Of a DNA stretch of 64,000 nucleotides, positions 1 to 64,000 are shown one piece after another. Position numbers and translations under genes: made by a program. Under the pieces are notes generated by a model. The model ran no database searches. It worked only from the letters and a program-made list of their open reading frames with translations, and was not told where the DNA came from. Source of the DNA: a virus. Its lineage: Duplodnaviria > Caudoviricetes. Every line of letters begins with the position of its first letter. Positions within the stretch are counted from its first letter, which is position 1. Location: positions 1 through 64,000 of the IMG/VR virus record IMGVR_UViG_3300005439_000017. One strand, written 5' to 3'.

Positions 1-213
1 AGATATTATATTAGTAAAAGTGGAGAAACTTTTATAAAAGTATATGATAATGGAAAAACAGAATTTATTCATAAAGATTATCTTGTAACAATTTTTAATA
101 GATTTGAAGATAAAGAATGGAAAGATTACAACATAGATTACTCTTTCTATATTAAAGAGTGTTACAAAGAAATAAATAATATAATTCTAAAACAATTAAG
201 TTTGAAAATATGA
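1..213 (+). CDS. C-terminal end (partial) of crAss-type family B DNA polymerase
   Basis: Not in the ORF track. Frame 1 is open from base 1 to TGA 211-213: RYYISKSGETFIK...FNRFEDKEWKDYNIDYSFYIKECYKEINNIILKQLSLKI. This resembles the RYYxS...YxIxYxxYIxE...QLSL tail I recall for crAss-like PolB; it overlaps the next ATG (ATGA). Confidence 0.6.
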   Translation, partial: RYYISKSGETFIKVYDNGKTEFIHKDYLVTIFNRFEDKEWKDYNIDYSFYIKECYKEINNIILKQLSLKI

Positions 214-614
214 AAACAAATAAAAAACAAAATCTTGAAATAACATACGAATATAGTGCGTTAACTATAAAACGTAACGGAAGTTATATGATACACATAA
301 ATGTTTCAGAGAGTGATATATCTTGTGGAGTAAAACAATTGTATAGTCTTCCTAGTGATGGTAGTATAGTTTTCCAAAGAAATACTATTAATGAAGTTAA
401 GGAGATATTTGAAAAAGGAATTAAACTTATTAAAAAAGGATGGAAAAACAAATATGGTGATTATGAAGATGAGTGTGCTTTTGTAATTTGTAGCAATACA
501 ACAGATATTTCTTCATCAAAAATTAATGCAATTCTTGATGAATTAGCAACTTCTAAGTCTAGAATAAGAGTAAATCCTAATACTGGGAATAAGATTAAAG
601 TTTGGATACTATAA
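210..614 (+). CDS. hypothetical protein (134 aa)
   Basis: ORF coupled to both neighbours (ATGA overlap upstream); no recognisable motif. Confidence 0.6.
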   Translation: MKTNKKQNLEITYEYSALTIKRNGSYMIHINVSESDISCGVKQLYSLPSDGSIVFQRNTINEVKEIFEKGIKLIKKGWKNKYGDYEDECAFVICSNTTDISSSKINAILDELATSKSRIRVNPNTGNKIKVWIL

Positions 615-814
615 TGATTATAGAAGAAATTAAAGATAATAATACAAATTTTGAGTCTGTAGAATTAAAAAGAATGTATAACGGAGACAATACTCAAAAA
701 CCATATTGTAAGAAGCATGGAGCCATGAATAAAGTATCCAAGTTTGAAAATGGTGGATATTGGCGTTGTCTTTATAATAATTGTAGAACAGGCTGTATAG
801 AAATAAACAAATAA
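602..814 (+). CDS. small putative Zn-binding protein (70 aa)
   Basis: CKKH...WRCLYNNCRTGC Cys/His pattern; packed in the operon. Confidence 0.5.
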   Translation: MDTIMIIEEIKDNNTNFESVELKRMYNGDNTQKPYCKKHGAMNKVSKFENGGYWRCLYNNCRTGCIEINK

Positions 815-823
815 GAAGACATA

Positions 824-1645
824 ATGGTAAAGAAAAAAATAACTAATTTTAGACCAAATGTAAGGTCTAGGCATCCTTCTCATTCTAATTTGAGAACTTT
901 ATTACCTTTATTTCCTTTTCGTTCTGTTATTAGATTAGGATCTACTACAGATATGGTAGATACTATTAGTAATGGAGGAAATAGGATAGAGATTAATACC
1001 GTTAATGCTGTTAAGAACAGTTCTAGCAAGCTATTAATGAAGCAGTGTTTCACTGACAATAAAGTAAAAACAGCAGAATGGGTTAAAGGAAATAGTTTAA
1101 ATGATTGGAAGTTTGATTTTCCAATTGTTGCTAAGTCTTTTTATGGTAGTCGCGGAACAGGGAATACCTTAATTAAATCCAAAGAAGAGTTAGACAAATT
1201 TATAAAAGGTAAAACTGTAAATAATTATATTTTTGAGAAATATCATAACTACACGAGAGAATATAGACTTCACTGTACAGAAGATGGATGTTTCTATACT
1301 TGTAGAAAAATGCTAAAGTCCGATTGTCCTGATACAGAGAAATGGCATAGACATGACGATAACAGTATCTGGATTCTTGAAGAAAACGAACAATTCGATA
1401 AACCAACTAATTGGAAAACTATCGAATCTGAATGTGTAAAGGCTTTAAAAGCTGTAGGATTAGATATTTGTAGTTTTGATGTAAAAGTACAAGGAACTAA
1501 AGATAGTAAGGGAAATCAAAGAAAAGATCCTGAATTTATCGTTATTGAGTGTAATAGTGCTAGCTCCTTTGGAAATGTAACTGAACAAAAATATCTTGAA
1601 ACACTACCAAAATTGTTAATGAAAAAATGGAAACAATCAAAATAG
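824..1645 (+). CDS. ATP-grasp amide ligase (RimK-like / phage type)
   Basis: NAVKNSSSKLLMKQCF, FPIVAKSFYGSRGTG (K + glycine loop), IFEKY...EYRLH, GLDICSFDV, and FIVIECNSA (ExN metal-binding motif). Confidence 0.85.
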   Translation: MVKKKITNFRPNVRSRHPSHSNLRTLLPLFPFRSVIRLGSTTDMVDTISNGGNRIEINTVNAVKNSSSKLLMKQCFTDNKVKTAEWVKGNSLNDWKFDFPIVAKSFYGSRGTGNTLIKSKEELDKFIKGKTVNNYIFEKYHNYTREYRLHCTEDGCFYTCRKMLKSDCPDTEKWHRHDDNSIWILEENEQFDKPTNWKTIESECVKALKAVGLDICSFDVKVQGTKDSKGNQRKDPEFIVIECNSASSFGNVTEQKYLETLPKLLMKKWKQSK

Positions 1646-2658
1646 TTACAGCACCAGATGGTGATGAAAGTAAAATATATCTAATAGAGCATAGCAGTTG
1701 TTCAGATCATTTGATATATAATAATTATTATAATGATAAACTTACTGATAATCAAAAAAAGCAAAATTATTCTTTTTATTACAAAAACAGTAATGATAAA
1801 ATCGTAGAGGATGTAGATTTAGAAGATGAAAGATATGTTAATATCAAATTAGCAAACTCAAATACTTTTCAAATTATACCTAAAGCATGGATATCTGATG
1901 AAAGAATTGATGCCTTTAAATTATTAATTAGAAAAATCAATTCTGTCGGAAAAGGCACTATAAAACTATCATATCCAAAACCTTTTATATTTAATTTAAA
2001 GGATAATTTGTACTTTACTAAAGAATACGAATACTGTGATCCTTATAACAAGAAGCTCAGTAAATTAATGGCTAAAGATACTTTTCAAACTGCCAAAAAT
2101 TTAGTAAATTCATACGGTACAGAATATTGGAGAATAGATATTGAAGGCACTCTAAAACAAGATGAGCTAAAATATAAAAAACTATTTCTATTTACTATTT
2201 TCAGATCTTTTTACTATTTTAGAGGAAAAAAGACTTTCTATTCTGATTTGATAATAGAGTTCATAAAGAATGGATTTAATATTATTCAAGCTGCAACATT
2301 TGCAACATTATATATTTATTTTAAAGGGAGTAGTGCGGAAGAAACAATGGGTATGAATGGAAGAACTTTCCCTTTAGAAATAAATAGATATGTAAATATA
2401 GACAAGTTTAAAAAGAACAAATCATTAATCGGAAGCTATTTAGCCACTTATTTTGATTATGGTAATAACCAACAGGCTAATAAAGAATACAAAGGAGTAC
2501 TTATGAAGATAGAAGATTACTTAAAGTACCCACCTTTATCAGGTATGATGTTATCAAAGGATAAAGATGTAAAAAAGGCTGTACTAGCTAAAGATTTTGA
2601 AAAGCTAAAAGAAATATGTGACAAATATGATAAAATAGATCATGATGAAAAGAGATAA
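1627..2658 (+). CDS. hypothetical protein (343 aa) within the amidoligase operon
   Basis: Long ORF overlapping both the ATP-grasp gene and the class-I GATase gene; no motif recognised. Confidence 0.7.
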   Translation: METIKIVTAPDGDESKIYLIEHSSCSDHLIYNNYYNDKLTDNQKKQNYSFYYKNSNDKIVEDVDLEDERYVNIKLANSNTFQIIPKAWISDERIDAFKLLIRKINSVGKGTIKLSYPKPFIFNLKDNLYFTKEYEYCDPYNKKLSKLMAKDTFQTAKNLVNSYGTEYWRIDIEGTLKQDELKYKKLFLFTIFRSFYYFRGKKTFYSDLIIEFIKNGFNIIQAATFATLYIYFKGSSAEETMGMNGRTFPLEINRYVNIDKFKKNKSLIGSYLATYFDYGNNQQANKEYKGVLMKIEDYLKYPPLSGMMLSKDKDVKKAVLAKDFEKLKEICDKYDKIDHDEKR

Positions 2659-3313
2659 GAAAATAGTCATACCTGGGTGGATGGTAGGAGATAACTCTTT
2701 TGGAGTTACAAAAGCCTATCTGGAGTACTTTTCAAGATATGGTAAAGTCCATATACTTCATCCAAGTAATGAAATAGTAGAAGATGCTGATCTTCTTGTT
2801 TTACCAGGAGGAAAAGATGTTTTAACTACCAGATATGGACAAATTCCATCAATGCATACAGGACAGCCTGATATGATACTTGAATGGTTCGATCATACTC
2901 TACTTCCTAAGTATATAGATATGGGAATTCCAATCTTTGCTACTTGTAGAGGTATGCAAACTCTCAATGTCTTCTTTGGAGGATCATTAAAACAGCATTT
3001 ATATGGACACCCATATTCAACAGAATGGAGAGGAGAAAGAGTTCATGAAGTTTATACACCGGAAGACTATGCAAGATTTAAAGCTAGTACTAAGAAGAGT
3101 AGTGTAAAACCCCATATGAAAGTTAATTCTTTACATCATCAAGCTATAGATAAACTTGGTGAAGGTTTAATACCTTTACTTATATCTAATGATGGTATTA
3201 TAGAGGCTATAAAACATGAAACTTTACCTATTTATGGACAACAGTTTCATATAGAAGAAATGTTGATTAGAGACAAACTTTTAGAAGATCTTTTAAAAAT
3301 TAACGAAGAATAA
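2642..3313 (+). CDS. class I glutamine amidotransferase / gamma-glutamyl hydrolase (Peptidase C26, PuuD-like)
   Basis: LVLPGGKDV oxyanion strand, FATCRGMQTLNVFFGGSL nucleophile elbow (Cys), VNSLHHQAI, and QFHIE (His-x-Glu). Confidence 0.9.
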   Translation: MMKRDKKIVIPGWMVGDNSFGVTKAYLEYFSRYGKVHILHPSNEIVEDADLLVLPGGKDVLTTRYGQIPSMHTGQPDMILEWFDHTLLPKYIDMGIPIFATCRGMQTLNVFFGGSLKQHLYGHPYSTEWRGERVHEVYTPEDYARFKASTKKSSVKPHMKVNSLHHQAIDKLGEGLIPLLISNDGIIEAIKHETLPIYGQQFHIEEMLIRDKLLEDLLKINEE

Positions 3314-3317
3314 ATTT

Positions 3318-4160
3318 ATGATAAAATTATCAAAAGATATTAAAATAGGATGTGATCCTGAATTTTTCCTTATAGATGAACAAGGAGAACCTCAATCTGC
3401 TATAGGTCTTATAGGAGGAAGTAAAGAGAATCCGACCTCTATTGGAAGAGATTGCTATATTCAAGAAGATAATGTAGCTGTAGAGTTCAATGTACCCCCT
3501 TGTGATAATTCTAAAGATTTAGGAGAGTATATAAGGTATACTGTAGACTTTATAGAAGGTCTTATATATATACTACATTTAAAACCGCATATTGTTCCTT
3601 CTTGCCATTTCAAAGAGGATCAACTATTACATCCAATGGCAAAAGCTTTTGGATGTACACCAGATTATTGCGCCTGGAATGATGGAGAAATGAATGATTC
3701 TCCTGAACCACCAGAATCACTAAGAACAGCAGCAGGGCATATTCATATAAGCTTCCCAGAAGCAGATATGAAGGAAGAAACCAATAAGATGGAATTTAAA
3801 ATGGCCTTTATTAAGGCATTGGATCTATTCTTAGGAGTTCCTAGTGTTGTATTCGATACAGATACTGAAAGACGTAGCGTATATGGAAAAGCTGGCTGTT
3901 TTAGAGATAAAATGTGGGGACTAGAATATAGAGTATTATCTAACTTCTGGATAAGAGATCAAAGTGCTATTGAATGGGTATATGAAAATGTTCAAAGGGC
4001 TTACAATTTCACTAAGGAAGGAAATAGAATCACTCCAGATATTGGAAGTCGAATTATATGGGCAATTAATGGAAATGACATAGATTTGGCCAACAAATTA
4101 ATTAACGAATTTAACCTAAGCAAAATATGTGCGGCATCGCTGGATACAGTTCTGAAGTAA
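3318..4160 (+). CDS. phiEco32-like COOH-NH2 ligase type 2 (glutamine-synthetase-like fold)
   Basis: IGCDPEFFL, QEDNVAVEFN, FGCTPDYCAWN, LRTAAGHIHIS, DLFLGVPSV, RRSVYGKAGCFR, and GLEYRVLSNFW. Confidence 0.9.
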   Translation: MIKLSKDIKIGCDPEFFLIDEQGEPQSAIGLIGGSKENPTSIGRDCYIQEDNVAVEFNVPPCDNSKDLGEYIRYTVDFIEGLIYILHLKPHIVPSCHFKEDQLLHPMAKAFGCTPDYCAWNDGEMNDSPEPPESLRTAAGHIHISFPEADMKEETNKMEFKMAFIKALDLFLGVPSVVFDTDTERRSVYGKAGCFRDKMWGLEYRVLSNFWIRDQSAIEWVYENVQRAYNFTKEGNRITPDIGSRIIWAINGNDIDLANKLINEFNLSKICAASLDTVLK

Positions 4161-5824
4161 ACTTCAACACAGATAAATTAAAACTATTAATACTATACAA
4201 TGAAAGTAGAGGAGAAGACGCTACAGGAATGTGGATAAAAAGAAATGGTATTATTAAAGTGAATGGAAAAGCATCTGAAAAATTCATTCCAGACATTATT
4301 ATACCAGAGAATACTATGGCTATTTGCCATACCAGAAAAGCAACAAGAGGAGCTAAGATTACAAAAAATGCTCATCCATTTAGATATGGAAATATAATCG
4401 GTTGCCAAAATGGTATGGTAAAGAATGTTTGGGATCTTTGCAAAGAAAATGATTTAAAATATGTAGATATAGATGTTGATAGTCAGGTTATCTATGCTTT
4501 GATGGATAAAATTAAAGCTGATAATCCCAACACATATATTGAAGAAACCATCAAAAAGATCAACCAGGAGACAGCTTTATTATTCACAGACTTGGATACC
4601 CCTGATGTATTATATGCTTATAGAAATAAAGATAGACCTTTATTTAGAGGTTTACTGAAGTTTTCTGAACAACCTCAAATGTATATAAGCAGCATCAAGG
4701 AATCTTTAGAAGCTATTGGGTGTGACAATATTAAAGAGTTTAAAGAGGAATATCTCTATTCTATTCAAAATGGTAGAATTTTAGGAACTCCTAAAAAATT
4801 AAAAATTCCTAGTTTTACTACAGTAGGATCTTATAACAACTATCCAACATATGGAAATTATGGTCAGCAAACGGTTAACTTTACGAAAACTGATATTGTA
4901 AAAGATTTCGAAGATACTTTAAAGAAATCTATTGCTAAAGCAAATAGTAATTCCAGTATTACAAACTATACATCAACAAACTCAAGTTCAAATTGTAGGA
5001 TAGTACCTAACAACATACTTGCAGTAGGTGATAAATGTATGATACTAACTGAAGGTAAGTATAGAGGAAAAATGGGAACTCTGAGAATATTCTATCCACA
5101 AAATGGTCAAATATCAACATCTTATTTAAGTAATGCTCCCTTTGCAAGTAAAATCGGAAGTAACTGGTCTATAACAATTGAGATGGAAGGGCATAAAGTT
5201 TATGACGTTATTCCAACAAAAGATCTACTTTTGTATAAGACAGCTCAGGGCGAATTCGTTAAATCAATGTTAGAATTACAAGAATATATTAAAATCACTG
5301 AAGTGACAACAAACAAATCTATAGAGGATTTCAAAGTTCATCAAATAGTATATTTACTAGTAGATGATGAATATTTAAAAGCACAGATAGTTACTATCTA
5401 TAGTCTAGGTCAAGGTAACAGAAGGATGAGTCTGCAATTATGTGATGGTGTAAAAATAGACAATAGTTCGTTTGTGCAAATTAACAACGATTTTAGTAAT
5501 GTATACGCAACAATACCTAAAAAAGACGACATGGAAGATCCGCAGGAGAATTCCGAATCTCTTTACGATACAATAGATGATATCAAACAAAGTTTAAAAA
5601 AGTTTGGGGTAATAGATGATACTGGAACTTTAACAATCTGTGAACAAGTAGAGGAAGATATGCAATGTCTGGAAGACATGGTTGAAGATATGACGATTTC
5701 AAGAGAAAAAATACTTGAAAGTATTAATCTCTTTAAAGCTAATCTTTTATTAGCTGCAGAAACGTTTGCAACTCAATTGTATGAAGAAGATGAAAGAAAA
5801 AGAGGTATAACTAATAAAGTGTAA
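4127..5824 (+). CDS. class II (Ntn) glutamine amidotransferase with long C-terminal extension (KOW/SH3-like modules, acidic tail)
   Basis: N-terminal MCGIAG (Cys1 after Met removal), RGEDATG, CHTRKATRG, NAHPF, QNG, DVDS; then an S/N-rich linker and VGDKCMILTEGKYRGKMGTL (KOW-like). Confidence 0.9.
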   Translation: MCGIAGYSSEVNFNTDKLKLLILYNESRGEDATGMWIKRNGIIKVNGKASEKFIPDIIIPENTMAICHTRKATRGAKITKNAHPFRYGNIIGCQNGMVKNVWDLCKENDLKYVDIDVDSQVIYALMDKIKADNPNTYIEETIKKINQETALLFTDLDTPDVLYAYRNKDRPLFRGLLKFSEQPQMYISSIKESLEAIGCDNIKEFKEEYLYSIQNGRILGTPKKLKIPSFTTVGSYNNYPTYGNYGQQTVNFTKTDIVKDFEDTLKKSIAKANSNSSITNYTSTNSSSNCRIVPNNILAVGDKCMILTEGKYRGKMGTLRIFYPQNGQISTSYLSNAPFASKIGSNWSITIEMEGHKVYDVIPTKDLLLYKTAQGEFVKSMLELQEYIKITEVTTNKSIEDFKVHQIVYLLVDDEYLKAQIVTIYSLGQGNRRMSLQLCDGVKIDNSSFVQINNDFSNVYATIPKKDDMEDPQENSESLYDTIDDIKQSLKKFGVIDDTGTLTICEQVEEDMQCLEDMVEDMTISREKILESINLFKANLLLAAETFATQLYEEDERKRGITNKV

Positions 5825-5825
5825 T

Positions 5826-7331
5826 ATGACAACAATTAGTGAAACGAAAACAAAAAATAGGTCACAAATAGTTACTACTATATCGGGAAAGGAAATAGAA
5901 AGAGAGAAATGTAAGAAAATTCTCAAAAATGGAGAACCCTATTTTCATGAAATAGGAGTAGATTGTTTCCTTATAGGAGATAAATACGTATCTAAACACT
6001 TTAACAGAATTGAAATAGATCAATCTACAGGAGAGTATTTCTGGATATCTAAAATGGGAAATATAGTTACTGATGTACAAAATAGTGAACTTATATTTGG
6101 ATATAGTACAGACTCTTATCCTATTGGATTTAAAGATTATAATAATAAACAAATCTATTGTCTAAATAAAGAAATCTATAACAAAGTAGAGAAGTACCTT
6201 GTAGAATGTCCTTTCACAGGTGAGGTCTTTTTTAAGAAATCTCCTGTTACTAAACCAATGATTTTCAATCCTGAACAGGATTGTTACAATAATATAGTAT
6301 CTAGTAAGACAGCTAAAATTAGAAATTATTCAGCTGTAGAAAAAACAGAATTAGGAATAGAATCTAAAACATTTCAAAATACTGGAGGACTATCTTATAC
6401 TTGGGGAATTGAGATGGAGATGAGCGATGGAAAGTTGAGTAAAAATGAAGCTATAAACAATAATCTAAATATTCTTGTAACTAAAGATGGTTCTTTAACT
6501 TCTAATGAAGGAAGAAGATATGGTGGCGGAGAGATTGTAACAGGAGTATTTACTGGAGATGCTGGAATTGAACAATTAAAGAAGATTACTAGTATTTTGG
6601 AAAAGAGATGTTTAGTAAATCAAACTTGTTCAACTCACGTTCATGTAGGAGTACAAAATCCTAGTGACGAGTTTACAGTATATGCTTATGCTTTGGGATT
6701 AGCTCTTGAAAAATCATTAAATACACTTCTTCCTCATTATAGAAGAACAACCAGTAATCAATATTGCAGAGGTCTTAAAGTATTGAGATTAGATCAATAT
6801 AGTGCTTTTAAACAACACTATGTTCCTGAAGGATCTGAAAAAGATACTAATAAATCTATGTATAGAAGTTTTATACTTCAACAATATAGAAGGATCTTTT
6901 ATTGGTTATCTGGAGGTAATGAATTATCTCCCGATTGTAATCGCAAATTTAATCATCCAAAAGGGAACAAATGTGGATACGATCACAGTACTCCAAGGTA
7001 TTGTTGGTTAAATCTCATTCCTTGCAATTTTAACACAAGAGGAAACAATGTATATACTATAGAAGTTCGTAATTTTAGTGAAACTAAAAACTTCACAAAG
7101 ATTAAAAATTGGCTATTATTATGTTTAGCTTTTGTATATTATATTGAAAATAAACAATCTGAAATATTAAAATATGTAGGTACTAAAAATACTATTGGAT
7201 GGAGAAATATTCTAAGTGCTGCATATAGTAATACTCCAAAACTTTTGGAAGAATTAACAAAATATTTCAAAGAAAGAGAATATTTCTTTGAAGCAGAACA
7301 TAGAAAAGAGGAGGATTTTAAATGTGCTTAA
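5826..7331 (+). CDS. putative amidoligase (Amidoligase_2, GS/GCS-like fold) with ~190 aa N-terminal extension
   Basis: TWGIEMEM, KDGSL, GGEIVTG, VNQTCSTHVHVG, RYCWLNL, and TIEVRNFSET...IKNW: the ExE, DxS, E, HxH and ExR residues typical of COOH-NH2 ligases. Confidence 0.8.
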   Translation: MTTISETKTKNRSQIVTTISGKEIEREKCKKILKNGEPYFHEIGVDCFLIGDKYVSKHFNRIEIDQSTGEYFWISKMGNIVTDVQNSELIFGYSTDSYPIGFKDYNNKQIYCLNKEIYNKVEKYLVECPFTGEVFFKKSPVTKPMIFNPEQDCYNNIVSSKTAKIRNYSAVEKTELGIESKTFQNTGGLSYTWGIEMEMSDGKLSKNEAINNNLNILVTKDGSLTSNEGRRYGGGEIVTGVFTGDAGIEQLKKITSILEKRCLVNQTCSTHVHVGVQNPSDEFTVYAYALGLALEKSLNTLLPHYRRTTSNQYCRGLKVLRLDQYSAFKQHYVPEGSEKDTNKSMYRSFILQQYRRIFYWLSGGNELSPDCNRKFNHPKGNKCGYDHSTPRYCWLNLIPCNFNTRGNNVYTIEVRNFSETKNFTKIKNWLLLCLAFVYYIENKQSEILKYVGTKNTIGWRNILSAAYSNTPKLLEELTKYFKEREYFFEAEHRKEEDFKCA

Positions 7332-7999
7332 TAATAGCTAAACCACAAAAAATAGCATATAACGCTAAGAAAATAAACGAATACATCAAAAAAGGATATG
7401 CTGTTAATAGAGATGGGTTAGGATTTGCCTATAAAAAGAGATCTCAAAATTCAGTTACCATAAGAAGAGGATTTAAAAGTGCTGAAGATATTATAGACAC
7501 TTTGGATTCTTTAAAATTTAGTAAAGACGATGAATTAATAATTCATTTAAGGATGGGTACATGTGGAGAGAAGTCCATAATTAATAATCACCCATTTCCT
7601 ATAACTAAAGATGTAAATCTTCTTACAAAAGAAGAGATTATAACCTCTGTAGGAGCTTTTGCTCATAATGGAATTATGAATCCTTTTTCATATTCTAATT
7701 CTAAATATTGTGATAGTTATAATTTTGTTAGAGACTTTTTATTTGAAACAACGACTAAGGACGATAATACAAAAGATTTCTGCTATAATGTGCTATATGA
7801 TATAAGACAGGAATGTAAAACTTTAAAAGGGTTCTACGATGTTATAGATAAAATGCCTCTGTTTGGTTCAAATAGATTTGCATTTTTAACAGGAAGGGGG
7901 TTATTAGTTACAGGAGATTGGTGGAGAGATAATCATGGTATATTATTGTCTACAAAAGCATCAGATTCAGCTAAAAAATATTATGAACAATGGAAATAG
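7322..7999 (+). CDS. second class II glutamine amidotransferase (stand-alone, YafJ/GATase_4-like)
   Basis: MCLII (Cys1), NRDGLGFAY, IHLRMGTCG, NNHPF, FAHNGI, and DS. Confidence 0.85.
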   Translation: MCLIIAKPQKIAYNAKKINEYIKKGYAVNRDGLGFAYKKRSQNSVTIRRGFKSAEDIIDTLDSLKFSKDDELIIHLRMGTCGEKSIINNHPFPITKDVNLLTKEEIITSVGAFAHNGIMNPFSYSNSKYCDSYNFVRDFLFETTTKDDNTKDFCYNVLYDIRQECKTLKGFYDVIDKMPLFGSNRFAFLTGRGLLVTGDWWRDNHGILLSTKASDSAKKYYEQWK

Positions 8000-8373
8000 G
8001 TAAAATATATAAAATAAATCTGCAAAATAGTCCTTATAATGGGAGAGAGGCTATTCCCTATAGAAAACAACCAGGTGGAGGAACAGGATATGACTGTGTA
8101 GTGGTGGGGAACGGTGAAGGTATATCTTTGAGAGATGATCAGATTGTTATAAATAATCATTCTAGTAAAACTATAAAAGAGGAGATAAGTAATATTGAAA
8201 GTAGAAAAGAGTTCTTAGAATATGTTCTTGATAATATCAAAGATTTGGAAAAGGATGAGTTTACTGAGAAAGAACTAAAAGAAATGGTAATTTTCAGAAA
8301 GATAGATATGATTAGTAGTGGTAAAGAGAAGCTTGATAAGAAAAGTCTAGCAAAATTAATCAGCTCATTATGA
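7990..8373 (+). CDS. hypothetical protein (127 aa)
   Basis: Overlap-coupled ORF; beta-rich N-terminal half and charged helical C-terminal half. Confidence 0.6.
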   Translation: MEIGKIYKINLQNSPYNGREAIPYRKQPGGGTGYDCVVVGNGEGISLRDDQIVINNHSSKTIKEEISNIESRKEFLEYVLDNIKDLEKDEFTEKELKEMVIFRKIDMISSGKEKLDKKSLAKLISSL

Positions 8374-8573
8374 TAGAAGAATATCTTGCTATATTACTTA
8401 CAGAACATCCAGAGTTAGAAGGTGAAAGTTTAGATATTATAAAACAAAAGCTAAAAGAATACTTTAATGTAGATTTTACAACTAAACAAATAGCCGATGT
8501 ATATCAACTATCTAATCAATTCGAAACTATAAACGAGGATGGTGGAGAGGAGGATTTTTTCGATGACTTCTAA
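8370..8573 (+). CDS. small acidic hypothetical protein (67 aa)
   Basis: ATGA overlap with the upstream gene; ends EDGGEEDFFDDF. Confidence 0.55.
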   Translation: MIEEYLAILLTEHPELEGESLDIIKQKLKEYFNVDFTTKQIADVYQLSNQFETINEDGGEEDFFDDF

Positions 8574-8745
8574 TCTATTGGAAAGTGATTTCTTAATTAT
8601 TCCAGACGAAGAGACAACAAATATAAAAGTTAAAGGAAGAAAGGAGGAAAAAGATAATAAAGATAGCAAAGAAGATGAAGATGAAACAGTTGGTAATCCT
8701 TTTGGATTATTAGGAGAAGAACCATATCAATTTTATGGAGATTAA
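8539..8745 (+). CDS. small acidic hypothetical protein (60-68 aa; alternative ATG at 8563)
   Basis: Fills the gap up to the GTG at 8749; D/E/K-rich. Confidence 0.45.
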   Translation: MVERRIFSMTSNLLESDFLIIPDEETTNIKVKGRKEEKDNKDSKEDEDETVGNPFGLLGEEPYQFYGD

Positions 8746-8748
8746 ATC

Positions 8749-9294
8749 GTGAAATTCGTTATAAATATAAACACGTTATTAAAATATTCTATAACAGCTG
8801 AACAATATAGTTTTCTATATCTTTTGGCATCTGAAGAGTTAAGTATTCTTGAGAAATATCTTAGTTTGTTCAATAGTGTATCTTTAGAAGATTTAGATCG
8901 TCTAAAAAATATTGGTTTAATAACTTTTATTAGCTCTAATATAAGCGATATTAAAGTTACCAACAAAGCGAGAGATATACTAGAATTAAATAAGCTAGAT
9001 AATTACATTACAGAACTTTGGAAATTATTTCCTTCTATGACTCCTAATGGTAGGAAACTAAAACAATGTTCTAAGAAGACAGCTGAAATAACATACAACA
9101 AATGTCATGAGAACATAGAAGAAAATCATAACAAGATAATGGAAGCATTAAATAAAGAAATAGAACATAGAAGATTAAATGGTTCTATGGATTATATGCA
9201 GAACATTAAAACATGGTTATATAATAGAAGCTATGAAGCTTTTATGGAAGATAATAACGATAATTCGTTAGATATTGCCCCAAAATTCGTTTAA
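8749..9294 (+). CDS. putative replisome organiser / replication initiator
   Basis: GTG start; wHTH-like N-terminal half; ELWKLFP and YMQNIKTWL motifs like phage replisome-organiser C-terminal domains; directly upstream of DnaB. Confidence 0.6.
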   Translation: MKFVININTLLKYSITAEQYSFLYLLASEELSILEKYLSLFNSVSLEDLDRLKNIGLITFISSNISDIKVTNKARDILELNKLDNYITELWKLFPSMTPNGRKLKQCSKKTAEITYNKCHENIEENHNKIMEALNKEIEHRRLNGSMDYMQNIKTWLYNRSYEAFMEDNNDNSLDIAPKFV

Positions 9295-9992
9295 TTCGTT
9301 AAAATTAAAGCATATAAGAGATGCTACTATAGAAGCAATAGATTATATCGATAAGCGTAGAAAAGGGCTTATAAAGCCTCTTAAAACACGCTGGAAGAAG
9401 ATAAATCAATATATGCCTATAGAGTGGCATACTCTTATTGCTCTGTGTGGCATATCTGGAAGTGGGAAATCCAGTATAGCCAATGAGTTAGAAACTAGTC
9501 TATTTGATTATAATCCTGATGAAAATTTTGCAGTCTTAAGTTTTAACCTTGAAATGCAATCTATGAAGCAGGTAGGTAGAAAGATAAGTTCTAAACTCAA
9601 GAAGTCAGTATCAGAAATATATAGTAATAATGAAAGATACCTTGATGATTCTTCATTTGAAGAAGTAAAGGATAAAGCTAGACAAATAGCAAATTATAGA
9701 ATATATTACTCCGATATCCCGGATACAATAGATGGTATGAAAAAAACCATCATAGATTTGTATAATTTATTAAAATGTCCATTAGTTATTATACTGGATC
9801 ATACAAGATTGATTAAACATATAGGTGATGAGAAATCCTCATTAGAAAAGCTAATGGCTACCTGTATAGAATTAAAAAAACAATATCCATTTTGTATAAT
9901 ACTGGTAAGCCAACTAAATAGAAATATTGAAGATTCCGATAGAATAAAACAAGCATCTTTACATTTTCCAACAAGATCTGATCTTTTTGGGT
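9275..9992 (+). CDS. dnaB: DnaB-like replicative helicase, exon 1
   Basis: TTG start; Walker A GISGSGKS, FNLEM, Walker B IILDH, and VSQLNR, ending in PTRSDLFG-T where homology stops abruptly. Confidence 0.85.
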
Positions 9993-10009
9993 CGAAAATA
10001 GCAAAAATT

Positions 10010-10041
10010 ATTGGAATTGTAACAAAGAATTCGTATATTTG
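10010..10041 (+). promoter_or_regulatory. Bacteroidota-type sigma promoter for the intron endonuclease
   Basis: TATATTTG (TAnnTTTG, -7 element) at 10034-41; TTG at 10011-13 with a 20-nt spacer; 16 nt upstream of ATG 10058. Confidence 0.55.
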
Positions 10042-10057
10042 AGAAAATATATGAAAA

Positions 10058-10795
10058 ATGAAAATAAATGAGGAGAAAATAATACAACTTTCTAAAGAGG
10101 GATATAGTAATAGCCAAATAGCAATAATTATGAATATGAATCCTAAAAACTTAACGAAGTATAGGTTTAGCAAAGGTATAAAATGTTCAAGGTATGATAA
10201 ATTAGAGATTACAGAAGAACAACGTCAAGTTATATTGGGATCTATATTAGGAGATGGTTATATAGGAATAGATTCAAAAATAGCTAAAGCTGCTAGAATG
10301 GCTATAAAACATAGTATTAAACAGAAGAAATATGTGGAATATAAGTATAGTATATTAGAAAATCTATGTAAAAAATTAACAATAGATAAGAGAAGGGACG
10401 AAAGATTTATAAACCCCGACTATGAAATGGTTTCTTTTAGAACAATGAGCCATCCAATATTTACAGAATATATGAATAAGTTTTATAAAAATCGTAAAAA
10501 AAGAATACACGAGGAAATTTTTAGTATATCTGGATTAGGATTGGCTATATGGTTTATGGATGATGGATATTTAGATCATAAAACTGTAAAATTTGCAACT
10601 AATTGCTTTACAATAGAAGATTTAGAAACTATTCAAAAGATGTTCTATACTAAATTTAATATAGAGATCACGATTCAAAAGAAACATACTATACGAATTA
10701 GACAGAATTCTACGGCTAAATTTGTTAATATTATTTCTCCTTTTTTAATAGAAAGTATGTATTATAAAATTCCAATACAATACAGGCCCAAATAA
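10058..10795 (+). CDS. intron-encoded LAGLIDADG homing endonuclease (LAGLIDADG_2 type) with N-terminal HTH
   Basis: QVILGSILGDGYI and GLAIWFMDDGY motifs; N-terminal KEGYSNSQIAIIMNM HTH-like segment; lies in the intron P1 loop. Confidence 0.9.
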   Translation: MKINEEKIIQLSKEGYSNSQIAIIMNMNPKNLTKYRFSKGIKCSRYDKLEITEEQRQVILGSILGDGYIGIDSKIAKAARMAIKHSIKQKKYVEYKYSILENLCKKLTIDKRRDERFINPDYEMVSFRTMSHPIFTEYMNKFYKNRKKRIHEEIFSISGLGLAIWFMDDGYLDHKTVKFATNCFTIEDLETIQKMFYTKFNIEITIQKKHTIRIRQNSTAKFVNIISPFLIESMYYKIPIQYRPK

Positions 10796-11022
10796 AACCA
10801 ATTTAAAACTGGAACATCCAGAAGTGGATTATCAGTTACCAATTATATGAACTTCATAAAAGTAATATAAAGGTTCAACGACTAGTAGATATGAAGAAGA
10901 ACAGAATCTACCACGAAATATTGGGTATTGTCTAATACAATATATGAGATAGTCTGAACTACAGATATAACAAAAATGAAACTGTAGAATTTAGAGATAA
11001 AGAACTCTAAAGATAACAACTG

Positions 11023-11219
11023 CTGATTCTATCTATCAAGGGTCAGATATAGTAGCTATAACCCATACACCAGCAAAACTAGGTATAATTAAATATGGAC
11101 CAGCAGGGTTACCAACTATGGGCAAGATTTTCTTGCATATAATAAAGAATAGAGATGGTGAACCTGTGACAATAACAATGATAGATAATCTACATCATAA
11201 TAGAGTAGATGAAGAATAA
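11023..11219 (+). CDS. dnaB: DnaB-like helicase, exon 2
   Basis: Missed by the ORF track. After splicing it reads (S)DSIYQGSDIVAITHTP...LHIIKNRDGE...DEE*, supplying the DnaB motif H4 continuation and the KNRxG arginine finger. 718+197=915 nt gives a 304 aa protein. Confidence 0.88.
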
Positions 11220-11544
11220 CATGTTCAAGAAAAATGATCAAGATAAACCAGATTTTACACAAATTCCACAAGAAGCTTTATTAGAAGTAGCCAAAGTATT
11301 TACTTTTGGTGGTAATAAGTATAACAATCATTTTAATTACTCTGAAGGAGGAGAATTAAGAAGATATGTTGCAGCTGCCAATCGTCATATAAATCAATGG
11401 CTCAGAGGTATTGATAATGACGAAGAAACAGATACTAATCATTTAAGTAACGCTATAGCTTCTTTGATGATGGCTTTGGATAATGTAAAAACTGGTAAAG
11501 GAGTAGATAATCGCAATAAATCGTATAATCGTAAAAATGAGTGA
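11209..11544 (+). CDS. dATP/dGTP diphosphohydrolase-like protein (DUF5664 family)
   Basis: KNDQDKPDF..IP..ALLEVAKVFTFGGNKY..FNY..G....RYVAAANRHI..W..G...DEET..NHL..A family pattern. Confidence 0.75.
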   Translation: MKNNMFKKNDQDKPDFTQIPQEALLEVAKVFTFGGNKYNNHFNYSEGGELRRYVAAANRHINQWLRGIDNDEETDTNHLSNAIASLMMALDNVKTGKGVDNRNKSYNRKNE

Positions 11545-12223
11545 ATTAGTAGGAATAGTTGGTATGTCTGGATCCGGCAAATCAACTTCAATTCGTAACC
11601 TAGATCCAAAAACAACTTTTATTATAAGAGTTACCAAAAAACCATTACCTTTTGCTGGCTACAAAAAGATGTATTCAGAGTTTAGTAAAGATAATCCATC
11701 AGGAAATTACTTCCAAAGTGATAATCCCATGATTATTAGTAAGACTCTGGATTATATCAATGAAAAAAGGCCAGAAATCAAAACTATAATTATTGATGAC
11801 TTTCAATATACTATGGGATTTGAGTATATGAGAAGGGCTAGAGAAAAGGGATATGAAATGTTTAAAGAGGTTGGACAGAATACGTTTAATCTTATAAATA
11901 AAGCAGAATCTCTTAGAGATGACATTATAGTATTTGTATTAACTCATCCGGAAATAGATACAGATGCTCTGGGTAATAAAATGGTTAAAATCAAGACATT
12001 AGGTAAAATGATCGATAGTTATATCACTCTTGACGGGATGTTTACTACTATTTTATATACTAATGTTGAAAAAACTAACAATGGTATTGAATATTGGTTT
12101 ACAACCCAGACAGATGGTGTAAATACTGCAAAAAGCCCAATAGGAATGTTTGATTCTTATAAAATACCCAATGATTTAACTCTTGTAATAGAAGCAATTA
12201 ACAAATATCAAAATCAATCGTAA
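11537..12223 (+). CDS. P-loop AAA ATPase (Sak4/AAA_24-like recombination ATPase)
   Basis: IVGMSGSGKSTS Walker A, KPLPF, IIIDDFQY Walker B, and TAKSP. Confidence 0.8.
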   Translation: MSELVGIVGMSGSGKSTSIRNLDPKTTFIIRVTKKPLPFAGYKKMYSEFSKDNPSGNYFQSDNPMIISKTLDYINEKRPEIKTIIIDDFQYTMGFEYMRRAREKGYEMFKEVGQNTFNLINKAESLRDDIIVFVLTHPEIDTDALGNKMVKIKTLGKMIDSYITLDGMFTTILYTNVEKTNNGIEYWFTTQTDGVNTAKSPIGMFDSYKIPNDLTLVIEAINKYQNQS

Positions 12224-12229
12224 TATCGT

Positions 12230-12751
12230 ATGAATTTAAATTTCAAAAACACAACTAACAACCAACCCAACTATGAAGGTCCTAGGAGACTTAAACCCGG
12301 AATTCACCTTGTGTCCATAACAGGAGTGACTGAAGGAGAAAGTGAGCACAAAAAGACACCCTATATCCAAATAGGATTTGTTGATGATTCAGGAGCTGAA
12401 CATACTGAAAAGTTCTGGACAACAGAAAAAACAGTAGAATTTTCTTCTGAGAAAATCAAAAGAATTGTCAGGGGAACTGATCAGGTAGTGCCTGATAGTG
12501 CTAGTACTGAACAATTACATAAGATGCTCACTGGAAAAAGAGGCTATCTTAGACTTCGTGGTGAAGAGGTAGTGATTAAAAATGGACCACAATCTGGTAA
12601 AACATTTGTAGCTTCAATCTATGGGGGATTCGCCTCTATAACCAAACCAGATAGTCTTAAATTTGATCCTGTTACAGATATCAAAAAATTAGATCAAGGT
12701 ACAGTACAAGCGACAGCAGCTAGTAACTCTACAGATGATCTTCCTTTCTAG
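12230..12751 (+). CDS. single-stranded DNA-binding protein (DUF669-like)
   Basis: OB-like beta pattern (PGIHLVSIT...YIQIGF) and an acidic C-terminal DDLPF tail; follows the AAA ATPase. Confidence 0.7.
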   Translation: MNLNFKNTTNNQPNYEGPRRLKPGIHLVSITGVTEGESEHKKTPYIQIGFVDDSGAEHTEKFWTTEKTVEFSSEKIKRIVRGTDQVVPDSASTEQLHKMLTGKRGYLRLRGEEVVIKNGPQSGKTFVASIYGGFASITKPDSLKFDPVTDIKKLDQGTVQATAASNSTDDLPF

Positions 12752-12777
12752 TTGTTAGTTAAAATTTGCTTATTTGT

Positions 12778-12797
12778 GGGGAGTGTAATAACTCCCC
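12778..12797 (+). other. GC-rich intergenic stem-loop
   Basis: GGGGAGT-gtaata-ACTCCCC perfect 7-bp stem with no U-tract after it. Confidence 0.5.
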
Positions 12798-12825
12798 TAT
12801 AATAGGCTAAAAAAGTAAAAAAAAG

Positions 12826-13092
12826 ATGAAAAAAAGAAATGACAAAAAAACAATTGGTAAAACAAAAGCAGCAGAGCTGATTACAGATAGTAAAGGTAAA
12901 TTCTTTACTGTTACTTTTATGAAAAAAGACAATACTATGAGGACAATTAACTGTAATTATAGTAAAAATCAGAAAAAATCAGCCCTTGGTTATATTAACG
13001 TCTATAGTATGAAAGATAAACAATATAAAAATATCAATATGCAAACAGTAAAAATGTTGGCAATTAATGGTATTACTTATAAAGTAAACTAA
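12826..13092 (+). CDS. small basic SH3/Sm-like beta-barrel protein
   Basis: FFTVTFMKKDNTMRTINC motif seen in small phage beta-barrel proteins. Confidence 0.5.
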   Translation: MKKRNDKKTIGKTKAAELITDSKGKFFTVTFMKKDNTMRTINCNYSKNQKKSALGYINVYSMKDKQYKNINMQTVKMLAINGITYKVN

Positions 13093-13100
13093 TACTATGG

Positions 13101-14075
13101 ATGTTATTAAAATTCAAACCTGATTTAAGGTCTGAATATATCTTATCTAGAGTCTCTGAAGAGCAAATATGTGAATATTATACTAATTCAAAGGTATCTT
13201 TAAAAGGGAAGTTCATAAAATCTCCCATAAGATCTGCCTTGGGATTACCTGAAGACAAAACCCCCTCATTTTCATATACTTATAGAAAAGGTGTGTTAAT
13301 ATGGAAAGATTGGGGAATAGGAAATTCAGGCAACTGCTTTGAATTAATTAAAGTATTATATAATATTAGCTATAAAGAGGCTTTAGAGAAGATATACAAA
13401 GATTTAATTGAGGGTAGATATATTATATCTAAACCATTAACGAAAGTGTCTTATATCGAAGATAATGAGGTTTTAATAAGCTATACAATTCAGCCATTTA
13501 CTGGGTTTGATATCTTGTACTGGCAAAAATTTAACATAGATATCTCATTATTAACGTTTTATAATGTATATTCTATAAAGATATTATCTGTTAAAGAACA
13601 TCAGTTTAACAGCTATTGGAGAAATCCTATGTATGTTTATACTTATAATAAAGATAATTTTAAGATTTATAAACCTTTTGATAATAAAAAATACAAATTT
13701 ATGAGGATTGGAAAAGGAGAATTATTAGAAGGCTATGACCAGTTAGATTGGGTTGGAAATCTATTAATAATAACTAAAAGTCAAAAGGACGTAATGTGCT
13801 TAAGGTCATTTGGTTATAATGCTATATCATTACAATCTGAAACTAGTAGACTATCAGAAGATACATATCGATTATTAAAGAAAAGATTTAAAAATATAGT
13901 AAGTCTTTATGATAAAGATATGTCTGGTGTGCAGGGTTCAAACAGATTATTAATAAGCTATAATATACCTCAATTATTTATAGATGATAAATACAATGTT
14001 AAAGATATAAGTGATTTCTGTGCTGAGTATGGTGCAGAGAAAACTAGAGAATATCTTAACTTTCTTCTAAATTAA
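13101..14075 (+). CDS. DNA primase (crAss-type, TOPRIM)
   Basis: ILSRVSEEQI..YY, degenerate Zn-domain SPIR..DKTPSF..WKDWG, TOPRIM LIITKSQKDVMCL, LYDKDMSG (DxD), and KDISDF. Confidence 0.8.
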   Translation: MLLKFKPDLRSEYILSRVSEEQICEYYTNSKVSLKGKFIKSPIRSALGLPEDKTPSFSYTYRKGVLIWKDWGIGNSGNCFELIKVLYNISYKEALEKIYKDLIEGRYIISKPLTKVSYIEDNEVLISYTIQPFTGFDILYWQKFNIDISLLTFYNVYSIKILSVKEHQFNSYWRNPMYVYTYNKDNFKIYKPFDNKKYKFMRIGKGELLEGYDQLDWVGNLLIITKSQKDVMCLRSFGYNAISLQSETSRLSEDTYRLLKKRFKNIVSLYDKDMSGVQGSNRLLISYNIPQLFIDDKYNVKDISDFCAEYGAEKTREYLNFLLN

Positions 14076-14119
14076 GGTGGACAGTACCAAAAACTGTTTT
14101 CCTACTTAATATTGGAAAC

Positions 14120-14689
14120 ATGACTAAAAGAAAACTAATAGAAACAATAGAAATACCACAATATATACAAGAAGTATGTATAAGCAAAAGAAGAAGACCA
14201 AAATATGATGAAGAAGGAAACATAACAAATAAAAGAACAGCAGGTAAACCAAGAATGTTACAGATAAATGGACAATCTTTATGGGTTAGTATGAATCCTT
14301 ATATTAGAAGTAAGATAGCAGATGAACTGAAAAAGTACTTCTATGAACAAATAAGACATATAGACCCTATAGAAAATTATCCAATATCTATTGATATGGA
14401 ATTTCATTTACCATATAAGAATTATGATATCGACAATTTATCAGTATGGTATCGCAAATGTTTTCATGACGCTTTAGCAGGTTCAGTAGGATATGTAGCG
14501 CAAGAAATTGAAGAAACTAACAGTAAAGGAGAAATAGTAACCAAGAAATATTACTTACCAAATCACGATGATTACCCTCCAAAAATTCCAGATGATAATG
14601 TCTCTTATATTCAGGAAGCTAATACTAAGTTTATTCCTGTAGATACTATGAATGATAGAAAACTTATAATAAAAATTTATAGAATATGA
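14120..14689 (+). CDS. RusA-like Holliday junction resolvase
   Basis: YPISIDMEF, YDIDNL (DxDN), DAL, and DDN acidic motifs. Confidence 0.65.
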   Translation: MTKRKLIETIEIPQYIQEVCISKRRRPKYDEEGNITNKRTAGKPRMLQINGQSLWVSMNPYIRSKIADELKKYFYEQIRHIDPIENYPISIDMEFHLPYKNYDIDNLSVWYRKCFHDALAGSVGYVAQEIEETNSKGEIVTKKYYLPNHDDYPPKIPDDNVSYIQEANTKFIPVDTMNDRKLIIKIYRI

Positions 14690-15612
14690 TAGATTATATA
14701 AGTTATTCATCTATGGGGGTTTTTGCTCAATCTCCACAATTATTCTATAGAACATATATTACTAAAGAGTTACCCAGATTAAATACTAAGAGTACAAGAT
14801 TTGGCAGTGCTTTGGATTGTTACTGTTTATCGTATGAAGATTTTAACGATAAATATGAAGTAGAAAGTGTTAAATCTATAGAAGGTAAAACAGGGCTATT
14901 TCTTGAAAAATATGCAGAGACAAATAATCTTGATAAAGCATATGAATATGCTGGATTTGAAATAGGGAAGAAGAGGGTTGAACTTCTACTAGATAAACCA
15001 GAGAATAAAATATATTTGGAACATTTAAAGAAACCAAAAAAGGAAACCAATAAAACAATAATAACAAAATCTGAATATGATACTATTGTAAAAATGGATA
15101 GTGCTCTAAGAACTAACATATTCACAAAAGAGATCTATGAGCCAGAACTATTTGCAGAATATTATATTCAACATGAAGGAAGTTTTCAATTTAATGGTTT
15201 TAAAATAGTATATAGAATAGACAAGATAACTCTTGACACTACTAAAAAGGAGATAATAGTAGATGATTTAAAGACTACCGGAAAACTATTAGATAATTTT
15301 AAAGATTCCTACGAGTTATACAATTATGATATACAAGCAGCTGTTTATACTTTAGGTATATACAATGAGCTAATAACAAAACAGGGAATCTTTGAAAAGA
15401 ATAGCGATTTTAATGAAATTAAATTTAGATTTATTACTATTGAGAAACAAGAACCTTATAGATCTTGTTTTTTTAATGTAGGAGATGATGAAAGAGAAAG
15501 AGCAGGAAAAAGGTTAATAGAGTTAACGAACGATCTAAAATGGCATTTAGAAACCAATAATTGGTTATATAAAAAACATTTCTATGATACTAATGGTAAA
15601 ATATTACTATGA
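14686..15612 (+). CDS. PD-(D/E)xK exonuclease (RecE/Exo VIII-like)
   Basis: ISYSS, FGSALDCY, RIDKI, DDLKTT, and YDIQAAVY. Confidence 0.8.
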   Translation: MIDYISYSSMGVFAQSPQLFYRTYITKELPRLNTKSTRFGSALDCYCLSYEDFNDKYEVESVKSIEGKTGLFLEKYAETNNLDKAYEYAGFEIGKKRVELLLDKPENKIYLEHLKKPKKETNKTIITKSEYDTIVKMDSALRTNIFTKEIYEPELFAEYYIQHEGSFQFNGFKIVYRIDKITLDTTKKEIIVDDLKTTGKLLDNFKDSYELYNYDIQAAVYTLGIYNELITKQGIFEKNSDFNEIKFRFITIEKQEPYRSCFFNVGDDERERAGKRLIELTNDLKWHLETNNWLYKKHFYDTNGKILL

Positions 15613-16076
15613 TTATAGGACAGAATTATTCAACAGAATTCCTCTTGCCCATATTCTTTAGTAAGAAAGACCAATTAACTGAGAAATTTCTAAATACTTA
15701 TATTATTGATATTAATAATATTGATACAGGAAATACACCAAAATTATACATACTGTTTGAAGAAGAGCCATTTAAAGATGATAGAATTACTAGCAGCTAT
15801 ACTAACAAAGATGGTATTATGTATGTATATAATATACCAGAAGATTATCACAAAGATTATGAACACTTCATGGATAGTCAGTATTCTCAATTTTCTATTA
15901 AATTAAAGGAAAGAATAATGAAGTTTTATGGAGAGGAATCTTATCAATATAAGATAGTAACTAAACATCCCGAAAGAAGAAAATGGCTAGAGGATAAAAT
16001 AGGAGAATCTCTAATACCAGATGCAGAACTACTATCTAAATTAGATATAGAAAAAGAAGTATATAAAGATAATTAA
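15609..16076 (+). CDS. hypothetical protein (155 aa), crAss-like conserved type
   Basis: ATGA overlap; C-terminal RRKWLEDKIG...DAELLSKLDIEKE resembles a replication-block gene I recall from crAss-like phages. Confidence 0.6.
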   Translation: MIIGQNYSTEFLLPIFFSKKDQLTEKFLNTYIIDINNIDTGNTPKLYILFEEEPFKDDRITSSYTNKDGIMYVYNIPEDYHKDYEHFMDSQYSQFSIKLKERIMKFYGEESYQYKIVTKHPERRKWLEDKIGESLIPDAELLSKLDIEKEVYKDN

Positions 16077-16079
16077 TAA

Positions 16080-16835
16080 ATGAAAACAAATAAAGAATTA
16101 ATAAAAGATCTAAACAGTCTAAGAACTCTAGGAGTTAATATTAATGTTGTAAACATGTTTTTTGAGGAGAGGGATAATAACTCTTTTCCAGAAACTCCTA
16201 AAGTTGTGACAGACCCTAGTCAGATTTATATTCATATTTACAAAAATACTAAACCTGAAGATGTTGAAAAACAAATAGAAAGAGCTAATAAGAAGATTGA
16301 TGATATTGAAAATGTATTTGTAACAACTGATATTTATAATGAATTGAAGAAAGAGTTTACAAATAAAAATCAGAACGAAAACAAAAAGTTTAAAACTAGA
16401 CCCGTAAGTCTAAATGAGTTAACTGGATATACATTTGCTCAATATGAGAATGTTTGGAGAGATAATATGGCAAAAAAAGTAGTAGATAGTTTTATGTCTG
16501 ATGAAAAATTACCAGAGGCTTCAGGTGAACCACCAGAAGAAACAGTTTCTAATACAGATAAAGAGTTATCTAAATCCGAATCTCCAGACGTTTCGATCTA
16601 TAATTTTTCACAATTACAGAGTATGTATATAACACAAACGGGGTGTTTAGATCCTGCTCAGTTTAATATGTGGAAAACTGCTAGAGGAATTCGTCAAGAA
16701 GATAGAAGTAGTAATACTTTGTATGATAGATATCGGAAAGAGTATTTAGCAGGAAAAGCAAGGAATAATGGTCAAACAAAGACAGAAAACTATAATACAG
16801 TATTAGATTATTGGAAAGAAGAAAAGTTTAAATAA
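16080..16835 (+). CDS. hypothetical protein (251 aa)
   Basis: Long ORF followed by a terminator; no motif recognised. Confidence 0.65.
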   Translation: MKTNKELIKDLNSLRTLGVNINVVNMFFEERDNNSFPETPKVVTDPSQIYIHIYKNTKPEDVEKQIERANKKIDDIENVFVTTDIYNELKKEFTNKNQNENKKFKTRPVSLNELTGYTFAQYENVWRDNMAKKVVDSFMSDEKLPEASGEPPEETVSNTDKELSKSESPDVSIYNFSQLQSMYITQTGCLDPAQFNMWKTARGIRQEDRSSNTLYDRYRKEYLAGKARNNGQTKTENYNTVLDYWKEEKFK

Positions 16836-16840
16836 TAACA

Positions 16841-16862
16841 GGGGGCTTCGGCTCCCTTTTTA
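16841..16862 (+). terminator. intrinsic terminator
   Basis: GGGGGC-TTCG-GCTCCC stem (cUUCGg tetraloop) followed by TTTTT. Confidence 0.75.
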
Positions 16863-16873
16863 ATTAAAATAAT

Positions 16874-17038
16874 ATGATGGAATTAAAGTATTGTGAGGGT
16901 TGTGAAGAACCTGAGGAAGAAATATCTGATATAAATGGGTATAAGCTTTGTGAAAATTGTGCAGACAATTATGAGAATAAAACAGGACACTGTTCTTTAA
17001 ATTGTTGCTTAACTGGATATTGTGATAGTAGTTGTTAA
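16874..17038 (+). CDS. Cys-rich mini-protein (54 aa, 9 Cys)
   Basis: Below the track cutoff. MMELKYCEGCEEPEEEISDINGYKLCENCADNYENKTGHCSLNCCLTGYCDSSC*; fills the gap exactly and has an A-rich leader. Confidence 0.6.
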   Translation: MMELKYCEGCEEPEEEISDINGYKLCENCADNYENKTGHCSLNCCLTGYCDSSC

Positions 17039-17049
17039 ATTAAAACCCT

Positions 17050-17415
17050 ATGACAAAACAAGAAATTATAAATGAATTAGAAAAGTTTAGTGTTGATAAT
17101 CCTGATGTTATAGCAGGGATTTTTAATGTAATTACTTATGTAGAAGCTTGGTTAGGTGGTATAATGTCTGTAGATTATATGCCCGAAGATAATGAGATAT
17201 TTATATCATTTGCAGACAATGAAGGTTTCCTCGCGTTGATTGTTAATACTGCAGGAGAATATAACATGAAGAAACACAATCCGGATACTTTTGAAGTAGT
17301 TGGTACTTATCCTTTTGCTAATTCTTATTCAACATGTATGCAATTATTATTAACATTTAACAAAGATCCTAATGATTTGCCTATACACGAACTATATATA
17401 AATGGCGTGTATTAA
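17050..17415 (+). CDS. hypothetical protein (121 aa)
   Basis: ORF with an A-rich leader; no motif recognised. Confidence 0.6.
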   Translation: MTKQEIINELEKFSVDNPDVIAGIFNVITYVEAWLGGIMSVDYMPEDNEIFISFADNEGFLALIVNTAGEYNMKKHNPDTFEVVGTYPFANSYSTCMQLLLTFNKDPNDLPIHELYINGVY

Positions 17416-17480
17416 ATATATAAAGATGGGATATAACGCAGCTAAAGATGGTGAAGAAATAAAAATAACTATAGAAGAAG

Positions 17481-17834
17481 ATGGAGAATAAAAAGAAGGT
17501 ACTATTCGTGTGTACTGCTAATAGATATAGAAGTAGAACAGCATATGAACTATTTAAAGATAACCCCGATCTAGAAGTTGATAGTTGTGGACTAGAGTCT
17601 TTCTATGTTAGAGACACTAAGAAATTTTATTGGGATAAAGCAAAGGAATTTACCCCAGAACTTTATGAATGGGCTGATATTGTGTATGTAATGGAAGATT
17701 ATCATATGTATCTATTAGAAGAAAAAGGGATAAATAGTTCAGATTCTAAATTAATTAATTTGGGAATAGAAGATATTTATGAATATAATAATCCAGAATT
17801 AATAGATCTACTAAAGTCAAAAATTAAAATTTAG
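17481..17834 (+). CDS. low-molecular-weight protein tyrosine phosphatase-like protein
   Basis: VLFVCTANRYRS (CxxNxxRS P-loop), VDSCG, WADIVYVME, and IEDIY general-acid Asp. Confidence 0.85.
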   Translation: MENKKKVLFVCTANRYRSRTAYELFKDNPDLEVDSCGLESFYVRDTKKFYWDKAKEFTPELYEWADIVYVMEDYHMYLLEEKGINSSDSKLINLGIEDIYEYNNPELIDLLKSKIKI

Positions 17835-17840
17835 ATAACA

Positions 17841-17873
17841 AAATAGGGTATAGAAATAAATCTATACCCTTTA
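17841..17873. terminator. bidirectional terminator between the convergent gene blocks
   Basis: AGGGTATAGA-aataaa-TCTATACCCT 10-bp stem flanked by A and T runs, between stops at 17834 (+) and 17903 (-). Confidence 0.7.
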
Positions 17874-17902
17874 TCCAAGTTGTAGTCTTATTCTAAGTTT
17901 CG

Positions 17903-20900
17903 TTACTTAATATAATCTATTTGTCTGTCAATATCTTGTAAGTCTTCTATCTTATTAATAACAGGTATTAAATCAACAAATTTAACAGCTATTTTCAATT
18001 CTCCTGCTCTTTTTCCTCTTTCATATGTATCCCCCCAATTTAATGGTTGTCCTGCCATTATAAGAAATGTAGTTAAATTCTGAGCTGTCATAACACCAGC
18101 AGCAGGAGACTTGAGAATCTTAAACATTTCAGAAGCATTTGGTCCTGGTACAAAGAAAGCTATCTCTGAATAGGTTCTATGGAACTGATAAAGTAAAAAC
18201 TTCTTATAATCATCATCCTTGTCTTCCCAATCAGAGGCAAGCCTAGCCAATAAAGCCACACCAACCATAAATGCTATCTCATTTAGTGTTCTGATGACAT
18301 TAGCTCTTTCCATTTTAGACATAGAATTCCATTGGCTGACAACGTTCGGTTGAAAAGATATCAAATCTTTAGCCAACTGAATAGCAAAATTCCAAGTACT
18401 TATGTAAGTACCTTCCTGTTCCTCATTTAGTCTATAATTAAATCTTTTAGATCTGAATCTTCTTTCAAATCCCGGAACTATAAATTTCCTGAATAATAGT
18501 GCTATTCTACCTAAAGCGTATTTCTGAGCTATAGATCTATCTATATCGCTATATACACCATCCATATATTGATTAGCACCTTTAACAGTATCAATAAATC
18601 TGGCTATATCCTTCCTAGTAATATCTTTATCTTTAAATATTAGTCTACCTTCTTTAACTTCGGTAGTTTCCCACATATTAACTGTTTTGCCAGAATCAAG
18701 TTTAAAATTCTGAGCCATAGCTAAAGCTAAAGTGGTTTGAAGATAATGCTCACCAGCATTATTAGCAAACATTAATGTGTTTAGTCCAAGCAGTCTAGTG
18801 AATTTATTACCTCTAAAAGCTCTTATTTCTCTTACTCTTTCGTTATTATTCTGAAGAACATCGAAATATTCAGACCACAGTGCTAATTTACTCTTCTTAT
18901 TTCTAGAACCTATATCATTGCAATAACTAGCAATATTAGCAGTGTATATACCATTAGCTCTTAGATAGTCCTTTTTACCATAAAAAGTACCAGCTAAGCT
19001 ATCTCCAAATCGAAGTATATTACCAAGAGTAATGTTAGAGAATCCTGAGAATAAGTTAAGTGCTAGTCCATTAAGAGCAGTCCACTTATTAAATTTATCA
19101 GCAACTTTACCTAAGTCAATCTTCACACCAGCTACGTCAATAACTTCGTTTTCACTTCTCATCCGACCATAAACCTGCATATTCATGTACTCCTCAAACA
19201 TCCTATACCCGCTTGATTCTATACCTTTCTTAGTAATAATATCACCAGTAGTAGAATCTATCTTAGCCACTCCAAATCTCTTCTGAGTAACATTCCTTTC
19301 AGCCAATATATCCTTAATAGTTTCCAACTCAGCTACTATATCACTCATATACTTATAATTAGCTGCCATATTGTAAAATCTTATAAGTGTACTAGAGAAG
19401 TCGGTATTTATATCATTAGTGTCTTCGAGGTATCTGGTATAATAAATAGGAACAGTAGAAATAGCCTTTCCAGCATCATCTACTATACCAAATTCATCAA
19501 CATCTTCTCTAAGTAATATTTGGTCTTTTAAGCCCTCTTTTATCGTTTTTAAGCCACTTTTAATATCTTTTGATGAAATAGCACGTTCTAGAGATTTCTT
19601 ACGAATCTGAGGCATCTTAGAGTACATTTCATAATTAGGGGGCAGAAAGTCTTTAGCTTCAGTATAGATCTTATTTAACTCTGTAAACAGTTTAAATTTT
19701 TTAGGATTACTTTCAAGTTTCTCATATTGAGTTTTATACTTAGCATCATTTTTATGAGCTTTGGTCCACTTTTTAACTTGTTCTGCTAATAACTCCTCAT
19801 CTTCATAAATCTTAGCTAATTCTTCTCTGTAGGCTGTTCTATCTCTAAAGAATTGAGAATCAAGTTGGGAAACCATATTTCCAGTCAATTTACCATCAAC
19901 ATTTTTCTCAAACATATCATTATAAACACTAAGCCCTTTTTCACCAGTTTCCTTCTCGTAGTCTTCTAATAGCTTTAATACCCTTTTTTCTGCGTTATAA
20001 GCCACTAATCTGGCAGTATCCTTACTTTCCCTTATAGCTTTAGAAGAAAGAGCTAATATCGCATCTTTACTATCTCCTATAGTAGATAAATAAGCAGAGA
20101 CAATATTAATATCTGTATCAGAATGCTCTAATAAGTCCTGAATCTTTTCTGAAGTCATTTCGGAATTAGATTTTGCATATTCATACAGGAATTCAGACAC
20201 CTTAACTTTACCCTGCTCTAGATAGAATGTTTTAATCTCATTCTTCTTAGAGATCATAGGAAGAATTCTTTCTTTAAGAGAAGATAGTCTAGGATCTGAG
20301 AATCTTTGACTTATAAACACATCGAGAACATCATATGCTTTTATGTAAACATATAAGTCTCTAAGATCTTTAGTAGTTACAAGACTAGGAACCTCTTCAA
20401 GCTTAAGCATTCTATTGTGCTGAATATTAATATCTTTATCTGCCTGATCTATAAATCCTATAAATCCTTCCACATCTTGATTCTTCTCTAGTTGTTCATA
20501 AATCCTATCTAATTCTGCCTTATATTCATCTCTGATATTCTTCTGTTTGTAGTGAGCTAGTTTCCTCTTTAAACTATCTGTAGCTCTTTTAAGAACATCT
20601 TTAAAAGGATCCAGCTTAACTTGAAAATAGGCTTCATCAGAATCTATATCCGAGTTATAGACTTGTTCTAAGGTATCTGAGAGCATATCATTTGCCAATC
20701 TTTCATATTGAGCATTAATAATAGCATCAATTTCATTAGCAGAATTCTTACCAAAAATACCTTTAATCTTAGCCCAGATCAATTTGGCTGTGGCCAATAG
20801 CTGATCAAACAGGCTCTTATTTTCACTGTACACATTATTATTAACAAGAGCAGAAGTTAGCAGTTTACCTGCTGTTTCAAAAGCCATTTTCTCTTCAGTA

Positions 20901-21646
20901 TCATAAATATCCTTGTACTGTTCTTTAACAGTATTATACAAAGTAGATTTTCTGGCAAGATTAAGATATCTATCATACATAGGAGTATTCTTAACCATAG
21001 CAAATAAAAAGTGAGAAGACTCTTCAGGAAGAGTTTCTATATTAGCTTTGTTATCAACAATATAAATAGTCTTCCTAGCTATATCAGCCATAGCCACAGC
21101 ATCCTCACCAGTTCTTGTTTTAAGCTCATTAATAGCCTCTACAGATATTCCTTTAGAAGATAACCAACCAGTTAATAGATTATCTAACTTTTCGTTTGGT
21201 TTCTCTAAATTGTCACTGAACAACTGGAATGATTTACCTTGTTGTCTGGCATTAAATATAGCTTGAGCAGCTAATGGGTTTATTTCAATAGTAGCAGAAT
21301 TCTTAGTCTTAGTAATAAGAATTATATCTTGATTACCAGCAATATCTCTATAATAAGTATTAATATTATTAAGCTTATCAATTCTCTTTTGAAAAGCTGA
21401 TTTACTTTCAATATTTTCATTATCTTCTCCCCATCTTCCCTTGTTAACGAACCATTTATCATCAAATCTATGGATTAATTTACTATCTACAAGATATTTA
21501 AGCCAGTTTTCGACTGTAGATTCCTGAAAGGATTCGGGTATAGTATAGTTATTAGCAATAAATTGTCTGTAGGCTTCAAACTCACCTACCTTATCTACAA
21601 GCGCTATCCAGCGACTATCATTTTTATTTGGGCAAACTAATTTCAT
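17903..21646 (-). CDS. large virion (ejected) protein, 1247 aa, with degenerate zincin motif
   Basis: Directly downstream of the vRNAP gene as in crAss-like phages; TLPEESSHF...E..AFE resembles HExxH with the first His replaced. Confidence 0.7.
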   Translation of the reverse strand: MKLVCPNKNDSRWIALVDKVGEFEAYRQFIANNYTIPESFQESTVENWLKYLVDSKLIHRFDDKWFVNKGRWGEDNENIESKSAFQKRIDKLNNINTYYRDIAGNQDIILITKTKNSATIEINPLAAQAIFNARQQGKSFQLFSDNLEKPNEKLDNLLTGWLSSKGISVEAINELKTRTGEDAVAMADIARKTIYIVDNKANIETLPEESSHFLFAMVKNTPMYDRYLNLARKSTLYNTVKEQYKDIYDTEEKMAFETAGKLLTSALVNNNVYSENKSLFDQLLATAKLIWAKIKGIFGKNSANEIDAIINAQYERLANDMLSDTLEQVYNSDIDSDEAYFQVKLDPFKDVLKRATDSLKRKLAHYKQKNIRDEYKAELDRIYEQLEKNQDVEGFIGFIDQADKDINIQHNRMLKLEEVPSLVTTKDLRDLYVYIKAYDVLDVFISQRFSDPRLSSLKERILPMISKKNEIKTFYLEQGKVKVSEFLYEYAKSNSEMTSEKIQDLLEHSDTDINIVSAYLSTIGDSKDAILALSSKAIRESKDTARLVAYNAEKRVLKLLEDYEKETGEKGLSVYNDMFEKNVDGKLTGNMVSQLDSQFFRDRTAYREELAKIYEDEELLAEQVKKWTKAHKNDAKYKTQYEKLESNPKKFKLFTELNKIYTEAKDFLPPNYEMYSKMPQIRKKSLERAISSKDIKSGLKTIKEGLKDQILLREDVDEFGIVDDAGKAISTVPIYYTRYLEDTNDINTDFSSTLIRFYNMAANYKYMSDIVAELETIKDILAERNVTQKRFGVAKIDSTTGDIITKKGIESSGYRMFEEYMNMQVYGRMRSENEVIDVAGVKIDLGKVADKFNKWTALNGLALNLFSGFSNITLGNILRFGDSLAGTFYGKKDYLRANGIYTANIASYCNDIGSRNKKSKLALWSEYFDVLQNNNERVREIRAFRGNKFTRLLGLNTLMFANNAGEHYLQTTLALAMAQNFKLDSGKTVNMWETTEVKEGRLIFKDKDITRKDIARFIDTVKGANQYMDGVYSDIDRSIAQKYALGRIALLFRKFIVPGFERRFRSKRFNYRLNEEQEGTYISTWNFAIQLAKDLISFQPNVVSQWNSMSKMERANVIRTLNEIAFMVGVALLARLASDWEDKDDDYKKFLLYQFHRTYSEIAFFVPGPNASEMFKILKSPAAGVMTAQNLTTFLIMAGQPLNWGDTYERGKRAGELKIAVKFVDLIPVINKIEDLQDIDRQIDYIK

Positions 21647-21647
21647 A

Positions 21648-24600
21648 TTATTTACAGTGATCTATTAGGGTTTGGATATCATCATCCGATACATCTTTAT
21701 TAGTATCAGAAATTGTATTATCTAAAGTCTCAACTTGTTTAGTTACAGGAGATTTAGATTCATCCACTTTAACATTGTTACTAACTACTATGGATTGTAA
21801 ATTGTCGATATTAATATCATATTCATTACCTACTAACTTTCCAACCTCTTCATAGGTAAAAGTATTCTTATCTAGTAATCTGAATAATTTATTATCAAAC
21901 TTAACCATAAACTTAGGAAGCTTCTCAGTAAATGTTTCTCCCTCTTGTTGATAGGTTACAGTGTCTATAACATTACTACCATCTTTGACTACTAAGTAGT
22001 GGTTTTTATGTTGTATTACAAACTTAGGATCAACTTCTTTAACAAATCCTGAATTAGGATTATTTCTGATAAATTGCTCTACAAACCTATTTATTTTCTG
22101 CAAATATAAGGAATCTTGCTCTAATTTACCAAAAATATCTTCCTGAAAATCAATTAATCCTATATCTCTCAGATATTCTGTAGGAATAAAATCAGCAAAT
22201 GAGTAGAGAGATTTACCAACCCCGGATACAGCGAATGAATAAACGACAAGATCTTTGCCTATGCTAGCCACTTCGGTATTATCGTCTTTAAGAAGCCTAT
22301 CAAAATCCTGAATAATTTCATTTCTTTCATCCTTAGTATATCCTACTGTACCAGAGAATGTTATATAATTGACATCTTTATTACTCTGATAGTCAGGAGT
22401 ATGCAGAAGTTTAATAAACAGATTATCTTCATAGTCTTTATTACCTTTAAGTTTATTTAGCCTCTTTGCTAGTGTTTTCTCACCTATAAGCAACTCTTTT
22501 AGGTTTTTAGTATTATCCTTCAGCCAATCAAAATCTGTTGTTATAAACGAAATTAAACTGTTATTCAAAGCACTTATATTTTTATAATAGAAAGTGTCTG
22601 ATGCATCTCCATTATCTTTAAGCTGTCTAAGAAAATTGTCAAATATTCTATTACCATATGGTATGTATCTGGCAGTATTATCTCTGGTAACTCTAAGCAC
22701 ATCAGTAAATTCTTTAACCATTGGGTAGGTACTCTCTTCTGAGAATACTGAAGCTGTGCTAACCATCTTGTTTTCAATACTCTGATCTACCTTATCAAGA
22801 AATTGATTAAGTTGGGCTAAAGTAGGAAGAGATCTTATAGCGTCTGCTCTGGTTGCACTTACAGCAAGACCTAAACTATTAGCATACTTTCTATACTGTT
22901 TGTAGGTCTGATACACTAATTTTTGATAATCGTTAGTAGTATCTTTTAACTCTCTTCTTAAAGTTTCAGTAGACAAATCTACAACCTTATTTTCCAACTT
23001 ATCTATATTGTATTTAGCTATTATTCTGGTCTCTGCTTCCTTTTCATTGTAAATGGTAAGAAATCTTACATAATCTTCCAATATAGGCTGAGAAATGAAA
23101 TAAGAAGCTGTTTCAAGGCTATATCCAGCCCTAACTATCATAGCAGCAACACCAAATGTTTCAAAATTGATATTAAGATCATCTGCTACAGGATCTTTAG
23201 CATTATCAACAAAAGCAGCAAGGAATTGTCCAAGATTATCAGATATAAGCGTTTTGAGATCAAGCGCATACATTCCTGATAGATTAGTCTCAGACTTACC
23301 ATCAAATGTAATAGTTCCATTGTTTAAATAAAGATTACTTTCTTGGGCAAGAGCATGATTAGTATTCTGATTAGCAGCCAATCCAATTAGACCAGCACCA
23401 GCCTGGTTCCTTTTTCTGAACTCTTCTTGACTAATAGGATCTATATAGATTAGTGGGGCTTTGCTCTTATATTTCCTAACTTCACCAGCAAGCTTTTGTA
23501 ACTCAGCAAATCCCCCTTCTTTAACTATTTCATTATAATTAGCAGGATTAGTAAGAATAGATTGTATAATATCTAGAATACCATTATCTCTTTCTTCACG
23601 AGTATGAGATTCGGCCTCTGGATTGAATTCAATCTTAGTTATATCATTTCCCTGTTTCTTGAACTCCGGAAGCATGATATAGAGTTTATCAATATCGAAA
23701 TCAGATCCCATCTGAGATACAATTTCAGGGGGTAATACTACCATACTACCAGATTCTTGTGGTAAGAATCCAACAACTTTAAGAGGTATCATAGAGTGTT
23801 TTCCTTCTGTAGGAATCCTATAACCAACCATTTTAAGAAGTTCTGGATCAATATCTGCTATATCTTTTGGTTGAACTACTTCTTTAGTCCACCAAGGTAA
23901 TAGACATTCAGCATATTCTATCACACCTTCTTTGTTCCTAATATATTTAAGATCCTGAAATCCGAATTGTGATACCTGAACAGCTCCAATGCCTCTAGTC
24001 TTCTGAGACATTACCCCATTCTTAAAGATAGAAGTGAGAATAGGTTCAAATCTAGTAAGTAGGTTAAAGGGTAGGCTTATTGTCTGGCTACCATCTTTCT
24101 TAGTAATTAGTTTTAAACCTTGCTCATAATTATCATCAAGATTTCTGCTGTCAATCTCATCTCTGAGCATATCTACTAAAGTGTTTATATCAGAGAATTC
24201 TTCTACTGTAGCACTAAGATCTTCTCTAACATTATCCACAATTAGTTTTTGATAAAGGTCTTTAATTTCTCTACCTGTTAGTTCTTTATCTTTAAGCTTA
24301 TAAATAGTATCATTTTTAACATTCTCCAATATCAATCTTCTAATCTGAGTACCAAACAATATGTGAGCATCTATATGCTTCTCAGGAACGTTCTGCACCC
24401 ATCTCCAATAACTGTTGGACAGAGTTATATATTTTACATCCTTGTTATTAAGGAAATCTTCTTGGTTATTAGAATTAATCTCACCTGCCTTAACAGCACT
24501 ATCAAATACAGCCTCATCAATACCATTCTCTTCCATAGTTCTTCTTAGCTTATCCAATTTAGGATTATCTTTAGTAAGAGCAGGAATAAGAGGTACTGCG

Positions 24601-27600
24601 GAATATTTAATTTGTGTAGGAACAACTTTCTTTAATTCTTCATTGTAAGAATGAGCATAATAGAATCCTTTAACCGGATTTAATATAATTCCATAATCTT
24701 TAATAGTCGCTTCTCCAGATTGAAGTTTAAACAGAGATTCTTCTAATTTCGTATTGTATTTACCAGTAGCTTTAGCTATTTTAATATACCTATCAAGTGT
24801 CATATATCCTTGGGCGTCTGTATAATCAATACCATTGAATGCTGGTTTATCTACCTTCTCAGTTTTTAGAATAGCAACATTGTAAGTTTCTCCTGTAACA
24901 TCTATATTTAAATCATCTCCGGGAACATTAATCTCGTTAGATCTCTTGGAAGCATCAGTAACATCTTTGTAAAAAGCTGTATCTCCAATGGTTAGTCTAG
25001 ATATTTCACCTGTAAAGATTAGACTATTTATGTAGAATCTATTCAGAGCCTTAGTTAAGCTACCATTATAAACTCTTTCTATGGCTACAGGATCGATAAA
25101 CTCTGATTGAATAGCATTACTATCATCCTTGGTAATAATACCTAAATCAAGAAGCTTATTTTGAAACTCTTGCGCTTTACCTGTTAAATATTCAGTAGCT
25201 GCTGATTTTAATTGTGTTATCAAAGCAGGATCAATAGCTCCATTATTAACTATAGAACTAACTAAACCAGGGGCTAATTGCTGTATTGCGGCGCTGTCAG
25301 TGGATAATAACTTATAGCCATTACCTTTAGTATTCCCCTTCTTAATATAATTCTTAACAGCCAAAGGAGAATCCATGGGAATTTTATTGATATAAAGATC
25401 TGCTATCCTTTTTATTTCAGGAACTATTACCTGATTTACATAAGTATCTACAATATCGTTTTCATTATATCTATAAGAAGATATGGCCCTAATGACAGGA
25501 TTATCTGAAGGTGTGGGCAGAACATATACTGCAGTTTCTTTACTACCATTATTTAAAAATAAGTTGATTTTGGTTACCCAAGAATCTTTCTCATTGAAGT
25601 CTTTATATTTAGTACCAGATTGTCCTTTTATTTGCTCCCTGAGACCATCCACTACAAATAGATCAAATCCCTTCTCTCTGAAGTTTTTATCGTTTATAAG
25701 TCTTTTAACAAGTCTTGAATCAGAATAATAGGGATCATTGAGATAGGTTTTAAGTATCTCAACGCCAGAACCATTCTTTATTTTGGTTAAGAACTTGGTC
25801 ATGAAGGTGTTCATGTTATAACTATAAACACTCTTATTCTCAACATTCTTAAATGAATCTGTAATAATATCCTTGTTAAAGTTTATAACAAGGTTAGCAA
25901 GTCTATCAATAGCTTTATCTTCAGTTAAGAAAGGATTTTGAAGACTCTTAACGCTACTAACGAGGTTCTCAAGAGTACCTTCAGTACTACCATAAATAAA
26001 TGTCTTAAACTCATTTATTCCGGGAATAATGAGATTACCAACAGACACAGACTGTTTATATCTATCAAATACCGATTTAGGAATATTTATACCAATAGCT
26101 CTAAGAACATCTATATAATTATCTATAATATCGTCTGTAAGAGCTTTGCCTTCCTTGAGAGATGTTTCTAAAGAAGCTTTAAGAACTTTATATTTATTAT
26201 TCAGTATGGCTAACGCCTCATGTCTGATAGCTTGTTTATTATTATCTATGTAGATAAATTTGTCTATAAACTTATTCTTCCATTCTTCTTTTATGAAATT
26301 TCTAATATTCTTCCTATTAGAAGTCATGACTCTGAATTTCTTAGTTTCTCCTAATTCATCTACTTCTGTAGAAAATAGAACAGTTATGAACTTATTATTA
26401 GATTTAGAGAAATTAGTATAGAATTCAGATTTAAGGTCATCTCCTGATTCATTTAATATATCAATGAGCTGATGAATTTCTGGTCTGAAACTAGTTAGTT
26501 CTTGCATCTCATTAATCATATCTGCATAGGTATCTAACCCAGCAAGATTTCTTACAAGGAAGTTATAAGTTTCATGAAAGTTCACTCTTTCATATTCAGC
26601 AAACTCGTTTATCTTGAAATGATAATTAAGCTGTTGGTTGCCATCTACATCAGTATATAGAGTAGGCTTCTTCTCCATAGCTCTAAGCGAACGAACAAGG
26701 CGTTTCATACCAGCAGACAGTTTATCATATCCACTTATTTCGAAGTATTGATATTGCCACCTTTCTTTGTTATCAATGTCTGGTTCATCAATATCTACCT
26801 CGTTCTCAGACTGAATCTTATTCTCTATGTACTCTGACCAATCTTGTGCGAGATCTCTTACTCTAATATTATATCCATATACTGATAAGAAACGTTTATG
26901 TTTGGTTTTAAGACCTTCAATCTTTTCGCCATTAACTTCCATATCTTCAAACATATCTACCAGTTTCTGATTCAATTCTGGTAAGTTGCCTTTAGAATCA
27001 GCATGCCTTGCTTGGAAGCTTTCTATAGCTCTATCATATATAATGTTGAGATTGAGTTTATTGTTTGATAAAAACTCTCCATATTCTATAAATCCTACAG
27101 GTAATCCTTTATTAACCTCATATTGTTCAACTAATTCCTCAATGGCTTCTATAAACATATCGTCTATAGTTTCTATTGCTTTTCTTTGCAGTTTAATGGT
27201 AAATCCTGGAACAAGAGATTGCCTTACTAATAATTCGTTGTTTTGCCTATTTATATTGCGTTTAAACAACTTTTCAGATTGACTATATATTCCACTATCA
27301 ATTCTATAAAAGAATTCGTCTAATGCAATCTTATTGCTCAATAGAGCTTTAAGTTGCTGATACAATCTTTTGAAGAAGTTAAGAATCTTAGCCCCTAAAG
27401 AACTAATAGACTGGTTATTAATGATATATCTCTTGAAATCTTCGGCAAGTTTTTCTTCAATATAAATATCATTTATTTCAGATTCAGAAAGATCTGGATA
27501 TAATTCTCCCAGTTTACTAGCCTCCTCAGCAGTAATTTTGGGGTACTTTCTAGTACCTTGAGTAGTTACAGACTCCCTTTCTTTATTAGAAAGGATAAGA

Positions 27601-30600
27601 TTAAATACTACGTGAAAAGCTTCGTGGTAGGTTGTACCTTCAGGGGCATTCCTGTTAATATAAATCATATTATCATAGAATAGCCCCCAAGCAGATTGAC
27701 CAAATTTAGAGTTAATTGTTCTAAGATCATCAACAAATTGGACCCTATCTTCTATAAAAGGAAGGTTCTTGGCTACCCAAGCTAATTCGTTAGTACTATT
27801 CAGGGGTTCAAACTTCTCATCTGTAGCAGACGATCTTCTGAATATTCCAGGTTTCCTAACAACCTTATCAGGAAACTTGTATGGTTCAGGTTTCTTAATA
27901 TCCCCAAGATCAGGAACTACTTTTGGTAATTCATAATGTAAACTTGGCTGAATGAAGGGGTATTGACTATTTAAGTCAGAAGTAACTACGAATTCCTCCG
28001 ATAGAAAATCATTGTAGTTGCTATAGCTATTACCAGTAACAGGGTCATTGTATTCATCGAATCCATTTATTTTCGATTTAAGAACGTTTCTTAGCCTATT
28101 GGATAAATCATTACGAACATAATCGTCATTGAAATTATCGCCAAATCTAAAGGTTTCAGAACCTATTATGATAGACTCTGTTGCCCCATCTATATAGAGA
28201 GTATTATCAGATTTATTTCCCACATAGGTAACCTCATTAATTTTGTCTGATATGTCTTTATAACTCTCAGGAGTAACATTGTTAAGGTTATCTATAATAT
28301 ATTCAACCTCTGCACTAGTTAGTCTTCTAAGATTAGCCTTAGCAGGTCTTACTTTACCATCTAGACCAATAATAGGAATATAGACTGCCCCATCTTTAAG
28401 ATTAACGGCTGAAGTTGCATTCTGTAACACTTCGTTGTTAGGAATAACAATATTACCTTGAAGACCATACCCCAATGAAAAATCCTTGGTTTTAAGAGTA
28501 TCCGATAATTTCTCTGTTTTTTCTTCTTTCTTTAAAGACTTATTCTTATCAACATTGTTAAATAATCCTGGTCCTTTATGAATAATTTTAGATTCTGTTA
28601 TAGGTTTTTTACCTCTATAAGTATCAATTACTTCTATCTGATCTGGTTCAAATACAACCATTTCCAAAAATGGTCTATATCCTTTGTCAGATTGCTTATT
28701 CCACACTACGGAATCAAATCCAATTTCCTCTAACGCTCTTCTGTCATCGCTAGATATTGTAATGGAAGTTTCTAATTTGTACCTAGCCTCATGTAATGGA
28801 TCTCCCATTATGTAAGGTCCTTTAGATTTCAAAAATGCATAGTAAAGATCTTTACCCTCTCCTATAGTATTCTTATCAGTAAATCTACCATATTTCTCGG
28901 CTTGTCTTATATCTCTTGAGAAGTATATTCCTTGTTCTCCTGTAAAAGCATCACTCTTTCTATACCCCTCATCTCCAGGCTTTTTGAATTTTTCTATTCC
29001 CTCTTTTCCTGCTGTCATAAATATCATAGGCTCACCATTGATATCCCTCATAATATTTTTATCTTTAACAGACTGATCAATAGCTCTCTCTAGATTTGTT
29101 CTATTGAACTTAACTATTTTCCCATCAGGCGACTGTACATAACCAAGGGTATAAAGATAGATTATAAAATTCTCAAGATTTTGTCTTATAGTAAACGCTG
29201 TTTTTAACTTAGCTTTAAGATCGGGATTGTCATCAAGATCGAAAGACACTTTGGAATCGAAACCTGCAAGTAATATTTTTTTATCTTTTAATTTAGTAGT
29301 TCTATCTTTAAACTTTTCACTAAGATAAATGGTTATGCCAAATTTATCATTAGTAGTCCAAGCCAACATGTCTTCAGAGTAATTATATTTAACAGGATCA
29401 GCATAATCAACCTTTAAAGGTCCATATTTATCTGAAAAATCCTGTAAGATAGTATTAGGCTCTCTTAGTTTAGCATATTGAATTTTACCTTGTTCTTTCC
29501 CATAGATTTCAACAAGATCTCTATAAAGAATAGAATCTTGCCCATTAGGGGCTTTAGTTGTAAAGTTGGTAGGAACCTCTACAGACTCTCCCTCATATAA
29601 AGCCTTTCTAAATCTAACTATATCGTCATTAGCTTCAGCGATTTCCTTAGTATAGATAGCCTTAACAAACCCAATAATTCTATCTCCAGATATTATCTCT
29701 ATAGCAGCTGTTAGATAAGGATTATTATTTGAATAGGAAAGAAGTTCATTAGGATCTAGATTATTAGCATTAGCAAATCTTATTATAAATGGATTTACAT
29801 CCACAGATTTATTAATGTTAAAACTTACAGAATCCCCAACATTTACGCTATTATTTTCTAAATAAACAGGGTTGGAAAATGCATTATAGGCAACAGCATT
29901 AGGACTATTAGAAGTATTTTCATTAGACAGTTGAGTACTTAAAGCTTCTGATAGATCTGTTGTAGTAGGTATTGAATCTATATCGTTAGGTTCTACTATG
30001 GATGATTTAACTGTATTCTCAGTATTGAAATAATCATCAATAGTCTTTCTAATCTCTGGAAATATTTCTTGCTCTCTGGCATCAGATAAAGAGTCTTTAA
30101 GCTCTTCTGGAGTTTCAGATCTAAGAGTATATCCTAAGTCTGTAAATATAGGTTCAAAATGAGCTTTGTCCATTTCAAAAGCTTTAAGATCTTTATATCT
30201 CTCCCCTAATGATTTATAGAAATTTCTATCAGGAGTTACCGATTTAAAGTATCTTTTCTCAAATTGCTTTACAGTTTCAACTTTAGTTAATTCGTTCCTT
30301 CTTCTATCCATCTCATCATTAACTATCTTAGCTAATTCTGGAATATCTTTATAAAGAGTATTTTCAGGAACATCTATAGCTTTAGCTATATTCCCCTGAA
30401 TAGGAGTTTCAAGAAGTCTTTGAAGATCTTCAACTGTAGCTTTCGATACAAAATTATCTCTAAGATTATCAGCAACCATGCTGCGCATTTGAGATTTCAT
30501 ATCATCTTTTAAGGCTGTTGTAATTTCTTCTTGTCCCTTCTTAGTTTCAACTTTCTTAAGTATATCTTTAATAGTTCCTAATTCTGTTTCAAGCTTAATC

Positions 30601-32393
30601 CTATCAATAAAAGATTGTTGAAGATCATTATCAAACGAGGATTGTATAGCAGATTGAACTTGAGCTTTTGTTGCAAAACCTTCTGCTTTAGCTGCGTTAT
30701 ATAAATTACTAAGAGTCTCTTTGTAAGCCTCTTTCATATTCTCAAATCCTTTAACAGAATTAAGAGCATTAAGCTGGAGTTCTGTTTTCTTAATATTATT
30801 AAGAAGAGGGCTGAGATTTAAAGCCACAGAAGCATTATTAAAGGAAGTATTGATATCGTCATTCAGAGATTTAAGCCTTTTCTCTTTCAATCTCTGTTGA
30901 ACAAGGTTCTGAAGTTCTGTTTGTTTTACTTCTTCAGATTTAGTGTTATCGTTATAGATTCTATTAAAAGCATCTTCAACAAATTTGACATCATCCAATC
31001 TCGAAGATATCTTAGATCTAAAATCATCAGGATTAATATTAAGAGCCGAAGTATCTGTGTCTTGAGATTGATTTCTTATCTCATTTTCAAACTGATCTAG
31101 TTTCCCTTCTCTAGCTTTGGTGATAGCTTCCGACATGAAAGTATTATCAGCTATATCGTAGAAAGTTTTCTTATCTCCTACTTCAGCTGCTTGTGCTTGA
31201 GCCATATTGTTTCCAAGAACTTTATCAAGCTTCGTCCTAATAGGATCTACAAATTCATCAATTCCTTGACTAGCAACAGTGAACACTCCTCCACCTAATC
31301 CTCCAAGTAAAGCAGATGTATAAAGGTCTGGATCAGAAAGATAGCTAGATATTCTACTACCAGGAGATTTAGATTCAATCAATCCTTTATCTCTTTCAGC
31401 ATTATAAGCAGATTCTTTTTGAGCTAGATATTGATATACCTCTTCACCTGCTTCTGTAGGTATTTGTTTTAATAGTTCTGATTTCAGAGTGCTGCCAGCT
31501 CTTCTGGCTAGATTAAAACTCTTAAACATACTAGCATACTGAAAAGCATCGACACCTAATAATAAAGAGTTAGCATACCAAGTATTTCTACCGGTTTCTC
31601 CAGCTATTTCTTTAGCTGTAGCATCAGCAGATTCAGGATCATATCCTCTTTCTATAAGAGAATTATAAGATTCCTGATACGAGGTTTTAGCAGCTTCATA
31701 TGATTCTGCTGTATTTTCAGTAAGTCTGGATAGTACAGCTGCTGTTAATCCTTTAGCTGAATTTACTTTACCTACAGTATTCAATAATCTACCGGCCCCT
31801 AAAGCTTTACCTGCTGATCCTAGTAGTTTTGTACCGGCTGCTGTAGGTATCATCATAGATACTGTTGTAGCCAAATTAGGTAGATTATTAGCCCACCAAG
31901 AACTCGATAAAGGATTGAATCCTCTATCATCATCTGACATATATACATTAGCTTCAGCAGCATCTTGTGCCTGCATCATGATATCAGAGAACCAGTTATT
32001 GAATTCACTCTCAGCTCCTATAACAGAATTGTAATGACCTTCAACATCAAGAAGTCTTGCAGAATCTCTAAGTGTTCCTAAAGTTAATTCAAGCACAGAA
32101 TTATACAATCCCTTACCTAGATTGGCAAAAGGGTTTTGAGAGTCGGCACGAATAGCCTCATTATCAATACCCTCATAAGGAAGAAATCCATATTCACCAT
32201 GTGACGGATAAACATTAAATTCTGGGGACACTCTTCCAGATCCCGCTAATCCAGTATTAATATCAGATAAGTTTTTAGTACCAGGAATTCCTAAATCTGA
32301 CAAGGTCTTATAATCAGAATTCTGAGCCTTTAGGGACTCAGAAGCCTGTTTGTTGTTTTTATATAATTCCGATAAAGGTATGTATTCTGCCAT
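21648..32393 (-). CDS. giant virion RNA polymerase polyprotein (~3581 aa; beta- and beta-prime-like halves, zincin and ART-like domains)
   Basis: GYRIPTEG...MGSDFDIDKL catalytic DxDxD motif (~23683-23712); TDAQGY and IKYSAVPL in the other barrel; TTYHEAFH zincin (~27601-27638); ART-PolyVal-like segment at 28620-29070. The probable start is ATG 32393, 1 nt after the upstream stop (track start 32429). Confidence 0.9.
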   Translation of the reverse strand: MAEYIPLSELYKNNKQASESLKAQNSDYKTLSDLGIPGTKNLSDINTGLAGSGRVSPEFNVYPSHGEYGFLPYEGIDNEAIRADSQNPFANLGKGLYNSVLELTLGTLRDSARLLDVEGHYNSVIGAESEFNNWFSDIMMQAQDAAEANVYMSDDDRGFNPLSSSWWANNLPNLATTVSMMIPTAAGTKLLGSAGKALGAGRLLNTVGKVNSAKGLTAAVLSRLTENTAESYEAAKTSYQESYNSLIERGYDPESADATAKEIAGETGRNTWYANSLLLGVDAFQYASMFKSFNLARRAGSTLKSELLKQIPTEAGEEVYQYLAQKESAYNAERDKGLIESKSPGSRISSYLSDPDLYTSALLGGLGGGVFTVASQGIDEFVDPIRTKLDKVLGNNMAQAQAAEVGDKKTFYDIADNTFMSEAITKAREGKLDQFENEIRNQSQDTDTSALNINPDDFRSKISSRLDDVKFVEDAFNRIYNDNTKSEEVKQTELQNLVQQRLKEKRLKSLNDDINTSFNNASVALNLSPLLNNIKKTELQLNALNSVKGFENMKEAYKETLSNLYNAAKAEGFATKAQVQSAIQSSFDNDLQQSFIDRIKLETELGTIKDILKKVETKKGQEEITTALKDDMKSQMRSMVADNLRDNFVSKATVEDLQRLLETPIQGNIAKAIDVPENTLYKDIPELAKIVNDEMDRRRNELTKVETVKQFEKRYFKSVTPDRNFYKSLGERYKDLKAFEMDKAHFEPIFTDLGYTLRSETPEELKDSLSDAREQEIFPEIRKTIDDYFNTENTVKSSIVEPNDIDSIPTTTDLSEALSTQLSNENTSNSPNAVAYNAFSNPVYLENNSVNVGDSVSFNINKSVDVNPFIIRFANANNLDPNELLSYSNNNPYLTAAIEIISGDRIIGFVKAIYTKEIAEANDDIVRFRKALYEGESVEVPTNFTTKAPNGQDSILYRDLVEIYGKEQGKIQYAKLREPNTILQDFSDKYGPLKVDYADPVKYNYSEDMLAWTTNDKFGITIYLSEKFKDRTTKLKDKKILLAGFDSKVSFDLDDNPDLKAKLKTAFTIRQNLENFIIYLYTLGYVQSPDGKIVKFNRTNLERAIDQSVKDKNIMRDINGEPMIFMTAGKEGIEKFKKPGDEGYRKSDAFTGEQGIYFSRDIRQAEKYGRFTDKNTIGEGKDLYYAFLKSKGPYIMGDPLHEARYKLETSITISSDDRRALEEIGFDSVVWNKQSDKGYRPFLEMVVFEPDQIEVIDTYRGKKPITESKIIHKGPGLFNNVDKNKSLKKEEKTEKLSDTLKTKDFSLGYGLQGNIVIPNNEVLQNATSAVNLKDGAVYIPIIGLDGKVRPAKANLRRLTSAEVEYIIDNLNNVTPESYKDISDKINEVTYVGNKSDNTLYIDGATESIIIGSETFRFGDNFNDDYVRNDLSNRLRNVLKSKINGFDEYNDPVTGNSYSNYNDFLSEEFVVTSDLNSQYPFIQPSLHYELPKVVPDLGDIKKPEPYKFPDKVVRKPGIFRRSSATDEKFEPLNSTNELAWVAKNLPFIEDRVQFVDDLRTINSKFGQSAWGLFYDNMIYINRNAPEGTTYHEAFHVVFNLILSNKERESVTTQGTRKYPKITAEEASKLGELYPDLSESEINDIYIEEKLAEDFKRYIINNQSISSLGAKILNFFKRLYQQLKALLSNKIALDEFFYRIDSGIYSQSEKLFKRNINRQNNELLVRQSLVPGFTIKLQRKAIETIDDMFIEAIEELVEQYEVNKGLPVGFIEYGEFLSNNKLNLNIIYDRAIESFQARHADSKGNLPELNQKLVDMFEDMEVNGEKIEGLKTKHKRFLSVYGYNIRVRDLAQDWSEYIENKIQSENEVDIDEPDIDNKERWQYQYFEISGYDKLSAGMKRLVRSLRAMEKKPTLYTDVDGNQQLNYHFKINEFAEYERVNFHETYNFLVRNLAGLDTYADMINEMQELTSFRPEIHQLIDILNESGDDLKSEFYTNFSKSNNKFITVLFSTEVDELGETKKFRVMTSNRKNIRNFIKEEWKNKFIDKFIYIDNNKQAIRHEALAILNNKYKVLKASLETSLKEGKALTDDIIDNYIDVLRAIGINIPKSVFDRYKQSVSVGNLIIPGINEFKTFIYGSTEGTLENLVSSVKSLQNPFLTEDKAIDRLANLVINFNKDIITDSFKNVENKSVYSYNMNTFMTKFLTKIKNGSGVEILKTYLNDPYYSDSRLVKRLINDKNFREKGFDLFVVDGLREQIKGQSGTKYKDFNEKDSWVTKINLFLNNGSKETAVYVLPTPSDNPVIRAISSYRYNENDIVDTYVNQVIVPEIKRIADLYINKIPMDSPLAVKNYIKKGNTKGNGYKLLSTDSAAIQQLAPGLVSSIVNNGAIDPALITQLKSAATEYLTGKAQEFQNKLLDLGIITKDDSNAIQSEFIDPVAIERVYNGSLTKALNRFYINSLIFTGEISRLTIGDTAFYKDVTDASKRSNEINVPGDDLNIDVTGETYNVAILKTEKVDKPAFNGIDYTDAQGYMTLDRYIKIAKATGKYNTKLEESLFKLQSGEATIKDYGIILNPVKGFYYAHSYNEELKKVVPTQIKYSAVPLIPALTKDNPKLDKLRRTMEENGIDEAVFDSAVKAGEINSNNQEDFLNNKDVKYITLSNSYWRWVQNVPEKHIDAHILFGTQIRRLILENVKNDTIYKLKDKELTGREIKDLYQKLIVDNVREDLSATVEEFSDINTLVDMLRDEIDSRNLDDNYEQGLKLITKKDGSQTISLPFNLLTRFEPILTSIFKNGVMSQKTRGIGAVQVSQFGFQDLKYIRNKEGVIEYAECLLPWWTKEVVQPKDIADIDPELLKMVGYRIPTEGKHSMIPLKVVGFLPQESGSMVVLPPEIVSQMGSDFDIDKLYIMLPEFKKQGNDITKIEFNPEAESHTREERDNGILDIIQSILTNPANYNEIVKEGGFAELQKLAGEVRKYKSKAPLIYIDPISQEEFRKRNQAGAGLIGLAANQNTNHALAQESNLYLNNGTITFDGKSETNLSGMYALDLKTLISDNLGQFLAAFVDNAKDPVADDLNINFETFGVAAMIVRAGYSLETASYFISQPILEDYVRFLTIYNEKEAETRIIAKYNIDKLENKVVDLSTETLRRELKDTTNDYQKLVYQTYKQYRKYANSLGLAVSATRADAIRSLPTLAQLNQFLDKVDQSIENKMVSTASVFSEESTYPMVKEFTDVLRVTRDNTARYIPYGNRIFDNFLRQLKDNGDASDTFYYKNISALNNSLISFITTDFDWLKDNTKNLKELLIGEKTLAKRLNKLKGNKDYEDNLFIKLLHTPDYQSNKDVNYITFSGTVGYTKDERNEIIQDFDRLLKDDNTEVASIGKDLVVYSFAVSGVGKSLYSFADFIPTEYLRDIGLIDFQEDIFGKLEQDSLYLQKINRFVEQFIRNNPNSGFVKEVDPKFVIQHKNHYLVVKDGSNVIDTVTYQQEGETFTEKLPKFMVKFDNKLFRLLDKNTFTYEEVGKLVGNEYDINIDNLQSIVVSNNVKVDESKSPVTKQVETLDNTISDTNKDVSDDDIQTLIDHCK

Positions 32394-32394
32394 A

Positions 32395-34374
32395 TTATCT
32401 TTTGTTGTGGTGATTATAAACTTTCTCAAATGTATTGGGGGTAGCCATATCTGCTTCAGGAATAATTATAATATCACTGTTTTTATTATGTTTGTCTGAA
32501 ACATTGTATGTACCATCCTTATTTTGTCTTATATCATAACCATATTTCTTAAACTTCCTCCAATTCTCATTGAAATTCCAAGAAGCAGCATAGTCTTCCT
32601 CTGGACTAATCTCTTTATCTGGACCCATCATTTCGAAATCGTTAGCTCTAGCCCCCTGCCAACTCATAACCTGCGAAGGAGAGACACCAACCTTTATTGG
32701 ATAAAGCGTTTCTTTTTTTCCATCTTCATTCACTCTTTCTCTACGATCAGCACCACCAACATTATCTTTTTCAAATCCGGCCTTCTTGAATTCATCTTCA
32801 TTAACGTATACATTATAAAGCAGCATAGGTTCTTCTCCTCCGTGTACAGTAGGAACTAAAGCTGTTTGACCAGTAAACTCTTTCTTATAGTTCGTAACAT
32901 CTCCACCATTAAGTGCTTGTCCTATAGGTAGCATGTTGAACTTCTCACCAAAAACCACAGCATTTGAATTATTTAATGCATTTACTCCCTGCTTGGAAGC
33001 ATAATTAGCCAATGCAGGATTTGCTGCAGCTACTTTAGTGCCTACTAATATCTTCTGAGCAACATCTCTATTATCTTGCAAATAGTCATAAAGTATATCT
33101 CCATATGGATTATCGGGGTTAGCTCCTTTATCTTCAATCCATTCGTTATAGCTCATTGGCCTTCCTGTTTTCTTTTGTGGATTTTTTGATCCAAACCCAC
33201 CAGCCATTCCAGGTAGCTGTTGCCAAGGAGAATCTAAATATTTTTGATATTCCCCCCGAGACCTCTCATATAGATCTCCTCTTTCCCTTTTACCCAAATC
33301 TTTATAAGAAGTTGTTGTAACAGGTCTACTAGGCATTTCAATAGCTGGACCAGGACTGTATTCTTGCCCAGCAGCTGTTGGATTATAAGATTCTGTCATA
33401 GTCTGAGACAATACCGATAACTGTGATTTACCATTTAATAACTTTAACCAGCTAGCCGGGACATCTTCATAACCTGCCATAGTATTTGAAATAAATGGTA
33501 TTCTGCTCCTCAGTAGTTCTTTCGCTTTATCTCTACCATATGCAGATGCAACTTCTTCTGGAGTATACGGTTGTTGAGTATTGGGGTTAATTGAATTAGC
33601 AAATCCAGCGTAATTGGCTCTAGGATTATTCATGAAATCCATACCAGATCTCCTGAAATATTGATCTCCAGCAGATTCGCTCATAAAACTCGGAAGTATT
33701 TCATCTAGTATTTTATCAACTTCTTTTGAATTAGGATCTAGAAATTGCCCCTTACCTGTCTGTATTTTAGGAATATAGCCCATTGTACCATCAAGCTTTC
33801 TAACAGGGATATTAACAACCTTCCAACCAAGATCCCTCATCTTGGCTTGAATATGAGGATGAATTGCCTTATCGGCCTCTCCTATATAGTCCTGAGTCAA
33901 TTCAAATCCAGGTCTAGTATCTTGATAGTTCTGCCAAGAGATCTTCCCGCTAGCATCAAGAAAAGGCTTATCAAACACATCTCTATTATATTCCCATACC
34001 TTACCTTGAGCAGCTAGCTGGTCTCTCATCTTCCTATGCTCCTGTTCCAGACCATATAGATCAGTTAATCCCTTTATTTCAGGACTAGCAGCAGTTCTCC
34101 TAGCAAGTCTCCTTATTTCATTCTCCATCCCCGGAGTATATTTAGGATACTTTGTCATAAGAGCATTGCTTTCATTAAAGAATTTATTGATTATAGCATT
34201 CTTTCCAGCAACGTCAACAGTTCTAGTAGGTAAAGCAGCCAATCTATCTTCTATAGCCTCTAAAGAAGATCTATTCCTCTGGTATTCTTGTTCCTGTGAT
34301 CTTGCTGCAGCATCATAATACTGAAAAGGAATAGGTATATAATTGGAGGGAGTATAATTGTCATACAAATTCAT
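32395..34374 (-). CDS. virion (ejected) protein, 659 aa
   Basis: First of three large genes preceding the vRNAP; the N-terminal YTPSNYIPIPF + coiled coil is typical of this position in crAss-like genomes. Confidence 0.65.
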   Translation of the reverse strand: MNLYDNYTPSNYIPIPFQYYDAAARSQEQEYQRNRSSLEAIEDRLAALPTRTVDVAGKNAIINKFFNESNALMTKYPKYTPGMENEIRRLARRTAASPEIKGLTDLYGLEQEHRKMRDQLAAQGKVWEYNRDVFDKPFLDASGKISWQNYQDTRPGFELTQDYIGEADKAIHPHIQAKMRDLGWKVVNIPVRKLDGTMGYIPKIQTGKGQFLDPNSKEVDKILDEILPSFMSESAGDQYFRRSGMDFMNNPRANYAGFANSINPNTQQPYTPEEVASAYGRDKAKELLRSRIPFISNTMAGYEDVPASWLKLLNGKSQLSVLSQTMTESYNPTAAGQEYSPGPAIEMPSRPVTTTSYKDLGKRERGDLYERSRGEYQKYLDSPWQQLPGMAGGFGSKNPQKKTGRPMSYNEWIEDKGANPDNPYGDILYDYLQDNRDVAQKILVGTKVAAANPALANYASKQGVNALNNSNAVVFGEKFNMLPIGQALNGGDVTNYKKEFTGQTALVPTVHGGEEPMLLYNVYVNEDEFKKAGFEKDNVGGADRRERVNEDGKKETLYPIKVGVSPSQVMSWQGARANDFEMMGPDKEISPEEDYAASWNFNENWRKFKKYGYDIRQNKDGTYNVSDKHNKNSDIIIIPEADMATPNTFEKVYNHHNKR

Positions 34375-34380
34375 AAGTTA

Positions 34381-34411
34381 CAAATATAATGATTTTTAGT
34401 GAATTATCAAA
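34381..34411 (-). promoter_or_regulatory. Bacteroidota sigma-A-type promoter (full consensus)
   Basis: On the minus strand, TTTG (34411-08) - 19 nt - TATATTTG (34388-81), 6 nt before ATG 34374. Confidence 0.7.
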
Positions 34412-34412
34412 A

Positions 34413-35186
34413 TTATATATTGCTATGAGGATAGAGTTTAGGCAATAGATCTAATAACTGCTGATCTCTACCATATCCTTGGAATATATCGCTTAGGTTA
34501 GATATAGCTCCATATCTATTTCTCCTCACATTAGCTCTATTTCTAAGATTCATATCCTGATACATATTATCATATCCAGCCTGTTCATTTCCAAATCTTC
34601 CATAAGCATCAGCCAACCCTATACCCATTTGATTAGCAGTAGATTGTATTCCAACATCTCCTCTATTTCTATCGCCATAAGTAGAATTAAGCCCTCTAAG
34701 AGTTACACCTCTATTAGCTAGTTTAGTAGCAGCTCTACTTGGGCCTGAAAGATTGCCTTGAGCCCATCTATCAACAGATCTCCCTGAAGACTTAATGTCT
34801 CCTATTTGATCTGATACGTCATATCTAAGCCCTCTTTGATTAGCTATAGAAGTTCTATACTGGTTTAAAGCTTCATCCCTATATGGATTCTGTATTCTAT
34901 TTATTCTGTCAGTATTGAAACTGTCAGCAAATTGCAAACCAGAGCCCAACAGGCCCATACCTAATCCTATATTGGAAGCATTATTATCTACCCAATCTCC
35001 AGCTCTTGAAAGAGGATTACTATCCCAGAAATCACCAAGTCTACTTGAGAATGGTCTGCTAGGATATTCAAGAAATGCGTCTTGAGGAACAGGTTGTAGT
35101 TCAGGTAGAGTTAATCCTCCTTCGGGGTACATGTAACCTCCTCTAAGGTATTTAGGCGCTTTTTTTATTCTTATTCTTGTCCTCAT
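34413..35186 (-). CDS. putative virion cargo protein (257 aa)
   Basis: Gly-rich hydrophobic segment IGLGMGLLGSGLQFA; YLRGG and YPEGG motifs; synteny with crAss cargo genes. Confidence 0.6.
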   Translation of the reverse strand: MRTRIRIKKAPKYLRGGYMYPEGGLTLPELQPVPQDAFLEYPSRPFSSRLGDFWDSNPLSRAGDWVDNNASNIGLGMGLLGSGLQFADSFNTDRINRIQNPYRDEALNQYRTSIANQRGLRYDVSDQIGDIKSSGRSVDRWAQGNLSGPSRAATKLANRGVTLRGLNSTYGDRNRGDVGIQSTANQMGIGLADAYGRFGNEQAGYDNMYQDMNLRNRANVRRNRYGAISNLSDIFQGYGRDQQLLDLLPKLYPHSNI

Positions 35187-35724
35187 TATATTTAATTATA
35201 TTTTTACAAAACCAAATTAACTTATCAAACGGCATATCAGACTTCATTTGATTAGCTGCCATACACACAAGTTGAATATTATTTTTAGAGTATTGTTTAT
35301 AACAATCTATTTTGTCAACACTTACATTTGTATGTACTCTTCCATTAAACATTTCATAAGTCATTTCTATACCACTTAAGGCACAAATACCATTTTGATT
35401 TTCCCATATCTCTTTCAGAACTTCCCACCCAAAATCTATAACATACCCGCTGGCTCTAGCTCTATCCTTTATTCCATGCCATCTTTCAAGTAGAATTCTG
35501 TTCAAATCCTTTTTTCCTCTATTAGTTAGTTTCTTCTTATTATATGCTGCTTGTTTACATAATTTACAACGATAGTCTTTGTTATCTCTAAACCATCTTG
35601 CGTTATTATTATCAAAAAGATCTTCTGATAAATATTTCTTACAACAATAACATATTAAATTACCACAATCATCTTTTTGCTTAAATTTAGTTCTATATCT
35701 TCTTTTAGACTCTTTCAATTTCAT
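35152..35724 (-). CDS. free-standing His-Me finger (HNH-like) endonuclease with N-terminal Zn finger
   Basis: CYCCKK...YRCKLCK Zn finger; WENQNGICALSG...SVDKID...YSKNNIQLVC..ANQMK catalytic pattern; overlaps both neighbours. Confidence 0.75.
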   Translation of the reverse strand: MKLKESKRRYRTKFKQKDDCGNLICYCCKKYLSEDLFDNNNARWFRDNKDYRCKLCKQAAYNKKKLTNRGKKDLNRILLERWHGIKDRARASGYVIDFGWEVLKEIWENQNGICALSGIEMTYEMFNGRVHTNVSVDKIDCYKQYSKNNIQLVCMAANQMKSDMPFDKLIWFCKNIIKYNEDKNKNKKSA

Positions 35725-37219
35725 ATCCCATATTTATAAGGTTTTGTATTTGATTTTCATCTAAATCATGCTCCGATCCTTCTATAAACCCACCATATTC
35801 TTTTTTATTCCAGCGCGAAGCATTTAAAGCGAAGATAGCACGTTTCCTAGTCAATGGATTCTTACTATGAGTAAGTTCTTCTGTAGTCTTCCCAGTACGT
35901 TTCTTTAAGGCATTAAACTTACCTCTATTCTCCGGCTTGATGTGAATAGTTCCTCCGTCTCTGTATTCTTGGGCTTCAGGTTCTTGATACATCTTTGTCA
36001 TCTCTTGTAACTGGAATATCTGTTCAGACTTTACATCATTTCTATCCACTGAATTCTTCAGATACAAATCGTTCGGTCTTATAGTCAGTCTCTTGTCTTG
36101 TTTCATTCTATTCCTTTCTATTTTAGCCTGATCTTTAGCAAATGTTTTATTCGTTAAAGGATTAATTAATCTATCAGAGGTTATCTTCGTACCTTCAGGT
36201 AATGTTGTTTTTATTCCTCCATCAGCATGACTAGGACCATCAAACATTAAAGTCTGACCATCAGGAGTAATAGCCACCTCTTCCTTTTCAACTTCTGCTG
36301 GTTGGTGACCCATCAGTGCTCTACCATCCCAGTAATTTCTTGTATAACTATTATCTTGCATAAATCCTCCATCTTTATAAAGCAGCCTACTATTTCCATA
36401 CATCTGTTTAGGATTAGGTCTTATGGTATCAACTCTCAATTCTGGAGTTTTCATTTCTACCTCTTCAGGAGAATCAAATAAACCCCCTAGATAACTACCA
36501 GCATATGCTCCTACTCCACCAAGTAGGGGATTTACTGAACCTAGACCTATAGTACCAGCTATTCCTCCTATTGTAGCACCAATACCATATTTAGGTATTT
36601 TTCCTCCTTTAGAAAATTTGTTACTTTTTAAGGATTTGTACTCTTCAGGGCTATACATTTTTCCTGTTTTATGGTTCATATAATAATAGTCGTTTATTTT
36701 TGTATTATGTGTTCCATAATATTTTCCAAAATCTTTCTCGTTGAATATATAAGGAGATTCACCATTCTGAGGTATAGTATCCACTGAAACTATTGGAGGA
36801 ATAAGATTAGGCTTAGATACAATAGGGGATTCTTTTGTAACTTCAGGTTTGTATAAGACTGGTTGTACAGGTTTCTTATATATTCTAGCTACTGAATTAG
36901 GTGTAGCTTTATATGTTGTTTCAGGTAACGGAGACTTCTTATTTAGCTTTGTTAGGGCATCGTAGGCTTTCTGCCCCTTTATACCTTCCTGGGATTGATA
37001 GAAAGCCTTGGTTTGATTCAACCAAACATCATCTATTATATCAGAAGGTAGCCCTCTAGACATCAACATCTTTAAATCTGCCACATTGTTTTTACTTGAA
37101 TTATATAGAGCTAAGCTATCATTATATGCCTTTATTCTAGGATCACTCTTATTTGATGTATATATTGGAGTCTTTCCTCCATCTGGATATTGCATCTTAT
37201 CTTTCTTTTTCATTATCAA
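35705..37219 (-). CDS. putative virion cargo protein (504 aa)
   Basis: Gly-rich TM-like stretch IGATIGGIAGTIGLG...GGLF, AEVEKEEV...GPSHADGG motif, and repeated [YF]xxGG motifs; immediately downstream of the tail muzzle gene. Confidence 0.65.
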   Translation of the reverse strand: MIMKKKDKMQYPDGGKTPIYTSNKSDPRIKAYNDSLALYNSSKNNVADLKMLMSRGLPSDIIDDVWLNQTKAFYQSQEGIKGQKAYDALTKLNKKSPLPETTYKATPNSVARIYKKPVQPVLYKPEVTKESPIVSKPNLIPPIVSVDTIPQNGESPYIFNEKDFGKYYGTHNTKINDYYYMNHKTGKMYSPEEYKSLKSNKFSKGGKIPKYGIGATIGGIAGTIGLGSVNPLLGGVGAYAGSYLGGLFDSPEEVEMKTPELRVDTIRPNPKQMYGNSRLLYKDGGFMQDNSYTRNYWDGRALMGHQPAEVEKEEVAITPDGQTLMFDGPSHADGGIKTTLPEGTKITSDRLINPLTNKTFAKDQAKIERNRMKQDKRLTIRPNDLYLKNSVDRNDVKSEQIFQLQEMTKMYQEPEAQEYRDGGTIHIKPENRGKFNALKKRTGKTTEELTHSKNPLTRKRAIFALNASRWNKKEYGGFIEGSEHDLDENQIQNLINMGYEIERV

Positions 37220-40200
37220 ATGTTTCTGCTAACAGTAAACTTAATATACCTTCAGTTTGATTATCATAAGTTAATCTGGCTGTTGTATATTTATCACTAA
37301 ACCTTTCCTTTTCAAAGAATGGCTTATTTAAGTCTATAGAAGCTGTTATATTATAGTCAACATCCAAGATTGGAATATTGTAATCATTTCTAATGTTCCT
37401 GAATTGATTTATGTTCCACTTGTTATTAACGAGTCTTGCTGTCGACAAGTTTATTATGTTTGTACTTCCAGATACTTGATATGAATTATACAAATAAAAC
37501 TTATCGAATGTTCTGGTTATTATTTCATTATTAGTAAAATCCTTAAACTTACTAGCATACGATATTGAACTAAATTGTTTAGATATATCTGGGTTATTGT
37601 TGTAAACTATATCCACTTCAAAAGGATATTTAGTAAAGTAAAATCTACCAACATTAGTAAGGGAATTATGCCTGAATATTTGAGTGGCTGTATACGAATA
37701 AAAATTCATATTATCAAAACTATAAATACCTGGCTTATAATCATATATACTTCCCCAACATTTTAATTCAGGATAGTAACTGGTAGTAACAGATCTATCT
37801 ATAAAATAAGTAGAATTAGTTAATAACATAATATCAAATGCTGCTCCATTATACCTATAAAAGCTCCCTTGTGCTTCACTAAAAACGACATCACCAACGT
37901 TATATATATTACCATCAATAAACTTGCCCCTGAAGTTATTTAAATAGGTTTGCCTCATTTCGTAGTCCTTCTTAGTAAGAATATATCTTCTATACTTTTC
38001 ATCCCAAGCTGCAGTATGACCAACAGCATTAGGATTAGCAGGATTATCATAAAGAGGATAGAAATAGTCTTCATCTCTCATCTGATCTACTAGTTTAAGT
38101 TTTCCGTTATTTAGGAACCATTTAATTCTACCATTAGAAGATATTTCATCAATTCCTTCATTAACGAGATATACTTTACCTTTACTAGAATCTGGATAGA
38201 TTAAACCAAAAGGAGTTCCTAAGCTGGCCCATTGGCTTCTTGTTCCTCCATACCCTATATCAGAATAAACAATGTCTTTAACAGGTATAGCAAATATATC
38301 TCCAGAACCTAAGAAAGCGTTAGTATCCTCTGTTTTAAGTACTTCTCTTGCAACAGTTCTGGTTATGGAATTAGTAAGCTGAATGTAAAGATTATCATTA
38401 CTTCTTTGAAGATTTTCTATTTGGCCTCTATTCTTTTGTAAGTCTACATAATTAAGAGGTAAATACTGCCTAAAGTTATCTTGAACTCCTTCCAAATTAT
38501 CTTTATCAGATCTGATTATTCTTGTTGGAAACCTATAAGCAGCATTAGCTAATTCTTTACTTTGAATAACTGGCTGATAAGTATCATTAACTCTAGAATA
38601 GTCCTGATTATATAATATCACATTACTAAAGAACGGGCTAATATTTAACACTCCTGTTCCGAGATCAGGATCTGTTAATCCATCGATAGTATTCAAAGGA
38701 TATGCAGGATAATATATTTCATATGGTTGTACTCCTAAATATCTAAAGTTAATATTCACTGTAGATTGAGATACAAAGAAATGAGCTGTTCTATGAGATA
38801 AACTTGTTATAAGCGTTTGATCTACTGGTTCTATAGGAGCAATGTTAGATGTTGATCGTAAGCAACAATTACCTACAAATACATCTCCACCAAATAATAG
38901 TATTCCATTTACTGCGTTTATATCCTCCATAAGTCCAGTAAATGCTAATTCTTGTGCGTCAAATGAATTATATATATTTATCGTGTAAGAACAAGCTAAC
39001 ATCAATGGTGTTTGTGTAGGCCATACTAGCCCATAGGTAGATGGAGGATTAGATACATCATAGGTAGGACCGTTTATTACAGCAGCCATATCTGTATAGA
39101 ATTCTACGAATACTGAATTATCTACTTGATAATTGTAAATGTTCTTAGTAGTATTATAATAAACAAAATTAGTTTCAAATGGTTTATTAACAGTATTCTG
39201 TGTATAGAATATAGATCTAACCCTTCTCATGGTATTTGAGTTAGCAGAAGAAGGGTTGTAGTTATTCAATGCTGGATTAGCATAATCTGCTATAAATCCA
39301 AACTTAAAATCTCCACTATCAGGATACCAATTAAATGATGGGCTTATAGGTCCACCCAAAGCTGTGTGAGCTTTGAAGTGTGTTATTGTTTTTATATCTA
39401 TATTTAATCCTTGAAATTCAGGCGAATAGCATCTCCAAGCTCTTTGTCCTATTTGTGATAAGAATGTAGGACCATCCTCTTTTGGATCACTAGAGGGTAC
39501 AGATACTGATTTTCTTATATTATAGGTTCCACTATTATTTAGATAGGTAATAAGATTACCTGTGGTCATAACAGCTTGAGGAATAGTTAAAGGATTAGAT
39601 AATACTGTCGCATTACTTAAATCTCTTTTGGCATAATATATTTTGTAAGCTTGTATATTATTCTTTACTATAGGAGGTAATTGGAGCCCTCCTATCTGAA
39701 TACCAAGGATAGTAGTATTAACTGTATCACTACCGTTTAAGAAATTTCCTCCTGTTGTAGTTGAGGTAACAGGCATAGGAAATTTATGGTGTCTTACTTT
39801 CTTATTTCTCAGGGTAGGGTATGTAACAGGATCTTGTGCTGTCAAATTAACAGGATTACCATTTATGTCAGCTCCCCAAATATCCCAATTAGAATTGTCA
39901 GAGTATAACTCGTTTTGATTCTCCCAATACCCCATATTACTAGTAGCTAATGGATTATTGCTTGTGTCAAACAATTGAAATATTCTAGCATTACCATTAA
40001 CCTGCTTAATATCATCAAAGCTTACAGTATCTATATTTAATGCAGCTTTAACAGCATTCTCTTGCCCAGGATCTAGATTAGACAGTAATGTGTCTTCAGG
40101 TATAGAAGATGGTATAGTACCTTTATAAGCATCCCTGACAGTTCTTCCAGGAATGTGATATGCTTTGGTTTCTCTACCATTAGTCAATATAAAAGAGATA

Positions 40201-41291
40201 TAGAATGCGTAAACTTCATCATGTTGGTAACCCCTCTCTTTGAAGATAACTATATCGTCTTTATAGCTATCATCTAAAGTTGAATAGCCAATGTTTTTAA
40301 CATCGGTAACATAATCAAGAGTCATTCTATTGACATACTTCTGTACTTCAATATCTGGTTTGGTAGACAGATTAGCTTGATATAATACACCTTCAAGCTG
40401 ATTCAGTGTCTTTGCTGTTTCATATATAACACCATATTCCAGAACTTCTTCTAGAGATATTTCAGTATAACTTTCTTTTCCTGTGTAAGTGTAATCAATA
40501 AATGTATCAACAGTTGGTAATTCTGCTACTATTCTTGGCGCTTGTAAAACCTGATCTTTAGCATATATAATACCTATTCTGAATCTTGGGTACAAAGTAT
40601 CAAGATTAGTAAATGAAAAGGTTATAGATTTACTGCTAGGAGAACCTGACTCAGCACCATTATAGAATTGAGTAGTAAGCTTATCTGTAACAGATACCCA
40701 ATTAGAAAACCCTATCCAATTAGTTTGATTTCCATTCTCGTCCACATAGGCTATAAATGATTGATAGGTACCTGTTAGCAAATTACCACCAGTATTATTA
40801 ACACCTTGAAGATTGAATCTTGGATATTTGTAGGAGAAAAATATATTCTGCTTAGTTACATTGGTGTTATCTATAACCTGATTCTGCACATCAGCATTTA
40901 TCCATCTTGGAGGGTTTAAATTATCAGTGAAATAAACTACTCTTTCTCCTTTGTAATTGAGTTTAAAAGTAGCTTGTATCTGATTAGTTATCTTAAAATT
41001 AAGAGCTGTTGTTGGTTGTACTATAGAATAGAAATTGGCAGAATTATTGTATTTACCTATAATACATTGGTTTGTATCAGGATTAACAAGAAATAATACT
41101 TTCTCTTGTGTGTCAAGAGTTATACTACCTATAGGTAAATAACCTTCTGGCAGATTCTGCAAAAAATCTGTGCTTCTTTCATTTGTTATAGAACCAAACT
41201 CTTCTGTAAGATTACCGTTCCTTATATAAGGAGAAGTAAACTTAGGTTGATTTAATGGATCTGTATCAGTATTTAGTCCTTTTACCAGCAT
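37197..41291 (-). CDS. tail stabilisation / muzzle protein (1364 aa)
   Basis: N-terminal KGLNTDTDP...IRNG, VYFTDNLNPPRWIN, and beta-propeller-like repeats; position after the ring protein gene. Confidence 0.75.
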   Translation of the reverse strand: MLVKGLNTDTDPLNQPKFTSPYIRNGNLTEEFGSITNERSTDFLQNLPEGYLPIGSITLDTQEKVLFLVNPDTNQCIIGKYNNSANFYSIVQPTTALNFKITNQIQATFKLNYKGERVVYFTDNLNPPRWINADVQNQVIDNTNVTKQNIFFSYKYPRFNLQGVNNTGGNLLTGTYQSFIAYVDENGNQTNWIGFSNWVSVTDKLTTQFYNGAESGSPSSKSITFSFTNLDTLYPRFRIGIIYAKDQVLQAPRIVAELPTVDTFIDYTYTGKESYTEISLEEVLEYGVIYETAKTLNQLEGVLYQANLSTKPDIEVQKYVNRMTLDYVTDVKNIGYSTLDDSYKDDIVIFKERGYQHDEVYAFYISFILTNGRETKAYHIPGRTVRDAYKGTIPSSIPEDTLLSNLDPGQENAVKAALNIDTVSFDDIKQVNGNARIFQLFDTSNNPLATSNMGYWENQNELYSDNSNWDIWGADINGNPVNLTAQDPVTYPTLRNKKVRHHKFPMPVTSTTTGGNFLNGSDTVNTTILGIQIGGLQLPPIVKNNIQAYKIYYAKRDLSNATVLSNPLTIPQAVMTTGNLITYLNNSGTYNIRKSVSVPSSDPKEDGPTFLSQIGQRAWRCYSPEFQGLNIDIKTITHFKAHTALGGPISPSFNWYPDSGDFKFGFIADYANPALNNYNPSSANSNTMRRVRSIFYTQNTVNKPFETNFVYYNTTKNIYNYQVDNSVFVEFYTDMAAVINGPTYDVSNPPSTYGLVWPTQTPLMLACSYTINIYNSFDAQELAFTGLMEDINAVNGILLFGGDVFVGNCCLRSTSNIAPIEPVDQTLITSLSHRTAHFFVSQSTVNINFRYLGVQPYEIYYPAYPLNTIDGLTDPDLGTGVLNISPFFSNVILYNQDYSRVNDTYQPVIQSKELANAAYRFPTRIIRSDKDNLEGVQDNFRQYLPLNYVDLQKNRGQIENLQRSNDNLYIQLTNSITRTVAREVLKTEDTNAFLGSGDIFAIPVKDIVYSDIGYGGTRSQWASLGTPFGLIYPDSSKGKVYLVNEGIDEISSNGRIKWFLNNGKLKLVDQMRDEDYFYPLYDNPANPNAVGHTAAWDEKYRRYILTKKDYEMRQTYLNNFRGKFIDGNIYNVGDVVFSEAQGSFYRYNGAAFDIMLLTNSTYFIDRSVTTSYYPELKCWGSIYDYKPGIYSFDNMNFYSYTATQIFRHNSLTNVGRFYFTKYPFEVDIVYNNNPDISKQFSSISYASKFKDFTNNEIITRTFDKFYLYNSYQVSGSTNIINLSTARLVNNKWNINQFRNIRNDYNIPILDVDYNITASIDLNKPFFEKERFSDKYTTARLTYDNQTEGILSLLLAETFDNEKER

Positions 41292-42052
41292 TAAATGTCA
41301 AGCCTTTCCTGTCTAGAAAGTGTTGTAAAGAATGTAGAACCCCTATTTATTTCAGGTAATAGTCTCACCCACATATTCTTTATATTCTCAAGTGTTGGTA
41401 GATCTGGAGCCATTGCTTTAGCTCCTGCTTGCCCACAATACCATTGCCATTTAGCTTCAGCAGCTTCGTATCTTGTACTCTTATTCTCGAACCAATCTGG
41501 TAACAAGAGCTGCTTAGCACAATACCAGAAACATGCTTGTTTATATGATATATCATCAGGTATTTCTGGAAACCCATCTTCGTCAACTCTAAGAGCAGAA
41601 TAGGCTATGTATATATCACCATCTTTAAAATTAGTCTTTATGTAGCAAGGGTCTATTGTATATGTCCACTCTGTAGGACATTGTGTGTTTCTAATGTCTA
41701 ATAGAATAGGATTTCCATTCAATTTATCAAGTGTTATAGTATCTACTACTTTAGGGGTATGGTTGATAAGCGTGTTACCAAACACACTAGTACTTGGTAA
41801 TAATGGAAATCCATTAAAGTATATATAATTAAGCTTATGGAAGTTACAAGGGAGTTTCACCTTATAATCTTTTATAGTAAGCTTACAGTATCTATCCTCT
41901 AATTGTTGTGGGGCTTGGATAGCCTCTAGCGCTTCACCACACCATTCTACAAGATCTACCCACCTCTCAGCATCCTGAAAGTTAAGATCTCTGTAAACCT
42001 TAGCTATTACTTCTTTAACACTTGTGAATGAATATATCATTATACTTGCCAA
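41291..42052 (-). CDS. tail tubular / ring (gatekeeper-like) protein
   Basis: FTSVKEVIAKVYRDL...EWCGEAL..I and DEDGFPEIPD motifs; crAss-like synteny. Confidence 0.7.
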   Translation of the reverse strand: MASIMIYSFTSVKEVIAKVYRDLNFQDAERWVDLVEWCGEALEAIQAPQQLEDRYCKLTIKDYKVKLPCNFHKLNYIYFNGFPLLPSTSVFGNTLINHTPKVVDTITLDKLNGNPILLDIRNTQCPTEWTYTIDPCYIKTNFKDGDIYIAYSALRVDEDGFPEIPDDISYKQACFWYCAKQLLLPDWFENKSTRYEAAEAKWQWYCGQAGAKAMAPDLPTLENIKNMWVRLLPEINRGSTFFTTLSRQERLDI

Positions 42053-42495
42053 TAATCAACTTTGCCTGACTTTATTAAGGCTGCCAGTTGCCTTTTATTA
42101 CCTCTTGATGGTATAAACGAATAGTGCTTCCTATTCTTTACGAATACTATATTCTTCCTCCATCTAAACCTGAAAATATATCCCCTTGTATGATCATTAA
42201 AGAAGTATACCGTTTCACCAACCTCTCTGGTTGTCTTGAAATCAATATACATCTTTCTCATACTATTCTTTCTTTTTATTATCGACAGCTCACCTAGACC
42301 ATAAGGCAATTTAATGATCTCAGATTCATTCAAAAGCAGATCTGATATCTTCTGCATACCAGCATGGGTTATCTCGCTAAATCGCTTATAATCCACGTAG
42401 AAATCGCTTCCTTTAGGATTAATGCTTTTATAGAACTTATAAACATCTTTTATTCTAAAGTCTACTTTGTTTTTCTGCTTACCTCGCTTCGACAT
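42040..42495 (-). CDS. IHF/HU-like DNA-binding protein
   Basis: IKLPYGLGELSIIKRK HU-like strand; very basic; probable start MSKRGK at 42495 (track start 42555). Confidence 0.6.
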   Translation of the reverse strand: MSKRGKQKNKVDFRIKDVYKFYKSINPKGSDFYVDYKRFSEITHAGMQKISDLLLNESEIIKLPYGLGELSIIKRKNSMRKMYIDFKTTREVGETVYFFNDHTRGYIFRFRWRKNIVFVKNRKHYSFIPSRGNKRQLAALIKSGKVDYWQV

Positions 42496-43162
42496 CTGGT
42501 TGTTTAGTATTATCGTTATTGTTATCTTTATCAGAGAATTGATTGAAATATACATCTAATTCTCCTTTTCTAAGCAGATCGAAAGCTGCTGATTCTAACC
42601 AATTAACAGAAGGATATTCCTGATCATAAGAGAAACAAGCTTCTCCTGTACAAGTCTTATAGTTTCTACCATCTGTAGGATCGTCCAGTATACCTCTAAC
42701 ATTTATATGAGTTAATGCAACATCATTAATAATATAGATCTTGTTTCCTCTGGTCATATAATACTTCTGGTTTTTTGTGTATTTTCCATACTTAGACCAG
42801 CGTATTCTTGGAACAGATATAGGTTGAAAATCTGTAATTTTATCAACAGATCCTACAAAAGTAATTAGATTCTTTTTATATACCTCTACGAATTTGGGTA
42901 CATCTTTAACTGTTCTTAGAATATAACAGTCAGTTTGTATATCAGAGCACTCTGACTTGTCCACGAGTTCTAGCTCAAGAAGTCCTAGATCTTGTTCAAT
43001 TTGTGGATTGACTGTATGACCATTCTCATAATCTCGTCTGAGTATAACAGCTCTTCCTCTGTTAAATAGATATAACAGAAAAGCGTCTGACAATTTAGAA
43101 TCATCAGTACGCTCTTTTATAATCTTTCTTGTTGCACTTATTATCTCTCTAGCTGTGCTCAT
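42479..43162 (-). CDS. crAss-like tail ring protein (227 aa)
   Basis: MSTAREII...DDSKLSD.FLLYLFN..RA..LRR helical N-terminus and synteny. Confidence 0.6.
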   Translation of the reverse strand: MSTAREIISATRKIIKERTDDSKLSDAFLLYLFNRGRAVILRRDYENGHTVNPQIEQDLGLLELELVDKSECSDIQTDCYILRTVKDVPKFVEVYKKNLITFVGSVDKITDFQPISVPRIRWSKYGKYTKNQKYYMTRGNKIYIINDVALTHINVRGILDDPTDGRNYKTCTGEACFSYDQEYPSVNWLESAAFDLLRKGELDVYFNQFSDKDNNNDNTKQPDVEAR

Positions 43163-43178
43163 TATATCTTATGTTTAG

Positions 43179-43249
43179 CAGGAGTGGAGAGATTCGAACT
43201 CCCATCAACGGTTTTGGAGACCGCTATTCTACCCTTGAACTACACCGCT
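43179..43249 (-). tRNA. trnW: tRNA-Trp (anticodon CCA), 71 nt, no encoded CCA end
   Basis: Minus strand: AGCGGTG TA GTTC-AAGGGTA-GAAT A GCGGT-CTCCAAA-ACCGT TGAT GGGAG-TTCGAAT-CTCTC CACTCCT G. Full cloverleaf with one C3:C70 mismatch. Confidence 0.9.
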
Positions 43250-43289
43250 GTGTGGGTTGTTTTAGGCACACCCCTAAGCCTATAAACTA

Positions 43290-44039
43290 CTACCTATTCT
43301 TCTGATATGCAGCGTCAGATATTGAGAAGTATTTACCGCATGTCATGCAGTGTAACCTTCTTTTAATTGATCCTGAAGCTGTTATTCTTGTACCATTTGA
43401 TATTGTTCTCTTGCTGGTACATTCCGGACAATCACATATTGATTTACCAATCATTACTGCCCTGTGAACTTGATGTGCAACATAAGGATTGAGTTTCTCG
43501 TATACTTTCTCAAGTAGAACAACATCTTTTTTACAATAATCCACCATCTTTTTCATAGCAGATTTGTCGTTGTTAGACACAATGGCTTTCCATAATCCAA
43601 ATCCAGTCTCATTCTTTCTACCAATACCGAGGAATTTAGAAATATAGTCCAGTCTGTTTGAATTAAATCTGAATCCTTTTCTGCTCAGCTTCAATGTATC
43701 TATTGTTTGATAATCCGGAAACATTGGAATACCATGATATAAACATCTGGTTCTTAACCATTTCAAATCAAATTGATCCCCGTTGTGACCTGTGATTTCA
43801 TCAGCCTCTTCCAATACTCTGGAGAATTTCTTAAGCATTTCCTTATCATCACCATTCTTCCATTCTAAAGAATACACTTGTTTTTCTCCTTCCCATTTCC
43901 AACAGATACAAATGATAGCTCTTTCTTGCACAATGTTATCGTAATCAATACTGATCTTCCTACCAACATTCCAAGAGAATACTATGTTAGGAGACGTTTC
44001 GATATCGAAAAAGAGCCTTTTAAATTTTTTATTTGTCAT
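43290..44039 (-). CDS. DEDD / RNase H-like 3'-5' exonuclease with C-terminal Zn ribbon
   Basis: FFDIETS (ExoI), GHNGDQFD (ExoII), YCKKDV (ExoIII), and CPEC...CMTC. Confidence 0.85.
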   Translation of the reverse strand: MTNKKFKRLFFDIETSPNIVFSWNVGRKISIDYDNIVQERAIICICWKWEGEKQVYSLEWKNGDDKEMLKKFSRVLEEADEITGHNGDQFDLKWLRTRCLYHGIPMFPDYQTIDTLKLSRKGFRFNSNRLDYISKFLGIGRKNETGFGLWKAIVSNNDKSAMKKMVDYCKKDVVLLEKVYEKLNPYVAHQVHRAVMIGKSICDCPECTSKRTISNGTRITASGSIKRRLHCMTCGKYFSISDAAYQKNR

Positions 44040-44061
44040 ATTTTATAGTAATTTATGAGTG

Positions 44062-44092
44062 CAAAGGTAATACTATTTTTGACATTTCCAAA
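44062..44092 (-). promoter_or_regulatory. Bacteroidota sigma-A-type promoter (full consensus)
   Basis: On the minus strand, TTTG (44092-89) - 19 nt - TACCTTTG (44069-62) followed by CA; 22 nt before the exonuclease ATG. Confidence 0.75.
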
Positions 44093-44110
44093 ATTATTTT
44101 CATAATTTCT

Positions 44111-44701
44111 TTATTTCGATATCATAATATCCTGAATATGAACTATTTCATCATTAGGATTATTTGATCTCACATCTGTATAAGTTGATTTACCCCATTT
44201 CCAAGGTTTGTACCAAGGAGCTTTATTCCTTTTCCTATATGTATACTTTGTTAGATATAGGCTATGTTCAATATCAAGCTTCACACTGTCTGGCTTCACG
44301 ATACCTTCAATCTTGTTAAATTGATCCTCATAAAAGAATGTCTTGATAGTATCTGTTGAATCCTTTATAGGTACGTAGAAAGTCTCTTTGGTGTTTATTT
44401 GCGTTTTAAACGCATTTTGCAAGTTTTTGGAACTAGTGCCTGTCTTTGATTCAAAGTCTTCTCTAATGTCATTAAAAAGGGTTTTAAAGGTATTCATATT
44501 AGATTCTATTGTCTTTGACTGTGCTGTAAATACACTATCGTTCTTAGCTTTATAATAAGCTATAACAGACTCTTCTTTTATCTTGTAACTAGTTTCAATA
44601 TTTTGTCTTAGATTTTTCTCATGCTTTGCTCTATCCCATAGATAAGCTATTCCAGATATAAATACTAATACAGCAGTTATTTCTATTAATGTTCTTTTCA
44701 T
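44111..44701 (-). CDS. membrane-anchored lysis accessory protein (i-spanin-like / DUF6549-like)
   Basis: Single N-terminal TM (LIEITAVLVFISGIAYLW), coiled coil, and aromatic/basic C-terminus; directly downstream of the endolysin. Confidence 0.5.
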   Translation of the reverse strand: MKRTLIEITAVLVFISGIAYLWDRAKHEKNLRQNIETSYKIKEESVIAYYKAKNDSVFTAQSKTIESNMNTFKTLFNDIREDFESKTGTSSKNLQNAFKTQINTKETFYVPIKDSTDTIKTFFYEDQFNKIEGIVKPDSVKLDIEHSLYLTKYTYRKRNKAPWYKPWKWGKSTYTDVRSNNPNDEIVHIQDIMISK

Positions 44702-44702
44702 A

Positions 44703-45152
44703 TTATTTCTTAAAATATAGTTCAGCTTCTTTTTCTCTCCTTCTTACCAATCCCTGTAATACTTTGCCATTGCTCTTATTCCATTTTGCAAATTCATCTT
44801 TTATAGAAGGATCGTTTGGATTAATATTTACTTTCCTAAGTAAAGTGCTGATTTTTAGATTGTTCAATCCGCAATTATAGGCAAAATCTACCAATGCATC
44901 AAATTGATTCTGAGTTATTGTCCTCTTAACTATAGAGGTTACTCCCGTTTCAAATCCCTTTAGAGTATTCTTTAGTAATTCTACAGCTCTGTGTTCTGTA
45001 ATAGGAGTATCATTCATAGTAACTTTGGCACCATTCTCATAGAACGTATTACCAAACCCTATTGTTGGTATTTTAGAGGGGCAAAGATATGGTTTAGGAC
45101 TAAAGCCTTCAAACTCCTTTATAAGAGATATTAGATTTTCTGATCCTATCAT
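44703..45152 (-). CDS. endolysin, GH24 phage lysozyme
   Basis: IKEFEG (catalytic E), YLCPSKIPTIGFG, QNQFDALVDFAYNCG, and GLVRRREKEAELY; probable start MIGSE at 45152 via a TAATG overlap. Confidence 0.9.
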   Translation of the reverse strand: MIGSENLISLIKEFEGFSPKPYLCPSKIPTIGFGNTFYENGAKVTMNDTPITEHRAVELLKNTLKGFETGVTSIVKRTITQNQFDALVDFAYNCGLNNLKISTLLRKVNINPNDPSIKDEFAKWNKSNGKVLQGLVRRREKEAELYFKK

Positions 45153-45478
45153 TATTTGGTAAATTTCTTTATAACGAATGTAATATTTAAATTTGCAGAG
45201 TTCCAACCAAGAACGTCTTGTATATACAATGTTTGAGGTGCCGAAGAACTAAACACTGTTTTTAACAACTCAACCGATTGTAAAGAATTACCACCCACTG
45301 CTAAGGCTAATAACACATCTGTCCCACCATTAGTCGTTCCTATTTTCAATCCTCCAGTCATTGCGTTGGCTGTAGTATTCTCAACAATAGTATCTTGTAT
45401 TTGATATCCAGCAGGGATTGTAGTAGTTGCATCATTTACAAGTCCTACTAGCTTTATTGTGCCTTTATTATACGCCAT
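45152..45478 (-). CDS. small beta-rich tail-fibre-associated protein
   Basis: Probable start MAYNK at 45478 (TAATG overlap); Thr/Gly-rich jelly-roll-like pattern. Confidence 0.55.
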   Translation of the reverse strand: MAYNKGTIKLVGLVNDATTTIPAGYQIQDTIVENTTANAMTGGLKIGTTNGGTDVLLALAVGGNSLQSVELLKTVFSSSAPQTLYIQDVLGWNSANLNITFVIKKFTK

Positions 45479-47247
45479 TATTTTATCATCCAAAATACTA
45501 TACCATCGTTCACTGCTACTAACTCTACTAATTCATTAGCTACCGAGAGTGTTAACACAGCCCCTGGTACGCCATCTCTTTCGATTCTATCGGTGCCATT
45601 TGGAGTTATATCCAATGTGGCTCCTGCTTCAGTAGTATTCTTTATAACTAATCTTTTACCTACTCCTACAGTAGATATAGCAGGCAAATTAAGTACTGTT
45701 GATGTTGCCACTGCTGACACACTGTAAAGTATATAGTCATCTGCTGTCGCTGTTGCTGTAGGGCTTATAAAAGATCTTATTTTGCTAGTACTATAGCTAC
45801 CATTGTTATGTATAGTTGATTTGATATTAGATCCTGTTATAGCTGCTCCAAATTTATCATTAAGAAAGGTAAATCTAATAGTTTCTGCTCCAGATGAACC
45901 TGACCATATAGAAAACGGTATAGTTCCTATCCACATATTGGTACTATTACCAACAGATCCAGTACTTATTTCCGTACTATTAGCAATATCTAAATTCCCT
46001 AATTGAGAATAAGATGTACCAAATGTAGTTATGCCAAACCCATTTCCAGTACTATTAAATATATATTGACTGGTACTTCCTGTATTGGTATTGTTCTGGA
46101 TAGTATAGTAAAGATCTCCTGCCAAGGTGTTGGCTTGAAAAACACTACTACCATCAAATTGCCACTTATTTGATATATCGAATTGAGTTGCTGGCGCAGC
46201 AAACAGACCTACTCTGGTATTAACAGTATCTATATAAATATTACTATTGGTATTGAACTTTGTTCCATCGAAAAACAACGCTCTGTTTGTAGTGTAAGTG
46301 TCATTTCCTGACCCTCCATATCCTACAGGTAATATTGCTAGTTTGGAAAGAACTCCTCCTGAACTTGTAACCACTACAGCCTGCGTAGCCCCTGCTAACT
46401 GGTCTATTTTAACATTTCTACCAATATCTATTGTTATAGCTGATGCCCCATTTATAGCCAAAGTAATTGGTTGTGTATCATTTGTTCCTACAACCATAGA
46501 AGCTCCGAAGCTGTTGCCTCCTTGCTTTATAGCATCAGTTATTCCATACCCAGCAAGAGTAGTTGGCTTGCCAGTAATCTTTCCCCAACCAAGGCTTACT
46601 ATTTTTACATCAGTTACATTATTATCTAGTATTTTAGCTGTTGTAATAGCATCATTAGCTATTGTAGCAACACCATCGTTGGTGATAGTAACATCGCCTG
46701 ATAATTGTACAGCTGTTGCAACATTTGAAGCGTTACCTACAAATATATATCCGTCTTGTAGAGATGCTGTCATAAAAGACGAGAAGCTTAGTTGCCCAGC
46801 ACCATCGGTTATTAACGCTTGTCCTGATGTTCCGTCAGCTCCTGGTAGCAACAATGTGAGGTCTGCTAATTGCGTAGACGGACCTATAAGACTAGTTCCA
46901 AATGAAGGGTCTGCTCCAAATATCTTTAGAGCGTTACCACTTCCAGATTCTCCTAGATAAATATCACCAAAAAATGATTTTATTCCCTGAAATGTCTGAT
47001 AATCTGTGTTAACCAGCCCTCTCTGTGTGGCAGATGCGTCCAGATTATATAAACTATTAATAGCATTAACTATACTAGTGTCAACCAAGGGATTAACAAT
47101 AGAATTAAGAGCCCCTATCCTTGTAAATAGGGTGCTGAGATCTATCTTTTTGGTAACACCATTGTTAGATAGTGCTAATAGATCCGCGTCTGCAGGAGTT
47201 CCAGAAAAAGCTGGTAATCCTGGTATTGGTACTACTGTTATTGCCAT
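45478..47247 (-). CDS. tail fibre / spike protein (589 aa, mosaic)
   Basis: IPGLPA...D...GVTKKIDL N-terminal anchor; LPGADGTSGQALITDGAGQLSF; LSGDVTI; WGKITGKPTTLAGYGITDA fibre motif; C-terminal TVLNLPA...KRLVIKN domain. Confidence 0.8.
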   Translation of the reverse strand: MAITVVPIPGLPAFSGTPADADLLALSNNGVTKKIDLSTLFTRIGALNSIVNPLVDTSIVNAINSLYNLDASATQRGLVNTDYQTFQGIKSFFGDIYLGESGSGNALKIFGADPSFGTSLIGPSTQLADLTLLLPGADGTSGQALITDGAGQLSFSSFMTASLQDGYIFVGNASNVATAVQLSGDVTITNDGVATIANDAITTAKILDNNVTDVKIVSLGWGKITGKPTTLAGYGITDAIKQGGNSFGASMVVGTNDTQPITLAINGASAITIDIGRNVKIDQLAGATQAVVVTSSGGVLSKLAILPVGYGGSGNDTYTTNRALFFDGTKFNTNSNIYIDTVNTRVGLFAAPATQFDISNKWQFDGSSVFQANTLAGDLYYTIQNNTNTGSTSQYIFNSTGNGFGITTFGTSYSQLGNLDIANSTEISTGSVGNSTNMWIGTIPFSIWSGSSGAETIRFTFLNDKFGAAITGSNIKSTIHNNGSYSTSKIRSFISPTATATADDYILYSVSAVATSTVLNLPAISTVGVGKRLVIKNTTEAGATLDITPNGTDRIERDGVPGAVLTLSVANELVELVAVNDGIVFWMIK

Positions 47248-47609
47248 TAATTAGCTCCTATATAGTTGAAATTGTCCTGAAGGAAATCCAGAACATTGTA
47301 ATTATTATCTAGTGTTATACCAGTATTAGTACTTAACCCACAACCAACTACTTTCTTTTTTAGATCTTCTAATATCCTATTAAACTGATCTTGAGTTATG
47401 CAATTAGTTATAGATGAATCTGTTGTACCATCTGGATACTGGTTCCATTTAGATATGATATATAAATCCAGAATAAACAAGTAAAGACATTGAAAATCAA
47501 TGTCCTTACAGTCTGTTCCTAAAGTCATTTTGTTAACCAGTTCCTTTGTTCTTTTTGCCATGCAAACATAGGAATTATTAACTAATGTATTAATTTCGTT
47601 AGTCGTCAT
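47247..47609 (-). CDS. small Cys-containing virion protein (120 aa)
   Basis: TAATG-coupled ORF within the tail module. Confidence 0.55.
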   Translation of the reverse strand: MTTNEINTLVNNSYVCMAKRTKELVNKMTLGTDCKDIDFQCLYLFILDLYIISKWNQYPDGTTDSSITNCITQDQFNRILEDLKKKVVGCGLSTNTGITLDNNYNVLDFLQDNFNYIGAN

Positions 47610-48000
47610 TAAACATAAATTCGATTATTGGCTGCATTTTGGAAGCTTCTATCGACTCATTAATTAGATCTAGCCTATTACTATCTTTAACTTTAAAAGG
47701 TATAAAATCTACCTCAAAAGCCATGAATTCTTCTTGGATTTCAGTCAATAGTCTAATAGCCTCTGGTTCATTTTCTCCAAATTGATAGGTATTTTCACTG
47801 ACTTTTGGATTATTAGCTTCATCTCTTTCCACCAGCTTTTCTATTACTTCTTGTCTTTGTCTATCAAAGTCTTCAGCAATAGGGGGAAGAATTCTTTCGA
47901 TTTTAATCTTGTTTTTAGCTAATTCATACCAAATTGGTGTTTTATCATTGGATAACGAATCAATTGATGCTTTTAATCTTAAAATGTCTTTAATCTGCAT
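47599..48000 (-). CDS. acidic helical protein, possibly a tail assembly chaperone (133 aa)
   Basis: Probable start MQIKDIL at 48000, just downstream of a -7 promoter element (the track start at 48051 overlaps the upstream gene). Confidence 0.5.
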   Translation of the reverse strand: MQIKDILRLKASIDSLSNDKTPIWYELAKNKIKIERILPPIAEDFDRQRQEVIEKLVERDEANNPKVSENTYQFGENEPEAIRLLTEIQEEFMAFEVDFIPFKVKDSNRLDLINESIEASKMQPIIEFMFNDD

Positions 48001-48016
48001 ATTATTTTGTTTTATA

Positions 48017-48048
48017 CAAATATACGAAAAATTATCCACATCCGCAAC
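48017..48048 (-). promoter_or_regulatory. Bacteroidota-type promoter
   Basis: TATATTTG at 48024-17, with a partial -33 (GTTG, 48048-45) at a 20-nt spacer. Confidence 0.5.
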
Positions 48049-48865
48049 CACAATCTGAATTATTACACAATCTATTAACCAGATCTATAGTCTTTTGAGC
48101 ATCTATGTACATTCCTGAAGCATATTGTGCTCTTGCTCCTCTTATCAGGGTATATAATCTCATGCTCAACATTATAGAATCGTTTTCACAATCAGAGCAA
48201 CATGTATCAGCAGTAGCTATTAGCTTTTGTTCGCAACACTCAGCATTATATGTATTTAAGAACATATACTGGATTGTAGAGCCAATATAAGGGGTCTGAG
48301 CAACTATATTGCTTAATCCAGTATAAGGCTTAATCAATTGAAAGGTAGTTGAACTAAGCCCTTGTAATACCTGATATGGAACACCATCTATTCTTATAAA
48401 AGTTCCAGCTGTGTATTTAGCAGCTAATTGGCTACTAGAACAAGTTACTATTGTACTTCCAGTAGATATAGAATAGTTGCCTAAAGTACTAAGAGTACTC
48501 CATATATAGTAATTAAATTCATATATACCATCAGATAACACGTTCTGGCCAGATGTTGTAAGACTCAATGTGGTACTATCTATAGCCAATATTGAAGTAT
48601 TAACAGGTATCCAATTAGATCCTGAACTGTAAGATAGAGTTACTACAGTCTTATTAGGAATTGTGATTAATATATCTGTTATATCAATCTTATCTGGTTT
48701 AGTAGCATTAGTTGTGCTTTTAGACACATTTAAATTATTCCTAGTAGTAACACCATTCCAATAATTAACACTATTAACTATGTTATCTACAGGAGTATTA
48801 TCACTAAGACTAATGACTTTGCCGTCTGTTGATATGGTTCCTGATAATTGTATTTCTAAAGTCAT
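48032..48865 (-). CDS. virion structural protein (277 aa) with Cys-rich C-terminus
   Basis: Ig-like S/T-rich body (LSDGIYEFNY); C-terminal CCEQKL..CCSDCEND...LCNNSDCGCGCG. Confidence 0.6.
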   Translation of the reverse strand: MTLEIQLSGTISTDGKVISLSDNTPVDNIVNSVNYWNGVTTRNNLNVSKSTTNATKPDKIDITDILITIPNKTVVTLSYSSGSNWIPVNTSILAIDSTTLSLTTSGQNVLSDGIYEFNYYIWSTLSTLGNYSISTGSTIVTCSSSQLAAKYTAGTFIRIDGVPYQVLQGLSSTTFQLIKPYTGLSNIVAQTPYIGSTIQYMFLNTYNAECCEQKLIATADTCCSDCENDSIMLSMRLYTLIRGARAQYASGMYIDAQKTIDLVNRLCNNSDCGCGCG

Positions 48866-49248
48866 TACTTCTTTTTTGCAAAAAATTGACCTACATATTT
48901 GAATATGTCAATTCCTGTTATTTCTTTTAAATTCTCTCTCAAACTTTGTACTTCAGCAGCAGCTATTATAAACACTACTACATCTACAAAAGGTACCTTA
49001 CTACCATATCTATTTTGTAGCATAAGTTCCAAACTATAAGCAACTAAAATAGCTATAAAATATCCGACAGTAGTCCATCCTTTAGTTATTATTTTGTGGC
49101 TAACTATACCTTCTTCAGTTTTATGGCCCTTTATTAACCCTGTCACCCAATCTGCCAGAGATAATGCTCCTACCACCCATAATATATCAATTAAAGGAGT
49201 AAAGAATGTAACAATAGCCCCTAATATATAAGCTAAATATTTGTTCAT
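48865..49248 (-). CDS. holin (phage holin 4 / toxin-secretion family)
   Basis: Three hydrophobic segments; ADWVTGLIKG...SHKI...AEVQSLRENL motifs; basic C-terminus. Confidence 0.8.
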   Translation of the reverse strand: MNKYLAYILGAIVTFFTPLIDILWVVGALSLADWVTGLIKGHKTEEGIVSHKIITKGWTTVGYFIAILVAYSLELMLQNRYGSKVPFVDVVVFIIAAAEVQSLRENLKEITGIDIFKYVGQFFAKKK

Positions 49249-51188
49249 TATGGTTCATATGTTGCTAAACGGTTGCTAATATTTAAAATTTGTTCGGCTG
49301 TAGCTTCTACTAATAGAAACTGCTCAGATAGCATAACACCACCAAATACATCTGTAGGATTTCCTGTAGCTGTTCTAACTTGATTTAAAGAGAAAGTTAA
49401 AGCTCCAGTATTTACTGTATTTTTTAATTCTCCATTCAGATAAGCATTTTGCTCTAAACGCAAACTCATAGCATAAATGTTATATACTGTTTGATCATCA
49501 GTTTCATAGTATCTGTCTACAAAAACTGAACCATCAGTTCTATAAGCATATTCCGTGTTTTGAGGAGTAGTATTTAGAACACCTGCTGTAACAAATGGAA
49601 CAGTACTTAAAGAACTAGCTAACATGCTTGGTGCTCCAAAAGCTGGAGTATCTATATCTTTACATTGAACTATAAGTGTCATAGGCATGCCAGTACCTGT
49701 AAAATACGTATCTGAAAAGACAGTATTTATTCCATCATTTATACTATAGGTTGCAATTACTACTCCCGAGTCAACCGAATAGGCTGGTGCATTTGTTACA
49801 AAGTTTCTGGTTATTGCTGTATTCATATCATAAATCTTTACAAAATTTCCAGAGCTTTCGGTATATCCTGTTATCTGAGGATTTGTAAACCCAAATACTT
49901 TCTCGAAGTAATCTTCTGTTTCAAGATCTAATTTACTACCTTTTATATATTCGTTTATTGTATCCCATGTTATTGTGCCACCATCTTTATCAACAAAAAC
50001 AAAATGGTTCATAGCCTGACCATCATTCGCTATTGTATTACTATTAGCTGATGTATTAGCTCCTTGGTATGCTCTTACTCTAATATAATAGTTAACAGGA
50101 GTATTATTAAAAAATCTCGAAATAATATTGCCCATTTTATTATACCCAGCTGGACTGGGGTGAATTCCATCTATGGTGTCAATTCCTGCTTGAGCACTTT
50201 GTTGCGTTATTCTACTCCTTCTGTACATATCCCAACATTCTAGTCCGTGGGCATTGGCTCTTTCCATTATAGCGTCTACGTAATCTGTAAACGGTATAGC
50301 GTATGGATAATCGGAGCGTTCTATAGGAGTTGTAAGTATTATTCTAGCATCAGGATAAGAAGCTTTTAAACCCTCTATAATTTTGTTTAATCCCCCATTA
50401 AATTCATATTCGTCTGTGCTTGTTGGTGATCCAATAGGAATTTGATATCTATAATCATTTTCTCCTCCGGACAATATAATTATTCCTTTTCCTGTAGCTA
50501 CATCTGTATATCTATTGCACATAGAAAATGTAGAGTCTCCTACATCTACTCTAGCAATAGTACTATCAGGAATTCCTAAATTCTGTATTGGATAAATGTG
50601 GGTCCCATTAATAACCTGAGAGTAAGCACTATCTGCTTCCCACAGATAGATAATAGAATCTCCTATCCAACTAATACCCCAATATACCTCCCACCAATCT
50701 TGAATAGCAGTAATTAGCGCTGCTTGTGGTCCAGTTGCACCACCATTTGCAGCAATAGAAACAATATTTGATGATGTTGAAACATCTGTTACAGATAACA
50801 AATTTTCGCTGTTATTTATTACACCTTCGCCTTTTATTTCTCTGTATAACCTGCTTATGAGATTTTTCTGTGTATCGTTAAATACATCTCCTGCTCCTTC
50901 TTGTGCTAATATAAATACTGATGCGTCTGGGTCGTATTTATCTATTGTAGTTGTTAGTACATTTCCTACATCTTTGTTGTTGTAACCTGGAAGAAATTGA
51001 GTAAAAGCAGCATCCCATGCTACATCAACACGATAACCACCAACTCCAATTACAGCAGCCCAGTTTACATCGAAAGTAGTTTCTGTAATATTATTAGATA
51101 TGGATTGCGAAGGAGCTGGTATTACAACTCCTCCTGACAATGCCTTTCTAACGTTCTTATCTAACCCTGTTCCTAAGCCTAATTTCAT
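49248..51188 (-). CDS. tail-associated protein: FN3 domain split by an SGNH/GDSL hydrolase, plus C-terminal beta domain (646 aa)
   Basis: FN3 strands TTFDVNW...GYRVDV...VGNVLTTTI (aa ~24-84) and YYIRVRAY...SANSN flank WIGDS, GGEND and DGIHP (SGNH blocks). Confidence 0.75.
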   Translation of the reverse strand: MKLGLGTGLDKNVRKALSGGVVIPAPSQSISNNITETTFDVNWAAVIGVGGYRVDVAWDAAFTQFLPGYNNKDVGNVLTTTIDKYDPDASVFILAQEGAGDVFNDTQKNLISRLYREIKGEGVINNSENLLSVTDVSTSSNIVSIAANGGATGPQAALITAIQDWWEVYWGISWIGDSIIYLWEADSAYSQVINGTHIYPIQNLGIPDSTIARVDVGDSTFSMCNRYTDVATGKGIIILSGGENDYRYQIPIGSPTSTDEYEFNGGLNKIIEGLKASYPDARIILTTPIERSDYPYAIPFTDYVDAIMERANAHGLECWDMYRRSRITQQSAQAGIDTIDGIHPSPAGYNKMGNIISRFFNNTPVNYYIRVRAYQGANTSANSNTIANDGQAMNHFVFVDKDGGTITWDTINEYIKGSKLDLETEDYFEKVFGFTNPQITGYTESSGNFVKIYDMNTAITRNFVTNAPAYSVDSGVVIATYSINDGINTVFSDTYFTGTGMPMTLIVQCKDIDTPAFGAPSMLASSLSTVPFVTAGVLNTTPQNTEYAYRTDGSVFVDRYYETDDQTVYNIYAMSLRLEQNAYLNGELKNTVNTGALTFSLNQVRTATGNPTDVFGGVMLSEQFLLVEATAEQILNISNRLATYEP

Positions 51189-51502
51189 TATATATTATTA
51201 TATAATCTTACTGTTCCAGAACTCATGGAAATGGAGGTCAGCTTTATAAAATATAATACAGTTCCTGCTGGTAGTGTTATACCTTGTAGTGCTTGATAAG
51301 AATCAACACTTTCTCCTTCGGCAGTGATTGTGGTTATTATAGAATCTGTTACTACTTGTAGTACGGTATATGATAAATTCTCATACAAACCTGTATCTCC
51401 ATCTGCTATCGTTACTATATTTCCAGCTCTTCCGAATGCTTTATCGTTTCCTGTACTAACTACTTTTAGTATATTGCTTGATATTTTCTCTAATAGTGTC
51501 AT
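51188..51502 (-). CDS. small virion protein (104 aa)
   Basis: GITLPAGTVLY...ISMSSGTVRLY beta-rich motif common in phage tail/head-fibre small proteins. Confidence 0.55.
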   Translation of the reverse strand: MTLLEKISSNILKVVSTGNDKAFGRAGNIVTIADGDTGLYENLSYTVLQVVTDSIITTITAEGESVDSYQALQGITLPAGTVLYFIKLTSISMSSGTVRLYNNI

Positions 51503-51939
51503 TATTCTGCGTTTACTATGTTTCCTGGTGCGTTTACTTCAATAACTTCATATGTTACATACAGATCTACTTTAAGGTCTCCTCCTGTCGGATTACCTGT
51601 ATTAGAAGATAGATATAACGCCTGATTAGGATAGAATTGATCTTGATCTGTTCCTGGTAGAACTTTAATAAATGTTTGCCAACATTCTATACTAGCTATT
51701 AATCCTAAGAAATCAACAGAAGATTGAAACATTGGGGCTCCTCCTGGTGATACAGATAATTGAAGATTAGTCGTATAGGGTAATCCTACTGCGAGAGGGT
51801 CGTAATATACTCTAGCTATTATTGATATAGGATTTATTATCTTGTTTGCTCCGGGAGCAGGGATAAGCGCTATCGGAGAGTTCAATATACCACAACTAAG
51901 TAGTTGGGTATCTGTTAGTTCGAATTTTTTGGTTATCAT
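51502..51939 (-). CDS. virion protein, tandem paralogue B (145 aa)
   Basis: Shares ITKK, SP..LIPA.G, VYY, PYT.NLQLSV, GAP.FQS, FLGL and YVTYE.I with the upstream ORF. Confidence 0.65.
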   Translation of the reverse strand: MITKKFELTDTQLLSCGILNSPIALIPAPGANKIINPISIIARVYYDPLAVGLPYTTNLQLSVSPGGAPMFQSSVDFLGLIASIECWQTFIKVLPGTDQDQFYPNQALYLSSNTGNPTGGDLKVDLYVTYEVIEVNAPGNIVNAE

Positions 51940-52367
51940 TAAATATTTACTGTTTTATTATCTGGTTGTGTATCTATAATCTCATAAGTTACATATATAT
52001 TTACTGGTAAAGTACCAGTGGTTGGATCTCCAGATACACAATATAGTACTATAGGATCATTATCAATAGCTTGATTAATATCATTTCCTATAGCTGTTGG
52101 TATGAAGTACTGTCTACAAAAAGTTGTAGCTGTTAATCCTAGAAATTGTGACATTGATTGGAATATTGGTGCCCCATCTGCTCCAACAGAAAGTTGTAAA
52201 TTTGACGTATAAGGTATAGCTGACGGTGTGTTGTAATACACTTCTCCCATAACAGATAGTACGTGTATTAGCTTACCTACCCCTGCAGCAGGTATTAAAA
52301 TAACTGGAGAACTATTACAAGATTGAATATCGGAATAAGATATATTTATCTTTTTGGTAATTACCAT
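51939..52367 (-). CDS. virion protein, tandem paralogue A (142 aa)
   Basis: Same shared blocks as paralogue B; TAATG-coupled. Confidence 0.65.
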   Translation of the reverse strand: MVITKKINISYSDIQSCNSSPVILIPAAGVGKLIHVLSVMGEVYYNTPSAIPYTSNLQLSVGADGAPIFQSMSQFLGLTATTFCRQYFIPTAIGNDINQAIDNDPIVLYCVSGDPTTGTLPVNIYVTYEIIDTQPDNKTVNI

Positions 52368-52906
52368 TATTTTCCGTCTATTTTAAAATATAATGTAAAA
52401 GTTATATCTGTTATCGAGCCTGATGTGTTTTTTAGTTGAAAATTGTATTGACCGTTTGCAACAACTTCGGAAGTAGGATAATAAGTAATCGTTGTAGGAT
52501 CTACATCCGACGCACCCCAGCTTGTTAATGTTGAAATAAAAATAGTATCTAAACTTATGAAAGAATTAAAAAGCGTTATACTCACAATATCATCTATAGG
52601 AACAGTGGGGAAGTACCACGTAATTCTGCCACTAGTCTCATTAAAAGTAATCGTAGGATCATCAGCAGCATCTAGAAAATTATCTACGTACTTATCTGAT
52701 TTAGTATCTGTAACGACCTTTAATGTGGCTGGATTCACTATAGTGTCTGTTGATGTTCCAGTATCTACTTCTGCTTGTGACGCAAATGGTAGACTTGAAT
52801 TTAGAAATGGAAGAAAATACTCCCATCTAATACTTCTTGGTGCTCTTGAGTTATTGAAGGACAATAGAATACTGTCCTGACTTGATAGGTTTTTTACATC
52901 TGCCAT
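52367..52906 (-). CDS. fibre-related virion protein (179 aa)
   Basis: ASQAEVDTGTSTDTIVNPATLK matches the tail-fibre repeat AxQAEVxxGTxxxxxVxP. Confidence 0.55.
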   Translation of the reverse strand: MADVKNLSSQDSILLSFNNSRAPRSIRWEYFLPFLNSSLPFASQAEVDTGTSTDTIVNPATLKVVTDTKSDKYVDNFLDAADDPTITFNETSGRITWYFPTVPIDDIVSITLFNSFISLDTIFISTLTSWGASDVDPTTITYYPTSEVVANGQYNFQLKNTSGSITDITFTLYFKIDGK

Positions 52907-52920
52907 TATTGTAATTATAT

Positions 52921-52961
52921 AAAAATAAGGAAATCAGGGATTTCTCCCCGAGATCCTTATT
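52921..52961 (-). terminator. intrinsic terminator after the 421 aa capsid-associated gene
   Basis: Minus strand AAUAAGGAUCUCGGGGA-GAAA-UCCCUGAUUUCCUUAUU-UUU: a long stem with a GNRA loop. Confidence 0.65.
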
Positions 52962-52974
52962 AGTAATTTAAAGA

Positions 52975-54240
52975 TTAAAGACCGGCTCCTGTAAACCTAT
53001 TAGGTGTGGTAGCTACCCAAGCATTCAGACAAGTTTGAATAGTTGTCAGAGCTGTAGCATTAGCCAGTTTGGAAGGAATAGCAATAATAGTCTCTTGGGG
53101 CCTTGTAGCATGACCATCGGTGTAGGCACGATCGAAGATTGCATCATGAGTGATTACTATTGTATTGTAGCTTTCCTCTTTAGAGAAATCACTAGAAGAG
53201 AAAGCAGATCCTGAAGCTGTAATTGCAACAGTTGCCCCTACAAATGGTTCTGTAATTGTAAATGCTGATGTATTAGTACCATCATTTGTAACAGAATCTA
53301 TTGTATAGCGAACACCTTGCACCCAAATCGAATCACCTGCTTGCAGTAGAATACCAGCAATATCGCCAGTAGTTGTACCAACAGATACTGAGTTCTGAGT
53401 AAAGTTAATCGTACCAGTAGCACTTGTAGAAGTGAAGGTAGAATTAGGTTGGTTTACAATGAAATCAGTAATTGTTTTTGGCAGCCAGATTCTATTCAGA
53501 TATCCTTGATATCCTTGTGAATAGTCTTCAATTTCTTGAAGTTGAGCTATAGTGTTAGTACCAATATAGTTGTCTACATCATAGGTAATCGGAGTAGTAT
53601 TCCAGGCTTCACTAGTACCTACTCTGAAGAAATACTTAGGGTTTTTACCTTTTAGTTTTATGCCCCACGCTGTTGCGCTTGTTAAACCATTAGTGCCAGT
53701 ACCATTACCTATAACAGATGCTGATACAAATGAATCAGGATCGTTATTAATGGCAGTTACGAAGTATGTAGCAATCTCAAGCTGAGTCGCAGAACTATCT
53801 GATGGGTAATTATACCTTTTCGGTACTTGCCTAATTTCTTTCTCTGCTTGATCAATTACTGACAATTCATATTCAACGCCAGAAGTAGCAACGATATCAC
53901 CAGTACCTGTTGCCAGAGTCTTAGGTGAGCCTGCTGGATGTAATCCCACATAAGTAATTTGATTTCTACCAGAGATAAATTTCTGACCTTTATACCCAGT
54001 AACACCAACACCTATGACAGGGAAGGATACAATGTTGCCTATTTTAACATCAGAGCTATTTACAACTCTTTGTACGATATTAATACTAGGACTGTTTACG
54101 ATTGTTTCAGCAGCTCCTAGCTGTGTCCAATCTTGTTTAAATGCAGCGATTCCTCCATCAGGAAGTGTACTTGTAGTTAGGCCAGAGGCTGCTACAGCTA
54201 CATCTTTTGATACGAGCAATCTAAACACTTTGTTCATCAT
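52975..54240 (-). CDS. crAss-like auxiliary capsid / structural protein (421 aa)
   Basis: T/S/G-rich beta protein three genes downstream of MCP and followed by a terminator, as in crAss-like capsid modules. Confidence 0.65.
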   Translation of the reverse strand: MMNKVFRLLVSKDVAVAASGLTTSTLPDGGIAAFKQDWTQLGAAETIVNSPSINIVQRVVNSSDVKIGNIVSFPVIGVGVTGYKGQKFISGRNQITYVGLHPAGSPKTLATGTGDIVATSGVEYELSVIDQAEKEIRQVPKRYNYPSDSSATQLEIATYFVTAINNDPDSFVSASVIGNGTGTNGLTSATAWGIKLKGKNPKYFFRVGTSEAWNTTPITYDVDNYIGTNTIAQLQEIEDYSQGYQGYLNRIWLPKTITDFIVNQPNSTFTSTSATGTINFTQNSVSVGTTTGDIAGILLQAGDSIWVQGVRYTIDSVTNDGTNTSAFTITEPFVGATVAITASGSAFSSSDFSKEESYNTIVITHDAIFDRAYTDGHATRPQETIIAIPSKLANATALTTIQTCLNAWVATTPNRFTGAGL

Positions 54241-54265
54241 TAGTTTTTAATTTAATTGTTATTTA

Positions 54266-55117
54266 TTATTCTTGTCCTTGTAAAAGGGCGGAATTCGTTG
54301 GAAAACGTTTGGATTCTATATCTTCTAATGCTATATTAACAGCAATATTAACTATCTCAGCATGAGTATGTTCTGGCAATTCACAATCTATACTATTTAG
54401 TACAACTGTACCGATACCTGTGAAATTAGGATTTTGAGCTATGAAAGTCTGCCCTACTGTCAATACTACTCCGTTATGAGTAATAGAGGCAGAAGCGACT
54501 CTGTAAAGCTTCCCAGGTATTAACCCTCCACTTAATACTATTGTATTTGTTGAAAATGTTATAGTAACTGGTCTTTTTAGATAAGTGAGATAATAGCTGC
54601 CTATAGTGAATTTACCAAATGTCAAGGCTTGTATCTTATTTCCCATCATTAGTCTTGAGCCAAAAGCTTCAGTAGAAGCTGAGGGATCTGGTATTGCAAA
54701 CGGATCATCCTTTGTGACAAGATATTCATTGCTGGTTATACCAACAAATCCTAACCTTGTTGCCTTGTTTTCTTCGTTACAATCAACGTAATTGACTTCT
54801 GCTTCTTCCTGCCAAGCAAACCAATAATCTGCTGGTAAATCGAAGAAAAAGCCATTTGGTTTGGCACCTGCTTGACTAGCTGATAGAGATAAGATCGTAT
54901 CAGGTATTAATATTGTCCTAAGATCGTCTGTTCTTTTCTGAGTTTCCTCGAAAGTAGTCTTTAGAGTATTATTACCTGATAGTCTTACTTTAACATATCT
55001 CTCCTGAGATCTGTTTAAAAAGATGTCTATTTCTTCAGGCAGTATGTTCTTGTAGTAATTAGCTTCAATTCTATCAAGAAGTACTCTAAAGTTTATATGC
55101 ATCTCGTTAACAGTCAT
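54266..55117 (-). CDS. crAss-like ring / head-tail structural protein (283 aa)
   Basis: MTVNEMH..F...LD.......LPEEID.FLN..Q...VK and ELPEHTHAEIV..AV motifs. Confidence 0.7.
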   Translation of the reverse strand: MTVNEMHINFRVLLDRIEANYYKNILPEEIDIFLNRSQERYVKVRLSGNNTLKTTFEETQKRTDDLRTILIPDTILSLSASQAGAKPNGFFFDLPADYWFAWQEEAEVNYVDCNEENKATRLGFVGITSNEYLVTKDDPFAIPDPSASTEAFGSRLMMGNKIQALTFGKFTIGSYYLTYLKRPVTITFSTNTIVLSGGLIPGKLYRVASASITHNGVVLTVGQTFIAQNPNFTGIGTVVLNSIDCELPEHTHAEIVNIAVNIALEDIESKRFPTNSALLQGQE

Positions 55118-55878
55118 TAGATTTTAGTTTCCTCGTTTTTAAGTTTCAGAGCCTTTAAAAGGTCTGATTTCTTTGGATTTTTAAGGTTATTTAGAGTCAG
55201 ATTAATATCTGCACCCATCATATCCTCTCCATAGTAATATGCACCATTTTTGATCTTGAAGATCTTTTTCTGTACCAAGTCTTCAATAAGAACCCTCATA
55301 GTCTTATCTTTATCTTCATAAAGTTTAATAAACTGATCAGTTTCTTTCTCTGCTTTAGCTTTAAGAGTCCTTTTAATAACAACAGGTTTCATATTGTAGG
55401 TTTTGTACCCAAACAGTTTAAGGAAATCTGATTGTTCTTCTGAACTCATATCTGCAAGATATTTGTAAGCCATGAGTTGATTATCGAATTCTCTAACCTC
55501 TTTTTCAGCTTCCAAAGTCTCATTATACATGATATAAATCGACCAAGGTTTAATCTTATCTCTAGACTCTGCTATATCTCTCTTTGATCTTAGTACCAGA
55601 TATTCAAGTTTCTGTGCAGGGTCTGTAAGATCAAATGTTCTTTCTTTGTTAGTCATTACTACTGCAAACTCATTCCAGAATACAGATTCAGGACTCAAAT
55701 CCAGATTTAACTTTTGTCCTAGCTCGTCAGCCTCTTCTTTAGTGAGACCTGTTACTTTCTTACCTAACTTATTTCTTCCGATTGAATACCAGCGCCTACA
55801 GTTAGGATAAACTCCAAATTGTGTTCTACCTTTGGATGGTAGTGGTTTTACTATTACTATTTCTTGTGTATTTTGCAT
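55117..55878 (-). CDS. conserved crAss-like protein downstream of MCP (253 aa)
   Basis: Synteny; FDLTDP..KLEY and helical C-terminal half. Confidence 0.6.
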   Translation of the reverse strand: MQNTQEIVIVKPLPSKGRTQFGVYPNCRRWYSIGRNKLGKKVTGLTKEEADELGQKLNLDLSPESVFWNEFAVVMTNKERTFDLTDPAQKLEYLVLRSKRDIAESRDKIKPWSIYIMYNETLEAEKEVREFDNQLMAYKYLADMSSEEQSDFLKLFGYKTYNMKPVVIKRTLKAKAEKETDQFIKLYEDKDKTMRVLIEDLVQKKIFKIKNGAYYYGEDMMGADINLTLNNLKNPKKSDLLKALKLKNEETKI

Positions 55879-55887
55879 AAAATTTTA

Positions 55888-55916
55888 TTTAAAAGGGGCA
55901 ATATTTCATGCCCCTA
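55888..55916 (-). terminator. intrinsic terminator after the major capsid gene
   Basis: Minus strand AGGGGCA-tgaaatat-TGCCCCT followed by TTTAAA. Confidence 0.65.
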
Positions 55917-55933
55917 ACTATTTTTTTTTTCTT

Positions 55934-57406
55934 TTAGAATGATGCCAGGTCAAATACCAGCTCTCCACATGACAGAGGGTTGGTAATTCTAATACCTTTC
56001 TCAGCCAGGAAGTGTACTGTCCATCCATCAAGACCATTAGATCTCATGGTATTCATATAACCTTTAAGGTTATCAGCGCCAGCAGCTCCACCTGGAGTTT
56101 GTGCACCAGCAGTATACCAGCTCAGGAATGAACGATCTATACCATCAGCACCTTTAGCAACCATTGAGATGTTAGATTCTCCACCATACATAGAGAAGTC
56201 GAGAATTGTACAACGATATGACTCAATTGGTTTCAGTGTTACCGGATGAAGCTCCCTGTTGTTAACTGGGTTATCGTACAGAGGATTGTGTACCAGAGTA
56301 AGTTCTGTTCCATTCAGACCTTTGTATTTAATGAACTGTCCTTGCAGAGTAAGCTCTTGCCCAGAACCAGCAATAAATACGTCTGAATTAACAATTTGAT
56401 AACGCTGAACTGAGTTTTTCATTGCTTTATCAAAAGCATCGAAGAACCAATATCCGCAGAATCCAATAAATTTGGTTTGTTCTGCATCTCTAGCGTTTTC
56501 CATCAAATCAGTAAGGAATTGACGAACTACTTCTTCTGTTAGTTCGGTATAATAGCGTTTGTTAGCTGGAGCAATTTGTTCCAACACACCAGCACCAATG
56601 AATACAGGACGACCATTAGCACCTGGAAGGTGAACAGTTCCTTGAGGATCTTTGTTGTATTCTGAATACCAAAGCATCCTTTCACACTCATCTTGCCACT
56701 GAAGCATGAACTGATATTCCTGCTCATACATCCATAGCATAGAACCGCCTTTACCATCTCTTGCACCAACATTCAGCACCATTACATCAGTCTGAGCACC
56801 ACCAGTCATGGTGAATTCTTTCCTCATGGTAGTGAGTTGGTTTTCAAACCACATAGGAGTAGCTTGATAGCTGGTTCCACCTTCTGAGTATTCCTCATAA
56901 GCAGAGAATTCTTTTGAGAATTCTTTTCCTGGTTCCAGTTGAGTAGGATCTACGAACAAATCTGGATCTGGTTTCAGAAGCTGCAGAGTATAGATAAAAT
57001 CTGTACCATCCTGATCAGGGTCAGTTTGAACACGAACCAGAGTTCTATCGTTAGTAGCAAGAACGTCACCAAGACCAAATATCTTTTGAGAAAGTTTTAC
57101 TTGGAAAGTTGTTCTGTTGATACCAGGAGTAGCTCCACCAGTTACTTGTGCCATAATAGGAACAGCAGTAGTCAGAAGCCCCATCAAAGGCCAGCGGTAC
57201 TCTCTATTACCAATTATCTTATGTGTTTTAGACATTCGACCTGTGCCCTGTGTGTAAAAATTGAGAGCGTACTTCTTAGGCCCAAATGCATAGGCCAGAG
57301 TACTTGACAATATCTCTGGTTTTGTAAGCAGCGCAGTAGCAAGGTTATTTTGCTCTGTCATACCAGGTTGCCATTTCTGTTTAATAAACTGTAGATTGTT
57401 AACCAT
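55934..57406 (-). CDS. major capsid protein (crAss-like, HK97 fold)
   Basis: MTEQNNLATALL.KP, EYRWPLMG, SAYEEYSEGG, NQLTTMRKE, GAGVLEQI, and LVHNPLYD motifs; strong codon bias. Confidence 0.85.
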   Translation of the reverse strand: MVNNLQFIKQKWQPGMTEQNNLATALLTKPEILSSTLAYAFGPKKYALNFYTQGTGRMSKTHKIIGNREYRWPLMGLLTTAVPIMAQVTGGATPGINRTTFQVKLSQKIFGLGDVLATNDRTLVRVQTDPDQDGTDFIYTLQLLKPDPDLFVDPTQLEPGKEFSKEFSAYEEYSEGGTSYQATPMWFENQLTTMRKEFTMTGGAQTDVMVLNVGARDGKGGSMLWMYEQEYQFMLQWQDECERMLWYSEYNKDPQGTVHLPGANGRPVFIGAGVLEQIAPANKRYYTELTEEVVRQFLTDLMENARDAEQTKFIGFCGYWFFDAFDKAMKNSVQRYQIVNSDVFIAGSGQELTLQGQFIKYKGLNGTELTLVHNPLYDNPVNNRELHPVTLKPIESYRCTILDFSMYGGESNISMVAKGADGIDRSFLSWYTAGAQTPGGAAGADNLKGYMNTMRSNGLDGWTVHFLAEKGIRITNPLSCGELVFDLASF

Positions 57407-57433
57407 TAATCATAGTTTTAGTTATATTTATTG

Positions 57434-58561
57434 TTATTTATTGTTCTTAAGAAAAGGTAGTTGCCATTTACTGAAATCAATGTCTTTTCCATCTTCTTTT
57501 GTTTGTTCTTTTGCTTTTGTAGCTATCTTATTACCAGTATCGGTAAATTTGGTTATTGCTTTCTTAACTTCCTTGGTAGCCTCTGTTTTAGCCTTAGTTT
57601 TAATATCATCATATTTAAAATCAAGGAAAGACGCATAAGCCATTTTCAAAGCAGCATGCTTATCTGCTTTTGTTTTCCTCTCATATGGGGTTAAACCCTC
57701 TTTATCTTTCTGAGTAAGATACTTAATGAAGTCTGGTTTTTTAGCCTCATTTAGAGGTAACCCTCCAATTTCAGAAGAGGTTTTTATAGTATGAACTACA
57801 TCAGCCCAATAGTTTTCGACTCTCTTCTTGTGTTCTGCCATTGCTTGTTCTTGGTCTTTTATCAGATTTTGCTTAGATTGTTCATCTAGTTTTCCAAGCT
57901 TCTTTTTAGCAATTTTGGCTTCTTTTTCAGTTATACCAGCAGCTTCATATCCTTCAATCTTATCTTTAATATCTTCATCATCGTATCCTTCCCTTTCGAG
58001 AAGGGATTTTATAACAAATTTCTGATTGATAATATTATCTTCCCCCTCTATAGTTAGATCTGAATAATCTGGAGATTGTAGAAAGGTTTTGATGAATTTC
58101 TCTGGCTTTCCACCGTTTTTAAGATAATCATAAAGATCCCCCATCAACCCATCTCCCATTTCCTTGATACCATCTAGTTCTTGTTCAATAGTGCTTGCTG
58201 CAATATCTTTAAGATAAGAAGCTATTCCTGAGATGCCAGCATTAAGATACTCTTCGTCTACATCTCCTTCTAGACCTAATTCATCATTAATTAACTTATA
58301 GAAGCTTTTTACAGACTCTGTTTCATCAACCTCTTCTGTTTCTGTCTCGGGTTTCTCTTTTTCTTCCTTTTCGACTTCTTCAGTTTCTGGTTTAGACTCT
58401 TCTTCCTTTGTTTCTTCTTTAGTCTCCTCTTTTTCCTCAGTCTTTACTTCGACTTCTTCCTTTACTTCTTCCTCTTTTACAGATTCAAAAGTATCAGAAA
58501 GAATATTGTCCAGACTAAAGTCTTCCCAGTTAATTTCTGTTTCTTGTGTTTCTTTACTCAT
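57434..58561 (-). CDS. acidic scaffold-like protein (375 aa)
   Basis: E/K-rich low-complexity N-terminus and coiled coil; between portal and MCP. Confidence 0.65.
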   Translation of the reverse strand: MSKETQETEINWEDFSLDNILSDTFESVKEEEVKEEVEVKTEEKEETKEETKEEESKPETEEVEKEEKEKPETETEEVDETESVKSFYKLINDELGLEGDVDEEYLNAGISGIASYLKDIAASTIEQELDGIKEMGDGLMGDLYDYLKNGGKPEKFIKTFLQSPDYSDLTIEGEDNIINQKFVIKSLLEREGYDDEDIKDKIEGYEAAGITEKEAKIAKKKLGKLDEQSKQNLIKDQEQAMAEHKKRVENYWADVVHTIKTSSEIGGLPLNEAKKPDFIKYLTQKDKEGLTPYERKTKADKHAALKMAYASFLDFKYDDIKTKAKTEATKEVKKAITKFTDTGNKIATKAKEQTKEDGKDIDFSKWQLPFLKNNK

Positions 58562-58568
58562 ATTCTCT

Positions 58569-58576
58569 CAAATTTA
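58569..58576 (-). promoter_or_regulatory. -7 promoter element upstream of the scaffold/MCP genes
   Basis: TAAATTTG (TAnnTTTG) 7 nt before ATG 58561 in an 85-nt AT-rich gap; no clear -33. Confidence 0.4.
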
Positions 58577-58646
58577 GTTAATTTTTATGATATTATAATT
58601 ATTTTTATTATATTGATTTAAACTTTTTGTTGATTGTTATAGCTTT

Positions 58647-61010
58647 TTATTTACTTTTGGGTTTTGGTTTATTTCTCGCAGCTATCTTTTTAATCTCTAC
58701 TTCCTTTTCTTTCATCTTCTTCTCATGATTAACTTTATCTCTTTCAAGATTCAGATAGTCTTTATCAAGATTTTGATTAGCTCTGGATTCTTCCCTTTGA
58801 ATATTTAGCTTCTCTCTTTCTATTTGAAACTTATTGGCTATTTCCTGAGAATTATCAGGCGTAGATTCCTCTTTAGACAATTCAGCAATAGTTAATTTAG
58901 TCTCATTATCTCTAATATTATTATCTATCTCTGTCTGTCTATCAGCCTCTTTATCTCTTATTTGAGCATCTGCAATCTCTTTCTGAGCTTGTAATTGTTG
59001 TTCCTGAAGCCTTTCTTCTCTCTCCTGTGCTCTCTTATCAGCAGCTTGGAGTTGTTGTTTCACTTTAGCTATAGAATCTGTAGAAAGGATATTGGCAATG
59101 TCTGTCAGTGTTACAGCTCCTGCTTGTAAAGCTGCCTGAGCAAGTTGTTTAAGTGTATCTAGTGATTGTTGATCTTTAGAGCTATTTGATATAAATATGC
59201 CAAATTCAGAATCAGCAAATTGATCTCCGTCTATACTAAAGAATATCCTATTAAGATCATCAGTAACGTATTGAGCTTTCTTACCATCTTTCCAAGCAAC
59301 CTTAGCTGCTTCCAGCAAATTAGTTAAAACTCTTCTTTTAACCTCAGAGTGTATATAAAACATGGGTTCGGTAATGTGAGAACTCTGAACAACAGATCTT
59401 TCAACATTACCAACCAGTTCGCTTGAACTTACTTCTCCCTGCCTTTGTCTAGATACTCCACTAATCTCACCAATCATATCTTCGATCTTATTTAACATAA
59501 GAACATATTGATTAATGATATTGGCCAATGACATATCTATTGACTGAAAATTATTAAAAGAAGAAGATTTACCTGCAAATTTACCAGTACCTTCTTCAAA
59601 CGAATTGATGAACGCAACACCTAAAGTATCAAGATAATACATCCACTTCTCAGTATCTATACCCAAAGATCTTGGTATTTGTGCTATATCCATCAACATG
59701 ATCTTGTCTTTAGATTTAGCCAACGATAACTCCAAACGATACATCATCACATCATAGAAGTATTGATGAGGTTTCATCACAGACACGAGTGCCTGATGCC
59801 TCCAAACACCTGTATAAGGCAATTTCCTCCTAGAAGGATTATCTAAAGACATATTCTGATATGGAACAGGTCTGACGTTAACAAATATATCTGCACCTAT
59901 TCTGGTACCTTCCCAAGTCTCATTAACCCATTTCCATTCTATAGATTCGCCAAGATCTTTGTTTGGTTTATAGGTCTCGTCTACTATGGTCTCTTCTTGT
60001 TCTCCTGTTTCAGGATTCTGAAATGTAAGAAATCCAACTTTTCTCAATCCTTGCCAACATACATGTACTACCCTTATTAGTGAGTTATTATTAAGAATAT
60101 AAGAATCATTCATAAAGGGATCAGCATAACTAATTGGTACACCAAGATTAGTGTCCACAATAGTTACGTAATTTTGCCCATTTTTAATTGATTCTATCCT
60201 ATCTATATCCTCTTCAGACAAATCATCATAGAATTGATCATATACGTCCGAGGGTGTCATAAAACGCTGATAATAGCAATACTGAGCATCTTCTATGTAT
60301 GAAATATCATTAGACATCTCGGCATAGAAATGCCTTGGATCAACCAGATAAGCATCTGGGTCACCATTCCTAATACCTGTATAGTATATTTCATTACCTG
60401 TTGTTAAATACCCCTTAAATCCCTTATTAAACAGAGTTTTAACATCACAATACCAAGTAAGATAGTCTAGAGCTTGTTGCCCTAAAATCTCTCTCATATC
60501 GGAATAAGAAGTTTCTATGAACTTATCTATCTGCTCTATAGTCATCGGTTGCTCTGGAGCCTCTTCTGGAGGAATCATACCAGCTGCAAATAGTTCTTGC
60601 TTGAGTATATCTGTAAGAGTCTTTAGTACTAGCTCTTGCTTCTTCTGCTCTGCTATAGTAACAGAATCTGAGTTTAGCGCGACTACTTTATAGTTAAATG
60701 GCCTCTTTATCTCTTCTCCTACTAACAGGTCTACTTTAGGCTTTATAATATTATAATTCTGTAGAGTGGCTGGGAACTGAGCATTCTTTAATCCATATGG
60801 ATTTGTAACATAATGTAGATCTCTTTCGTTTATATGACCATTATAAAGATCTATATTATTCTGTATTTCCGGATAGTCCAAAGTACCTGTCATGGATGTA
60901 TAGCCAGTAAGGTTCAGAATGCTATTTATAACACTTCTTCCCCATTCCTTTAGCGATCCATATTCAGATTCTTTCTGAGAATCAGTCAACCTTTGATTAG
61001 GTATAATCAT
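58647..61010 (-). CDS. portal protein
   Basis: NYNIIKPKVDLLVGEEIKRP, WEGTRIG, KPHQYFYDVMMYRLEL, and ISGVSRQRQG motifs; follows terminase. Confidence 0.85.
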   Translation of the reverse strand: MIIPNQRLTDSQKESEYGSLKEWGRSVINSILNLTGYTSMTGTLDYPEIQNNIDLYNGHINERDLHYVTNPYGLKNAQFPATLQNYNIIKPKVDLLVGEEIKRPFNYKVVALNSDSVTIAEQKKQELVLKTLTDILKQELFAAGMIPPEEAPEQPMTIEQIDKFIETSYSDMREILGQQALDYLTWYCDVKTLFNKGFKGYLTTGNEIYYTGIRNGDPDAYLVDPRHFYAEMSNDISYIEDAQYCYYQRFMTPSDVYDQFYDDLSEEDIDRIESIKNGQNYVTIVDTNLGVPISYADPFMNDSYILNNNSLIRVVHVCWQGLRKVGFLTFQNPETGEQEETIVDETYKPNKDLGESIEWKWVNETWEGTRIGADIFVNVRPVPYQNMSLDNPSRRKLPYTGVWRHQALVSVMKPHQYFYDVMMYRLELSLAKSKDKIMLMDIAQIPRSLGIDTEKWMYYLDTLGVAFINSFEEGTGKFAGKSSSFNNFQSIDMSLANIINQYVLMLNKIEDMIGEISGVSRQRQGEVSSSELVGNVERSVVQSSHITEPMFYIHSEVKRRVLTNLLEAAKVAWKDGKKAQYVTDDLNRIFFSIDGDQFADSEFGIFISNSSKDQQSLDTLKQLAQAALQAGAVTLTDIANILSTDSIAKVKQQLQAADKRAQEREERLQEQQLQAQKEIADAQIRDKEADRQTEIDNNIRDNETKLTIAELSKEESTPDNSQEIANKFQIEREKLNIQREESRANQNLDKDYLNLERDKVNHEKKMKEKEVEIKKIAARNKPKPKSK

Positions 61011-61030
61011 TCATAACAAATTAATTTTTA

Positions 61031-61062
61031 CAAATATACAAATTTTTCTTGTATTTTACAAT
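61031..61062 (-). promoter_or_regulatory. Bacteroidota-type promoter upstream of portal
   Basis: TATATTTG at 61038-31, with a partial -33 (ATTG, 61062-59) at a 20-nt spacer. Confidence 0.5.
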
Positions 61063-64000
61063 TGATTTCTTTGGAATAGTTCCTTTTGAAAGAATTTATC
61101 TTCTAAAAGATAGTTCTTCTTTACAAGTTCTTGTTCCATTTCCATCTTCAACTCTTTTCTGTATAGAATCGCCAATAAAAAGGCTATAACAGCATCAAAG
61201 TTCCCTTCATCATTATAACTTATCAATTGTTTTATAAGAAATTCATCGTATAGTTTATTTAAGTTCAATAGCTCTCCTTGCTCTTCAACAAGCCAATCGT
61301 AACCCCATAACTCACACTGAGTTTTTATGGCTGGTACCATATGTGTACCTTTTGGCCTCTTTACTGAACTATTCTTTATAATTTTATCTAGAATATCTGG
61401 CTGATCCTTTAGGAGGTAAGATTGACCTCTTTCTTCAAAATACCATTCTAGTCCTCTCTTTTCGTTCTCATATAGACAAACTGCATTGTAATATAAGCAC
61501 ATTCTTCTGACAATCTCATAGAATTCTTTGGCCTTTTCAGGTCTACCATGATAGGTAGCTACTGGCAAATCATATACTTCTCCAGCATTTATTAAAGTTT
61601 TCCATACTATACAACTTCCTACAGATTGTGAATTGTTTGCCTCGTCTTGATCGTAAGGATCACAAGTGGCAAAATATTCCCCATAATCAGATTGATTTGG
61701 CTTACTAGGGTGTTCATAAATTATTACTGCTCCTTCTTTATCAAGACCAAATTCATCCTTCTTAAAAGGCCAATCTAATGGCTTCTTTCTCGGGTCGGGT
61801 ACAAATTCTACTGTACCATCTTGTTTCAGATCGAATCTGCCAATATCTTTAAGATACTTAAGTTCTTTCTTGGCTTCTATTTTTGCTAACTGTCTTGCAA
61901 GTAATGCTGCAGGGAATTTATTACCCTTACTAAGAACAAAGGCTTCTTGAGGTGTCCAAGCGTTCTGAGATACAAAGTTATCATAATCGCTCCTCCTTCT
62001 TACCCCCTTAAGTTTCTTTTCTCGTTCCTTTAAGTCTGATTCTTTTGCTATCTCAATCAAAGAATTACCATACTTGTCTATGTAGGGAGGTTTAGCAAGA
62101 TAATTAGGAATAAATAATCCGCTTTTAGTACCTGATTTACCTTCATCCCAAATATTATCAAACTCTAAGAGATCGTAAGCTCTAGGATTATAATACATTT
62201 CTGCAAAGTCCTGAGTACCTCCTTCAATATCTCCTCCAGTTCCAAAGATAATAGGAGTACCCCTCATTATATCTCCATCTTTCCAAGTTGGTTGCGAGAA
62301 TGTATATGCTCTTATTAGGTTTGGCATCTTTCCAGCTTCTTCCCATAGAAATAAACTGGTTGCTTTACCAATAGCTTTAAAAGCATCATCTTTAAATGTT
62401 ATCTTATGAATTTCTGATTTATAGCCTGACCATACTTCAGTACCATTTACTGTTTGCTTAAATTGAGCTTTCATAAAATCCCTTCTATCAGGATTCCTTT
62501 GTCTTCCCCATGCAGTATGTTTATTCAAGAAATCTAAATCTTCAATAATCATACCTATAGTATTGTCAGCCAAACCATCTAAGTATGCTCCAACAACAGA
62601 TATTGATTCTCTAATAAGATTAAATTCATTGGCTACCAGCCAAGCATTCTTAAACGAATTATGTGTGGGAATAAAATCTTTTGTAAGGTATACATGGTCT
62701 TTGGAGTCTATTAATATACAAGCTGATTTTTCCTTATAGTCTAGTTTATTGATTTCCACTATAGCTGTATACTTGTTTATATTTTTTTCTCTAACTCTAT
62801 CCGATTTTCTAGGAAGCTTAAACAGATTTTCATTAGACCTTATATAAACTCTGTACGCACCATTGCTTTTTAGCTTCCTATCAAAAGTACAATTTATACC
62901 TAGACTTCTGACTACAAAACAAAAATCCTCAGCCAATCTTAAAGAACAAGTAGAGAAATCTATATTTCCATATTTATTTATAGATCCGTCAGTATCTAAC
63001 AACCCCTTTATCAAGTCATATCTATCGTTTATAGAAGAATATTTATATATATCTGGTATAAACTTGGTTTCCCCTTTACAGTCAAGTTGTAGTCTCTTTA
63101 TTTCTTCTTTTAAAGGATTTATTTTGTAGCCTCTGTGGGGCTTGTTATATTTAATATGTAGCATGGGATGATGGACATTATAATACACTATCCTGTAATT
63201 ACAGGTTGTTTCATCATGTACTAAAGTATACTCATCGCCCAGCCTGTCTTGAATAGCATCTAATATTTCCTGATCGGCCGATGCTATCTTCAAAGCCCTA
63301 TTAATAGTACCATCTCCTATTAAAAGCCCTAAAACATAAGGATCTATTGGAAGACTAGTAGACGAGTTTTCATATTCTACTTTATCTATTTGTCTAACAT
63401 GGTACTTATACTCTCTATTTTTACCTTTGTTTATTTCTCTTGTGAGATTGCCATTTATTAACTGTTCGGTGGTAAGAATCTTCTTATATTTTTTCCCCCT
63501 CCCTTTACACCAAACCTCCCACAAATGATCTTTTCCACACTTTACTATTCTCCCGTCTAAGAACTTAATTTCATAGACATCTTTCTCTCCCTGCTCAAAC
63601 TTTTCAAGAACTTTGGCCTTTCCATTAGGAGTTAACACAAAATCCCCCTCCTTTATCTCTCCCATTGTAGAGGGTCCAGTTGGAGTCATGACACATTCGG
63701 AGTACGGCTGTTCAAAACCTTTCCTTCTAGCCTTTGCTACTATAAGCCCTTTATTCTGCCTTTTAGCCTCATTAAGAGCCCAAAAGAACTGATAATCCAT
63801 ATCATAGAAGGTGGGGAAATCTATAAAGTTTCTCTTTCTACCATCAGGTAGCTCTTCTACTTTCAGTATCCTTGAAAAGTTCAGATAGCCATAGTGCTCT
63901 CCTGTAATCTTAACTCCACTGATTTCGTAACCCTCAATCCTTCTCCTCTTCTGTTCATCCCAATAATTAATATAATCTTTAGTCCCTTTAGGAAACTTAC
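61056..64000 (-). CDS. terL: terminase large subunit (5'-truncated by the window), containing an intein
   Basis: The frame stays open to the window edge (KFPKGTKDYINYWDEQ...ITGEHYGYLNF). Walker A KARRKGF|S, Walker B LFLWEEAGK, FGTGG coupling motif, and nuclease ATCDPYD...NFDAVIA. Confidence 0.9.
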   Translation of the reverse strand, partial: KFPKGTKDYINYWDEQKRRRIEGYEISGVKITGEHYGYLNFSRILKVEELPDGRKRNFIDFPTFYDMDYQFFWALNEAKRQNKGLIVAKARRKGFEQPYSECVMTPTGPSTMGEIKEGDFVLTPNGKAKVLEKFEQGEKDVYEIKFLDGRIVKCGKDHLWEVWCKGRGKKYKKILTTEQLINGNLTREINKGKNREYKYHVRQIDKVEYENSSTSLPIDPYVLGLLIGDGTINRALKIASADQEILDAIQDRLGDEYTLVHDETTCNYRIVYYNVHHPMLHIKYNKPHRGYKINPLKEEIKRLQLDCKGETKFIPDIYKYSSINDRYDLIKGLLDTDGSINKYGNIDFSTCSLRLAEDFCFVVRSLGINCTFDRKLKSNGAYRVYIRSNENLFKLPRKSDRVREKNINKYTAIVEINKLDYKEKSACILIDSKDHVYLTKDFIPTHNSFKNAWLVANEFNLIRESISVVGAYLDGLADNTIGMIIEDLDFLNKHTAWGRQRNPDRRDFMKAQFKQTVNGTEVWSGYKSEIHKITFKDDAFKAIGKATSLFLWEEAGKMPNLIRAYTFSQPTWKDGDIMRGTPIIFGTGGDIEGGTQDFAEMYYNPRAYDLLEFDNIWDEGKSGTKSGLFIPNYLAKPPYIDKYGNSLIEIAKESDLKEREKKLKGVRRRSDYDNFVSQNAWTPQEAFVLSKGNKFPAALLARQLAKIEAKKELKYLKDIGRFDLKQDGTVEFVPDPRKKPLDWPFKKDEFGLDKEGAVIIYEHPSKPNQSDYGEYFATCDPYDQDEANNSQSVGSCIVWKTLINAGEVYDLPVATYHGRPEKAKEFYEIVRRMCLYYNAVCLYENEKRGLEWYFEERGQSYLLKDQPDILDKIIKNSSVKRPKGTHMVPAIKTQCELWGYDWLVEEQGELLNLNKLYDEFLIKQLISYNDEGNFDAVIAFLLAILYRKELKMEMEQELVKKNYLLEDKFFQKELFQRNQL
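62658..63713 (-). mobile_element. intein (352 aa, class-3 signature) with LAGLIDADG endonuclease
   Basis: Inserted between F and S of KARRKGF|SFKNA. It begins EQPYSECVMTPTG, has block B CGKDHLW and block F SACILID, and ends IPTHN. Endonuclease motifs: VLGLLIGDG and IKGLLDTDG. Confidence 0.88.

Follow-up and report, generated by a model that had tools for sequence, protein, structure and literature searches.

The window analyzed here is a 64,000-nt stretch of a linear IMG/VR contig of 84 kb, which is about 67% complete and starts within a DNA polymerase gene. Its major capsid protein shares about 40% identity with those of Crassvirales phages, which supports the assignment of the contig to the crAss-like phages, as proposed in the initial annotation. 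Just after the end of the polymerase gene and before DnaB/primase, seven co-directional ORFs (g1 to g7, plus strand) occupy positions 824 to 7999. The ORF check of the window found all seven where the initial annotation had placed them, contiguous and mostly overlapping. Overlaps of 19, 17, 34 and 10 nt are observed at the g1/g2, g2/g3, g4/g5 and g6/g7 junctions, respectively. Gaps of 4 and 1 nt are found between g3 and g4 and between g5 and g6. Further overlapping small ORFs carry the gene array on beyond position 7999. Thus, the block of ORFs stands, but the “seven-gene operon” of the initial annotation has to be read as a functional grouping, not as a mapped transcript.

The block is predicted to encode three ATP-dependent carboxylate-amine ligases and three cysteine-nucleophile amide hydrolases in an early/replication region. 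Judged from its sequence, the cassette copy is real and intact, with conserved catalytic residues in six of the seven proteins. The residues given below for each family are either invariant in family alignments (10-76 relatives) or conserved at 90% or more. Together with Pfam, PHROG, NCBIfam and ESM Atlas matches, they bear out the enzyme types and intact motifs initially assigned to these six genes.

Enzymes of the cassette

g1 (824..1645, plus strand, 273 aa) is a RimK-like ATP-grasp ligase. It matches PHROG 2599 at 6e-24 and, weakly, the Pfam ATP-grasp/RimK families. It is 51% identical to g038 of Cellulophaga phage phi14:2 (Akihdevirus balticus) and 44% identical to gp028 of cr108_1 (Pipoluvirus rarus), both belonging to Steigviridae, Asinivirinae. 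Residues K69, E146, R148, K162, D219, E242 and N244, conserved in the family, are all kept.

g2 (1627..2658, plus strand, 343 aa) is an orphan. No match was found in Pfam, PHROG or NCBIfam, and no relative was detected by tblastn among phages, among 5.8 billion proteins or by full HMMER against 1.84 billion representatives. The pLDDT of its ESM model is 0.38. Open frames of this length are expected by chance at about 1e-6 in this AT-rich genome, so that g2 is a real ORF. Its position between the ATP-grasp and C26 genes is filled by unrelated proteins of 281-339 aa in three surveyed loci (L050, L069 and L079) and in cr108_1. g2 and the slot proteins of the cr108_1/phi14:2-type cassettes have no detectable similarity. 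As far as these searches indicate, g2 is specific to its lineage and fills a variable slot, without an assignable role.

g3 (2642..3313, plus strand, 223 aa) is a hydrolase of the class-I GATase fold. It matches Pfam Peptidase_C26 at 6.6e-34, exceeding the family cutoff, and GATase class I at 6.7e-13. It scores 118 bits as a Peptidase_C26 versus 49 bits as an amidotransferase subunit. Its closest PDB relatives are 3fij, SpuA (7d4r) and PuuD (6vtv), and its leading NCBIfam matches are gamma-glutamyl-CDP-amidate hydrolase and gamma-glutamyl-GABA hydrolase. The C102/H203/E205 triad is present and is invariant across 69 sequences.

g4 (3318..4160, plus strand, 280 aa) is a phiEco32-type COOH-NH2 ligase type 2, matching PHROG 3815 at 4e-67 and Pfam COOH-NH2_lig (PF14395) at 1.8e-07. 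It keeps the family-conserved E56, H141, H143, R185, R196, E203 and R205. Its AlphaFold model (pLDDT 92.9) shows a minimal GS/GCL-fold carboxylate-amine ligase. Foldseek neighbours are glutamine synthetases, gamma-glutamylmethylamide synthetase, plant GCL and YbdK, with a best TMq of 0.54; 4hpp is among the matches. The ligase-2 family profile retrieved no PDB relative by sequence.

g5 (4127..5824, plus strand) is a long class-II (Ntn) GATase starting with MCGIAG. It matches PHROG 4736 at 1.7e-22 and GATase_6 at 2.9e-08, the latter match being confined to the N-terminal ~220 residues. Within the catalytic domain (~1-225), R70, N95-G96 and D118 are kept. The C-terminal ~340 aa are unconserved: residues 240-565 have no Pfam match, and a comparison with the remaining long GAT-II proteins gave no homologue even at a threshold of E<10. 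A weak NCBIfam match to EgtC (4.8e-06) lies far under the cutoff.

g6 (5826..7331, plus strand, 501 aa) belongs to Amidoligase_2 (PF12224 at 1.2e-11, residues 220-437; PHROG 2443). In its predicted model, the GS/GCL-fold catalytic domain (~190-490) has pLDDT values of 70-93. The N-terminal domain, at about 30-68, is beta-rich and its fold was not recognised. E196, E198, D221, E236, H271, H273, E413 and R415, invariant in the family, are kept. YbdK-type ligases and GS are the Foldseek neighbours, and a faint match to PafA is also obtained (prob 0.35). Identity of the g4 and g6 models to their structural neighbours, GS, GmaS, GCL and YbdK-type enzymes, is about 10-14%. These neighbours acylate amines with the gamma-carboxylate of glutamate. 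We found no solved or assayed member of either GS-fold family (ligase-2 or Amidoligase_2).

g7 (7322..7999, plus strand, 225 aa) is a small stand-alone Ntn class-II GATase-like protein, translationally coupled to g6, whose stop its start overlaps. It has no Pfam or PHROG match. It begins with MC and keeps the class-II GATase motif set, C2, R77, N116-G117 and D131 being invariant in 10 sequences. It resembles phage GATase_4-like clusters of the ESM Atlas (score 0.96, TM 0.79). The family profile gives weak PDB matches to the glutaminase domains of PurF and GlmS.

All three cysteine enzymes had initially been taken as glutamine amidotransferases. This view has to be revised. Because g3, a PuuD-like enzyme, best matches gamma-glutamyl-amide hydrolases and g5 has no conserved synthase domain, hydrolase roles seem at least as likely as amidotransferase roles. 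The C26 and Ntn enzymes nevertheless keep every residue for plain glutaminase activity and may form true ammonia-channelling amidotransferase pairs.

Gene pairs across related loci

Relatives of the COOH-NH2 ligase-2 were found in 312 phage records and in at least 399 IMG/VR contigs. The family is almost absent from cellular genomes, the exceptions being phage-like MAG contigs with the same cassette. In five MAG contigs, a stand-alone mini-cassette consists of ligase-2, C26, GGCT (gamma-glutamyl cyclotransferase) and C26. We surveyed 84 loci drawn from the 80 best matches; as near-duplicates are among them, the counts do not represent independent events. The ATP-grasp gene is present in 80 loci, C26 in 77, GAT-II in 78 and the amidoligase in 80, which agrees with the co-conservation anticipated for related phages. 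GGCT is an optional component (27/84). As initially noted, none was found in the window's record; with a contig of about 67% completeness, the lack of GGCT, or of any other partner gene, holds only for the sequenced 84 kb.

Two gene orders are observed among the surveyed loci. Both keep C26 before ligase-2 and the amidoligase beside GAT-II. C26 is the next cassette gene upstream of ligase-2 in 73/84 loci, and the two lie at most 400 bp apart in 47/77. For the long GAT-II and the amidoligase, the same distance is found in 74/78 loci. The PuuD-like C26 hydrolase and the minimal GS-fold ligase (g3 and g4) therefore form one conserved two-gene unit, and Amidoligase_2 and the long Ntn GATase (g6 and g5) another. 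In the sub-lineage of the window, the small Ntn protein joins the latter unit. It overlaps the amidoligase stop in nine loci, with an overlap of 10-13 nt in L008, L009, L024, L028, L039, L050, L069 and L079. The third unit is the RimK-like ATP-grasp ligase (g1), accompanied by GGCT in those loci that have it.

In nearly all phages, the cassette is located in the replication/nucleotide-metabolism region, lying between primase and UDG in relatives. In a directed evolution study of Bruynoghevirus, missense changes were observed in the amidoligase and the adjacent GAT-II in both evolved lines (PMC11450229). Literature searches found no experimental characterisation of the cassette or of its product, in line with the initial statement that the product is not established.

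Proposed chemistry and alternative readings

We consider it probable that the seven genes are a crAss-like phage copy of a widespread phiEco32/LUZ24/phi14:2-type amidoligase cassette, for which we propose a glutamate-linked amide chemistry. Family membership, the intact catalytic residues, the GS/GCL fold and the conserved pairing of genes are observed; substrates, step order, product and benefit to the phage are what we infer here. By analogy, the module most likely assembles a glutamate/glutamine-linked amide compound or tag and trims it. The two GS-fold ligases would turn a carboxylate into an acyl phosphate before coupling it to an amine. This carboxylate would be the glutamate gamma-carboxylate, as in the structural neighbours (~10-14% identity). 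The ATP-grasp ligase would add a further amino acid. The long GATase would either deliver glutamine-derived ammonia to the neighbouring ligase or hydrolyse a gamma-glutamyl amide. Cleavage of gamma-glutamyl amide bonds would fall to C26 and the small Ntn protein, joined by GGCT in relatives; it would remove a gamma-glutamyl group serving as protection or carrier, or recycle the product. The net output would be a glutamate/glutamine-linked amide compound or a short peptide tag in the infected cell.

A macromolecule could instead be the target, through a pupylation-like or RimK-like peptide tag on proteins of the host or the phage, or through amidation of peptidoglycan precursors or their extension with extra amino acids. 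We regard this reading as doubtful. RimK glutamylates a protein C-terminus, and g1 is RimK-like. PafA and Dop share the GS-like fold, and g6 faintly matches PafA. However, both GS-fold ligases have small-molecule enzymes, rather than PafA, as their structural neighbours. A role as substrate or adaptor is conceivable for g2 and its positional counterparts, the fast-evolving proteins of the slot. A family of small proteins with a common C-terminal tail was not found in the genome. The peptidoglycan option corresponds to a 2009 proposal as summarised in a later paper, which cites that analysis for a cell-wall/superinfection role (PMC10580990). Against both options, the seven proteins have no Pfam match to Mur-ligase, peptidoglycan-binding or protein-recognition families.

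The genes might also be auxiliary metabolic genes that re-route host glutamine/glutamate or polyamine pools, one example being the reversible gamma-glutamylation of polyamines in the Puu/Pau pathways, with no dedicated new product. The pairing of C26 with a GS-fold ligase mirrors PuuD/PuuA and SpuA/PauA (see 4hpp above), and several phage papers treat amidoligase and GATase as auxiliary metabolic genes. This seems unlikely, as three different ligases and up to four hydrolases exceed the needs of pool management. Moreover, ligase-2 and the cassette are essentially phage-restricted, not borrowed host genes, and identity to cellular enzymes is very low.

In the initial annotation, each ligase was paired with a glutaminase (the ATP-grasp with GAT-I, ligase-2 with the long GAT-II and the amidoligase with the small GAT-II) for a glutamine-dependent, multi-step amidation of a host or phage macromolecule. 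The purpose put forward there, superinfection exclusion or anti-defence, is speculative, as is the target. A ligase with a separate glutaminase is an established enzyme design (MurT/GatD), and glutaminase-type catalytic residues are present in all three cysteine enzymes. The g4/g5 and g6/g7 overlaps in the window also fit, and the amidoligase/small Ntn pair holds in the nine loci mentioned above. The two other pairs are not retained: ATP-grasp and C26 lie within 400 bp of each other in only 11/74 loci, and ligase-2 and the long GAT-II in only 10/78, versus the much higher counts for C26/ligase-2 and amidoligase/GAT-II. The position of C26 directly upstream of ligase-2, the bit scores and hydrolase relatives of g3, and the presence in relatives of GGCT, which is unable to supply ammonia, also make this scheme quite unlikely.

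Hypermodification of phage DNA or of a nucleotide precursor, with an amino-acid or amide group on the base protecting against restriction, is very unlikely. The genomic setting would fit, as would the finding of Lee et al. (2021, PMC8989533) that, in viral contigs, amidoligase and amidotransferase domains accompany genes for thymidine hypermodification. However, thymidylate-synthase-type hydroxymethylase (PF00303), ThyX and PurZ were not found in the 84 kb of the contig, no base-modification enzyme was recognised by Pfam among 10 plus-strand proteins encoded downstream of the cassette and 10 in the last 20 kb of this contig, and the cassette proteins have no detectable DNA-binding or nucleotide-binding domain besides their ATP sites. 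As the contig is incomplete, these negative results carry little weight.

Comparison with known systems

The glutamate-linked chemistry that we favour has cellular parallels. In butirosin biosynthesis (BtrJ, an ATP-grasp enzyme, and BtrG, a GGCT) and ergothioneine biosynthesis (EgtA, GCL-type, and EgtC, a class-II GATase-fold hydrolase), a gamma-glutamyl group is attached by a ligase and later taken off by a GGCT or an Ntn enzyme of GATase fold. The likeness is limited to this enzyme logic; the cassette encodes neither a carrier protein nor a PLP enzyme, methyltransferase or sulfoxide synthase. The PuuA/PuuD and PauA/SpuA (polyamines), GmaS and GCL/YbdK families are the sequence and structural neighbours of the window enzymes. 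The window likewise encodes an ATP-dependent ligase of the GS/GCL fold together with a gamma-glutamyl-amide hydrolase of the C26 family. In contrast, the window ligases either are far shorter (280 aa) or have an additional N-terminal domain, share ~10-14% identity with these enzymes, and belong to a phage-restricted cassette devoid of oxidase or dehydrogenase steps.

Among phages, the cassette of phiEco32, LUZ24-PaP3 and tf type shares the four core families (ATP-grasp, COOH-NH2 ligase-2, long Ntn GAT-II and Amidoligase_2). The link to phiEco32-type neighbourhoods had been recognised in the initial annotation, which named the first two families and GAT-II. The early/replication-region setting and the amidoligase/GAT-II adjacency are also shared. 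The order differs, ATP-grasp being first and GAT-II upstream of the amidoligase in the window. In phiEco32, GGCT is present and C26 was not detected. The window copy has C26, the small Ntn protein coupled to the amidoligase and the orphan slot protein g2, without GGCT in the sequenced part (about 67% complete). This cassette, represented in Pfam by PF14395 (“phage phiEco32-like COOH.NH2 ligase type 2”) and PF12224, was reportedly first predicted, from genomes, by Iyer, Abhiman, Burroughs and Aravind in 2009 (Mol Biosyst), to whom later papers attribute it.

The suggestion of an undescribed system is therefore not upheld: the core is named in Pfam (PF14395, PF12224) and annotated in the 312 phage records, and a near-identical order is annotated in cr108_1. 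By its gene content, the cassette is of an already known kind, long predicted from genomes, and the window holds a crAss-like variant copy. In phi14:2, a shorter form without C26 is found (GGCT, ATP-grasp, ligase, GAT-II, amidoligase). In both Steigviridae phages, the cassette lies between primase and UDG, with a UDG-superfamily gene directly after the amidoligase, whereas in the window it closely follows the polymerase gene, and the amidoligase is succeeded by the small Ntn protein. The order closest to that of the window is that of cr108_1, which runs from ATP-grasp through two unknown proteins (329 and 300 aa), a GATase (C26), the COOH.NH2 ligase and GAT-II to an amidoligase homologue of 486 aa, with no GGCT in the compared cassette stretch.

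The block and its enzymes

The initial annotation described seven contiguous ORFs, and all were found, co-directional, exactly where it had placed them on the plus strand. They encode an ATP-grasp protein (g1, 824-1645), an orphan (g2, 1627-2658), a PuuD-like class-I GATase-fold enzyme hereafter called C26 (g3, 2642-3313), a phiEco32-type COOH-NH2 ligase type 2 or ligase-2 (g4, 3318-4160), a long class-II GATase (g5, 4127-5824), an amidoligase (g6, 5826-7331) and a small Ntn protein (g7, 7322-7999). The junctions comprise overlaps of 19, 17, 34 and 10 nt and gaps of 4 and 1 nt. Overlapping small ORFs extend the gene array past 7999. A promoter and terminator scan of positions 1-9500 returned sites no commoner than in shuffled sequence, none of which delimits the block. 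Thus, the "seven-gene operon" of the initial annotation holds as far as the seven ORFs are concerned, but it is a functional grouping, since the array runs on and no delimiting signal rises above chance.

The cassette is located among early and replication genes. A polymerase C-terminus lies upstream, at 1-213 (+), where an open-ended stretch of 70 residues corresponds to the C-terminal end of proteins of 637-647 aa from two crAss-like loci (L069 and L079), and matches PolB from Cellulophaga phage phi14:2. The source record, a linear IMG/VR sequence of 84,019 bp whose first 64 kb form the window, therefore begins inside a DNA polymerase gene, in agreement with the CheckV estimate (~67% complete). 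Downstream of the cassette are found DnaB, a Sak4-like ATPase, a primase and a PD-(D/E)XK nuclease. The assignment to crAss-like phages was borne out by the major capsid protein, 39-42% identical to Crassvirales MCPs (top listed of 147 matching records, mostly crAss-like, Bacteroides and Flavobacterium phages), and by the structural genes, carried with a 3593-aa ORF on the opposite strand.

Several additional features were observed in the window. A cysteine-rich 66-aa ORF at 614-814 (+) ends 10 nt 5' of the ATP-grasp start; its pattern (CKKH ... C-x5-C-x3-C) looks zinc-ribbon-like by eye, with no Pfam or NCBIfam match and no homologue among the fetched loci. At 9275-10795 (+), a DnaB_C helicase ORF of 255 aa, short for DnaB, directly precedes a LAGLIDADG_2 homing endonuclease ORF, an arrangement consistent with an intron or an intein-like element splitting the helicase gene. 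A 111-aa protein encoded at 11209-11544 (+) matches PF18909 (N-terminal domain, dATP/dGTP diphosphohydrolase) at 1.5e-25. A single tRNA-Trp (CCA) gene is located among the structural genes at 43178-43249 (-).

The ATP-grasp protein is a RimK-like ligase (PHROG 2599 at 6e-24) with weak Pfam matches. Ligase-2 belongs to PF14395 (Pfam 1.8e-07, above cutoff; PHROG 3815 at 4e-67) and is 36% identical to phiEco32 gp86. Its predicted model (pLDDT 92.9) matches GS/GCL-fold enzymes only, namely glutamine synthetases, gamma-glutamylmethylamide synthetase, plant glutamate-cysteine ligase and YbdK (best TM 0.54). The Amidoligase_2 domain (PF12224) spans residues 220-437 of the amidoligase, and this catalytic domain has the same structural neighbours as ligase-2. 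The N-terminal domain has low model confidence and no family matches. Searching by sequence revealed no solved relative of either the ligase-2 or the Amidoligase_2 family. The GS/GCL-fold neighbours of both enzymes attach an amine or ammonia to the gamma-carboxylate of glutamate after activating it.

The C26 protein is a Peptidase_C26 of class-I GATase fold (6.6e-34, as compared with 6.7e-13 for the generic GATase model; 118 bits for a cutoff of 20.5 bits) with an invariant C102, H203, E205 triad. Its closest solved proteins are Lin1909, SpuA and PuuD; among curated families, gamma-glutamyl-CDP-amidate hydrolase and gamma-glutamyl-GABA hydrolase score highest. Closest relatives of this PuuD/SpuA type split gamma-glutamyl amides and are not ammonia donors to a synthase. 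The nearest relatives of C26 thus point to a protein that would hydrolyse gamma-glutamyl amides rather than channel ammonia to a synthase.

In the long GATase, the class-II Ntn domain is limited to the first ~225 residues (MCGI at the start; R70, N95-G96 and D118 present). No counterpart of residues 240-565, within the C-terminal 340 aa, occurs in other long GAT-II proteins, the closest included, and Pfam gives no match, so that a conserved fused synthase domain is absent. A KOW-like reading, made by eye, of the glycine/lysine-rich stretch in this C-terminal region was dropped, Pfam being blank even at E<=5 and the region being unshared. The small Ntn protein begins with MCLI and carries the full class-II motif set (R77, N116-G117, D131) in a single domain, with no fused acceptor (synthase) domain. 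It groups with phage clusters of small GATase_4-like proteins and has no match in Pfam, PHROG or NCBIfam. Intact catalytic motifs had been proposed for the enzymes of the block. This was confirmed by alignments of 10-76 relatives, every invariant or nearly invariant catalytic residue being kept in the window's proteins.

Many relatives encode a long Ntn GATase whose catalytic cysteine, with no methionine beside it, follows a hydrophobic leader of 25-37 residues. This leader must then be made and cleaved off, or else act as a membrane anchor. Leader-bearing genes occur in L001 (phi14:2 g040) and in loci L008, L024, L028, L039, L069, L077, L079 and L080. The window's long GATase has no leader, MCGI standing at the very start.

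Conserved gene units and the slot orphan

Gene neighbourhoods were surveyed in 84 loci, the best 80 of at least 399 IMG/VR loci plus four annotated phages. ORFs were labelled by iterated profiles seeded with the window's proteins. ATP-grasp was found in 80, C26 in 77, class-II GATase in 78, amidoligase in 80 and gamma-glutamyl cyclotransferase (GGCT) in 27 of the 84 loci; these and the following survey figures count near-duplicate contigs too and do not represent independent events. Two gene orders are observed. Order A (40-55 kb contigs) reads C26, ligase-2, (~206-aa protein), amidoligase, GAT-II, ATP-grasp, (GGCT). Order B (~92-97 kb crAss-like contigs and phi14:2) reads (GGCT), ATP-grasp, C26, ligase-2, long GAT-II, amidoligase, with C26 lacking in phi14:2. 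Whichever the order, the labelled gene immediately 5' of ligase-2 is C26 (73/84 loci) and the class-II GATase lies within 400 bp of the amidoligase (74/78 loci; the gap is 1 nt in the window). Adjacencies kept across both orders define the conserved units: C26 with ligase-2, amidoligase with long GATase, and a mobile ATP-grasp gene sometimes accompanied by GGCT.

The ligase-2/C26 unit is also found by itself. Five MAG contigs (L106, L110, L111, L113 and L116) carry a mini-cassette composed of ligase-2 (302-346 aa), C26, GGCT and C26, with no amidoligase, GAT-II or ATP-grasp alongside, which suggests that this unit is able to work alone.

An overlap of 10-13 nt between the small Ntn gene and the amidoligase stop is seen in the window and in L008, L009, L024, L028, L039, L050, L069 and L079. 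The window thus belongs to a sub-lineage in which the small Ntn protein is coupled at the amidoligase stop. In crAss-like relatives devoid of small Ntn protein, a UDG-superfamily gene is located directly 3' of the amidoligase, at the position of g7 in the window (for example L001 16706-17416, L057 14483-15226 and L086 16045-16683). It overlaps the amidoligase stop in phi14:2, L056/L057 and L077. The lack of GGCT, already noted from the sequence, was also observed with the tools used here: neither PF06094 at E<=1 nor the GGCT profile gave a match in the 84-kb record (~67% complete). GGCT is missing too from L050 and from the cassette stretch of the gut phage cr108_1.

The orphan g2 has no relative in phage tblastn, in a word-indexed search of 5.8 billion proteins or in a full HMMER search on 1.84 billion representatives; the ESM Atlas gave scores <=0.77 and no relative. 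Comparison with eight proteins that likewise sit between ATP-grasp and C26 (the same slot) gave Smith-Waterman Z values all below 3; hhalign probabilities were below 1%. By chance alone, this AT-rich genome would yield about 1e-6 open frames as long as 343 codons; g2 is therefore a real gene. The slot is filled by a 281-343-aa protein in five genomes (window, L050, L069, L079 and cr108_1). Some of the relatives' slot proteins (281-339 aa) are weakly alike (Z 4.7-6.5), and g2 is like none of them. We may imagine, as a long shot, that the three units place and edit a gamma-glutamyl or amino-acid group, held by an amide bond, on one specific target (a host or phage macromolecule or a nucleotide), for counter-defence or takeover, and that the fast-diverging slot protein would be a lineage-specific substrate or targeting adaptor shaped by an arms race.

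Proposed chemistry and its alternatives

Every enzyme type in the block, as well as the GGCT of a third of the loci, makes or breaks amide bonds, and the nearest characterised relatives of these enzymes act on glutamate or glutamine. The best reading, which goes beyond family and fold, is a pathway that would build a glutamate/glutamine-linked amide compound or a short tag. Successive ATP-dependent ligations would assemble the product. The hydrolases may supply ammonia from glutamine, most plausibly from the long GATase to the adjacent amidoligase, or may strip gamma-glutamyl groups, as could be the case for C26 and the small Ntn protein. Comparable cellular systems are PuuA/PuuD, BtrJ/BtrG and EgtA/EgtC. 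During directed evolution of a Bruynoghevirus, the amidoligase and the GAT-II next to it acquired missense changes in both evolved lines (PMC11450229). These changes fit a role of the pair in infection and do not address its chemistry.

A function in protein tagging or in modification of a peptidoglycan precursor is conceivable but rather unlikely. No family of proteins with a shared tail was found in the genome, as no 5-mer of the last 15 residues is common to more than two of 670 ORFs and only chance pairs are seen. Simple pool management, as auxiliary metabolism, is unlikely; a phage-restricted set of three ligases and three hydrolases seems more than so modest a task calls for.

The initial annotation had grouped the enzymes into three ligase/glutaminase pairs. 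The amidoligase/small Ntn pair is upheld by synteny. The other two pairs are contradicted by it, ATP-grasp and C26 being neighbours in 11/74 loci and ligase-2 and GAT-II in 10/78, so that the threefold scheme as a whole appears improbable.

Finally, DNA or nucleotide hypermodification, suggested by the constant replication-module context of the cassette and by the work of Lee et al. 2021 (PMC8989533), is unlikely. Thymidine/base hypermodification clusters start from a pyrimidine hydroxymethylase of the thymidylate-synthase family, or from an equivalent enzyme, and also contain 5-HMUDK and aGPT-Pplase (PMC8989533), but the 84-kb record has no thymidylate-synthase-type hydroxymethylase (PF00303), ThyX (PF02511) or PurZ-like adenylosuccinate synthetase, and no recognised base-modifying enzyme is found among 20 plus-strand early-region proteins; the ~67% completeness of the record weakens these negatives.

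Relation to known phage cassettes

Relatives of ligase-2 were identified by tblastn in 312 phage records, including LUZ24-like Pseudomonas phages, phiEco32-like coliphages, and Vibrio, Aeromonas, Proteus and other phages. In IMG/VR, at least 399 contigs match the ligase-2 profile; a profile of five sequences was needed, the single g4 sequence giving no match. In prokaryotes, 46 pattern-matched ligase-2 loci were found in 185,579 species genomes. Almost all of these lie on MAG contigs, and where such a contig is long enough to reveal the flanking genes, it mostly bears the same cassette. Thus, the family is essentially phage-borne.

The same genes have been annotated in UFV-P2 and the LUZ24 group (PMC3890496) and in OM43 phages (PMC10580990). 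The latter article credits Iyer et al. 2009 with the idea that amidoligase and GATase alter the cell wall against superinfection. Annotations and speculation, and no biochemical characterisation of the cassette, were found in the literature searched. Carried by therapeutic Pseudomonas phages (LUZ24-like), phiEco32-like coliphages, marine phages and crAss-like phages including a human-gut one, the cassette is among the most widespread phage enzyme modules lacking a known product. The window copy leaves this overall picture as before. The comparison does sharpen the experimental question, and the re-pairing into units is a useful outcome: those to be tested together are C26 with ligase-2 and amidoligase with long GATase (plus small Ntn protein), not the pairs drawn from local overlaps. 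The crAss-like version could be tested in phi14:2, whose host Cellulophaga baltica is in culture.

The window shares with the phiEco32/LUZ24-type cassette the PF14395 ligase-2, the PF12224 amidoligase adjoining a long class-II GATase, the RimK-like ATP-grasp ligase and a place in the early/replication region of a tailed phage genome. The GGCT of that cassette type, not found in the window's record (84 kb), is optional. Peculiarities of the window are this lack of GGCT, the second, small Ntn protein and the slot orphan; all but the orphan are common to a few other crAss-like or uncultured phages.

Three public layouts are particularly close. In cr108_1, a human-gut crAss-like phage (Steigviridae, Asinivirinae), the order is primase, ATP-grasp, two unknowns (329 and 300 aa), C26, COOH.NH2 ligase, GAT-II, a 486-aa amidoligase homologue and UDG, with no GGCT annotated in this stretch. 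The phi14:2 layout, from the same subfamily, begins with GGCT and runs through ATP-grasp, ligase, GAT-II and amidoligase to UDG. The IMG/VR locus L050, also without GGCT, carries ATP-grasp, C26, a 339-aa unknown, C26, ligase-2, GAT-II, amidoligase and the Ntn protein. The window layout is therefore a minor variant of publicly recorded ones. The initial interpretation was partly right, and its proposal of an undescribed system gives way to a further member of a known and widespread phage cassette.
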